Assembly: GCF_000150275.1 (NCBI RefSeq)
Contig: NW_002060951.1
Span: 1,808,297-1,872,296, forward strand
Direction of reading: 5' to 3'
DNA length: 64,000 bases
DNA from: Trichoplax adhaerens
Taxonomy: Eukaryota; Animalia; Placozoa
In this document: positions 1 through 64,000 of the stretch, in pieces
How the letters are laid out: every line of letters begins with the position of its first letter
Numbering within the stretch: the first letter of the stretch is position 1
Made by a program: the position numbers and the translations under genes
Notes under the pieces: generated by a model
Told to the model about the DNA's origin: nothing
The model's database searches: none
Seen by the model: the letters and a program-made list of their open reading frames with translations, nothing else

Positions 1-1718
1 CCGGTCAAACAAAGCATTTGGCTTCAATATATTTGGTGGTAGTGATGTTAAGTGTTACCCTTTTTCGGCACTTGAAAGAGGAATTTTTATATCACAGGTA
101 TTACGTAAATATCGATAGCAATTAGTGATGGAGCTATATAAATTAATCCGCATGTTGATAATGCTTGTTCTTGATTTATATCATTAGATCACCCCTAACA
201 CACCGGCTGCAGAGGCTAACTTACGTGTTGGTGACAGAATACTAAAGGTTAGCATATTATTATATATTTTTAATTTAAGATGTTAGTTTATTAACTTCTA
301 TCCCTAAATTTTTTGTGCGACTTATTAAGATTAATGGACTGGAAGTAATTAAAGCAAGTCATTACGTGGCCGTATCGAAGTTATCTCTACTTGGTAATAA
401 GCTATCATTAGTCGTTAGACATGATCTGCCACCAGCAGGCTTAGAGGTATTGCCTGAAATCAAATTGTTGCTTATAATTGTCCTCTTTAGTGCTTTTATA
501 TATACAGATAACCGTAGAGCATTTCTGTCCTTTTCATTATTAAATAAGCTAACGGATTGTTTGTATACCTTTGGTTGTGATGATAGATGATAAAAATGCA
601 AAGAGAAAACGTTGAAGAACTTGGTTTAACTGTTTCTGGTGGAACTTTATCTACTGGTGGTAATCCCTTCGATGAAAATGATGATGGTATCTTTGTTACA
701 AAGGTTTAAATACTATATAATATTAACTATTAACTTTGTGTTCATGTGGTTAGTGTAGATAAAAATACTGACAGTCGTTCCTTCTAAACACATACAGATT
801 GGTAATGGGTGTATCGCCCGTGATGGTAGAGTGAAGCCTGGAATGAGACTGATGGAAGTAAGTGGACTAAATGAAAACTAAAATTTTATCTAAGACTTAG
901 GATCTAACGAATAGGTTCCTTAATATACGTATTTTAGGCAAACTTCAACTCCCTTCTTGGTATTACAAGAGCCGAAGCTCTGAGAATATTGAATAATTTG
1001 AGTGATACAATAACTTTAGTGGTTTGTCATGGTTTTGATCCAACGCGATTGAATGCAGGTATGTAACATACTTTCATACTGTATATAGATGTAAATATTG
1101 CAGATGTTATAATTAGATAAGCATAATATGGTATTCAATATTTCGATACTTGCTTGAAATGATCACTTCTATTAATGTTAAAATATATTAATAGCTAGCA
1201 TCGTTGTTAATAGACTGTATGTAATGTGTAATATCATTTCAGATGATAATTCCGCTGCACAAATTCCAGATAATGCAGTTAAAGAACCTGATGTAAGTAT
1301 TATATCACAGCTGTAATCGCCAATCCTAAATTTATAAAGCTAAATACTTTCATAGAAATATAAATCGACATTAAAATTTGAGATCTCATTCTGAATGCTT
1401 TCCTACTTTTATTAGGTGGACCTCGAGGAAGTGCATATTTCTGAAGCTAATGATATGACACAAAAAACTGTAGAGAAGTTAGACGAAAAGGAAGTAATAA
1501 ATCGACAAGAAGATGTTGATAGCGAAATAGAAAATGCAGAGAGCGTAGATGATCGACACTCGACCAGTGTATCCGGTGAGAATCGGCTGTCGACACTATC
1601 TGATAGTTCTGGAACACACTCAGATCCTTCTTCAGAATCTGATAATGAAAGCGTAAAAAATGATATTGATACCGGTAACAACGATGATAACAAAGTGCCA
1701 AAAGAAGAGATCGAATAG
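1..1718 (+). CDS. SCRIB: Scribble-like (LAP family) PDZ protein, 3' part (PDZ3-PDZ4 plus acidic tail); 5' end lies outside the window
   Basis: GT-AG exons <1-97, 188-247, 330-446, 587-703, 798-857, 938-1058, 1243-1292, 1416-1718 join in frame: AFGFNIFGGSD..PF..ERGIFISQ|ITPNTPAAEANLRVGDRILK|INGLEV..LSLVVRHDLPPAGLE|..LGLTVSGG..GNPFDENDDGIFVTK|..ARDGRVKPGMRLME|..SLLGITRAEALRIL..TITLVVCHGFD. This matches the Scribble PDZ3-4 tandem as recalled. Confidence 0.88.
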
Positions 1719-3243
1719 TAAAGTCTTAAAAATGGGACAATGATTTCGTAATAATTATATTAATTTTCACGGATTGGTAATGACCTCTAACAATTATCTA
1801 AATTACCTTGAGGTAACATTGAAAGAAAAGTAAATTACTCACTATGGAAGTGTATTGTCATTCTTTATAATTGCATGTACTGAATTGTCTGTTTTAATAT
1901 TATTATGTATTATTCATTTATCACGATCATTTTTATTATCGATGTATTGTAATTTCATACCTATTAGCTATTCGCCTTGCTGCTGTGGAAATTTATCATA
2001 GCACGAATGCGTTGACTGGCTGACGAACTGATTCTGTTTCATTTGTTTTGTATTGCAGTATATATTACGCAGAATTGCTAATAACTGATTGTTATTCATG
2101 AATACAATATGTATTGAACAGTGTAGAAAAGAGTTATTTTATTATGGAATATTTCTAAGAGCGTTAGCTTACTTATTACTTCAAGCTTATGCTTTTATGT
2201 AGTACATTTAACCTATTTGAAAAATTTTTCAGAAATTTTTTCTGGCTTTGGATAATCGGGATTCCTGAGGCGGTTATCTAGACATCTTTTAAACTAATCA
2301 TTCAAAGGCTATCAACCGCTCCATTTATTTACAGTGATTCCTTGTTTTTACTTACAATTTTGCGGTCTTTATTAAATTAGTCATGGAGGATTTTAACTAG
2401 CAATGTTTAAAAATTATATAAGCGTATTTGATGTATATATAAAAATATATATACACACTGTATAATGGATTAATGACATAGCTACCTGTAAGCATTTGTA
2501 CAGTTAACAATTATTACTAAAACTGATTTTTATTCATCTTTGTAAAGTACATGGATTGTTAATAGTTATTATATAGTATTGAGCTATTGGTATTACCATA
2601 GTAGTACTTTTATTGCATTAATGGATAATATTCTATACCTTTTACCTATCGCATTCATTCAGAGGGTGAAAAACTCTATACAGCGTTATAACCTCTGAAA
2701 AAATCTGTATTACAGGGAAGCATTTATGTTGAGATGATTTTATCACTTATCAGTTTTAACTACTCTCCAACGTTAACATACGCTTGGATGTATGTAGATT
2801 AAGATAAATTTGATCGGGATCAATCGCTCATGCAATCGTAATAAAATCTGATTGTTTATTCATTATTAATGTCCATTCGGATAAGGCTACATTCAGTCTT
2901 ATAACAAGCCTTTAAGAATATAAAGCTAGATACTGTTCAGATCAGATGTTAGGTAACTATAGCTTGAGGTAGTGCTACAACAACATCAACAATGGGCATG
3001 ATAAAATGCTACTATAGATTGGGTAAATACATTACTTCTCATCGGCAATCCATATGAAGAGATTCATTTAGATCCAACGCAATCGAATATACCATAACTA
3101 TCAGGAATAGTAGAGATTATTATAAAGTGAAAACTTTTATCAGCAAGTCGTACTTAATAATCACTTTCCCCGCCGACCTCCCAATTTGAGGTATTTTAAA
3201 TCATCGATTCAAAGTATCAGTCATAATATTTCGATTCTAAGTA

Positions 3244-4505
3244 TTACCATAATTTAAGAATTTCCTTACTGACAATATTAGCTATATGTTCTGAAAATTT
3301 AATTACAAAAGCATGAGGAGCGTTCTCCGAGTCGAGAACTATTTGACCCTGGGGAAATTTATCTACAAGATCTTGGTAGTAAGTTTGAGGTGCCCATTCA
3401 TCATTAGGACCATAATGAAAATGTAAACGATCAAGATTTGCTCGAATTCCGTCCATATCTAGATTGACAACCTAATACGCACAGATAGGGTAATAAGAAT
3501 GGTTAATAATTCACAGTGACACAAAATTTATAGTGATGTCGAATTAATCAATAACCATTACTAGTATTCTTCAGTGCTGCGCATAAAATTAGTACAGCCA
3601 AACGGCATTGAAGATAGAAATATCACTAGATTACTTAATTTGTTTCAATTTCTTTGCATTACCTCTCGAAATTCAGTATTAGCCATGTATAGGCAGTTGG
3701 ATACGACATCCTTATTTATTAATCTGCTGGTAGCTTCAACACAATATCTATCTGCATTGGTAGCTATACGTAATTAGAAAATAATTGTAAATACGCAAAT
3801 ATGACTAGCAGTAGACATATCAAAACCCATGTATAAGCGTATGTATTGGAATGATGCAAATCACTGAATAAGAAATTAGCTTAAATTTACGTTTATTTTA
3901 AATCATGACATCGATATACCTTCAGGATAATGATACCAACGAACAAGCCCTTCAAGAAATGATCTTGGCAGACAAGAAACTAAGAAGCAACCCCAAACCA
4001 TAGAGGCTCGATAGAATTTGCTAGCAAACTTGGGAACTAATCTAACACCATTTGGAGAAACTGCCATACGTTCAATAGTTGGAAAAAGTAAGAATGACTT
4101 AATAACCCTTGCATAAGGTAGCGACTTTGTTAATTCGATAGCGATATGAGCACCAATTGAATGGCCTATTAGTATTAAATTGGCAGAATCAGGAATATAT
4201 TGCTTTACATAGTCAAGTTTGTGTTGTATCTGTTGGCTAAGAGTATAAACATCTGTTTCTAAACCAGAATGGCCAGCATGATCGACACAATCGATCGATA
4301 AGCGGCAACCAGTAGCTTGAAATAATCGTATAGCAAAAGTAATATAGTAATCGCAAATGCCAGGATTACCAGGAATGATGAGAATACGTTTATCTCCCTC
4401 TCGATTTGCATTCACTGGTGATAATGTAAAATATTTCGTTGGTATCTTGCCAGTATAGCAAACTGATCGAGTTAGGTTATACAATTGCCTGGTTGTATCA
4501 GTCAT
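3244..4505 (-). CDS. LDAH: Lipid droplet-associated hydrolase (alpha/beta hydrolase, C2orf43 family)
   Basis: Exons 4505-3920, 3763-3663, 3471-3244 (GT-AG, phases consistent). Motifs IIPGNPG, GHSIG nucleophile elbow, LLFPTIERM, YGPNDEWAP, PHAFV. Confidence 0.93.
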
Positions 4506-5421
4506 GATCGTTTGTTGGCTATGGTACGATCTTCCAACGCGTATTCTACTAAGCGTAAGAAAAGATGACCTAGCTGAAAGAGTTCTAGAGAGTGAAATTT
4601 TGATACTAAGTAGATGAATATCGGGCTAATGACTCCGTCTAATTGATGAAATAAAAAATATCTAATAATAATTTATAGATATGTACAGTAATAACGATCA
4701 TTAATTAATAGTCGAGTAAAGTAAAAAGGTCATCGAAATTTTACTCTGTCAGTATACGACCTGCGCATGGTTCGGTAGATGACGGTATTTCCTAATTCTC
4801 GATGCTGTTTGAAACCTTTTACTAGATGTCCTGTTTGGGTACCTATACCGTAGTATCTTAGCAAGGCGGCACGGGGGTCATCGGCCATCTCTCTCTATCA
4901 TTCATTTGTTTGAGTACTTTGCCACGTCAAATTAAGCAGAGGTACTACAACTCTAGGTTACACTAAAATCCTGAATACGCGGTCTGTCCATTTCTACTGA
5001 ATTCCATGACCTATGACGTAAAAAATGGAGGAGCATTCATCCCGCTGCTCAAAAATGGAGAATATCGACTGTAGAAGCTTTAATATATCATACACGTCTT
5101 GAGACTCTTAATTGTTCACCTCTATTCAAATGCAGGGATAAAAGAACAGCTACTGTAGAGTAGTTGCAGAATACTGTAGTAGTAGATTATGATTGCTGCT
5201 TCTGGTATGATTGTACACAGCAAGTTTGTAGACATAATTGCACTGCAGCTGTACTCAAGATAGTGAATGGAGTAATGTAAAGATCGAATAAGAAATATTC
5301 AAGACATGCTTTATTAGATAGTCATAGCTCAACTACTACTAAATAAAAGGAGAACTTGTGCTCTTTTAGCCGTTATGCGCTACTTTAGACTAGCAGTACC
5401 TGTTTCCCTCCCTACAGAAAT

Positions 5422-5725
5422 GTCATAATTTAATGGGAGTATTGAACTGCCAGGGACTCCTACTACATGTAGTCCCTCTCATCTCTCTTTCGTCATAATT
5501 GAATGGAAGTATAGAACTGCCAGGGACTCCTACTACATGTAGTCCCTCTCATCTCTCTTTCGTCATAATTGAATGGAAGTATAGAACTGCCAGGGACTCC
5601 TACTACAGCCCCTCTCATCTCTCTTTCGTCGTAATTGAACGGAAGGATTGAACTACCAGGGACTCCTACTAGAGTCCCTCAGAGTCTCTCTTTCGTCATA
5701 ATTGAATGGAAGGATTGAACTGCCA
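5422..5725. repeat. Minisatellite, ~4.4 copies of a 66-70 bp unit with an internal hairpin
   Basis: Units start at 5422, 5492, 5562, 5628, 5695: GTCATAATTGAATGGAAGTATAGAACTGCCAGGGACTCCTACTACATGTAGTCCCTCTCATCTCTCTTTC. Confidence 0.95.
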
Positions 5726-5824
5726 ACTAATCTTGATGTTGTACACTGCTTTCTCTTTTCAAAATCGATGATTTCTAGCGACTACCTTTTAAAGTCCATC
5801 TCGTCTCTCTTTCGTGGCCTCTTC

Positions 5825-5945
5825 TGGGGATTGCAAGCCGTGGGGAATTTGTTAACCGGGTACCCCGTTTCATACCATCAATATAAAAATTGTCCGGGTA
5901 CCCGGGTATGGAAGCCTCAGTATGGAAAGCCGGGTGCAATCTCTA
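5825..5945. mobile_element. Short hAT-like MITE relic
   Basis: Imperfect 11-bp TIRs TGGGGATTGCA / TGCAATCTCTA; flanks GCCTCTTC and GCCCCTGC match at 6/8, as expected for a decayed 8-bp TSD; GC-rich internal palindromes CGGGGTACCCCG and CCGGGTACCCGG. Confidence 0.55.
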
Positions 5946-6316
5946 GCCCCTGCCTCCCTGGTCCTACTGTTATTGAGTAGTCCAGTAGTCCAGTAGTCCA
6001 TGATATATTGTCTTGCACTGCAAAGCTTACAGGCTACAGTATAAGTTTTCCGTCACTGTTTGAGTAAGTCAGTCTAGTATAACAATCTGTATCCAATACA
6101 CTTAACTAATATCGGTATTTTAATACCGTTCCAGACACATAAGTAGATCCACCGGATACGCGCATCGATTGACTGCGATGAGGTAACTTGTGTTGTTTCA
6201 TTCCCATTTGCCATTACTTCAAGAGAGGAGGAAATCCTGCCTGTGCAATGGACATTATGATTTCTTACTAACTTCTAGTTTACCAATCCATCCCGTTAAA
6301 ACTGTTATAGTAGAAT

Positions 6317-9300
6317 ATGGCTTTATTACAGGTATATTGCAATAAAAACGAATGGATAAAACCGCTTGAATGAGAATTAAATGATATAGTTACACTACAC
6401 ACTTGCTAGGATGATGTACACGTAGTCCAATAAATTCTAAGGGTACAGAGTAGTTGTTGATCTCAGGTGAACAGCAAGTATCACGTTTTCCTGTGCTACA
6501 TTGGTAGATTTGAACTTATCTTGCGACTATTTCAATAACTTGTTTTTCTTATAGTGGCGTAGATTTACATTCTTTAATAAAGAACAAGTGAAAGATGAAA
6601 ATGGTGCTACATTCGATAAGTTAAAGGTAAATGTTGTCATGTAGCCAATGACTAAAGCATCACAACAACGTCACGTTTAACAGGACTACTGGACGAGGAG
6701 AATTTATCGTTTACATCCACTTTGTACAGTATTGACAACTTTAAAAAGTGCCTGAAAAAAAATGGAATAGTTACTTTTAACCTTATAAATCTCTAAATTT
6801 CTTTCTGATTGTACTTTGAAGTAGCTTGACGCTAATACTATTTTATGCCTTGCTTTATCAAATTACTATTTGTTTGTACAAAGTGCCTATTACAGCGAGG
6901 TAGCACTTTCTACTATTCATAATTCTACATTTAGCTACAGTAACTGTACAACAACTGCCCTACCCTACATTATATAGTATGTTCGATAGCCAGATTAGTG
7001 TACAAGCTTCAACTAGATCTACCAATGCAAGTAAATTGCAAATGACTAAAGTACTACAGTAGACTGCAGCAGTATACAGTGAAACAGAGTGCCATCGTAT
7101 AGTTCGGCAATAATGAACCAAGTTAAATCCCCTCATGAGGCATTAAATTTCTTATCTATTTCTTCTCTGTGTTTAATGATTAACAAATTATTATATTTCA
7201 TCCTATTTTGAAAATAATTAATTACTCTAGGATGTGAGAATATCCACTTGCGCTAGTGGAAGAGGACAACTACTTTTTGGAGATATCCTTTAAAGTTAAA
7301 TCAATATACAGTACAGTATACATACATGAAAATTCGATAGTTGGTTGTAATGAAATGCATAGGATTGCAACCCTACTAATATGAAAGAGTATCTATGCAG
7401 CATTTACTGTATACTTATGTGCGATAGTAGACGGACTGTATTGTACTTTTTGTAATGTGATACAACCTCGTTAAGGTATATATATACACGTAGTTATATC
7501 TAATCATTGCACTTCAATTTTATTTGCGATATTACATATATCTGTCCGTGATATCTTTCTTAAATAAATGTTATAATCATCTCCTTAACGATATTCTCAC
7601 ATAATGAAGGAACAGTTTACGTTGTTAGCAGGGAGTTGAATTGCTTTCTATTTCGAGCCTATGATATATGCATCGTTCTGATGCATCAGTTAAAGTCGAG
7701 AAATATTTTAATCACTATTGGGGTAAGTAAGCGATATCTATTTGACTTCCAAAACATTAAGACGATAACTAAATCAATAACAACTTTATTTAATAGCTTG
7801 ACCAAATCAATGTTTATCCCTTAATCAAAATGTGGGATTTCGACAAGGTTAGCTATTCAACTCTTAAATCCTTACCATATTTTATTTTGTGCTTAATTTG
7901 TTACTAAAATAATCATTTCATGACGTAAATATGCTAGCTCGATGACTGTGGAATTCCGGCTTGTTGCAGAAGCATGCCAATGGTTGTCGATAAAACGCCT
8001 GTGCCTGTAAGTTTATTAAATATGAGTCCAATAATACCGTTTCCGCCTAAAACGACAATCGAAAATATATTATTCGATGCAGGTAACTTGCCTTTCCGCT
8101 CTTGATTCCTTATCTCACTTGGCAATTGGATTTGCTAATGGTTCTGTTGTACTTCTACATGGTGATGTCATGATCGAAAAGTAGGCGTAATACTGTACTA
8201 TATTTTATGTTTAATTTGTATATGGCTGATGCTCATCTTGTTATGTGAAAATAGCAGATGAATCTATTTTAAAAGAATTACTCATGTAAACTTATCATAT
8301 TATTATTTAGATATTGCAAATCAAGAGTTGTCCATAGCGATAGATATCCTGTTACAGGTTCGGTGTCAATCATCTAATAAATGAAAATGATGGCCAATTG
8401 CTTCAGAGTACCGTCAAGATTTCCTTATAAATGAATGATCTCATATTTGATAAATATTTTTAGGCGTCGTTTTGAAAAAGTCAGATAAACAGATTGTGGT
8501 CTTCATAGCTACAACAGACTCTATCATATCTTATATTATATCACATAAAGATCATAAGGTACAAATTTTTTATACTAATTCGTAAGATCTGTAATATTAA
8601 AGGAATTTAGTTTGGCTCTAGCCAGGAAGATGAGCTATGCATACCATCTAATGAATAGCATGTTGTCATATTGAAAAACCTACGAAGTGAAATCCTTTTT
8701 TTAAATAGACTATGTTAAGTGCTGAAGGCTGTCAGCTTCGATGTTCTATACTAAGTAGTCCACTTCAAGAACAACAGCTAGTTGTAGCTCGAAACGAAGT
8801 ACGTATTTTAAACTTTTGATTTTTCATTAAATTATTACAATTAGAAGATCTAGAAAATGATTATTATTACTACAGGCATTATACTTCTTCCAAACTGATG
8901 AAAGGGGACCCTGCTTAGCTTTTACCGGTATGTATTATATCCATGTTATGAATAGCATACGTACAATAATTGTTCTTTCTTGAATTGAATTTATATTTTC
9001 GGTATTTTGCCTACAAAATATACGGCTCTATAATCTTTGCAACTAGGCGAGAAAGTATTCCTGAGATGGTTTAGGAATAGTTACCTCATTGTAGTTAGCA
9101 AGGAGACTAAGGCATCTCTTCCTAGAAGTGCTGGGTATTACGAATGTATATTTTTAAATAGTATAAGTTAACTTGACCAAAATTAAAATCTTTCAAATGC
9201 AATACTTAATGATGTATCATCTTACAGCCAATTATCCTTATGCTAATGCTTAATAATTCTATAGGGGTACTGTACGTTCTACTTATATGCTAACCATCTA

Positions 9301-12300
9301 TGATATCGTGAATAAACTCATAGGTAAAAATTAAAAAAATTAGATATTGTTCTCGGTACACTTCTCACTCGATACCGATGTACAGTATTAATCCATTATA
9401 CCTTACTTAAACTACAGCTTTCTCGGCACCATTTGTTGAAATTACTGATGTTTTGATCGAGTGGGGTTCCGTTTATGTTGTATTAGGGGATAATACAGTA
9501 AGAAGTTGCTGTAATCTTGTTGATTTTATATAATAGTAGTTGTTAATTATTAATTGTGTTATCTTTTGTGGCAAAGATTTGTAGCTTGGATGAGAAAGAC
9601 CTTCAAAATAAGTTGGATATACTATTTAAGAAAAATTTCTACAGTATGGCAGTTAGGTAGGTATACTTTATCCTTACGAACTCGTTACTAAACGCTATTA
9701 TAGTTCATATACTAATCTTATTTTACTACTTGCAGCTTAGCAAAAAGTCAAAATTATGATGCAGAAGGCTTAGCTGATATCTTTACGCAATACGGAGATC
9801 ATTTATACGGGTATATTCTTGCATGGCTATTATAATATCTTAGCCGAGATTCGTATGACGTATTAAATTACAATTAATACCTCAAATTTGCACTATTTCG
9901 AAAACAGTAAAGGCGATTATGACGGAGCAATCTCACAATATTTGAAAACAATTCGATATTTGGAACCATCATATGTTATTAGGAAGGTGTGATTATTTCT
10001 TATCATTATTTTTATTGGTAAATTTGTAAGAAAACATAATTATCTTTCATACCTAAGTATTTCAGTAATATTTTTTATTAATCCTTTCAACAGTTTCTCG
10101 ATGCTCAAAGGATACATAATTTAACTTTATATCTAGAGGTTAGCCAATAAATGTAATTAACATAATTCTTAATCAAGATGTAATTTTTGACCGTATCGGC
10201 AACCCTTACCGAGAATCATCACTTATTTTGCTGCGGTAGGAGCTTCATGAGCAGCAATCAGCAAACTCTGATCATACGACCCTACTTTTAAATTGCTATA
10301 CAAAATTAAAGGATGTTAACAAGCTCGATCAATTTATTATGGTATAAAGGTTTTGAAAGATACTTAATAAAAGCTTAATCTTTTTATTCCTTAACACAGT
10401 TTTGTTACGTATTCAATAGACTGATAAAGAACTAAATTTCGATGTTGAGACTGCAATTAAGGTACGCTGTTCATTACAAAACTTTGTGTTGCTATGCTTA
10501 TATTTAAATCAAAATGATCGAAAAAATTTGTTGCTAAAATTTTTTAATATCGTTGTATTCGTCTATGTAGGTATGCAGACAAGCGGGCTATTATAAGCAT
10601 GCAACGTACCTAGCCAGGCGATGCAAAATGCACGATTGGTGAGTAATATTTTACCAAAATACTATAATTTTGTTGTCTTAGCATGAAATTACTTTGATTT
10701 AGGTATTTAAAAATCCAACTTGAAGATACAAAAGACTATGATAACGCCCTTGGATATATAAAGAGACTGCCTTCTGACGAGGTTACTTATGCCAACTATT
10801 TCAATCATGTTATTCGAGTATATTTAGGCTGTCATGATAATAATTTTAGAACTTATACGTTTTACGTATATATTTGACGTTCATTAGGCACAGAGTAAGC
10901 TCAAAAAGTATGGGAAAATGTTAATAACATTTAAACCGAAGGAAATAACGGATTTTTTAAAGACGTTTTGTACCAGAGCCAAATCTCCAGGTTCAATATT
11001 TTTATTAAAGGCAATTTCATAACAGTTGTTTTATTTTTATTAATACTTATACTCACTATATCTACTATCTATTTTCGGATTTGCTAGATGGTGGTAAAAA
11101 AACGTCACCCGAATCCTTTATCCATATTTTTATAAACCATAATAAGCAATTAATAGAATTTCTGGAACATCTAATGCGTGCACAAGGCCCCCTTCCTACA
11201 TCTCTATGCAATACACTACTAGAATTATATTTAGAAGAAATGGACAAGGAAAACGATACTGCGGTATCATCAAAGTGATTGAGTGATTTACTTTGCTTGA
11301 TAATTGTATTGAAGAGTATGATATCTGCTTACGATTTAGGTAAAATCAAAGCTTGAGAAAGATGCTATTAGCCTACTTACGAACCATGAGGTACCATATA
11401 TGAAATGTTATTTGATGCGTACAATAGTCTTGATATGTTATTAAGCTAGTATCCATATTGAAAAATCTTACAAATTCCATTATAGGCAAGATACAACGTT
11501 GATCACGCAATGGTTCTTGCTCAGATGCATAATTTTAGAAAAGCGGTGTTGTACCTATTTAAGAAAGCACAGTTGTACGTATAATTTTAGATCATCGCCT
11601 TAATATCTTGCAAAACTAGTATATAATATAGGCACTGTTAATTAGATATCAGCCCATTCTTCGCTATCAAATGGAAGGTAACTGCTATTCAGATATAATT
11701 GCTCTTTGCAAGGAATTTGGGTAAGTCTTTTGTTAAGTAGAAATGTTTTTTATTAACTACTTCATCTTTTAATCAACTTGAGGAATCTAATTCGTAACAT
11801 AGTTTATCATTTGTATTTGTATTGACTAGCAATAATGATCCTAGTCTTTGGACGCAAGCTCTTACTTACTTTGCTGATAAAGAGAATTGTAAGGATCACG
11901 TAGCTGAAGTCCTCTCTCATATCCTAATGTCACAAAATTTAACTTATTATTAGTATAACTGGTAATTACACCTATACCGTACTGTAATCTGGATTCGATG
12001 TAGTTTTCTTAACTATTGTTTACATATCGAGAAGAGAAATCTTTTGCCTCCTTTGTTTGTTATACAAGCTTTAGCACGTAATTCAACAGCAACTGTTTCG
12101 ATCATAAAGGTACCAAATCCGATTTCGATCCTTTATATAAATTTTCCGATGCTGCTTTATTTTGATAATGAGATTGTTTGAATGCCAAATTATGCATGCG
12201 TCACACCGATGGCTAGGATTACATGATCCGTCGTTTACAAAAAGAAAATGCGCAAATTAGTGAAGATGAAAGACTTGCTAAACAATACCAGGAGGAGACA

Positions 12301-13205
12301 ATAAAAATGCGTCAAGAAATCGAAGAGCTAAAAACAAGGCAATCGTATACACATATTTTTAGCCCTAGTTAGCTGTAGTAACAATGATGCACACAAATAA
12401 ATAGGGGATTGTTTTACTAAATGTGCACAGTGCTAAAATATTTCAAGCATCAAAGTGCAACGGCTGCGGTAAAGACTTGGACCTTCCTGCCATTCATTTC
12501 TTATGCGAACATTCATTTCATTTGATGTATGATTTTTTCCTGCTGTAATCATCATATTGCATTTTAGCAATTATGAAGTATTAACTTTCTCATCACTTAA
12601 TTGCAGGTGTTATGAAAGCTACACAGACGCGGAGTCTGAATGTCCACTTTGCTCACCTGATTATCGGTTAGTAATTTACCGTACTTGGTAATTTATGCGT
12701 AACAAAAAATTACATAAATATCATCGAACAGTAATGTTTTTGCTGTTTTTTATATGGAGTGTAATTGTTTCTGATTTAAAATTAAAAATACCTTGCAGTA
12801 AAATCACTGAAGCAATCCAAGCCCAGCAGCAAGTTAAAGGTCTTCATGAGCAATTTCATCAACAGGTTTATAGATAAATACTATATATATGGATTAAAGT
12901 CTGTTTGGTTCATCGTTTCTGGGCTTCTCTTATTCTATGATAACAAGTGTTCGATAAAATTTCGTAGTGCTTGTTTAAAAATATTTTACTTATTGCAAAT
13001 TTTATAGTTGGAAAGATCAACTGACTCTTTCTCAGTGGTATCAGAATACTTTGGTCGTGGTGTTTTTAATAAGGTACTGATTATATGCTCAACGATAAAA
13101 TATTCTCCGTGATAAGCTAGGTACTTACATAGTGACTTTTTTCTTAAACAGATTACGTTAGTAGCTGACAAGCAAAACAATAGGGATCGTTTAAGGCGTA
13201 CTTAG
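6317..13205 (+). CDS. VPS11: Vacuolar protein sorting 11 (HOPS/CORVET class C subunit; beta-propeller, CHCR, RING)
   Basis: 35 exons: 6317-6331, 6555-6626, 7231-7282, 7601-7722, 7797-7847, 7938-8006, 8083-8180, 8311-8357, 8464-8558, 8709-8798, 8876-8927, 9047-9134, 9265-9323, 9418-9497, 9577-9656, 9736-9810, 9908-9986, 10094-10138, 10240-10341, 10420-10461, 10571-10638, 10703-10781, 10888-10990, 11088-11263, 11340-11390, 11486-11574, 11646-11720, 11830-11918, 12024-12109, 12217-12338, 12431-12526, 12607-12666, 12799-12865, 13008-13073, 13152-13205. Diagnostic peptides: MALLQWRRFTFF, QYGDHLY, LEPSYVIRKFLDAQRIHNLT, DHTTLLLNCYTKLKD, FDVETAIKVCRQAGYY, RING CNGC..HFLCEHSFH..C..ECPLC, EYFGRGVFNK. 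Confidence 0.97.
7283..7600 (+). other. U12-type (minor spliceosome) AT-AC intron, VPS11 coding intron 3
   Basis: 5' site ATATCCTTT; branch site TCCTTAAC at 7582-7589; ends ..CTCAC. Removal gives LLFG-D-NEG, which fits VPS11. Reading into the intron hits TAA at once. Confidence 0.95.
11919..12023 (+). other. U12-type AT-AC intron, VPS11 coding intron 28
   Basis: 5' site ATATCCTAA; branch site TTTCTTAAC at 12005-12013; ends ..TTTAC. Removal gives EVLS-H-IEKRNLLPPL, which fits VPS11. Confidence 0.92.
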
Positions 13206-14034
13206 TATTAGCATATGAAGGACAAACTTAATTCAGGAAGTGCACCGTCTTCTCCACAACAATGTTAATAACATGTAACTATTTGTTAATATTTGAGCAA
13301 ATATATGTTAAGTACAGATAGTGGATATTGAATAATCTGATCAAATGCATACTTTTGATATTGTTTATTGTAATTCGTTGTCAGTGACAATTTAAGAACT
13401 GGATTAGATTTTATAATACTGTACCTTTGACTATTATATCGTATATAATGAATTATTCAATCAACCTCATGCAATTACGATTGGTTTTATTAAATTGATC
13501 AATAAATAAATAAATCTATTCATACTAGAGGTACCGACTTGAAATCTTTAATTGCCAGGGTCCTTAAATCTTGAATTTGTGTTGTATAAGCTAAATTTCC
13601 TTGTTTTACGCTTACTGGTTTCTATGTTAAGCAGGCTGCTCTTTTATTGAATTTTGTAATTAATTAACCACCTTAAGAAAAGTTATCCGCTGACATGCAT
13701 GTTTATATTGCCCTTAGTAACTATTAAGAGTAAATTTAGTGGGTGTCATTATAGTAAAGTAAGTCTAATCGCACTCTTTAAGGTTTAATATAGATGATTT
13801 GCTATCAAATGCTGAGCAACAATAATATCTATTTGGGCTTTTAGAGATAGTGATTGTTGAATAAATAAAGTCAAGAATAACTAGACTCTCTTCTAGTAGT
13901 CCTTGCTAGGGTTGACCTTAACGCAAGTAAATATGAGCCATCACAAAGATGACGCTGTATTTGACGTTGTAGATGACGTATTTGAGAAACTTAATTAATC
14001 AAATGAACAAGCCAACATAAATGTGTAACGTTAT

Positions 14035-14605
14035 TGTCACAAAATAGCTTCGTGACAAAGATAACGTAAAACAAATCTCTAAATTACTATAGTCTCCGGG
14101 ATTCAGTATCCCTTAACTACCTCACAAGAATTTACTCGCCTTTGCTTCTACGTTAAAACAACTATATAATTCTTCTTTTATTCTACTGTCTGCCGAGCTT
14201 AAATACCCTTCGGCAGCAGCTATCATGTATGAGTCATAACAGTTCATGAAATTTAGCTCATATTGGATAGCTAAATAATACAGACATTATTCATAATTTT
14301 GGACATTTACTGAACGATTCTAGATAATTAGACTACAGTATGTCCACATACAGAATTATTTATGGTATCATCTATAATTGAATATCTTCAGGATATTCAT
14401 CATTACAAGCGTTACAAAACATTACGCTATCATCAATTAATATAAGTTAACTTATGAAAACTCTTACTACAATACAACATAATTTACTGTAACAAAATAA
14501 TAACTACCGTAGTTCTTACTGTAAGTCATTATTAGTTATCTCTATATATAAATGTTTAACACTAAATTTAGTCATTTACTCTTCACGGTGATTCGTACCA
14601 TGATA
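14035..14605 (-). mobile_element. Solo LTR (family B), 571 bp
   Basis: TGTCACA...ACCATGATA (decayed GTGACA end) flanked by exact 5-bp TSD GTTAT (14030-34, 14606-10). TATA-like (GGGTATTTAAG) and AATAAA lie on the minus strand. Homologous to 50294-50729. Confidence 0.85.
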
Positions 14606-15161
14606 GTTATGTATTACCTTATCTGTTTATTTAATATGATTAATCTTCAATTTATTCTCATAGAGCTATAACATAACTGAGATTGTTAGACAAGGCACGA
14701 AAACTTGTATTCTATAGATTAGTTATTTATAGATAGGCTTCAAATCATTGCGTATTGGAAGTAAATTTATTTAATTTTTATGAACTAAAACTTGAAAAGG
14801 AATGACAATAGCTGTTTAAAGCAATTAATATAATTTATAAGGTCACACGACATAAGAATATTCTCGACAATAATATAGACAAAGAACAAAGATAAATGCG
14901 CTAATCCTTTCAAGTTTACGCACAGCAGCTATTCAATCTTGTATTACCTTAAGTCTAATGTGAAATAACCATCATTTCGATCAAATTTTTCGAGCTATTC
15001 TAATTGATGCCATATATGGGATGTAATAACTAACGACTAACATATGGCAGTATGCGAGAAATATAAAAACGTATAGACAATTTCACTGGTTTGCTACCTC
15101 AGTATCAAATAATCAATTACCAGACCGAAGTTACGATGCACCTGAACTACTAGTAACTAAA

Positions 15162-18100
15162 TCAAGATTTTCTTTCCAGAAAAGTGCGCATCAGTTGATT
15201 AACTTGAGCTGGTTCATCCTGTTGAACCCAATGGCTAGCGGCAACACCCCTAGTGAATCAAAGAGTAATAGAAATATAACGAATCAGCATGCTCATAATT
15301 TATATAATTAATGACATGGTATCACCTCAATATCACCATTAACATTTAGTAGTAAGAGATACTAGTGTAATGAAACGTAAAAGCAAGACCGAGAGAGATA
15401 TCGCCTTGAACAATACCTGTAGGTCACATTTTCTACATATCGGCTGAGATTGTTATTCATTTCCTTTTCTAGAACTGGATCAGCTTCACCCTTTTATTTT
15501 AATCAATTCACTCATATCAATACAATATTACCAATCAGGCTAACTAATTCTGAAGTAGCTATAGCATAAGAATCGTAATATATCGAATATCAACCGTTAC
15601 TTGATCTTACCCATATTACAAGTGTGGGTACTTTCAGTTTACCTTCAGGAGAAGGTTTTGGTGGATAAAAAAACTTAGCTCTGTAATAGTTGATTGCAGC
15701 AGTTAATCGTCCTGGTCGTGAGAAGTTATACTTATATGCCTCTATGTCCTCATCCGTCACATTTGCTGTATTTTGAAACCCCTGTAAAATTCATAAGAAA
15801 TGGTATGCTTTCAATACAATATATTGAAGTATTTGGGCTATATGATGAAACTATGTATCCCAAGGGCATAACAATTGGTGTATACTTACTCCTTCTTTAC
15901 TACGGAAGGCTCGCTTTGCAAAAGCGTAATCAAAACTAGAACACATCAATTCCGGCAAGTAAGGACATAAAAAGAAGATAATGTACTAGAAATGAAGATA
16001 GTTACCCAGATCAGTATTCTATCCACGGTAATTTTTATAATGATGAATTATGTGGTATGTAGTACTAATTCATAACATATTGATTTTGATTCTTGTTATT
16101 AGAAAACAATAACTATTTTATTTTTTAAAGTACCCAAGATTTTTTTATTTGAGATAAATGACTTTGTAGATGGTCTTGAAAAGATCTATGAAATAATTTT
16201 AGTTAGCTTTTTGTTCAAACTCAAGACAATACATGTCAGACCAAAAATACATATGTAATCTTCCGTACTTTGGATGAGGGCCATTCATAACAATTAGATT
16301 ATTAAAATATTCCGGATACGATATAGCAGTATGCCTGTGAAGATATTGATAATTAGCAAGATTAAAATCTTCACGTTTTACGAATAGCCTAACACGACGA
16401 TATGCCATAACTTCATTAAAAATAAAACAATTCGTGAAATAGCAGTAAGTCACAATAGCGCATTTAATAGAAGAAAGGTATTCTATTCTAAAATGAAATT
16501 ACTATTGTACAGTATCTATGCTATCAGGGTAAAAATGATAGTTAAAATGTATTGGCATAAATATTGGCATAAATATTACCAAGCTATCGCACCGCCCCAA
16601 TCATGACCAACTAAAGTACAAGTGTCATATCCTAAGGCCTCAACCTTCAAAAAAATGCCGGAATATACAGATGAGTTAAGTTGATTTACTAATAACATGA
16701 GTAAGTTATGTAAAATCATAATTCTTACCACTTCTTTAACGTCTTGAGCAAGTAGATCAATACAATAATCTTTAGATTTTAAGCTAGGGATAGTGGTATC
16801 ACCATATCCTCTAAATAGAAATTAGATATCATAAATACTTTTAGACAATACATTGGGTATTCTCTGCAGATCGGACATGTGCTTGGCAAAATTTTCAGTA
16901 AAACCATTTGCCTTTTAGTATACAACTTAAAATGTCTTATTTTTACATTTTGTGAAAAGTGGGTATATCGATAGCAGATAGTATTGTAATAATATTATCT
17001 ATGCTGGTATTCGTTCGTAATATAATTGGTAAGGAGTACTACTTGTCAAAAGTTGCACCTAATTTAAAATGTAATGCGTAAACAATACCTGTTATCCATT
17101 GCAACAGCATAATAATCGTTACCAAATTCTTTAAGTTGAGCACGCCATGAAAACCAAAACTAGATTTATAAATGACATCGGTTATGATTACATTTACGGG
17201 TGAATTTAATTGAATGATATGAGTTGCTTAAAAAAGCATGTGGTATTCAAATTTTGAATACAACATATTGCTTAGTTTTAACGCTGTAGTTCAGGTGAGT
17301 GAAATATCAAGCTAACCGCCAGCTCGAAGTTTGTTAAATGTTCTTAAATATACAGTAAACGATCCACTAACTTGGCAACGGGTCAAAAGTGATCACGTTT
17401 ATCGATACGACGATTGTATATCATATTGTTGCTATGCATACCTCTGGAAAGCCGTGTATGAAAAGAATTAAAGGCTTGCCAGGAGTACCAGACGCTACGT
17501 AATGAACAGCAAGTTTGCTAGTATACGCTATGCCATGCTTTCCATACTCAGGTTTGGCAATGGCTGGAACAACTATAGCATGTTCAGAAATAATATGGTG
17601 TGTTAGAGAGTTTCATGATAATGACAACCATAAAGATACAAAGTCAATCAATTATTAATCATGGCATCAATATTATGTATGGATGAATATACATAACTAA
17701 GGTAGCTTGTAATGGACGACTAACATGTAAAATTTCGTATTGCTATTCGGATTGTATAATAAATACTACTACTGTATGTTCGTACACAATTGAGCTATAG
17801 CTCTATCGGGAGTTGGCTACCAACTACCAATTGGATATTACTGATTTTGAATCGTTGGCGAGCGAAGGCTATCAAGTGCTCAATCTAAATTTAAATAATT
17901 TTGGATTAGGATGGCACATAATTTAGTTAAAGCATAATTATACAGATGTATTTTAAGGCTACGTATCGCGTAAATCAGCCTCAATCGGAGTTCATATACG
18001 CATCTATCAATTGATGAAGCGACTGCGAAGATACTAGTATCTACAGTATGCAAGAATTATTTTTTGCATAGTATTTTTAGTGGTCGATTTTATAACTGAT

Positions 18101-18990
18101 ACCATATCAGTTGAGCATACAGAATTATCCAGTTCAGACAGCAGCTAGTAATAACGATGATCATCGTGAAACTCGTTTACATTATCTAATTCGTCATCTT
18201 TACAAGATATAATGGAAGCTAACCAACTTGTAAAAGTAGCCTACTGACACCAATTGCAATGTCATCTTGTGAGCAAAATACGCGTAAAGGTATTTATTCT
18301 TCATCTACTTATCCAGACTAGTACTTCATAACAACATTTTACTGGAGTCTCACAACAGACACAATATACGAGACTCGTAGATTGTCTAACTCACTACGCG
18401 TAAGCAATAAATTACCCAACTCACTATATTACTTTGTGCATTAAGCTTCAATAACATTATTGGTGCAAATCATCAAACAATAATCACATCATCCGAGACT
18501 GATAACATCTTCTTGCAGTATATCTAAAATGCTGTATACAATACAGTACAGAGAAAATGATAAGTACATACCCTTATACTAGCAAAACAGGTAGTGATCT
18601 ATAGTACAATTCCAGTATGTGTCAGCTTTATAGCTTAAATATGGTATAACGCCAAGGTTACAGCTAATTTTAACGTAAGCAACATCATATCAATTATAAT
18701 TATCTACTTACAAACAGTGCAGTGCAGTATATCTACAGTATACATCCATACAATAAATCTATACTTCACCAAGATTTTGATACCTGGTAAAGTACTATCA
18801 TTTATAGAAAGCAGTGCTCGTGATATTCTTGGTCACTGCCTATACCGATTAACATACCTGTCTTTTCTGACTTGTAAAAGAACTTTTTGGGATTCCTAAG
18901 CATTGAAATTAGGAGTTGCAGACCTGTCAACACTCCCAAAATGATAGCAACAATGATGTACAGTACTAGTTGTAGAATCCGAAGTAACAT
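15162..18990 (-). CDS. EPHX4: Epoxide hydrolase 3/4-like (ABHD7/9-type alpha/beta hydrolase) with N-terminal membrane anchor
   Basis: 11 exons: 18990-18858 (an upstream in-frame ATG at 19068 is possible), 17572-17442, 17159-17089, 16810-16729, 16644-16580, 16334-16269, 16185-16134, 15985-15890, 15781-15611, 15490-15417, 15249-15162. Motifs HGFPEFWFSWR, DNRGYG, GHDWGG, KSWY, AINYYR, PTLVIWGEAD, ASHWVQQDEP. EPHX3 versus EPHX4 orthology cannot be resolved here. Confidence 0.9.
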
Positions 18991-20196
18991 GATGGATAAA
19001 GCAGCGTAAGATGATCCTATAAGTTGTAAGGGTATCAAAATAGAAGGAAGATTGATGATGATCAGCATCGATTATAATTAGATGAAGCTTGCAAAAGTCA
19101 TTAATTAATTATCTAAGTTGCGATACTTGGTATCAACAAGAATAATCAATGCGTCAAGTCAGAGTTGATATTTGCTAGATAGCAAGCTTAAAATTGGATT
19201 AAGTAAAGTAAATGAATTTCTCCAGCCTAGTGATATCTCTACCTCTGGAACGATCCAATTCAATGTAATGGCGTCAATATTAGGTAGAACTCGCTAACTT
19301 CTTGTCGATTGTTCCATTATTGCAAGCGTACACTCATTAATAATGGATTGTAACTACAACTGTATCTGTATGGCAATAAGTCAATAAATAACGTCATGAT
19401 TGGCTGCAAGGTTGCATACAAAACTCTATCAGGCGTATAGGACACAAGTGAAAGATAACTACTAAGAGTGCAGAATGCTTAGCAATAAAGTAGACAATAT
19501 GATCGCTCAACAGCATGATCGATATCCAAAAGGTCATAGCACAATAGCAAGGCATTACTACTGCACTCTACAGTTTCAATTAATTCTACTGTATGTAGCT
19601 AAAAGCTGTGGATTGTGGACTTGAATGTCAAGTCGATTGTAATAATAATCATATAGTAAAAGCATAGAGATATCAAAAAATACCTTTCCCAGTAAAACAG
19701 AGTTTATTTGCTTCAAATAGTCAGCGATATGAAGAGGAAATGACAGACGGTATCAACACTAACAAACCAATAATAAGCTAAGAAGAAAGATGGTCGATCT
19801 ATATAGATCCAAAAGATCGACGAGTATATTAAGCTGGATTGTTTGCACCATAGAGGTCCAAAAAAAAAGGCATGCCTCTAACCGTGACTAAAGAGAGAAC
19901 CTCCATACAGTAGATTGTACCATGCAGCCGTATTTTAATTCATTTTGGATCGTTAGCACTTCTAGCTACAGTAGTATTTTAGGAATCTCAAAAGTCCATG
20001 CAGTTTTACTGACACTGTATTTTATGAAATAAACAGTCAGAATGCAATGTACACTTCACTAGGGACTAAAATAGCTACAAAAGAGTTACTTTATTCTACG
20101 TAGTCAGTCCATAGATGCAAAATATTGTCACTTGGTTAGGTTGTATCTGCCCACTAATTTTATCCAGGCATCATAACCTCTCCAGCCTACACATTT

Positions 20197-21175
20197 TACT
20201 GTACTGTACACTGTACAGTACAGTACAGTACAGTACTGTACATCATAGCAACAAGAATTTTTTCAAACGGAGAATGTACTGTATTAGTAACTTGAACACA
20301 TTTTATGTGCTTTTAAATTACATATTCGCATAAAGCATCTTATTTCCAATCAAATGATACCAAATTTGTCTAATAAGGACTTGAAACTATAATTTCATAT
20401 CATTTCAAACAGTGGGAAATGCTTATGAGACACCCTGTACTGTAGATATCGGAAAACAAAAGAAATTGCACTGTACTGTATTGTACTGTACGAATGTACT
20501 GTACGTGGCGCGGATTTCAGTCCGTCAAAAACAAATGGCCGAATTTAGAATATCTGTTGGACGTGGCGCCAATTCGTCTTGCGCGAGTACTAAAAGTGCG
20601 TCAATTGACAAAATTTTTAGATATTATCGGTATGTCATAGTTGACATCTCATTTGAGAGGGGGGAAAGCAAGGATTCAAGCAGCCTTTGCTATACTGTAC
20701 TCATATGGTCTACTGGTAGTAGTACCACCAGTCCATTCTCCGTTGTCAAAAATTCTTATACCGTTGTACCATGATGGTACAGTGTCCAGTACAGTCTGTA
20801 CCAGTGTACACTACTACATTGGAATCAACAATAGGATTGTATGGAGCAATGATTGGGGCTGAGTACAGTACTTTATTGACATGCTTTATAGCTTCGAAAA
20901 TTCCTGCACCTCCATTTCTACAGTATGCCTCTATCGGGCAACTTCTCTCTCAGATGTTCCTACTTTACTTTACTGCACATACTGTATATTTACGCTGAGT
21001 ATCTGAGTAATCGGGGTTATTATGGCTGGGCCTACTGTACAGTACTGTACAGTAAACTACAGTACGCGTGAGTGCTTGCTTTGACATACAGCGCAGTAGG
21101 TACAGTATGGACAACAGGAGTCCCGAGCAGTGTACAGTACAGTACTATGCAGCATTATACTGTACTGTACTATAC
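20197..21175. repeat. Clusters of (TACTG)n/(CAGTA)n pentamer microsatellite
   Basis: Runs at ~20197-20242, 20471-20504, 20777-20810, 21032-21065 and 21131-21175, in both orientations. Confidence 0.8.
20330..20439. mobile_element. One end of a Tc1/mariner-like non-autonomous element
   Basis: Ends in TGAGACACCCTG followed by TA (reverse complement TA-CAGGGTGTCTCA, a common mariner-MITE terminus). The partner TIR was not found and the left boundary is approximate. Confidence 0.4.
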
Positions 21176-21273
21176 TGGATCAGGTGGTCAATTCATTGTA
21201 GCGGAGAATCGGAATTATTCATTGCGACTTGTTCTATCATAATATTGCTACAAAATTCGATCAATCCTTGACG

Positions 21274-23498
21274 ATGTCGGCGTGGAAGGTTGCTTACCTG
21301 CGCCTTCTGCCTTTTCAGGTATATTTATATGGTTATAACAACGTAATTGTGTGTGTAATGGCAATATACTTTACCAGGAGATTCGTGCAGAATCGACAAT
21401 TCTAATCCAACAAACAGTATTGCAGTACGTGTCCACTAGAATGTGCTTGAAATGACACACTTTGTTCATGATCAATCGTTGGTATAGGTTTCGAGGTATC
21501 AATTTTATCGTTGGATCCACTTTTTCGGTCCTCGACTAACACGATCGACTAATCCACCTCTCCGCTCTCTAGCATCGTACACCACACAAGCTAAGGTAGG
21601 ATCGATTCTTATAGAAGAATAATGATATAATTTTATCATCATGTCATGAAATAATAGGAACAATTGTTAACGCTCAATGATTCAAAAGCGACTTTATCCA
21701 AGCATATCCAGTATCGACTATGCTAAACTCCATGTTGTTTCTACATAGGGGACGAGATCTACTACAACCGATGATACTAATGAAGAATCAAGGGAGCATA
21801 AAATTGGGAGATTTTTAACGAAGATCATGCAATTTTTCTCACCTAATCGTGTAAGTTATACATCCTGCGATATTGGTGATAAAACATATTAGTGTACATG
21901 ACTTGCACAATTACTTTTTACAATCTGCAATCACTCCACTTTTAATGCATCAACTTGGCTACAAAATGCTAAAACTGATCCTTTCCTCTTTGTTAGATCC
22001 TGCAACGTAGCGCTCTCAACCTATATCACAGTTGTGTCGACAACATAAATTATTCCGATTTTTATAAAGGTAATCAATCGATTACTGATAACCCAGCTTA
22101 TCATTCATGCACAAGACTAGTTATTAGAGTTGATCTTTGTAGATGATATGGTATATCAATAGCATTCTATTACTGATAATGTTTCAAAACGCTTTCTCAT
22201 CGGTTATAGTATGCCAACTACCAGATACATTCCAGTCATGGTTTTTAATCAATCAATTACATGTTTGGTAAGTTAACGACGTTTCAACTCGATTTTTAGA
22301 ATGGAAAGATACGCTTCCTGGAAAAGGTCTTACCAATGACTAGCTAGCATGTACAATTTAGCGACAAAAAGTTATTTAATAGAATAATATAATTTGTAGT
22401 AGAGCACATTTGACTATCCAATGCATAGTGAAAGCTATTTTAATACGCGTTTAATTACCCGATTACCTATCGACAATGAATACTGTATTTGTATATAGTT
22501 GAATTATACATATATATGATGCGGACATTGCTGAGAAATATATTCGAGCTATAGCACGTTCAAACCTCAGCTTAAATTTAATATGATGGTAGTAGACTAA
22601 GCACTTGTTGATACTAAGGAGGGAAGATAACATCAATAGAATTACTAGTGTAATAATTGACCAATGTTAGTTAAGTGAGTGATAATCATTTCAATTTTTG
22701 TCTCTATGGTACGTATCTTCTCTAAGGATGTGCTTGGTAAGACTGAAGCAAGAAGGTTCAGATGGGAAATATGCTTATCAGCAGCTAGTAACGTTCTTCT
22801 GGGAAGATGTCGAATCTCGAATCTATTCAATAGGGGTAAGATAACTAATTTTACTGAATAGATGTAGAGACTACTGCGCAATGATACCGAATCGTAACAA
22901 CTCAAGACTTAATTATTATAAACTTAACTTCTAGGTCAGCTCTACTTCTGCACAAACTAGTGAATTATTAAAAGAGTTTTATGGCATGACCTTTGCTTAT
23001 GATGAGGTTAAAAATTACGTCAAGAACAGCTTTCAAAACATTACATCGAATAATATCTTGGATTAAAACCCTACAATCTGTTAATATTGTTATTACATTT
23101 AGGGTATTATGTCAAATGATCGAATATTAGCTGCTGCTCTATGGAGGTAGATTAAAAACGATGCCAAATAAAACAATCTCTTAATTTCTCCATATTTATC
23201 TGCTAGACTGTACGACTAATTTATATCTGTGCCATTTTAGGAATCTATTTTCACACACCAGTGCTCGTCATGATGTTATTAGTCTAGTTAAATTAGTAGA
23301 ATACGTCCGTATGCAGGTCAGAAATCTATGCGTATCAATGCTTTATACTTGTACATACGTAAGTTGCTTACAGTTTATCGTGTAATTGAATAAAACCCGT
23401 TGGGCTTATTTTGATTGCAGGTCAAATACTTGGATGAAATCAAATCGGAACATTTGTTAAAAAATGGAAAAATTGAATGGCTTCCTTTGCAGCGTTAA
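21274..23498 (+). CDS. UQCC1: Ubiquinol-cytochrome c reductase complex assembly factor 1 (Cbp3 family)
   Basis: 11 exons: 21274-21318, 21378-21416, 21488-21595, 21749-21850, 21997-22069, 22210-22267, 22727-22835, 22935-23006, 23103-23146, 23241-23316, 23421-23498. Motifs [68 protein letters not shown]. The first three exons (targeting peptide) are less certain. Confidence 0.94.
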
Positions 23499-24726
23499 CA
23501 TCATGTCATTAAAGTCGCTTTATATGAATAGGCCTTTTTTGTATATACTCCTTTGTATTTAAACAGTTTCGCACTATGTGTAGTTGATAAATGTCTATAC
23601 TATAACTATTGCAATGCACAAAGTATCATCCGTTTATCAACTGATGACTATTTACTGATCTATATTTTATCATCTGTTCTATGAGGTTGGGATAATATAG
23701 GGTATTACGCATATTTTTGAAATAAGTTACGCAACCTCATTATGTGCATTACATGAACAGCCCTTTTTTGACTATTGCTGCTGTTATATTATAAAAGTGG
23801 ATAAAAGTATACTGTGTGCTGCCAATAAACATTGTCGTCAACCGTGGAGACTTACTGGTGATATTTTAAAGATTACAAATTTTTAAAATTAATGAGATTT
23901 ATGAATAGACTTCGCGAAAAATCTTGCAAGTTAGTTATGTTTTTATTTCTGTACAAACATAATACGTATAAGTGTTTGAAATCCAATCCTACCCTCATAA
24001 GGGAATTCACGTTTAGCACCCTCTGTACGTATTACTGTATATTGCAACTTCTTAATTTCTGAACGTTAAAAATATGTTTTCAGAGTGATATAATAATCAC
24101 TTTCATGGGATACCCATTACTAGTCATAATTATATCCGAATTTTACATACAGGTCTAGTTACACTGTATGCTAACTATAACTGTATGGCTAATCAGTGCA
24201 GTACCACAGTTTGATTAGCTAGTCGATTATGAGCTCATCTTAATAGATATTAAACAGCCACCCTTTGAGATATGATATTAATAATGAAAGCGCATAAAGT
24301 TAAACCGATTTTTTCTATCTTAAGAATAATTTTTACGAAGGAAGAGATGTATCATGGCATAAAAATAATACACCCTTGCCGTAGTAGAGTAAATAGAAGA
24401 ATTGTATCGATCAATTATTATCTATCTATCTTCCAGAGGTGCATACCTAAAGCCTAGGTAAATTAGTCCAGAATAAATAATTACAATTAGCCATTAATAA
24501 GTTTGAGTTTCCGATTTAAGATATTTAAAGTAGCATATTGTTAGATAGCTTGTTATTTTACCGATTGTTGAGCTTCCTTTGTCTACTATTTCATGATTTC
24601 CACGTTCTATAGGAAAATGCTCATCTGATTTATCAGCAAATGAAAACAGTTACATTGAATCTATCTTTAGTAAAATTTCTAAGAGTATTGGCTAGGCATA
24701 TTAACAATGCAAAGTAATGTAGAATC

Positions 24727-27700
24727 TTAATGAAACTTACTAGATGTTGGTGCCCAGCCTGCTTCACTAACGTCTGTATCATCAACTTCAGATTGAGTTT
24801 TTCTCCAAACATGGCGACTGTTATCTTCAAATGTAAAAGTACGTGTGGAATCCAGCCTATTTATTGGATTTGATTCACTTCGGCTACTAATTTGACGGTC
24901 GTCTGGCCTCGAAGATTCCTAATTAATTCCATTTATGTTAATGTAAATCGAGATTAAAATTGTGCTACAAACTAGCATCTTCGTAAGTAAGAATACAGGA
25001 AAGCTATAACTTTGATAACTTATTGAATTATTTTTATTCTTTGCATCATAAACACTGCAAAATGTAATTAATCAGACGCGAAATAGCGTTGATATTAGAT
25101 GAAATGTTGGAGTAATAAACTTGAATCCTTATCAGCATACAATTTTAATATAAAATTTATGCCATCATACACTTTACCAGTTATGATTTAGAAAGTAAAT
25201 TAATGGCTATATGACGTTGTATATTGCAGTTCACTGTAACAGAAGCAATTAGATAAACCACTTAAAAATCTCTGCTGTGCGAATAATATAAAATACTTCT
25301 AGATAAAATCTAAATATTAAACTGAAGTATAGTTTAATTTCATCGATACATCCTTTTATCCCTGTGCTCTATATTAAGGTAAACGTATCCTTCTAACTGA
25401 AGATTGTAATTTTAAGGTAATAGCGTACTACACTTAAATTCCCATAACTTCCGTTATTCTACCTAAGCATGTGCAATTACGTCACTAGGGAGTAATGCTA
25501 CAATTAAATCTTAGTATTCTTTCCCAATGGCTACTTGGTATATAAAGGCTCAGTTATTAAGAGCGAATAAGTATGCTATTAATTACATTACATAAACTAT
25601 AATACGGTTAGTTTTTTCTACGGTATCATATGAAGCTAGCTATTTTCTACTACCTGGTCGGGTGTATAGTCAGTTCTAGCAGTGTTTGTGGATTGTGCAA
25701 AATCTTCAGCACTACGGTAGCCATAACGGCCTTGGTCGAATACACTGCTCTGAACAGCTCTACTTCCACTAGTCGTCGAGAAGGCTAATTATTGCGATTA
25801 ATAATGAAATTAATTGGATTAGTCGATGAATAAATACAACCACCACTTTATAAATCACTTAGCGCGATTACACTTATTACGAATTACCATCATCATCTTG
25901 ATTCGACTTCCATAATGGCTAGACAAATTAGTAGTAGGGAGAGCGGTTGTGAGCGTTACATAGTTGATAATGGATAGAAGACGTAAATAAGAGCAAAACT
26001 AACAGATGCAGTGGTAAACTTACTTGTGATATAATATGCGATAGACTGTTAGTATCACTGACTTGACTCCTAGCTGTAGTTATTTCATAATCTTCGTCAT
26101 CTTGCTCTAATAATAATATAAACCCATTCGATTTAGCAATTAAGACAAGCTAAGTATATCTATTCTCTAGTTAGGTACATAACAATACTGACTGATTTTT
26201 CGAAAAATTAATCAAATTTTCTGAACTAATGATACGGTTTCACATTAATTATAAAACCATCAATCAATTCGTGCATTTAAATTTATCTCAGCTTAAACTC
26301 AAAGCTTCTATTAACGATTAGATAATTCATCAAGTGTAATTTCAAACGTCTAGTTTATCTATATCACTGTAAAGTAAGAAAGAGCTCATTATACAACTAC
26401 TTACAGCTATTAAGGAAAAGTAAACTATAAATTAGTTTAAATAGTTACAGATACTGGCCTACATACGATATTCATGTAATAGAATTTAAAAGCTTAGTGG
26501 TAATATACTGTTTACAATAAATAGTTTGATCTCCTTTAAACTATATATAGCATTTTAAAGAATAAATTATAACGGTATCTTGCAACATAGGATATTTCTT
26601 GCAAGTCTTTTATGCGATTACGGAATCAACTACAAGAAAGAAAATATTACCTTTCAAATTTTCCTGTGGATCTTTATGCTCTATCATTCTAAAGTTACAG
26701 AGAATTTTCCAAATGTTAATAATGTTAAAATCTTATCAACCGATAGTTAGCCGCTTCTTAAAGCTACAGGGGAATTAGTCTAACCTATTAAATTGACCTT
26801 GAATAATAGATTGCATATTTAAGCCTCCTTGTCTATTTATAGCCTAAAGATGATAGAAATAAATAATTGTTACAAGAAATTTATCTTAATTGTTATACTA
26901 ATCGCAATAAGCAGGAACTAGTCTAGTCTATTAATATAAAGGGATCTTTAAAACAAATTTGCTAACCTTTCGTGTAGCCACAGGTGCATTTAATCGCCTA
27001 TTTCGAACCCTCGTTACGCCTTCTTCAGCTAAAGCCGCGGAATCCTCTGAAGTTAAAGACAGTTTTTTCTTACTATCATAGCTAAGTGTTAACAATTTAT
27101 AGCATTTATACAAGTTATGATACAGTATTACTTTAATAAAGGTCATGCAAGACCATAATAAATCTCAGATTTTATAATAAGGACTAAAAATGCTGCCACA
27201 AAAATACTAGCCAATACTTATATTACCCAGTAATTCGTGACTATCGTCGTATTCGTCGTCATTAATAAAACTTTGTTGATGATAGCTTTGATTTTCTATT
27301 CTATTTCCTTCTTGATTAACTAATTCCTAAATTTTCCGTTTCAGTAAAGATTTACATATGAAATTTAATAGAAGCAATTCACTCTATTACCAACTTTAGG
27401 TCAACTAATTCGTAATATCCAAATATAGGATTGAATAGCTAATTTCATCTTTTAAGTATATTAGTAAATTTACATACTTGTAGCTGCTTCTTATGGTTAC
27501 TTTTCAACAATTTAACTTGCTGATATCTTGCAGCTCTAATATGAATTGGCAAGAGAGATGTAAGCAATAGAGTCTAGTTAGTTTGCAATAAGTGTTTTTT
27601 TGTCGTAAATTAAAAGATGATACTTACCGTTGTTTATCAATTGAAGTTGTAGGTGTTGATAAATCATCATAATATTTGCCATGATTTTTGAGCTCATCAG

Positions 27701-30096
27701 AAAGTAGAGAATCACCTTTAGGTAATTTTCGATTTGAAATAGATTGAAGAGAATCCATCAAACCCTATTCAGAATGGTTTAAATGACTATCAGTGCTAAC
27801 CATTATATCATTCAATTCACATCCATGTATGTAATAGGTACATCACAGTCATCTTAATCATATTAAAGTAAAAATATTCAGAAAAAGGTATATGAAAATC
27901 TATGATATCATGTCCTAATTTTTGAAGAACTTACTGCCGGTAAATTTTTTGTATTCCAAGTTTGAGCTGTGTAAATCGAAATTTAAGTCATTTATTTCAC
28001 AGAATTTGGGAATAAAACAAAATTATCGTCAAAAATAAATAAGATTAATCACAAAATATGAAATTGAACTAGTCAAATAAAGGCTCATCCCAGGACTATT
28101 AGTCTAATTGCAGCAATGCTAGATTCTGAGATCTTATGATGAATGCCATGCAGTACTCAGCATATCAAACAACTTACGCCGTTCTATAGATTTACTTTTT
28201 TTCATTCTATTATTAAATAATCATTGGATAATGAAGTAAAAATAGAGTTTAGTGATTTATATTGATAGGAAGGTTATCATAAAATTAAGAAATTTTAGAT
28301 TAAAATATTACTAATTATTAATTTAGTTGCTGACTTACGTTGTTGAAGATGTCATCGAAGTTTGACTGAAGAAGGCATTCAATGGATCGCCTTTGCTACT
28401 TTTATCAAATAACTTATAATCTGGATAGAAAATTAAATATGGCTATAATCTTACTGTTTGTCCGAAAGCATTATAAAATCACTATCCGATTACTTTCTTC
28501 TATGGATTAATTTAAGAGTTGGCAGGAGGTAAATAAGATATTCATTTACGCATTTTATCTACGCTATAAATTATGTATTCACGTTGATCAGATCAACTAG
28601 AATCGTTTTACTGGTGTGCAGTATTATATAACTAGTGCAGGATAAATTTCAGTTAGAACATGTGTTTTTAAACTACGATATTGCTGATATAGGTTACATA
28701 TAGAAGTGAACTCAACCAGTATTTGTGGCACCATCATAAAAAAATATGTGTGAGATCAGAAGGCATACAAGGATTGCCTGTAACAGCATATTTGATAATG
28801 TATAACCTGGTAAAAGACAGAATGTGCTTCTAGTCTTGCTGACTGTATACTAAAATTAGCATAATACATTATACTCTTGGTGATAAAACGAAAAACCTAA
28901 TATTATTAGAGATTTTAGTGCAGCCTAATTTTTAGTAGCAAAAGCAAAATATCAATCGATCAAAACTCTGTAGACAGAAAATGAGATAGTCTTTAAATCT
29001 TTTAAGGTTAGTCAATCTTACTTTGATTGTCAATATCTTGTTCGCCATCATCGGAATAACCTTTTCTGGTCTTAAAGCTATCGGATTGATTGACTTTATG
29101 ACTAGACGTTTTAGTACCACTTAGCCATGGTCTATTATAATCACGAGATCGAGAGCCAACAGCATTCCCATCCGTTAATCCTACTGTTTGCCAGTCCTGG
29201 CTGTAGGTTGTATTATTCAATCGAAAGTCAGAACTTTTTCCTAAATCAAGGCAAATTAGATTTATTTCAGCCTGCATTTTAATGTATAATCATTATTTTT
29301 ACAAGAGCGGGCGATAAAAGTGGAAAGATATCTATAAAGATAAACTTAGTTATACAACTACTCTATAGCTATACCATGGCAAATACGTGGAGGTGTAATT
29401 TTAGTTAAGGTACCTAATGGGGTTCCACGACTTTTCTTATGTTGACTAGGTCCACTTCCAGTCTGTTGTGGTTGAATACTTCCCCAACCTTGATAGCTAT
29501 CCTATACCAGATAACAAATTATGTTACAAATAAGCGAAATGTTGATAAAACAGAATTACATTTAAGTTAGTGCAATCTTTATGTCAATATGATATAATCA
29601 TTCATCTGTTTCCTAATTTCAATCCTGTAGAAAATAAGCTATACAAATGGAAAGCAAATTCTTTTACCTGACTTCCTTTGGATTTATCATCTAATTTTTG
29701 TAAATTCCTAATCATAAACTTAATTGGATCTGGTGGTGTTTCGCGAACTATCTTTTGCATTAAATCCTAGAACAGAACATTAATTATCAATATTGTTAAT
29801 GCGTTATTCATAAATGCTGAACAATTCTATCTCGAATCAGTAATTCAATGACAACAGTTAGGCTTGCTTAGAACGACATCCATGTAACTGAAATTGGCGC
29901 CATTGGTTAAAGGAAATATGCATTTCAATGTGATTAACGTTTCTTACAATAGAATATCAAGGCTAATATTTTAATTTCCGACTAATAAATAACTATGAGA
30001 AATGATAAAATTAAAATAAAAGTTTTGAAATACCTCTAAAACAGAGCTAATACGATGCTTTTCTAAATATAATTCGATATTAACGTTAGAAGCCAT
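24727..30096 (-). CDS. C8orf34: C8orf34-like protein with N-terminal RIIa/Dpy-30-type dimerization-docking domain
   Basis: 17 phase-consistent GT-AG exons: 30096-30034, 29766-29668, 29501-29414, 29240-29022, 28420-28339, 28206-28178, 27966-27935, 27764-27628, 27535-27478, 27326-27227, 27046-26967, 26843-26785, 26688-26651, 26106-26024, 25918-25888, 25784-25654, 24918-24727. N-terminus IELYLEKHRISSVLEDLMQKIVRETPPDPIKFMIRNLQ. RDYNRPW and HELLEDSAALAEEGV recall conserved C8orf34 blocks. Low-complexity exons are less certain. Confidence 0.75.
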
Positions 30097-30301
30097 GGCT
30101 GTTATGACCGTTCTATTCTATCACTATAGTGAAGACTATTTATCAAAAGGCTAAATTCTTCTTTCTTCACCTCCTACTAGAAATCTTTTACAGTTAATAC
30201 AACGTGAACTATTAATCAATAAAGCTATCATACTGATTTAGAACTCTGTTGTTAAGCACTACCCTCACAGCAAAAGATATACAATGACACCATTATCTAA
30301 T

Positions 30302-30343
30302 ATGGCAACTAGATTAACGAATCATAGATTTGTTGTAGCCAAT
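30302..30343. promoter_or_regulatory. Candidate promoter of the C8orf34-like gene: RFX X-box half-site and CCAAT box
   Basis: ATGGCAAC at 30302-30309 and CCAAT at 30339-30343, about 200-250 bp upstream of the ATG. Short motif matches only. Confidence 0.3.
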
Positions 30344-31221
30344 CGATGGCTTGGATAATAATCACATGATACTTGGCAAGCAGTTTTGTTTTAATTGATA
30401 TTTATTGCTATATTATAAGTAATAATTCTGATATAGCAGTATAAAAGCTAAGTAAGTGTCAACTTTAAGTTCATATCCGTAATTGCTATCCATTAAGATT
30501 ACAGGATAAGAACGGTACCCTTAGTTCACGGTTAATATTAATTTATATGATTTTTATCATTATGAAGGTAGAATATCACGTTTTCGTGTAATTGATAACG
30601 TTTGCCACGCCATATACAATTAAGGTAGTTTGATGAAAAATTGAGTGTTTTCATCGATCTTAAATTTTGGATTGTATTTATTTTAATTATAAGGTATCAC
30701 AAATAATAATTAGTTGATCATGGCTAATTAATGCAGTACCGGTAGTCTACTTCGATAACAGCAGGATTGATCTGGCATTGTATTAAATCTCTAGTAATAT
30801 TAAATCCCATTTACCTAACATTGTAATAAACAGAATTGGTAAAGAGTGTTATATTGTATATTTCTGTTCTAATTAATTTTCGAGTAAATGGAGTGATACT
30901 ACTCAATCGATTTTCTGCTAACAGCTATCCTATCTAAAATGAATAGAGTTGCTGGGTAGTATCGTGATATACGTGATATTACAGTTACGATTTTGAGTAA
31001 AAGGAGTGTTATAAGCTACCACATTAATTTTTCTAATAACTTTTACTCTATTTGAAAATGAACTGCTTTGCTATACAGTATAATGATGTTCTTGTATTGC
31101 CGTTATAATTGATTTTTAAATATATGGAGTGTTGTTAGCCATCATCAAAGCTATATAAGAGTATAAATTAGTAAATAACTATAGTATTGAATGTATCATT
31201 GCGATTGTCAGTATTTATTAT

Positions 31222-31843
31222 TGTTACGGTTTAAGATATTTTAATTAACATTGTGATAATGTTATTGAAGTAAAAGTAGACGGTTACGTTTAGATAATCG
31301 TAAAGATTATGATCTGTTGAAAAATTGTGAGGTTCAATCGTTAAAGGACTTCCATTAACGAATGTGTAGAAGTAAGGTACTCAATATGCCAATGACGTGT
31401 AATAACCAAAATGGCGGTTGTCACACGTGTAGGGAATCTGTTAGATCTTAAACAGGATTTAAGTTGTTAATTGGGGCTATAATATTATTAGCGCATAATA
31501 TCAATTAACATATATTTGTCCGATAGTAATTAATAGGATTACAAAGTTATAGAAAAGACTAAGTTATGTATAAGAATAATTAACAGGTTGCAAAGGTGTA
31601 GAATTGATACAAGTATATAAGAGGTTGTAATTTACCTCGCTGGAGAGGAGGAAAATACGGAGACCTAATAAAGTTAGTTTAGTAAATTTATCCAGACGCT
31701 TCTAGTCCGCCTTTTACTGTTGACTGAGGTCCTTCGCGGAAGTAGAGTGAGTAGTGACGCTTGGTGGCAGTTTTACTGTATGACTGAAGAGAGTAGGATA
31801 AGTGTGGAACGGGAACTCGATTGTTGCAAACGACCTTGTGACA
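31222..31843 (+). mobile_element. Solo LTR (family C), 622 bp
   Basis: TGTTACGG...TTGTGACA flanked by exact TSD ATTAT (31217-21, 31844-48); TATATAA at 31614 and AATAAA at 31667. Confidence 0.8.
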
Positions 31844-31985
31844 ATTATAGTTAGTTTTAATTGTGATGATTTATTACTGAATTTTTAATAACTTTGAACT
31901 TGTCTATATTGTGACAATTATAGTTAGTTTTAATTGTGATGATTTATTACTGAATTTTTAATAACTTTGAACTTGTCTATATTGT
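31836..31985. repeat. Perfect 73-bp tandem duplication overlapping the LTR end
   Basis: TTGTGACAATTATAG...CTTGTCTATA occurs at 31836-31908 and 31909-31981, followed by TTGT. Confidence 0.95.
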
Positions 31986-33312
31986 CCATTTAATTCATAG
32001 AGTGCAATATACAGAATTACGTTATCTGCGACTATTATAATTAATTTTTCTATTAAATGGAGTGATATAATAAATAACTGCTATTAATCTTTTGACCATG
32101 TATACTTCATCTAATCAGTTTAAGGATATAATTAAATAAGGTATCTAATTATATAGTAGTAAGATATATTATATCATTTGGGAAGACAGTTTTATAATGC
32201 ATGTTATAATCTTATCAGCTAGTCTACTTGTTACGGCATTATAATTAACATAACGAGAAAACATAATTAGATCATGTTAAAGTATAGCGATAATGGATAT
32301 CTTGTGTTAAGATATAGTGATAATTGATAGTTAGTATTAAAACATAGTAAAAATAGCATAGACAAATGGATATCTTCAGCTAAGATATTATGATAACCGG
32401 TGTTTTGGGTATGTTAATATACCTACGTGTTAGATTAACTAGTAATGTAATCAATTTGTAAATTTAGAAAGTGTATATGCATATTTTGAATAGCAAATAG
32501 AGAGAGGGAAAGAAATAAATAAATTTTTTTGCACATCTTCTATTACTCATTTTTATAGGCTTAGCTACGATAAACTACTAGGCAATTATCTACAAAGTAT
32601 TATGAAGTTACTTGAGTAGAAGCGCCTAACGTTATGTTCATTGGTAGTGTATACAGAAGCTATACAACATTGGTAAGAGAGCAGTGAAAGTTTACAACGT
32701 AAAAGAAGATTTAGATACTGTATAAATGTCTACATAATTTGCATAAGGCATTACGTGAAGAACTACGTTAATTTCGTCATTACATGTAATATGTTATTAT
32801 AATTGTAATTAATGCTTACTATTTTATCTATTTGAAAGAAATATTGATGTTTCAAAATCACTAAATTATAGCTTGAGTTAGATTTTGAAACTGGGTATAA
32901 GTTATTTGAATACTGTACTGTACTGTGATAAAGTGTCTTCTCAAAAATACAACACGAACTACAGTTTCTTGTAAACTTCACTTTATTACATAAGATCAGG
33001 TTCATCTCACAACTACCAAGAACTATCTAAATTATCACAGCAATGTTCACAATTTATATGCAATTCGTTACACAATAATTTTCTTTCAAGCACTATCATA
33101 TCTCACCAATTAAGTTACAAGTTCACATCTAAATTTACCATCACGCTATAAATTCATAATTCGTGCTTCTAATAAAAGCGTTACAATACAAATCTCACAG
33201 TACTACATAATTAGCGTCATTATTATCTCAGAGTCTAAGCATCTCAATACAATTACTACTATACATTCCGTAAACATCTTCCGCAATTAGAAACTTATAC
33301 AGTCTTACGATC

Positions 33313-33897
33313 TAGCGTACAATTTATCAATTTTCGCATTATTCCATAATTTTAGTCTTAAGCTTATTTGGGGCTTCACTACGTGTACATATCGCCTACA
33401 TTCGCATAATAAGTCATTAGTACCTTGTTCACCTTTTATTGATGTACTACTGAGTACCAATAGTGACTCAATATCCTACCGCACTTTGTTATCTGTATTC
33501 TAACATGGAATGTTCATTTACAATCTCCAGTTACGGGCTACTAAATATGCCTTATGATAAATTTAGTAAACTTAGCTATAGTGCATTATAATAGACATGG
33601 CTAATCTATAAATCCAATATTGAATTACGGTAAGTTAAACACGTCAAAATTTACTTCAATCAATCTTTAATCTACTATGCGTGAATATTATGGTGTATTT
33701 AGACTTCACTGTAGTCTTTAGCATATTCTGAAATGTAGACATTTTGTGTTGGACCGAATATAGATAGTTTTACAGTCTATTTCTACTATATTCAAGTATA
33801 GCTTTTATGTTTAGTTATTTATGCATTGTAGTGAAGCCCCGAATAAGCTTAAGACTAAGATTATGGAATAATGCTAAAATTAATAAATTATACGCTA
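33313..33897. mobile_element. MITE / non-autonomous DNA transposon with ~70-bp TIRs and probable TA TSD
   Basis: 33313-33382 is the reverse complement of 33828-33897 with about 5 mismatches; TA at both outer ends; no internal ORF. Confidence 0.88.
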
Positions 33898-36800
33898 CTC
33901 TGTCTGTTTAAGGTAAATTTCATATCCGATTCTATAATCCTGTTCTCTGCATGTGTTCTATCTCTTAATCTATAAATACTGATGATTTCTGTCTTAGATT
34001 TATCAGTTGCACTAGTCACAGTAGTAGTAATTCCTCACCTTACTTCACGACAGCTTACACCCTGATTTACCGTAATTACCGCATTGTACCTCCGTTACCA
34101 CCTACAATAAGGTATCTACTTTCATTAAAACCCCTTGTATAATTTTTGTGAATAGCTACTAAGTCCGCAGCTGCTGACTCTTCGAATCCTTCGTCACAAA
34201 TAAGAAATACAGTATTCTAAACGCAATCACTGTCAACAGATTCTTAATAGATTTTGCATAGGTGGGATAAGTAAGTACGTTAGCTTTTATTAAATGAGTC
34301 ACGGTTAAACATAGGTACGGCATTAGTTAGGACACAACCCGAAATTACCATTTGGATTTATTATTCGGATTATTATAACATTGAAGTATCAACCTTTGAT
34401 TTTTACATCTACGAGATTAAGTCCTGGAATGAATAAGACAAAAAAAGAGACTATACCATAAAGCAGTGCTGGGATCTTTTACGAATAGCAAATAAGGTTA
34501 CTTCAGAGCTACTATAAGTAACGTTTGCTTCTTAATCTCTAATATTGATACAGCACACTAACTATACATTCATCGAATGGCTACATTGCAATAATACTTT
34601 CTAGACATCACAATTTCCCTTTGTAAAGCAATGAATGTCCAGTATAATACTGTCCTCATTAATAAATGGAATCAGTACTGCTTGTTTAGGATAAACACCG
34701 TTTAGCACTTGAAATGATGTTGACATTCCATTGAATCCATAGCTATAATTTATGATAGATCTTTTCCCCAATATAGTTACTATATCTGTAGAGGGCATTT
34801 TTTATCTTTCAATATGATAAACATCATGTCATTAAAAACTTGTTATAATAATTAATTATCCAAGACTTTATTATCAGGACAGATGATGAGATATGCGTAT
34901 GTAATATAAATCATCGCCTAGAAATCAATACACCTGTTGATCACTATTATGTTTACTTGATTTGATACTAGCAGATTTCTTTATTATTTTTTTCTGACGT
35001 ATGTTACTGATAGTGAGCAACACTTGTTATGTTTACCTTATCCGTCATATTCACAAATGAATAATTTTTTCCAGTAAAATAGCCGTACTTACTAATTCTT
35101 GCAGTATTATTTATTATCTCCTGTAATTTCTGAAAAATCTACGGATATCTTACATCAGGAAATAATAGAAATCCTTTAACAGAGATAAGTTATACCTTAC
35201 AATCTTATTCCAGTCCGTTATTCAATCAGCAACCAGCTAAGATGCAACCTCAACCTCTAGCTCATACTTACATGAATATCTTTTCGATCCATGTCTTTGT
35301 CACTATAGCAACTGAAACATCATAATGACGAGGGTACTATAAAACTCTATTATCCTTATTTTTTTAGACGTCAATATTGTCTTATGTTTACGTTAAACAT
35401 ATTGTAATTATTAATTAACGAATTAAGAAAGTTAACCTTTAGATCGATCTTTTAAATTGATGATATTGTCATGATAATGCTTAATTAAGCTTATCCTGTA
35501 CTGTTATGCATATAAATAAGTCACAGTCGCCACCTCGTTGTTTGCATCGATTCTGCGCCTCTACTTAGATCAACGGCTGCTGCAAGGTGGACAATCACTT
35601 CTATTCATGTATCTTAAACTCCAGGAAAAGAGAATAAATGATGGAAATTATATTGATAAAAGAACGCCAGTCCATTAATTCATATTCTATAAGATCAAAT
35701 TGCACCGTAGGAAACAATTAACGAATCAAATCATTACAATTTCACAATCGATGGGCTTCAGCAACATGTCGCCATTTTTTGTCTTCTACGACACCAAACG
35801 TTAAATGGTTAACCTAATAGGAATAAACTTACAGTTTTTTTCAATTTAACAACTATAACCGTTGCATCATTATCATCGATCAAGGTTAGATAAAGAATTA
35901 TTATACATTTTTAAGCCTTTAAGTCATTTTTTTCATCACTCTTTAATATTTAATTCACCAAATTGCTTCCTGATACCATATTGTCTATCAGTATTCGAAT
36001 TTCCATTGACAACTTATAAGTTTGATTGTGATTATTGCGCATATTTTCTCGTTCAGAGTTTAATCTGATGTGAAAGCTTTTGAACTGCTGATGCGATATT
36101 TTCGTCAAAGAGTCAGCGTAGTAATCAACTACAGAGTAAGGTAACGTTATAGTCCCGGAACTTATCCAATTTTATTCTCATACTTGAGTTATAACAAGAT
36201 AGGAATACGTCGATACATCTGTTATATGTAATTATTTCTTTTATTTCACAGCACGCATAGTATCTTTTATCATACATTTTCATGATTTGATCAATTAATG
36301 GATGGCACCATACATTATTTGTTGCCTTTATACATTTACGGATTTCAATTATGATACCAGAATTGCTATAGTACTATAGCTTAGAGTCACTATCATAAAA
36401 CTTTACACTGTATCTTAATTTCACTTGCTTCATTATAACTAGACTTTAGACTATTTAAGATATTCATAACAATTTAGTGAATATTGCTAAAATATATAGT
36501 AATGCTACTAGATCTAGAGTGTAGCAAATAGCTCATCTAAGGATTTGTGAGTTTAATGAACTTCGTAGGATAGACTTGATAGGCTCTACAATATAATTGT
36601 AATTATATTGGCTTTTCAATGGAAGATCTGGTCTAAATCCAATAGCGTATCTATCGAATGATCTATATCAGAGCAAGTGCTTCATACTCAAATCTTTAGT
36701 ATGATCAAATGTTAAACTTCAAAGTTAGAGCAAAGTAATACTAATTACTAAACCCAAATACTTTACTCCAAAAGAAAAAAATTTCTGATGATTTCAAGTC

Positions 36801-37994
36801 TGAACATTTTTAAGAAGTTAAAATACTGTTGCAAGAGTCGCATATTGTATGCAATTGGTTCTGTAATACAGTACCTGGTCCGAACGAATTTTATAATTTG
36901 AAGACTCATGAAAGGATTAGCCTATACCTGCTCTACGGATATAATAAATATAATTGTTACGTGTATCCACTAAAGGAAAAACAACAGAACAATAACGAAA
37001 AAACGTCTTAAAATGGGATATAATAGTAAAATTGCCAGCTTGAATCCTACTACAGACATACAGCAGATTGATGATCTAAGAAATGCTATTGCAAAATATT
37101 CTAAAAAGACGAAAAAATTATGATATTATTCGTTTCTTATAAGGCTGAGTTATCATTAAACATTTGAAGAACTGTTATAATTAAGCTTGTGTCATCATTT
37201 GGCAATGCACTTACAGTCCATTCACTTTTATTAAACTTCGGCACCATTTTGTCCCGCTTATTCCTTCCTAATTTTCGTAGCTATAATCCATTATTCCAAG
37301 CTAGGCTGTGAAATACTTCTGAAATGTTAGCTAAGAGTAGTTTGATACTATGAAATATATTGTAATAGTCGAATGTGTATCCTGTAGAGTTAATTGAAAG
37401 CCAACGTGTTAAATATCAAATAGCTAAGTTATCTAGTCTCTTTACCACGAAATTCGCCAGAAAATGGTATTGAAAATTACGATATTATTCTTCCTATATT
37501 ACGGGATTGTTTGGTTCTATTATAAATCATAAAAGTACAAATCCAGTATTCTGAAAGTGATCATACAGTTCCCTTATACCCGCTCGAGTAGACTTGTAAA
37601 TGTTACTGTTTTACTGTCCCGGTTTGCAATAAAATTTTTAATACATAAGCGGTGAAAGTGCTATAATTTTATAAAAAAGACTATTTTTTGCGAATTATTA
37701 ATTCGAGTTTTGAAACTAGCACATCTTGCAGTTTCATCAGTTCTTATTTGATGTAATCTACGCTTTTTAATTGTTCTTGCTTTAGGTTAAAAAATACGTA
37801 TCGAGCTTAACAGATTCAAGTTTATAGTATTAACTTAGATAATTACTATACCCATGGTCTACTTAAATACATTGGTTTATTACTCTTAGCTTTGATAAAG
37901 TAAAGTATTATCAATTTTAATAGATTATTTCTTATTCTTTAGCCTGGAAAGTAACTAAAATAGCGCCAATTTTAGCCATAGCCAAGGAAGCATC

Positions 37995-39170
37995 ATGAAT
38001 AATTCTACAACTGGTCCAGTCGGACCGACACAATTATCAACACTGCAAATTACTTTCATAACATTATATGCTATACTTGGATTTATTGGGACAGTAGGCA
38101 ATACCATTATCATAATTTCCATAATTACGGTTAAGAAAATGAAAACACCTATCAATATCCTTATTTTAAATTTAGCTTTAGCTGGTTTCCTTATGTCATT
38201 ATTTTATATTCCAATATCAATGATAACTCAGTTTACGACAAATTATATTTGGACGCATGGTCAAGCTATGTGCAAAATTTATTATACAGTTACGTTATGG
38301 TCCGTCCAAGTCATATCTTATACTCAGGTCGCAATTTGTATTAACCGTTATCAAGGTATCCATCTCGTTATGAAAAAGAAATATCGTATGAATATCAAGA
38401 CAGTTATGATTGTTAATTTAATTATATGGATATTTGCATTACTATTTTGTGTCCCATACTTGATGTATTTAAGGGTAGTACCGCAACGTAATAATATTAC
38501 ACATTGTCTCTTGGTTTTACCGTTAACGTCACTGGATTTTGCTATCGATGGAAAGTTTGTTAGTTTTTTCTATTTTATGTATGCTGCCAGCTACCTGTTA
38601 GTTGCTTACTTAATTCCATTCGTAATTATGGTAATGTTTTACGGCATTATTATTAAAGGTTTAAGGCAAAGAAGACTCAGTCGAGGTAATTTTAATAACG
38701 ATAGGAATGAATTACATCGAAGCATCAGTATGCAACGAAAAGAGCGAGTTATCAAATTATTTATAGCTTGCGTTGTTATTTACTTTATTGCAAATCTGCC
38801 ATATGCTATTTCGTTGTTGCTATTTATTATTCATAAGATATCATGGCAAATTTTTATTAGTATTCGCTATTATTTGACCATACTGCAAGTTTTTGGTGTT
38901 GTATCCAATGCTTTACTCTATGGCTATTTTAACACTGGTATACGTAATTATTCAGCTTCCATAGCATCTAAATCAATTCGTCGTTCTGCATTAATTACTC
39001 AAACACCGAATACTTCATTCAAGACGACATCATTAAAAACCAATTTTGCAAAACCTTTAAATGATTTTAAAATGGTTAAATCTCTCTCATCCCCAGCTTT
39101 GGTTCGTATTCAACGATGTAATTCAGGAAAACAATTAAAGACAGCTTCTAACGTTGTAACGGTTGTTTAA
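37995..39170 (+). CDS. Class A (rhodopsin-like) GPCR, peptide-receptor-like, single coding exon, 391 aa
   Basis: Seven hydrophobic segments; N-terminal N-glycosylation sequons; GN (TM1), NLALAG (TM2), C3.25, INRY, W4.50, ECL2 Cys, YLIP..FY (TM5), NLPY (TM6), NALLYGYFN (TM7). Confidence 0.95.
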   Translation: MNNSTTGPVGPTQLSTLQITFITLYAILGFIGTVGNTIIIISIITVKKMKTPINILILNLALAGFLMSLFYIPISMITQFTTNYIWTHGQAMCKIYYTVTLWSVQVISYTQVAICINRYQGIHLVMKKKYRMNIKTVMIVNLIIWIFALLFCVPYLMYLRVVPQRNNITHCLLVLPLTSLDFAIDGKFVSFFYFMYAASYLLVAYLIPFVIMVMFYGIIIKGLRQRRLSRGNFNNDRNELHRSISMQRKERVIKLFIACVVIYFIANLPYAISLLLFIIHKISWQIFISIRYYLTILQVFGVVSNALLYGYFNTGIRNYSASIASKSIRRSALITQTPNTSFKTTSLKTNFAKPLNDFKMVKSLSSPALVRIQRCNSGKQLKTASNVVTVV

Positions 39171-39777
39171 CTGCAAGATACACCTTACTAAATATCAGTT
39201 TAACACAAACATGACAGCTATTGTTAACTGTAGGGTATTTTTAATCCATCAATTTTAATTATTTATTAAATGAACATTATTTCCAATTAATTAATCCATC
39301 TATGTAAATTAAACTTACTAATTGCTTCATGCATGTAAAATTTCGTAATTATAATTTGTACGGTTGCATATTAATATGATTCATTACCATACAGCATTAT
39401 CTTTGTAGTTATTGTCAAAACAGTTGAGTTTAGATGCTGTTAGAATAAAAAAATATGGTTTTAAATATAATTATTTAATCAAAATATTGACTTTAGAATA
39501 TTAATCAAAGAGTGTAAATCAAGCATAAAAATCTAAAGCCATTAATAATACCAATTAACTATGTTAATGTGGAATAATATGATATCAATCTGAATATTAG
39601 ATAAATAGTTTGTATTTAAGGATAGGATTTACAGTACGTAACATATAATTAAAAACCAACTATTTCAAGTAATTCGAAATTATTTAAGAAAAAGGTTCCG
39701 ACTATTTATCATGCTAAAGCAAATTAGTTTATGAACTCAAAACGAATAAATACAGAAACGAGCTCGTACTTTAGGCA

Positions 39778-40193
39778 TATGAGGTTGATAGATCAAGAAT
39801 CTTCAAAACTTTAGAAAATTAAGATTTATTGAACAAAACCTCGTTTACGAAGATACAACGTAATCGATTAGCTGAGGACCTCTAAAGAGAAAGAACTATC
39901 TTACTATACTAAACTACTCGCTTATATACTTTTCCGCGTTTACAGTCTTAGCACCTTACTTACTACACACTTCAGTATTAGCATCTCAAATACAGGATAC
40001 TTTACACCTTTCATGTGAAGCTCTAGTGTGAGCACTGCAGCGCTCTTCTTCAAAAGGATTACAGGTACTAAGCTAGCTATATTTAATACTTAAGCCTCTA
40101 ACGAGAATATCTATCACATGTTGAACACAACACCTACGGTAGACATTACTAAATATATCATCAACTTAGAATACAATATTACACTGTCTTGCA
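39778..40193 (-). mobile_element. Solo LTR (family A), 416 bp
   Basis: Flanked by exact TSD AGGCA (39773-77, 40194-98). Inverted near-identical copy of 54835-55253, with about 16 substitutions plus a 3-bp indel counted by eye. Confidence 0.92.
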
Positions 40194-43100
40194 AGGCATT
40201 AGGTTTTGCCTCCTTTATTATACGAAATTAGCTACTATAAGTACAAGATAGGAATTAAAAAATAAGATTATACGCCAGCGTAGTAGCAAAGTAATCTTTT
40301 TCAAACATTATTCAGAATGTCTTATAATGAAATAATTTCACGTTACTTATATTAACAGATAAAACTAATCTAAATAGTTTAATATTGGTTAGGATATGTG
40401 TTCAATAACAAGTATTTTTGATCACTTTTAAGGAAAATTAAAATCTGAAAATGTTGAAAATTATTTTTAGTAGATATTGTACGTTCTAATTTATCAGACA
40501 CAGTTTTGCTTCTGATTTGTGTATTTACCGAACTTTGCACTGAATTATTAGCTGATTATAAACCTAGATGAAAGATCAGTAGGTGGGAAAGTTAGTTACG
40601 GTTTACACCATTATAACACCTTAGAATCATAATATTTAGATATTTTCAAATTTACGCTTGCGAACCATAGGGTATCTTCAGATAATTGCATGTCAAAAGA
40701 TTCAAAAATTGATACCGTCACAATTTTAGGCTTGTATCTAAATATCAAATATAGTAGTGAGATGCTTTATAAAAAATTTCAATGTAGAACTACATCACTG
40801 TTCAATTACCTTCAAGCAACGATACCGTATATTAATTTTTAAATATTTGTATACGTACCAGAAGTGTTAATGAGATTACAGAATTAATTAAGATAATATT
40901 TTTATCACTAATTACGGACTGATTTAAGGTTCTACGGTTCTGTATGCTCTGAATTAATGATAGAAAATATACCGTAAACATATTTGGTGAAGAAGTTTTT
41001 CGAAAATACGTGATAGATTTAGGTATTATATCATGTTTACTGTAAGAAAACAATACTACGCGTAATTTCCTGAAATAAATTCCTCGAAGGGATTTTCTGA
41101 GCTGTTTATTGTAACAATTAAAATCCTTCTAGTTAAATACCATAGATAAAAATAATTCAGACTAGGGTCTACTTATAGACGAAAAAGCACTCGATTTTCA
41201 TGCCGCAATTTCCGAAAGGTAGATGTTGCGCTCACTAATTTTTGGTAAGTTATTGATTTGGAACATTAACTTTATTACTTATTTACTTTGCATTATACGT
41301 GTATGATAGGGTTATGCGAAGATATCCATATAATGAGATAGATCGAATTTATAGCGGAAAAGTTCTACGAATATAAAATTCACTAAGTATTGAAACTTGC
41401 TGAATACATAAAAAGTAAAATAGCACTCGCTTCCCTTATAGCATGCCCTCGAACATGTCCAGTAATTGTGCGATTTGTTTTAAATAATAAAATTTCTCTT
41501 TATATAGCAACGTACATCGATCAGAAATACAGATGTTATACATATCAATCAATATTGTTATATATAGTATGTTTTCTTTTATAGAATATACATTAAAGTT
41601 AACTATTGCATTATAGATAACTAATTGTGGCATATTATGAAAAAGGTATTACAGATGTTGTAAAGACAGATACCATATATAGAGTTGCTTATTAAAAGAT
41701 TAAGGTTAACTATATATGTATTCTCATATTAATTTATATAATAAGACTGATTATTCTGATATGAGATAGGTACAAAAGATATGTTTGTTGCATCAGACAA
41801 GGCTCTTTTTAATTAATGTAAACTCTCGGCTTGCATGAATTGCTTATGAATGAGGGGAATACTATGCAATATATTAACGTTTAGCTTCAACAATAAAATT
41901 GTTCCTCATCCTCCTCAATAAGTCGTCCCATAACAACAGGATATTCTTATGATAAGAAAACGCTCTAGTTGCTCCTATTCATCGAGTAATTTTGCGTTTT
42001 AATATTAGATTGAAGACTGATTCTGGGTACATATGTTTTGGGTTAGGTTTAAGGTTAGATTAATGGTTACAGTTTACGGATAAATTTAAATACAATGCTA
42101 GTTCAGATATTAAAACGTAATGCCTTTGCTATTTTGAAAAGGAAGGTGTTCATATTATTTTTTATTTAGCTTAGATAACCACTATAATGCTTAGCATAAA
42201 AATATTAATGATACTTACTTACTTATTACGTCATTATCTACGATTATACACGATATACATACCTTAAGATTATTGCGAACCTTGTCCGCTGGGTTACGCT
42301 TATTGTCTCTCTACACGCTCATAATATACTTCTTGACTAAATATAAGCTTGATACACTTATTCAATTTAGTCTTCTTATCTGTTACGTCCATTCCGTCCC
42401 ACCCTTAGAAACTCCTGGATTGTATACTTTCTCCGACGGATTACAGCTAAGATGGCCAACACGCCATCCGAAGCCAACTCATCATAATTAGATTTAATCA
42501 AATCTAGATTAATTTATCAGAGATAGATGTACGATATGCAAATCATAAAATTAGAAGTAATCGTGTATATGCTACGGCCAGAGATTGGCTAATTCTTGGA
42601 ATTGACCATAACATATACATATTTTTCAAGAAAATAACCTTGAAATATATTCTTAAAATAACGTATTATTTATCTTAAATTAATTGCTTTTATTTTTCAT
42701 TTTCTTTAATTCAATCTTTTAGACTTAAGACCAGCTCCTCTACTATCAATAATACAGTATCGATTGAAAAACGAAGATTGAAGTTTATTAATACAACATT
42801 AAATACAATATCTATGTATGTGTTTTGAAAGTCAATAATAAAACAATTACATTTTTCATCATTACAATTTCAAATATCAATAATGAAAATCAAAAGATTA
42901 TTTTTTATATCCTTGAGGCTGGAATTTTTCAAGTATTACCGTTAGCAAATGATTTCGTGCCGCTCAAAATAGAAATATCTATAGAATTCTTAAATCTCAT
43001 TATGAGGGTTCCAATTTAAGATCAGTTATTTTGATTATATATATGATTAGCATGAAACTCAGCCACTGGTTCTAGATATTAATAAAACACAAGTTTATGT

Positions 43101-46100
43101 TCATACTAAAGAGTCATAAATGCAATGTTTAAGCAGCCTGAATTTAATTTTTCTTCTAAACTTGCTTCTAAATATCTAAAATATTAAAATTTTTTCTTTA
43201 TTGTATACTAATTTTATCTGTATTGACTATATAAAATATAATATGTTCTTATTCATAGCAAACAATGCTGAAAATCTGTAATAGAACCTTTTAATATAAA
43301 TCCTTATAAATGTTGTAATAATGGCGTGAAGCAGCTTGATTGATTTGACCGTTAGTTTAAACTTATATAACTTTGTATGGTCCATCATTAATGAACTTAG
43401 AACACAATTTACATTTGAACGAAGGTTCATTTTGGAGCCGAAAAGCTTTCTAGATATCTAATTCTTATCGATACATCCTTTTCTATTCTACTCGCTCATT
43501 TATTTAATTGTTTCTATGTTTCGCTCCTCTTTAAGCATACATTATCCTTCATAATAATTTTTTAGGACTGCCTTTGTATGCTATATTCTCAGACTCGTTT
43601 CATTGATCAAGGTGCCCAGAAGGCTAAAAGTAATCTAGACAATCTTGGCTGAGTAATTATTTACGTAAGACATTTTCATTCGTGGATTGATCCAAAAGGT
43701 TAAGCATAAGTGATTTCTTTATTAAAATTTTTATAACTAAGTAATTTATCCAGTTCTATTTAATTATCTATACTAATTTCACACATTGTCATATCAAAAT
43801 CCAGTTTCAGTTGCCTATTATGTTTAACAAATTATTACTATACGAGGTGATATCTATTAGCGCTATCCGCTTTCAGTAGCTTTTTCCGGAAATACAGATT
43901 TTAAAAAATTTTCGTTTCAATTAAATTTATCTCCTAAGGAATTCTATCTTGAAAATTGCTCCTTCATTTTACTACTAGGTAGGTATACATTTATTTCGAT
44001 CTTCGAATTGATATCCACTCAAAATTAGTGAAATGAGAAAAATTTACTATAATTGGTTTGTTTAGTCTATTTACTATATAATTGTCAATAAATATTACCG
44101 TAGTTACTTTTTAATAGAAATTTATCCAAAATCATCAGCAATATAGAGTAGGATATTTTGCTTATGACGAAATTAACGCATTATCATTTTATTTGATATT
44201 ACCGTTAATAGTAGAGCTAATTTTAATATATCTAAATGTGTTTAGACCGAGGTGTATATATTACTTTCTTATCAATACTAATTTAAATATTTAGATATCT
44301 GCATTATTTAGATGCCTATAATTGCTTGAGGAAGCCGTTAATACGCGTATTCTATCTTTAATATTGCTGAAAGGGTAGGGAGGACACGAATTTTCTTGCG
44401 ACTGATATATTGTTTGTAGATGTAATTTTATTATATATAATATATTATCAGTGCTTAATGAAAGTGCTCTTTTAATATCCGAGATATCTTAAAAACATCT
44501 GAAGGGGAAGACAGAATAAATAAAATTTTTCTTCTAAGTATTGCGTTTGGATGTAGTATAAAATTTGTTAAATCATACGAGTATTGTAGCAATAAGTACA
44601 CTTTCAAGCTGGAATACCTTAAGGACAATATGCTACATAATATTTTTCCTTCTTAGTAATAGTATACATCCCTTACTAATGTTTTCTACTATGGCACAAC
44701 ACACTAGATTGAAAAGTTTTGAGTTTTTTATTTTAAAATTTTGAAGCTAGGACAGTGATCTGGGTAGCGTAAACCTGTATTCGCTTAGATAGCTAAACTA
44801 AATTACAACTATAGCAAGAAATGCTATACTAAGCAGATGGAAAATTTTGTTTTCCATCTACTGTAGTCAAGGTTCAACTAAATAAACAGTTGAAGTAATA
44901 ACGTGATTCATCATGTCATTCTAAGAGTTTGATGATGCATAACTGCATTACAGAATTAAAAATGGATTTAAATATTGCTCAACTCCATGCAGTAATTTTG
45001 CAAAGGAATAGAAACTAAATTCTTGGATAGAACAGGATGATACCTCTTTACATTTGCACCTATAGTAAAATGAATTTAATACTGAAAATTTTAAGCTTAA
45101 ATCGATATATCTCCCGCATTTGACATACTAGTTCACTCACTTAGCCTTAAAATGTAAATCGCGGTTTCTGCTTGTAAATAGGGATAGATGTAATACTTAC
45201 AAACCTTGCAATATCATTAATAATGCTAACAGATGATATAAACTTATTTAATATTATCGATATACAGTAATTCTAATTCAAACTGTTTTTCGAGTGCAGC
45301 GACTATTATACCAGCTGTATGATAGATTTATACTAAATTTCTCATGTTAATTTAACTTTTAACATCACAATCGAGCTATTTTTTCACTTAAACTAACCTT
45401 TACCTACAAGCTAACAACTGGATATCATCCATGTCATAATATTCTTGATCACTATTGCATACATTCTAGCTACTTTTTGCTTCTATTTTGTTTAGATTCA
45501 TTTAAAATTTATAATTAAACAAAATAAATTAAAAATTGCCATTAATTTAAAGTAGTGCATGAGTTTTAGTAGATTTGCGTATTTAATAAACTTAAACATT
45601 AATATGGTTAAAGATACTGCTATTACAATTAACATCTCAGTATTCAATATCAAGTACGCAGTGATTCTTCCATGCGTTAAGAATTTGCTAAACCTATTCA
45701 GTTTTCAAAATTTCCAATCTTGTAATCCTTCGCGTCTTTATAACATATAAAGTCTAACTAGACAAGGCCTGCTTTTAATTTTTATTCACAATTTCTATAG
45801 CATTCATTGTAATCACCTACCGTTACTAATAGCTTTTGACAATATCATAGCATCTTTGATTTACAGACAGTCTATCGCTTTCTCCATCAGCATATAAATA
45901 GTTTTGATTATTTAGATCTTATGCTATCAATTTTGTTTCTAAATACTTTCAACTTTATTATATTTCAAATATATTTATATCATTTATCTTGATATCGATG
46001 GCTTGATTATTATCATGATCACAGACAATACATTTTTCAAGCTGTTGTCTACAATTTTATTAAGTTTAAAATAGATTAAGCAAAATATTTATCAGGATGA

Positions 46101-49100
46101 TTTTATGACAGCTTTCACGGTATGCATTCCGTTTTCAAACTATCCACAATGAGTAGTTTAAACTGGTAAAGTATCCTTCATTTACCGCGATTCCAACAAT
46201 CTCGGTACTGCTGCTTCTAATCCAGTTAATATTTATATAGCACGAATTCGATAACTACTAGCATCATGAAAGCAAGCTAGAACTAAATCGTTTATGGTCA
46301 GTTTTAATAGTAACTATTGTAGTGAGTCTAACTGTGTCGATTGGAGACTGCTGTACTCTCTAAAACTCATAATTGGTGATTTTTACGACTTTATGAGTAA
46401 AACAGTTTATTTTAGCACGAAATAACTGAGATTCTACGTACCATATTTCTATATTGGAGTTTTAAGAGTAATAAGTGAATAGATCGTTCACATGTAATAA
46501 CTTAACCAATACGTATTAACCAGAAAAATCGTTTATCCTATTAATGGCATATTAATATCTAGGCATAGATAGCCTAATTACAACCGTCTATGGGCATCAT
46601 CAGTCATGAGTAACACAGTAATTACCCTATCATAATTAGTAAGTCTAAAAATTAAATTAGATTGGATCCTACTGTCATTAAAATGTAATTTAAATTCAGG
46701 TTAATTCCTTATTTCGAAAAATTCAATTCCTGTTATTAGCTGATAGGATTTTACAGTTTTTGTCTCTTTTAATGGAGCTTTCAGTTAGAATTTATTCATA
46801 TGTTAATTGATAAATCTAACATTAGCTAAACACCAGTGAGTGATATTTCCATTATCATCAATTTTCATGTTTTTGATTTAAGGTTGACTATGACATTTGA
46901 AAAGCTCATAATTAAATTAGATCAACGATGATTGATGACAGCACTTATTCTAGTCTATCCTTTGTAATCGTCCTATTATTTGAAAATTACTTGTCAAATT
47001 TTAATGACTTTGCTCCCATCATGGCCTTTTTTTCTTATTTATTTAATTCAATTTTAGTCGGAATTCACACTTGATGGAAACACAGATAAATATGAACGCA
47101 AAGATATATGTGTAAGAGACGCCAAATTTTGAAGTCAACTTAATCCCATTTTCTATAATGTAAGATGGATAATTTAGTTCTACTTACTGAAGGATGTTCT
47201 ACGTGTTTGAGCAATTACGTTGAATTTCTAATGTTTATCATTTAAAACAATTTTACTTAAAATGGTCCATTTCTTGATTATTGATATTAGACACATACTG
47301 TAAACGCGCATTTTCTCCATCGACAATGGATGATAGAATTTTTCAGAAATAGATACTAGCATCTCTGGTTTCATCATTTATAGGGTTAAGATAACTTAAG
47401 AATTGAAATTACAGCTACACGCACATTCACTTAGAGATGTAATCTCTACTTGTTTTGGAACTAACGATGTATTCCATGTTTGAGCGTAAACTATTCATAT
47501 TGTTATGACAAATTAAGAATTTAAAACGATGCATTGATTACTCATCAATCCATAGTAGATGACATAACTGTTATTACCAAATATCATCATTTTTACATAA
47601 TGCCATCTTTCGAGCAAATAACAAGTAATTTTAATATAGATATGGGGTTTTTCTCACAGTTTTTTCACTGTGTATATTAGTAAACATAACGTGCGAATAA
47701 TTTCCATAGATATGCGTAAGTAATCATTTTCAACTTTATTATTTCTACCAGCTTAATCATCGTATTAAATGGTGCTCTATAAAGACTCAGCAAAATAATA
47801 TTAATGTTAATAATCACCGTCAGGAATTATATAAAAGCTATTTATCAGCTTATTTGCAAATTTAGTTCGCTTGGTATAAAATGATTTTTGTATCTTGATT
47901 ATTATGATGAGCGTTCTAAGATTAAAATACGCGTATAGATGATTTTATGTAGATGAACAGGAGTCGTTGGTAAATTTTTTGAAATTATAAATTCCTACTG
48001 CTCGTCATTAAAAACTCTAAAAATATCAATTGCATACATGCTCAGCTCTCTTCAAATTCTTTGCTAGTCGCTGGTTTCAGTAGCCGCTTTAAGTAAAATA
48101 GTTCTAGCTGAGAACTTTAATCGCTATTTCTCAGAGTAAAATTTATATGGAAAACGAGCTTTGATTTATACTACATAAATTTAATGAAAATATGATACAT
48201 TACATACGTATTTTATATTCTGTCAACTTTAGGAAGTAAAAATTCATCGTAAATACTATATTAATAAGCTGCTATTTTATGTTAGTCATCGTAAAGTCAA
48301 AACTGATTATTGAATTACTGTCAACTTCTGCATGATATTTAGTTCATTATTATGATAGTAGATACGTTATTTTTCTTTCTTCACTAATAATGATCAATGT
48401 TGTTGTAGATTAGATAGATAAAATGTAGGATATTACTGATGCCATTCACATGGTTATATATACAGTAGCTCCGATGCGATAATAATTTTGAAGTACTTCA
48501 ATTAAAAAATATATTTAAATGCCGATTATTGGTTATTTTCATAATGCGCATCATTAATTCAAATCAATGCATTAGTATTTCCTGGGATGTATTTACGAAA
48601 AAGATTAATTGGTAGATAATTTTCTTTACTGTCAGTAAGGCTAGACAGAAATATATTAGGCTTTCGTATTAATAACACGATTGATTGTTTATCATTTTTT
48701 CAATTTATTATAAATTATCTTCTTGCGGTAAATGTAATTCTCATGAACTAAAGTAGCCTTAGATTTTAATTAGTAGGTCATAGCTTATAATGGGTATCTA
48801 TTATTTTAAAATGGTAATACTGGATCATATTTTACCAAAAGCAATAATGTTATGAAATTTGTAAGATTGAAATTTGAAGATAGTCATTATAGATACTTCC
48901 TCATGATATGCTAAAGTATCTCAAGAATTGGGTCATGAATAAATTATCTAATTAGTAGTGAATGCTAATAAAAGTATCTAGGAATTTTGCGATGAAACAG
49001 CTTAATCGATTAAAATAGAAATCCTTCTCATATGTGCCATAAAAAATTAGGTATTTGCCGATCGGTGTATTTTCAAACCGCTAAATTGTTTAATTTATTC

Positions 49101-50293
49101 AATAATTTTAAAAGTAACTATAAATTATACTGGGTAATCCTACTGTAGCTTTGACTAATATCAATTCAATTATATCCAATTTTGGTTAATAGGTTTATCT
49201 GAAGACTAAATATACTCGTAAATAAATTAAAATGTGTCTTATTTTAGATGGAAATACTTGGATGTTTCTGTATTATGATAGTTCCGCAGCTCAATCTGAT
49301 TTCCTTTTTGAAATCATACCTATATGTATTTTTCTTAAATTCTATTCCTATAGGCGTAAGTTATCATTTGTTTGTCTTTAATTACTCAAATCTATCGATT
49401 TTTACAGTAATAAATAACGTTTCAATGCGCTACTGCGACGTTATCAATTACACAACAGCTTTGATTTTCTTGACGTAATTTGACTTGACTTATGTTCATC
49501 TTTTGTTGATAACAATTACAATCAACTATGATAAATACAATTTTTTGCATTTCGATACCCATCTTTTGCTCTCTATTCGTATAAATAAAATGACAGATCA
49601 GCATCTAACACATTATAATGACTCTTTAAATTTCATTTCTCATTATTAATTACATCTGTGCAAGGTTTAGATGGCGATATAAAATTTAGTCTGATGTTTA
49701 TACTATTTTAGCGGACTAAAGTTATAAGAAAATTATAATATCGTCGATTCCTTACATGAGATCAAATTGCAAATTTTGATACCTGATCGCTACAACGACA
49801 TAATTTATGTAAGGACTGAATCATCATTACTAATAGCAATTGTACAGTATAATACCTATTATGGATTGAACAATATTTAAGACTTTCAAAATTAAAGACC
49901 CTAATCAATAGATGGATGATGTTATGGCTTCTTAATTCCCTTTTAAGGATGTGAAATATTATCATTACTCTAGCAACCGTGAAATTACACAATCATTGAT
50001 TAAAAATGAGTTTAACGATTTGAATATCCTTGAAAAATTTTCTGGTGACATTACTAAAATAACGATGTGAGCAAAGAATGCTATTAATTATGCTAGATCT
50101 ACTCCATAAATAATTTCATTTTCTGACTATTGATCTAGCCATACCCAAGCTATTTTAGAGTTGAGGTTATTTTACTTATTGATTTTGTTATTTTGATAGA
50201 TCTGGTTATTTCATTAATTATAATATGTTTAAAATATACATGAATTATGTTACTTTGGCTATACATTTAATTTCTATGAACATGAATGCATTG

Positions 50294-50729
50294 TGTCACA
50301 AATCAGCTTCGTGATAAGGATAACGTAAAATACATCTCTAAATCTCTAAAAATCTGGGGATTCAGTATCCCTACTCTCAAGAATTTAGACGCCTTTGATT
50401 CTACGTTAAACTCAACTAGACAATTGAGAACTACTTTATTCAACTATCTGACCGGATTATATACCCTTCTACAGCAGCTAACATTCATGAGTCATCTTAT
50501 AAAAATACTTAGGTGAGAACATCTACTAACTAGTTTTTCACAGTCGGACTACAATATGTCCATTCACAGAATCATTTCAGTGCACATTACAGCACAGCAT
50601 TAAATTTACTGTAACACATTTATAATTAGAGTAATTCCTATTGTAAGTAACTAGTTATAATATATTATCACTATATTATATTCACCAAATTTAGATAGCT
50701 ATTTCTTCACGGTAGTTCGTACCGTGACA
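50294..50729 (-). mobile_element. Solo LTR (family B), 436 bp
   Basis: TGTCACA...CCGTGACA, colinear with 14035-14605 (shared blocks such as GGGATTCAGTATCCCT, CGCCTTTG.TTCTACGTTAAA, TCTTCACGGT..TTCGTACC). TSD not exact (CATTG / ATTTG). Confidence 0.8.
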
Positions 50730-53700
50730 ATTTGCAACCATCATTATTCCTATGATAATACAAGTTATATCTAAGATTATACTATTAAAAAGAAGTAAAC
50801 GTTTTCTCATCGATTATTGCATATATAGATTATCATTTACCAGTTTCCCTAAGAATTGTAAGACTACTAACGTATTCTAATCATCAAGATTAGTATTAGA
50901 TTTTGATATTTTAATGACGTCATAAATTCATGTTAATACCCTCTAAAGCTTAGAACGGAAAGCTATTATAGATATCAACATAATCAATATATTCAAATCT
51001 AGCTATCAATCACTAATAGAACACTAAAGAATGGACAATAAGTAGCGGTTATGGGAAGGGTTATGTTTATGAAACAGCTTGCTGAGTAATATGTTATTAT
51101 AGCAATGTAAAATAGAGGATTATGATAATAGGAAGATGAAACAAAAACATTGTCTCGAACAATTGAACATGAAAATTTCACATCGTCATTTTACCAACTG
51201 GCCAGTTGCTATTGTTTAAATCTCTAAATTTCTGTTATTTTATGATGGTTATATATACCTAAAAAGGCGTTGTCATACGTAATATTTGCCATAAAAGTAA
51301 TTCTATCAAATTAACTTAAGCCAAGATAGGTAGTATTACCTAGAACTGATACAAATACTAATAGAAATTTACAAAATAAGCTACCCAATTTCTAGCTATC
51401 GTACAGATATAGCGATAAAAGCCTGCTCTTCACTTAAAAGCTTTATTCCAAATCTAAAGATCGGCTAAGAGATTAAGGTATGTTATTTATGTCATATTAT
51501 TTAACTCATATCATGTCTCAAAACTGAAGTATTTTTCTAGTTGATATACTTTATAACCATTTAATTACGCCTCAAGATGTGTCCTGTAAACACTTTTTAT
51601 AAATAAAGCTGCGATAGATTTTGAATTAAAACAATTTTAATGCTACTGCAAGTAAATGACGTTGCAGTAAATTAGGATATTACTTATACGCTGGTCTTCC
51701 TAAAATTATGAAGCAGCTTTAAGATTTGATGTCACGTTCTGATTTACCTAAACAATCATTCGAATAGACAAGACAACACAATTTGGATATTAGCGAATCC
51801 TGTCAAAGACTTATACCACAAAAATTACAATATTTTCTGAACGGGTAAAATTGAAGACTCGTATTAACTCTGAATACCCTTTCATATAGCGAATACAGTA
51901 TCTTAATTAAAAGTTTGATCTTTATCTTTTTACAGAATCTGTGTTATAATTTCTAATATCCCTTCGTACCTATAGATCTATTAAGATCGACCTCAAATAT
52001 TTATGCTATTGCTGAGCAAATACATCAATGCTATAATAAAAAAATATGTCTTGTCCACTATAGAGTCTATATTGCTATATCACTAGCATCGTTTAAACCA
52101 AATACACTAAATTTGTCTAAATTGAAATCAAACATCACCGTGTATTTTAAAATCAGTTTAGAATACCGTGGCGTAACGGTGATATTTAATGATGAAACAG
52201 TTTCTTGTTGATCAAATGAAAATTTATCACGGTTCGTATTAATTTAGACTCTAGTCAGGGATACTACTGTATTATTATCGATCACAGCAGGTCTACTTGC
52301 AATCAAACTGTTACGTTTAGGCGATTTTAGGTGGAATAAGACTATGTGTGTACAGCTGTTTTTACGGTAGTAAATTCATCTTAATTCGTTTTACATAGTA
52401 CATATTTTCACCGTTAATCGACTATCGAAATCCAGTCACAGATAAAACCTGTGCTTTACTTCTAGCCAATGTGAAGACAATTAATAGTTAATTTAAGACT
52501 TACATTTCTTTTGTAAGACTTACATTTATTCACATGATGAGACATGAGACTGTTGTAGACATCAGTATGATGGTGAATTTTGATGTCTTATTAACCATAA
52601 ATTATACATGAGGAATTTAATCAGTCGGATTTCTCATTTATTGGTCAAATACTATGATCTTCAGTAATTTGTTATTAATATATTAGATATAAAATTTTTA
52701 TGTGACTACCAATACAATAGTTGTCGCAGTTGATTATCATTTAACCATATAATCCCATGGTTAGGAGTTAGCAGTTGGTCCAATGTTTTCATTCTTTTAT
52801 TGCAGCAATGCTTGACCATAATTTGAAGGGAATGATAGTGTTATAGCTTATGCCACGGTAATTACTACTAGTCAATAGAAGCGAGATCATTAGAAAGGAT
52901 ATAGCTAATTAACTAAATAAAATCTCAAAGAATCCGTTAATAATAGCAAAATGGAAAATACTGTAAACCTGAGTGAAAATAATTAAATAGTGTCTAGGTG
53001 GTCTAATACTTATAGCAATTGAATAAATCAATCTCGTAAAAACAAATTATTCGGGTATTATCCGTATTCGCCAAAGCTGCTTGATATTTTCAAATTGCTA
53101 CTGAAGTTCGATCACTAAATGAGCAATTTAGAGAGAAACTCATCATAGACTGAATAACGTCCGATAGCTAGAAATACGCGAATATAGTAATGTTCTAACT
53201 TAACATCAGTAGATGCCTATGCAGATATATCAAGCTATTCTAAGTCTTCAATAAACCTCAAGGTAGGTAAAGTTTTAAAGGTGATGTGGTGATAAAAATT
53301 AATTACTTGTATTAAAAAATCTTAAATTGAAAATTCTTCGAATTGGTTAAATTAGAAACAAATACGGTGTATAGCATCCGCAAAATGAAATTTGAAACGC
53401 TATGTAGTCTATATTAGGGTATTTTAGTAATATTTTATTGTGAAACTGTAATTCTTAAATTTTTTTAAATGTAATATCAGGAAGGGTGATGAGAATTCAA
53501 TAACGCAAACATAAATACGATCAACAAAGAACATCATTAGAAGGACTATAAAGATAACTGTTTTTAGTACCATGCGTATTGAAAAGATCTTCCTATATTC
53601 AATAACACGCGTATCTCAGCTCAAAATTATCTTCATCATGAGAAAATGGTCACAAAATTGATACCGATAATATTGCAATATAACTATCGACAATCGTGAT

Positions 53701-54834
53701 AAATAAAGTAATGATCCTAAATAGTTTGTTTCAAGCGAGATATCGATGAATCGAAATAGCGAATATCAACTGAGTGATTTCTTAAGAAACAATTTTTAAT
53801 TTACCGTTTATAACTCAATCGTGTTAGGAATCCTGTATTGATACTGATTTAGCCAAAGTATTATTGTTAATGGGGTGAGTATGTAATAAACGGCCGTTTC
53901 AACCTATATTAGCCATCATCTATAATTACTTTGCTAAGCATAACAGAATACCCTACATCATATTACGACTACTTCATATTACTACTACAATTAGCCGAAA
54001 TTACTACGGAACAATACAGCGAAAGGTCGATAGAATTTGCTAGAATAATTAATCTACAAGACGATTTCTACTGCACGCTAAGTGGACCAGTAAACCAAAC
54101 AATATTTTATCTTCGTAACGGTGGTATAGTTGAAATATTGTAGTTACTAATTATAAAAATTCCTAGATTGATTTTTCTCGAGTGAAAGTGCCAAGAATTT
54201 TGTGTAAAGAGCGCCGATAACGTTAATAGTAAATTATAATAGCATCAATATAATGTTGTTAATCCAAGACTACTTGAAATAGCAATTAAGAAGCAATGGT
54301 GTAATCTACGATTAAGTATTTCTTGCTTAGATCGTATTCATTGGCAAAGTAAGAGGAATGGGCTATCATCGGGATATATAAACTTTTTATTGGTGTATCA
54401 TACTCAAATGACCCATTAAATTAAGCTGGAAACTTGTTAATAGAATAGTTTTAGAAATTACTCCTGATACACAAGTTAAACATAAACATTACTTAGTAAT
54501 TTTCAATGCTTTTATATCAGGGTAAAACTTTGATTACATATAATAATGTGAGAATATCAATACTCATTATTCCAATAATATTTCTTACTACTAAATACAC
54601 AGCATAATAAACGAGAAAAAGTATTACTAAAAGTATGAAAATGAAATTTAATTTTACTTGAGCAAATTGGAAGATGGTCAATAGTGTAGGCATAGCAACT
54701 AAGACACTTCAGTTTTCCCTAGAATAACGTAATTATTCCATGAACATGTGTATTTGCCTATTTATTCATGTGGTTTGATTCGTTTATGTAATATTAGAGT
54801 TCCATGTATTTCTTTTGAAAAAGAAATAGCCTTT

Positions 54835-55253
54835 TGTAAGACAGTGTAATATTGTATTCTAAGTTGATGATATATTTAGTAATGTCTACCGTAGGTGTTG
54901 TGTTCAACATGTGATAGATATACTCGTTAAAAGCTTAAGTATTAAATATAGCTAGCTTAGTAGCTGTAATCCTTTTGAAGAGGAGCGCTACAGTGCTCAC
55001 ACTAGAGCTTCACATGAAAGGTGTAAACTAGCCTGTATTTGAGATGCTAATACTGAAGTGTGTAGTAAGTAAGGTGCTAAGACTGTAAACGCGGAAAGGT
55101 ATATAAGCGAGTAGTTTAGTATAGTAAGTTAGTTCTTTCTCGTTAGAGGTCCTCAGCTAATTGATTACGTTGTATCTTCGTAAACGAGGTTTTGTTCAAT
55201 AAATCTTAATTTACTAAAGTTTTTTTGAAGATTCTTGATGTATCAACCTCACA
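54835..55253 (+). mobile_element. Solo LTR (family A), 419 bp
   Basis: TGTAAGA...CCTCACA flanked by exact TSD CCTTT (54830-34, 55254-58); TATATAA at 55100 and AATAAA at 55198. Confidence 0.93.
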
Positions 55254-55787
55254 CCTTTTTAAATTCGAAAATTTTTCTGGCGTTAAACATCTACTACCCT
55301 AGACTTATTTGTTTCAGAATAATATTTCCTTTAGACAGAGTAGTCCTAGCTCCTAATGAATATCATTTTATATTAATGTGCTTGTATTTCTTTACAATCA
55401 TTACAGATGCTCATTTCTAGATATCACTTCTTACTGGTGTTACACAATAAACAACTTCAGCGAAAACGTCCAATCTCTTCTTTAATCATTTTTGTCTGAC
55501 TAATTTTAGTATTCAAACAGTGACATCTCTCATTTAATAAATTTGCTATCGTCACAATTAACAAAAAATGTATTAATTATATATTATATATATCTCAGAC
55601 TGGAATACATACCGAATGTCATATTGCTATGATTAATATTAAAATATGTTAATTATATGTATGCATCTTAGATTGGAGCACATGCTAAATATCATCAACT
55701 AAAGCCCATAAAACTGACGAAATAGCCAGACTTGATCCGGTTGCAAGGTGAACTTTCTTCTAGCCCATACAAGATTATTAGAATAAA

Positions 55788-56984
55788 ATGGAGTGGAATT
55801 CTACATCAGCATGGCAGACAGTCACTGTTTTAGATCAATCTAAGCTTAACGGCGATACCAATACTAGCAATGATACAGTTCTGTTGCATGTTGGTTTTGT
55901 GGGTATTTATAGTGCGTTGGGCTTATTTGGATTTATATCCAATTTGACCATAATGTTATTAATCTCATGTGTTAAAGAATTGAAAACGCCTAGTAATTTG
56001 CTACTGCTTAACCTAGCTTTTGCCGGTTTAATTGTATCTGTCTTTCATATTCCATGGTTTATATTAACTCAACATGTTACTCAAAATGTTTGGTTATTTG
56101 GTGAAGCTATGTGCATCATTTATAATACCGTCAATTTATTATCCATTCATTTAATTTCCTTTACACAAGTTGCAATATGTATTAATCGGTATCAAGGCTT
56201 AAATAATGTGCTAAAATTCAAGTTAAAATTAAATAATCGTCGTGCCTTTTATGTTATTTGTACAATATGGATTTGTGCATTAGGTATGTGCATTCCTTAC
56301 TTGCTTTACTTGCGTGTTGTAACTTATCAACAAGATACGCAATATTGTATTTTACTTATACCAAGAACCCCTATTGATTTTAATATTGATGGTAAATATG
56401 TTAGCATAATTTACTTTATCTACGCTATCGTTTATCTAGTCGTTGCTTATACAGTACCATTTCTAACTATGACTGTCTTGTATACCTTAACAATTCGTTA
56501 CTTAAAACGTACCAAGTTTCGGCATTTTACGTCATCTCATTTTCGACGTCAACAGCTACAACGTTATGAACCAGAATATCGCATTCGATCATTTTCCGAG
56601 ATTAATACACAACATCGAGAACGTGTTGCCAACATATTTTTTGCTTGTGTTGTGCTGTTTGTGGCATGTAATTTGCCTTATGTTATCTATTTATTGCTAT
56701 TTATTATTCACGTCGTATCGCGGCGCGATTTCGTCAGCATTAAAAATTATTTGGCAGTGATACAAATGTTTGCTATCGTCTCTAATGCTATCTTGTATGG
56801 TTATTTCAATACTGGTATACAAAAGCAATGCCTACCATTTCGGAAATATATTATTGGTCAAGAAGCGAGTAACAAGACTTACCAAAGTGCAAAATATGGC
56901 GAAACCGATCGTAGCAATCTTAGTAAAGCTAACCAGTTAAATTGTGCACCTAAAGAATGTATTATTCGAGAAGCAACCGTGTAG
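55788..56984 (+). CDS. Class A GPCR, peptide-receptor-like, single coding exon, 398 aa; paralog of 37995-39170
   Basis: Seven TM segments; shares TQVAICINRYQG, PYL.YLRVV, DF.IDGK.VS, NLPY.I.LLLFIIH and SNA.LYGYFNTGI with the first receptor. Confidence 0.95.
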   Translation: MEWNSTSAWQTVTVLDQSKLNGDTNTSNDTVLLHVGFVGIYSALGLFGFISNLTIMLLISCVKELKTPSNLLLLNLAFAGLIVSVFHIPWFILTQHVTQNVWLFGEAMCIIYNTVNLLSIHLISFTQVAICINRYQGLNNVLKFKLKLNNRRAFYVICTIWICALGMCIPYLLYLRVVTYQQDTQYCILLIPRTPIDFNIDGKYVSIIYFIYAIVYLVVAYTVPFLTMTVLYTLTIRYLKRTKFRHFTSSHFRRQQLQRYEPEYRIRSFSEINTQHRERVANIFFACVVLFVACNLPYVIYLLLFIIHVVSRRDFVSIKNYLAVIQMFAIVSNAILYGYFNTGIQKQCLPFRKYIIGQEASNKTYQSAKYGETDRSNLSKANQLNCAPKECIIREATV

Positions 56985-58860
56985 CAATGGAGGATACAGT
57001 TGTAAATCATTGCAGTTTATCTCATAATTACGAAATTATCTAGCCTGTTGATATTAATTCTAGGCTATACTCGTCTATTGGTGGCAACGATATTAACATG
57101 TTGTCCTACTATGGATAGCATTCCGAATACTAGCAGAGGCGGAGATCTTAAATGATTCTAGTTATTTATTTAAAAAATTATTATAGCATCATGGAAAAGT
57201 AAACCATCGAGCTTTATCTATAATACGAAACTATGGTCTAAGATAAGTTGTATTGTCTTCTTCACATACCTCTTTCTGGATTTTTGGTAATTAAGAAGAG
57301 ATTTTACTTTAAAATATGGAAACAATGTAAAGAACTTTATCTGACTTACCTTAATTAACTTCAAGATCCATTTTATCTTTTCATCCAATAAGAAACTTTA
57401 ATGGTATCAAAGTAGTGCGAGCTGCTGATACGGTAGTTAAATACGAGAATATGTCTGTTCCGATAGAGAATGTCAATATTATAAATTCAGGATTTCAAAA
57501 TGCGTTAACTTGGTATGAAAATCAGTAAATTTAAAAAATCAGTATTGTAAAATATATGTATAAAATGGGTGTGAATATTCATGAGGTATAGCTGCTAAAT
57601 GTGCAAATTTATGAATTTTATGTGCGTTATGAGTATTCCTCAAGACTCAACTTGGCATATGGAGATCTTAATTTTTAGCTATAATTTTAAAGTATAAATC
57701 TTTGGCTAATACCTCGATTACTCTTAATTATTCTACGGAAACAGGCTTTACTTCAATTTATATTTGTTTCCGATATTGAAAGTATATTTGTGACTACAAC
57801 ATTTGCTTTTAATTTCAAATCGCGTTTTCAGTAATGTTGATAACTTATTGGTTTCAAGGTCTACCGGTGATCACTGTAAAATCGTAGCATGTATTACCGT
57901 AATTATTCTTATATACAGTTTCTGAACAGCTTTGTCAGATTTGTGTAAGAAAAGGATACAATCTACACCTATACTATTTACTTTAGGAACATGTTGGAGT
58001 TTGACTGCGAGTAGAGACCATTATAGGCAGGGATGCTTGACAAAAGCATTTGTATTAATTAGCAGCTTTTATTAATAGCATGATTGCTCTTCGTACAACG
58101 TAAGAAAGCTCCATCGCGATGTTTTAACCAAAATTAATTAGATGCTAGGCTGCATTATTACTCACGCAAGTATTTTACTAATTAATAGCAAATACAGAGT
58201 ATAACCGAATTCAAATTCAAATTACCTTTCCTTAAAAGGGATTTTCATCCTTAACTCTAAAAGAATATTATTAAGATTGACGTTGCTAAAGTAATAACAT
58301 ATGGTATGAATATAACTACAATTATCGATTGGATGTTTAATTGCGTAATTCAGTCCTTAGATTATAACTGCGATTAAGAAAATTATACTTTTCCGTGTAA
58401 AACTTTATTAAATTATTACGTACCTTGAAAATTAATAACAAATTAATAATAGGGTAGGCCAGATCAAAATAGCGTAGCTATTGTCTATACAAATATACGA
58501 TTAAATTATAGACATAAGCTGAATTTGATCCAATATCTGAAGCAGTATTTCCTGAAATAGAAGTAAAGCAAAAATTTTGCTGACAAAGTGATTAGTACAT
58601 TATGAAGTAAAGTCATGACGGAGAGATTTGCGTACGTAATTATTTCAATCGTACCATTTTATGCTCTTATTAATATTCTATTCTAGTGTGCAAACACTGT
58701 GCGTAAATTTCTATATAGGCTGGTACACTACGATTTGTATAGAATTTTGGAGAGCTTGTTTTGTTTAGCAGCATTGAAAGAATCCTATTTCTGTTAAGCT
58801 ACGAAGTCTTTTTAAGAGTAACTGCATGACAACTTCCTGTCGTTGATTAGACTATGTAGT

Positions 58861-59472
58861 TGTCACCCACACGAGTAATTCCACTTACTACTCTCTTTTA
58901 ATGTGAGTGAACAACTAACTTACTAGCTACTAGTCACCAACTAACTATGGAGAGATACTGTAAGCAAGACTAACAACTTCCTCACAAGTATAATAAGCGG
59001 CTTGTTGTAAGATTAGTTTATGAGCTTTTACTTCTGGTCATGCCACGAGAGTAGAGTACCTTGTCGTACACTAGAGAAGTATCAACTGAGCGATATATTT
59101 TCTGCTCGGGCTTATATACAGTCGCCACATGTAGGTGGTGCAAAGTAGAGAAACACATATAATACAATTTACTCACTAAGTATGAGAAACAGGATTACAA
59201 TTATTATATGACTCAGTATGACTCGAGTCAAGGCGTAAACAACATCAATTAATATAAATCGGGTGTAAACAACATCAATCAATTATCACCATTATTAGCT
59301 AATTAACAACTAGAGGCTCAGCACCACTATATTAATTAACAACATTAATTAATAGCAACTCTTACCGGTGCTAATAATTAATCTAGATTTTTCAATTAAT
59401 ACTTCAAGTAATAAATAATTTTATAGAGACTAACAAACTAATTTACAAGATACGATGACTAGTATCGTAACA
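58861..59472 (-). mobile_element. Solo LTR (family D), 612 bp
   Basis: TGTCACC...CGTAACA flanked by exact TSD GTAGT (58856-60, 59473-77); minus-strand TATATAA at 59112-59118. Confidence 0.85.
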
Positions 59473-60965
59473 GTAGTGTATATACACGGTATGACCTATT
59501 GCGTGATCTATAACATTTTTATTGATAGTTATATAGCAGTATATAAGCGTAATTAAAACAAAAACATTTTTGAGCATTCTTAATTCGAGGTAATAGCTTA
59601 CCGGGTCTGATTTTGTAAATGCATAAAAGAACTTTCAACAGCAGTGCTATATTTATTATAGAGTTATTAGATGTAAAACTGGTTGAAATATCTGAATAGA
59701 CAAGATATCCAGTATTTGATGAGCATCATGAACAAAATTGATGAACACCATTAAGTAATCAGTTCGTCTGTTCGAAAACGTTATCAAAATCGAAAGATAA
59801 CTAAAGTTAAATCATTGTATTCAGGTATCTACGTGTCCTCTCATCTTAATTTTAAAGCAGAGAAATTTTAATTTTTTGGCACTGGAGAGAAGGTCAAGAG
59901 AATTTTACAAAGATTTTATTGAAGAGTACTTAACAAGCTATTGGATATTAAATTACCGTTTTATAGTTCTTACTCGTTAGGAAAGATAGTAATAATGTTC
60001 TCGATTAATAATTTTAGATTATTACGATAGTGAAAAAAATTATTTCTGCAGATTTGGTTTTAAAAGCAGATATTTTCATTATATTTACATTACAATTGAA
60101 TATTAGCTAAAAATATATTGAATTTTCTATACAAATAAATTAATGAATTTATTTTAAAACTATTGTATAGCAAGCCTGCTAAAAAATGATCGCTTTACCG
60201 CAAGCATAACTTGAATCACTTCCTGTTTACCATGACATCGCTAATTTATCAGTATGAATAATTAATTATTGTAATGTACAAGTATATTTAGAAATTAGAA
60301 TTTTGGATAGTTGCTACATGAAAATGAATCTTACTATCGTGAGATATAATTAAATTTAGTGCAATAGTTAATGGTATATTAAATAAAATATTTAAATATA
60401 TATGTTACAATTATGAAATTTACTGTATTTTAACAAAGTAAATTTTTATTATTAACTATCCACTATCACTGGAGACTAGATCAATGTAATGGAGCATGTT
60501 TAATCATTTAAGTTAACGAAAGATGTTATCGTAATGTACATTAAGTATTCATTTGATTCAAAATTGGAGTATTTTATCAATAGAAAGGGAAAAATTTACA
60601 CTCCAAAATGTAAAAGTTACAATGATTATTTACTAAAAAGTTTGAGTAAAAAAGCTTGCAAATACTTTGATTTCTCGAGTTATGTTGTGAGCATACAAAA
60701 AGTCAAGCTATTGAATAATTTATTGTTACTTTTTTAAGCTAGTTGACAGATTTTACACTCGTATAGCTTTACGTCAGAAGTACAGCTTGATAACATAATA
60801 TGTACAGGACTTACTAGCAGTTACTAGATAATTTGAAATTGTGCTTATATCCTGGAACGGTTACCTCATTATGATAAATAATACTGTATATTCGCTACAA
60901 TAATTACACTAGCAGGATTTGAACACTCAACTACTGAGTACCTATCACAATATTATATACGCGCC

Positions 60966-61594
60966 TGTAACAGTGTTATATACTGGATTAGAGTAGAAAT
61001 ATCTATGTTAGGATAATTTTGTTAGCCTATCCTTATTTAGTTAACTTCTAATTTGGATATACTGTGTTTCAATATAGCTCTGACTTTTATAACAGTGACA
61101 CTTATACACATACTGAAATTAATAGTTATAATAGGGAATGCAAATCATCTACTTACAGTTCGAATCATTGTGATTGTAATTTACTTATGGTAGATTGTAA
61201 ATTATCGTGGAAATGTTCCGTGATAGAGCATATCGTAATCTGACTATTCTGTATTAGTCACCAGATGTCTATGTTCGTAAATACTGTTGTCTGCATTAAG
61301 GGAACAGTAGCTATAATTAATATCTAATTCAGTAAATGATTCCAAAGTTAATCGTACTAACTATGGCTCATGAAATATTGAGGAAGAGTATATAAATGCA
61401 GTATATCGTGTAATAAAGTCGATTCTTAAACTTAGTGTTTAAGGTAAAATACGAGGCGTTTAAGTCTTTGTGTAGTCTGCTAGTAGAGCAAGAGTGTTTC
61501 TTATAGTGCAGATATGGTTCCTTGATACATAGTTCAAGGAATTGACTTATTGATCGTACATTACCTTATCTTGTTGCGAAGCTGTTTTGTGACA
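60966..61594 (+). mobile_element. Solo LTR (related to family B at its 3' end), 629 bp
   Basis: TGTAACAG...TTTTGTGACA flanked by exact TSD GCGCC (60961-65, 61595-99); TATATAAA at 61389 and AATAAA at 61412. The last ~35 bp resemble the reverse complement of 14035-14070. Confidence 0.88.
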
Positions 61595-64000
61595 GCGCCT
61601 ATTTAACTTTCTTGAGCTAAAGTATCTTAACTAAATAATGATATCTTTCATACTATAATTATAAAAGTTTTTGGCAATGCTGCACCATTAATAATTCAAA
61701 TTTGCTAGCGCTAATCGCTAATGTTTTAATCATCTATTTGCATGGCTCAATTATTATCTTGCTGTTTCATGCATACCATTAACGAGTCTTTGTGCAGATA
61801 TTAATCAGAAGGCAAGTAAATTTTAAAATGACTATTATAATCAAAAGTAAATTTTCCAATTGATCAATCAATCAATTAAAAAATAGTAGTGAATTATCAG
61901 TAGAAATGATCACATTTCCCTATACGCAGTAGATATTTGCGACGATAAGTATCTATTGAGCTACTGGAACCAAAGATAATAAATCATGTTCGTAATTTTC
62001 TATTTAAATTAAGCTAAAATTTAATTATAGCTCTGTATCGAGATAAATTCAAACATTGTAGTTTGTTATAATTTTACACCCGGAGGAGTAGACGTCTCAT
62101 CACATACACGTATTTCTGATAAAAACGCAATATTAAATACTATGAAGTATAGTAATCTTATTACAAATCTCAAACGGACTTATTTATGGTTAACTACAGT
62201 ACTAATTTGCTTTCGATGCTAAAGTAAGCTTAATTATGTTCTTTAATGCCTTAGTACTACTACCGCTTACCGTGTTGCTATAAAATTTATTCTGCAGTTG
62301 CCTAAAATATAGTAATTTGAAAATAAATTGCTTTACGAAACCGTATATATTTGTTCGGACTGTTATTAATTAACATCAACTAAAAGTGCTCAAGCATTAA
62401 TCTGCCTACATCATAAGTACTAATAGAATTTATTTTGTTTCGCATTGATAATATGTGGTGCAACTTCGAAATAAGCTTGAGATTAAGATCGGCATTTGTT
62501 AAAATACATTAATTTTATATATTAAAAATGAAATTTTACAAGAAATAGCAGTTCCCGTTATAATGCTTTGAGGATACTTTATTACGACACGAAAAGTAAC
62601 TTCTTAGATAAAGTTAATTAATGTCAGAATATTAGTATTAATTTCCTCGTGAAATTCCAGGAAGAATATGATAAAAATTAAAGTATAAGTTAGTCAGTTT
62701 CAACTCCTTGCAGACTTTACAAGTTTATGCTATGTACGGAGACTATATAGCCTATCAAAAGACTACCATTCTTATCAAAATTATCAGCTACAGTACAGGC
62801 ATAATCTGTTAAATTTTAAGGAGTCTTAATGAAACCTAGGCAATAAAGCGTAATTAAATCTATTCAGTATTTCTACTGACGCCCATTTAAGAATTGATAT
62901 TATGTGCATCTATTCTATGCTATGATTGAATTTCAATCTCGGAATATGTTAATATTAAGCTTTCAGAACGCATATGTATGATAAAATGACAATTGATTAA
63001 TGTGGCGTTATTCTTTTAACTCTTTTCATTTACTGAATTTATGCTGCAGAGATACCGACCGATAAGCTCTTGAATTCACGCAATTGGCTTAATAACCGAT
63101 GTTTACTTAATCATAGTTTTACTTGAAACATACGCGTTTTCTAAGAAGGGCAAGCTATTGTTTATTTGCTATTCTTTGTTACTTGCATGTAGTGTTGTAT
63201 TTCTACTACAAGGAGAAGAATTAAAAGCGAAATGATATCAATTCATGATAAGCAATAATATGATAAATATAAATGTATTATGATATCCTTGATGTAGAAT
63301 TCAGTATTCTATTCCTTTCCAAATAATTACGGCTAAAAACACTATTACTTCAAAACGGCTCCTAGATTATTAAAATTGATAGGCATTGGCTGAATATGCT
63401 ATGATTAGATTGAGCGACCCTATAATATATTATCAAACGACTATACTGAATAAGTTCGATCAGAGATGTCAACATATTATAAAGAAATCATATAATATTC
63501 TCCGATGCCATTGCTTTTATATGCCACTGCATAGCAGTATATGCACAAAGGAATCTTTTGAATTCAAAGAACTTCTATCAAAATAAGGTAAATTATCACA
63601 CTAGTTTACCTCTACTTTTGTATTGATTACATGCTATTAAAGTTTAAGTTCATTTTTATCATCGTCTAGTCGCAATTGTATTGTGTTCAATATACCATGC
63701 TCCACCCCTTGAATGCAGAATATTCTAGTTATCTAGTGAATACAAAAAGATTGAAGACGTTTTTGAAATATATTTGCATTTGCCAGTATGGAATTTATAT
63801 TAGCTCAATAGGAATTACAGGCAATTCAATCATAAGATGTTTTTTTAATTATCACATAACGGTATATTCACTTTATCTTACCAGAAAATTATATTCATTG
63901 ATTTATAGGAAAGCGGATTGAATGCTACTATTTAATCAAACGTATCGTAGTTAGAATTATTAAACACATTGTTCGAGCCTCTCGGTCAGCTCTACTTATC

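Follow-up and report, generated by a model that had tools for sequence, protein, structure and literature searches.

Two receptor genes and their core residues

Two intact genes for GPCRs (G-protein-coupled receptors) of class A, R1 and R2, lie in the window, that is, the whole stretch of 64,000 nucleotides of Trichoplax adhaerens DNA that was analyzed. The genes, the motifs that characterize them and the residues of the receptor core are as follows.

37995..39170, + strand: R1 (receptor 1) gene, single-exon class A GPCR of 391 aa, intact ORF
55788..56984, + strand: R2 (receptor 2) gene, single-exon class A GPCR of 398 aa, intact ORF
38184..38186 (R1 G64, GGT) and 56025-56027 (R2 G80), + strand: codon for Gly2.50, placed by alignment, motif table and codon positions
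38313..38348 (R1, ISYTQVAICINR) and 56154-56189 (R2), + strand: lower TM3, Ile3.39/Ser3.40/Gln3.43 to Asn3.49/Arg3.50
38793..38801 (R1) and 56670-56678 (R2), + strand: Asn6.48-Leu-Pro6.50, in place of the Trp of the CWxP toggle
38793-38795 (R1 N267) and 56670-56672 (R2 N295), + strand: codon for Asn6.48
38895..38921 (R1, GVVSNALLY) and 56772-56798 (R2, AIVSNAILY), + strand: TM7 from Gly/Ala7.45 to Tyr7.53 via 7.46, Asn7.49 and Ala7.50
R1, TM1-3: N36 (1.50), G64 (2.50), C93 (3.25), I107 (3.39), S108 (3.40), Q111 (3.43), N117-R118-Y119 (NRY)
R1, TM4-5 and ECL2: W145 (4.50), C171 (ECL2), P208 (5.50), Y216 (5.58)
R1, TM6-7: N267 (6.48), P269 (6.50), G301 (7.45), V302 (7.46), N305-A306 and Y309 (NAxxY)
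R2, TM1-3: N52 (1.50), G80 (2.50), C109 (3.25), I123 (3.39), S124 (3.40), Q127 (3.43), N133-R134-Y135 (NRY)
R2, TM4-5 and ECL2: W161 (4.50), C187 (ECL2), P224 (5.50), Y232 (5.58)
R2, TM6-7: N295 (6.48), P297 (6.50), A329 (7.45), I330 (7.46), N333-A334 and Y337 (NAxxY)

The two proteins share 46% identity across 329 residues, and the window holds these two copies only, with no decayed third copy. Both exceeded the Pfam 7tm_1 (PF00001) cut-off of 30.5 bits, R1 with 123.5 and R2 with 112.5. An AlphaFold2 model of R1 (mean pLDDT 79.4, TM blocks mostly ≥90) contained seven TM helices, helix 8 and a β-hairpin in ECL2, and it returned at least 500 GPCR fold matches in the PDB at E ≤0.001. By Pfam score (R1 and R2) and by the seven-helix fold of the model, the receptors belong to class A. 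Five of the seven helix reference residues are present in both (N1.50, R3.50, W4.50, P5.50 and P6.50), D2.50 being replaced by Gly and P7.50 by Ala. Given that class A membership does not depend on having every anchor, R1 and R2 are atypical rather than excluded.

Ballesteros-Weinstein numbering was obtained by HMMER alignment to the solved neuropeptide FF receptor 1 chain 9m0r_R. Here, NLALAG of R1 aligned with NLAVSD of the reference, which places Gly at D2.50; ICINRY aligned with IAVERF (Asn at 3.49), ANLP with SWLP (Asn at W6.48) and FGVVSNALLY with FNSSANPIIY (G7.45, V7.46 and A7.50). Given that the spacing from C3.25 to R3.50 is exactly 25 residues, I3.39, S3.40 and Q3.43 could be assigned without gaps, and codon positions were checked at every listed site in R1 and R2. 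The alignment reproduced the numbering counted by hand in a preliminary description of this DNA (G2.50, I3.39, S3.40, Q3.43, N3.49, N6.48, G/A7.45, V/I7.46 and A7.50), and the residues listed there as retained (N1.50, C3.25, the ECL2 Cys, R3.50, W4.50, P5.50, Y5.58, P6.50 and Y7.53) are indeed present in both receptors.

In canonical class A receptors, an aspartate at position 2.50 binds Na+. At the canonical Na+ pocket positions 2.50, 3.39, 7.45, 7.46 and 6.48, the residues are Gly, Ile, Gly, Val and Asn in R1 and Gly, Ile, Ala, Ile and Asn in R2. Given that every usual Na+/water-binding side chain is absent, a canonical Na+ site in either receptor is, as judged from sequence, very unlikely.

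A 22-gene placozoan family

R1 and R2 open a tandem array of four genes, which continues just downstream of the window with two more members (the fourth being TRIADDRAFT_58993). A genome profile search returned 22 matches at 372-490 bits, including R1 (389.6) and R2 (402.9), and the next match scored 140 bits. The family was defined by a score of >350 bits with the family profile and by six residue states: G/S2.50, I3.39, S3.40 (T/A in two members), N6.48 (G in one), a residue other than Asn at 7.45, and I/V7.46. All six states were found in R1 and R2, and the motif table has the same core in the other 18 paralogues (L005-L021 and L024). Position 7.50 is mostly Ala across the 22 genes. In a quick tree, the four-gene array formed the sister branch of the 18 further paralogues, with SH-aLRT support of 100% for the array subclade, 98% for the other 18 genes and only 88% for their join as a whole family. 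For R1, R2 and R3 (the third array member), the partner in the tree was in each case an orthologue from another placozoan, with 99-100% support.

The rewrite had been described as shared by two paralogues. As a feature peculiar to them it is not supported, the core states being common to the 22-gene family, and the likeness of R1 and R2 is due to common ancestry rather than to separate changes in each. Of the changes listed in the preliminary description, Q3.43 alone is confined to the four-gene subclade. This residue is fixed in 9 of 9 subclade sequences, with Leu in all 18 other family members. The subclade further adds Q7.42 and S7.48, and its fixed, specific pocket-facing residues are Q2.65, A5.39, Y5.42, Y5.47 and Q7.42. 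The change of DRY to NRY holds for R1 and R2 but not for the whole subclade, in which the residues at 3.49 are Asn, Asn, Ser and Asp.

A library of 1.84 billion protein representatives was also searched. Among the best 150 of 47,057 matches, G/S2.50 and N6.48 were combined only in family members, and the next full-length matches (≤178 bits) had D2.50 and W6.48. Across the genome and library searches, a gap of >200 bits separates the family from every other receptor. With a scope of the best 150 of these 47,057 matches and a word-limited search, the family so far appears to be restricted to placozoans. The 132 full-length nearest non-family class A receptors from the library served as a comparison set. 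Canonical residues prevailed among them, with D2.50 in 128, S3.39 in 123, P7.50 in 126, W6.48 in 113 and L/M/I3.43 in 126; neither N6.48 nor Q3.43 occurred in any of the 132.

In an alignment of 27 family sequences with a mean column identity of 34%, I107 (3.39) does not vary, and conservation is ≥90% at S108 (3.40) and N267 (6.48). Given that the derived states rank with the best-conserved columns of the family, the core has been redesigned rather than relaxed. R3.50, Y5.58, N7.49, Y7.53, P5.50, P6.50 and F/Y6.44 are kept and conserved family-wide, and the full D/ERY motif is present in 18 members. The family ancestor already lacked the canonical sodium/water pocket (D2.50 to G/S, S3.39 to I, N7.45 to a small residue and S7.46 to I/V), already had Asn in place of W6.48, and had fixed new polar residues at 3.40 (Ser) and 7.42 (Asn/Gln). 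The fold anchors and G-protein microswitches (N1.50, R3.50, W4.50, P5.50, Y5.58, P6.50, N7.49 and Y7.53) were kept.

Orthologues and selection

Orthologues of the array genes are present in Trichoplax sp. H2 (RDD42137, RDD42145 and RDD42146), that of R1 (RDD42137.1) differing at 2 residues. In another placozoan, represented by metagenome and SRA assemblies, the orthologue of R1 is 75% identical (dN/dS 0.06-0.12) and that of R2, P0008, is 86% identical (dN/dS 0.03-0.07). Orthologue dN/dS values were 0.118, 0.054 and 0.090 by NG86 and 0.025-0.056 by maximum likelihood, at dS >1.4. Open reading frames are intact in T. adhaerens, Trichoplax sp. H2 and the other placozoan lineage, and the extreme C-termini are conserved between orthologues. 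The dN/dS of about 0.03-0.12 against other-lineage orthologues indicates purifying selection rather than decay, as the preliminary description had proposed, and together with the intact reading frames it contradicts pseudogene status.

Automatic annotation of the H2 genome names these genes “Neuropeptide FF receptor 1,” “Substance-P receptor” and “Neuropeptide receptor 15.” As statements of orthology, these names were not supported in a similarity-based test, with a tree built without named bilaterian reference sequences. Scores were alike (67-77 bits) against NPFFR1, opioid, SSTR1, NPY2R and CCK1R receptors, and the family forms a separate clade with internal support of 98-100%.

Comparison with known receptors

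Among solved structures, those closest in fold and in sequence are peptide receptors (CCK1R, δ-opioid, orexin, NPFFR1/2, SSTR and NPY2R) at 19-24% identity. The best matches were to RFamide-, tachykinin-, opioid- and CCK-type receptors such as NPFFR1 (PDB 9m0r and 9vi9), with E of 1.6e-20 and a Foldseek TM score of ≤0.89 by target. Bilaterian peptide receptors share with the placozoan family the seven TM helices and helix 8, the ECL2 β-hairpin, the C3.25-ECL2 disulfide cysteines, a GYFN-like start of helix 8, and N1.50, R3.50, W4.50, P5.50, Y5.58, P6.50, N7.49 and Y7.53. By contrast, the family lacks D2.50, S3.39, W6.48, N7.45, S7.46, P7.50 and Q3.32, the last being present in 78 of the 132 nearest non-family receptors. 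Given its own clade, the large score gap and the missing motifs, the placozoan family is not orthologous to bilaterian peptide receptors.

The pair of NRY and NAxxY is the textbook signature of melatonin receptors, which keep D2.50 and W6.48. R1 and R2 resemble MT1, MT2 and GPR50 in both motifs but lack D2.50 and W6.48, and none of the other 20 family members has NRY (S/D/E3.49). In the literature, receptors of the melatonin clade are described as lacking the DRY aspartate. Membership of R1 and R2 in that clade was rejected on the absence of D2.50 and W6.48, and no melatonin receptor occurred among the 60 best PDB sequence matches or the listed folds; the resemblance is convergent.

Partial parallels are found in receptors in which the Na+ site, described as D2.50, S3.39, N7.45, S7.46 and N7.49 (PMC13167728; PMC13266011), or the toggle is altered. 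In the human orphan GPR151, the P-I-F triad naturally contains S3.40, the Na+ pocket is disabled and the DRY motif is non-canonical, but the receptor keeps D2.50 and W6.48, its pocket is blocked by K3.39, R3.50 is lost (VCF), and it is described as activation-resistant (PMC13167728); in the placozoan family, the carboxylate and the Trp are gone and R3.50 is kept. MRGPRX receptors signal with a small residue (G/S6.48) in place of the toggle Trp, but MRGPRX2 keeps D2.50, N7.45 and S7.46 (PMC13266011), all three of which are replaced in the placozoan family, where 6.48 is Asn.

Single substitutions identical to those in R1 and R2 (Q3.43, N3.49 and G2.50) are also on record. CysLTR2 L3.43Q (L129Q) is a constitutively active mutant (10.1101/663153), and alterations at D3.49 can raise basal G-protein signaling (10.1101/2025.04.18.649542, citing Rovati 2007). 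In sequence alignment, the δ-opioid chain of 8f7s, an agonist- and Gi-bound complex, has LALAG at 2.50, which makes G2.50 compatible with coupling. The natural δ-opioid receptor has Asp at this position. In all these cases, a single position was changed, by engineering or by somatic mutation, in a receptor that is canonical elsewhere, whereas the placozoan states are ancient and fixed. Given that the latter sit in a co-adapted core, their net effect is not transferable from single mutants. Literature searches found no paper describing this motif set and no characterized family carrying it.

A probable re-made activation core and its alternatives

The data are best explained by an orphan, peptide-receptor-like family with putative G-protein signaling, without a canonical Na+ site and with a re-made polar switch, the whole arrangement being ancient and family-wide; a probability of roughly 0.7 is assigned to this reading. 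The ECL2 hairpin and the nearest folds suggest a ligand for these receptors, in all likelihood a peptide, and they would signal via G proteins. Lacking a carboxylate and polar ligands, the pocket would form no canonical Na+ site, and the small or hydrophobic residues probably allow TM2, TM3 and TM7 to pack directly. Asn6.48, Ser3.40 and Asn/Gln7.42 probably replace Trp6.48 as the transmission switch, a network predicted from general class A geometry. In the subclade, the hydrophobic lock would then have acquired Gln3.43, joined in three of the four receptors by Asn/Ser at 3.49. Given that comparable changes lower the activation barrier in other receptors, the basal activity of the four subclade receptors may exceed that of their 18 cousins. 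Natural receptors that bear residues known as activating mutations frequently compensate for them and lack constitutive activity.

A stronger claim, namely that the four subclade receptors are ligand-independent and constitutively active and deliver a tonic signal, with Gln3.43 opening the lock, Asn/Ser3.49 freeing Arg3.50 and Na+ absent, is possible but unlikely. It draws on the distribution of Gln3.43 (9/9 in the subclade, Leu in 18/18 other members, Gln in 0/132 outgroup receptors), on the Asn or Ser that three of the four paralogues have at 3.49, on the mutants of CysLTR2 and of D3.49 cited above, and on G2.50 in the engineered δ-opioid receptor in its Gi-bound active state. However, the fourth paralogue has D3.49, and the AlphaFold model fits active and inactive structures equally. 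A ligand is made likely by the extracellular half conserved between orthologues, the pocket-facing subclade-specific residues and the ECL2 hairpin, and natural NRY receptors, for example melatonin receptors, are ligand-gated. It is rather doubtful that the family serves chemosensation as a lineage-specific repertoire, with small molecules from the environment or from food as ligands instead of endogenous peptides, and with core motifs that drifted as in nematode chemoreceptors. Such a role is suggested by intronless genes in tandem arrays on several scaffolds with one pseudogene fragment among them, weak, sub-threshold matches to the nematode Srx chemoreceptor model, restriction to placozoans without orthologues elsewhere (best 150 of 47,057 matches) and pocket residues of the subclade that are very unlike those of the other 18 genes. 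Placozoan GPCRs are, however, reported to be enriched in peptidergic cells, a statement about the whole repertoire and not these genes (PMC10580291). The closest matches in sequence and fold are peptide receptors, and the orthologues are one-to-one at 75-86% identity with dN/dS ≤0.12, whereas chemoreceptor arrays usually turn over faster.

Improbable, too, is a role of these receptors as non-signaling or arrestin-only decoys that, like atypical chemokine receptors, bind ligand without activating G proteins. Mutants that lose D2.50 and the Trp toggle are commonly crippled in G-protein activation, and DRY is altered in three of four paralogues, but the microswitches R3.50, Y5.58, N7.49, Y7.53, P5.50, P6.50 and F/Y6.44 are retained family-wide, 18 members have a full D/ERY, and the δ-opioid construct with G2.50 makes a Gi complex. 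That R1 and R2 are decaying or non-functional copies that lost motifs under relaxed constraint is hardly credible. The receptors do lack several canonical class A motifs, and the Pfam match covers 229 of 260 profile positions in R1; against this stand the reading frames intact in T. adhaerens, Trichoplax sp. H2 and another placozoan lineage, the orthologue dN/dS of about 0.03-0.12, the conserved extreme C-termini and derived residues that are invariant or nearly so across 27 sequences.

Implications

In accounts of class A GPCR activation, the sodium pocket and the Trp toggle figure as near-universal parts. Lineage-specific, motif-divergent GPCR expansions are common in invertebrates. The family's divergent core, as read here in its sequences, could represent an ancient, natural alternative class A activation core that works without Na+, Asp2.50 or Trp6.48 and relies on a polar switch of Asn6.48, Ser3.40 and Asn/Gln7.42, complemented by a high-basal Gln3.43 and Asn/Ser3.49 subclade acting as tonic signallers; this fuller proposition is speculative and of low probability. 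The database names given to the H2 orthologues need correction, being unsupported as orthology. The family, with 22 genes, is small, and it is intronless and easily synthesized, and deorphanization platforms have already been applied to Nematostella and Trichoplax receptors. Trichoplax is an animal without neurons, and a family kept under purifying selection without the pocket or the toggle in one of the earliest-branching animal lineages would be a natural experiment on which parts of the activation machinery are dispensable and what can substitute for them.

Identification and Residue Numbering of the Two Receptor Genes

The two class A receptor genes under study, designated R1 and R2, lie in AT-rich DNA (~30% G+C) with few other open reading frames. 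The features located in the window are as follows.

37995-39170, plus strand: R1 open reading frame, 391 aa; Pfam 7tm_1 well over cut-off
39084-39167, plus strand: R1 C-terminus; last residues VVTVV kept between orthologues
55788-56984, plus strand: R2 open reading frame, 398 aa; Pfam 7tm_1 well over cut-off
56898-56981, plus strand: R2 C-terminus; last residues ECIIREATV kept between orthologues
3906-4505, minus strand: 200-aa open reading frame; Pfam LIDHydrolase (lipid-droplet associated hydrolase), E 3.4e-38

An upstream stop sits a few codons before each receptor start. Given that both reading frames begin shortly after this stop and span seven helices and helix 8, R1 and R2 are single-exon genes. 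The encoded proteins are 46% identical across 329 residues. Within the window, tblastn (E ≤1) and an unfiltered six-frame profile search both failed to reveal any third copy, intact or decayed. The minus-strand frame at 3906-4505 probably represents a single LDAH-orthologue exon.

Residue positions were assigned by HMMER alignment to the solved structure of neuropeptide FF receptor 1 (chain 9m0r_R). No gap interrupted any motif: R1 NLALAG lay under NLAVSD in TM2, VAICINRY under VAIAVERF in TM3, ANLP under SWLP in TM6 and FGVVSNALLYGYFN under FNSSANPIIYGYFN in TM7. Given this gap-free alignment and a spacing of exactly 25 residues between C3.25 and R3.50, the Ballesteros-Weinstein positions counted by hand in the preliminary description are correct. 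Thus, G2.50, I3.39, S3.40, Q3.43, N3.49, N6.48, G7.45/A, V7.46/I and A7.50 (R1/R2) were all confirmed, and the residues said to be retained (N1.50, C3.25, the ECL2 cysteine, R3.50, W4.50, P5.50, Y5.58, P6.50 and Y7.53) are present in both proteins.

A Tandem Array within a Larger Placozoan Family

When the T. adhaerens genome (G000; 105.6 Mb, 1414 contigs) was searched with R1, two more close paralogues were found beyond the window (downstream of R2 by about 15 and 22 kb), and next in similarity came a series of receptors at ~30% identity. The third member, R3 (G000:C1406:1879822-1880787), reads SRY at 3.49-3.51, and the fourth (G000:C1406:1886945-1887964; TRIADDRAFT_58993) retains DRY. Apart from 3.49 (N in R1 and R2, S in R3 and D in the fourth member), all of the listed changes are common to the four tandem genes (hereafter the subclade). 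Orthologues from Trichoplax sp. H2 are present in the database as RDD42137.1 (R1, 2 substitutions), RDD42145.1 (100% identical to R3 in protein sequence) and RDD42146.1. The 90% cluster of R2 contains no H2 protein, unlike those of R1 and of the third and fourth members; the H2 counterpart may be unannotated or differently modelled.

As the alignment shows, the core of the rewrite is also present in eighteen further genes, or cousins (loci L005-L021 and L024). A profile built from 27 family sequences returned 22 matches in the genome, scoring 372-490 bits; below these came a pseudogene fragment and, at ≤140 bits, ordinary class A receptors. The genome holds roughly 900 class A genes, and one of the genome searches scored 147 of 994 candidates, the best-scoring ones, so that its listing is a biased sample for counting D2.50. 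The residues found are compared below with those of the 132 nearest full-length receptors outside the family.

Residues at rewritten positions in the subclade, the 18 cousins and 132 non-family receptors
2.50: subclade G; cousins G in 13, S in 5; non-family D 128, G 3
3.39: subclade I; cousins I in 18/18; non-family S 123, I 1
3.40: subclade S; cousins S in 16/18
3.43: subclade Q; cousins L in 18; non-family L, M or I 126, Q 0
6.48: subclade N; cousins N in 17/18; non-family W 113, N 0
7.45: subclade G or A; cousins C, S or A; non-family N or S 120, G 1, A 2
7.46: subclade V or I; cousins I or V
7.50: subclade A; cousins A in 12, P in 6; non-family P 126, A 3

Within the family alignment of the cousins, S2.50 pairs with P7.50 in four of five genes and G2.50 with A7.50 in 11 of 13. 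This pairing may represent covariation in TM2-TM7 packing, a reading that phylogeny confounds. A family fragment covering TM2-TM4 only and carrying two TAG stops (L054, G000:C1409:4982856-4986191; match at 4984356-4984691, minus strand) lies between two intact paralogues of the C1409 array, of which it is likely a pseudogene remnant.

Phylogeny and Selection

A maximum-likelihood tree of 46 sequences, including 15 outgroup receptors (LG+C20, SH-aLRT), gave support of 100% for the subclade, 98% for the group of 18 cousins and 88% for the entire family. R1, R2 and R3 each had a partner in a different placozoan lineage (support 99-100%), and the four paralogues are therefore older than that split. 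Among the paralogues dS is saturated (NG86 failed or gave dS above 1.6, and ML gave ~25), which made their dN/dS uninformative, and the orthologue pairs were used instead. Values were 0.118 (NG86) and 0.056 (ML) for R1 (75% protein identity), 0.054 and 0.025 for R2 (86%) and 0.090 and 0.048 for R3 (77%); with dS >1.4 in all three pairs these are approximate, yet far from 1. Against a mean column identity of 34% across the alignment, conservation reaches at least 90% for S3.40 and N6.48, and I3.39 does not vary at all. The remaining tail of R1 and R2 drifts between orthologues, and the extreme C-termini are conserved. The low orthologue dN/dS, the constrained derived residues and the kept C-termini together argue for selection and against decay, as had been proposed. 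The preliminary description had drawn that conclusion from the same changes appearing in two diverged reading frames; the shared changes are real and selected, but they were inherited from a single ancestor and do not represent two parallel events. By sequence, the T-V-V terminus of R1 resembles a class I PDZ-binding motif.

Rarity of the Residue Set and Comparison with Known Receptors

The family profile was compared with a protein library of 1.84 billion representatives, from which the best 150 of 47,057 matches were listed. Seven full-length family representatives at 355-460 bits and a 149-aa family fragment (P0018) were recovered; the listed matches that scored lower (≤241 bits) were all either fused gene models or ordinary receptors, and among the matches listed G or S at 2.50 together with N6.48 occurred in family members only. 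Family matches bearing names are all from Trichoplax, the others deriving from metagenome or SRA assemblies. A profile word search over 8000 candidates gave no named non-placozoan relative, and an ESM Atlas feature search yielded general class A clusters, all scoring equally, and singled out no particular relative. D2.50 is replaced by G or A in three non-family class A sequences (L023, G000:C1391:97096-97953; L027, G000:C1402:1118532-1119419; and library protein P0138), each of which also lacks S3.39, W6.48, N7.45 and S7.46. Independent losses thus seem to remove the whole pocket; by contrast, library protein P0156 has G2.50 with the other pocket residues intact.

The NRY and NAxxY pair of R1 and R2 recalls the melatonin receptors, but the other features do not fit and the best matches include no melatonin receptor. 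The likeness is convergent and this relationship was rejected, as was one to Tre1-type NRY receptors. The nearest natural precedents concern single elements: GPR151 has S3.40, a pocket blocked by K3.39 and no R3.50 (PMC13167728), and MRGPRX receptors retain D2.50 and carry G or S at 6.48 (PMC13266011). Neither unites loss of D2.50, S3.39, W6.48, N7.45 and S7.46 with intact R3.50, Y5.58 and Y7.53. Literature searches turned up no description of the motif set or of this family; the placozoan GPCR studies consulted treat monoamine receptors and the repertoire as a whole (PMC10580291). Table S3D of the latter places Tadh_TriadG58991 in a tachykinin_receptor_3 orthogroup; its number is two below that of TRIADDRAFT_58993, so that it may be one of the array genes.

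Predicted Fold and Possible Signaling Mechanism

The AlphaFold2 model (mean pLDDT 79.4, pTM 0.76) contains all seven helices together with helix 8, and its ECL2 forms a two-strand hairpin of the kind associated with peptide-binding class A receptors. The top ranks in Foldseek and HMMER were peptide receptors (CCK1R, delta-opioid, orexin, NPFFR1/2, SSTR and NPY2R) at 19-24% identity, with active and inactive structures mixed at similar scores. Given that no peptide receptor stands out as nearest, the names assigned automatically to the H2 orthologues express similarity and not orthology. The delta-opioid chain of 8f7s, a Gi- and agonist-bound complex, reads LALAG at 2.50, where the natural receptor has Asp; a peptide receptor with Gly2.50 is therefore able to couple.

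The Na+ site is formed by D2.50, S3.39, N7.45, S7.46 and N7.49 (PMC13167728, PMC13266011). R1 and R2 lack the carboxylate at 2.50 and the polar Na+/water-holding side chains at 2.50, 3.39, 7.45 and 7.46, and small or hydrophobic residues take their place, but both keep R3.50, Y5.58, N7.49 and Y7.53. In the mechanism proposed, TM2, TM3 and TM7 would pack directly on one another and the canonical Na+ site would be gone. The role of the Trp6.48 transmission switch would pass to the conserved Asn6.48 acting with Ser3.40 and Asn/Gln7.42, and coupling to G protein would be preserved, a point that the 8f7s complex supports.

L3.43Q in CysLTR2 is a known activating substitution (10.1101/663153), as are changes of D3.49 (10.1101/2025.04.18.649542). 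Gln3.43, in the hydrophobic layer beneath the former sodium pocket, and Asn/Ser3.49 of the subclade correspond to these substitutions. By this analogy, raised basal activity is possible, and only that because natural receptors are often compensated; outright constitutive activity, as earlier suggested, seems rather unlikely.

Subclade-specific Residues and Significance of the Family

Nine fixed differences separate the subclade from the other 18 genes: besides Q3.43, these are Q2.65 (L in the cousins), F182 in ECL2 (I), A5.39 (W), Y5.42 (F), Y5.47 (F), Q7.42 (N), V7.47 (A) and S7.48 (Y). In addition, subclade position 3.32 is T or N, not P, and the tyrosines at 6.52 and 7.43 are lost. Given that the subclade-specific residues are mostly pocket-facing, the two groups probably recognize different ligands.

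Lineage-specific, motif-divergent GPCR expansions are not rare, which tempers the weight of this family. The feature in R1 and R2 is nevertheless real, correctly numbered and under purifying selection, and the core rewrite characterizes a whole family of 22 orphan class A genes, so far seen only in placozoans; in the subclade, the 3.49 changes and Q3.43 were added to it.
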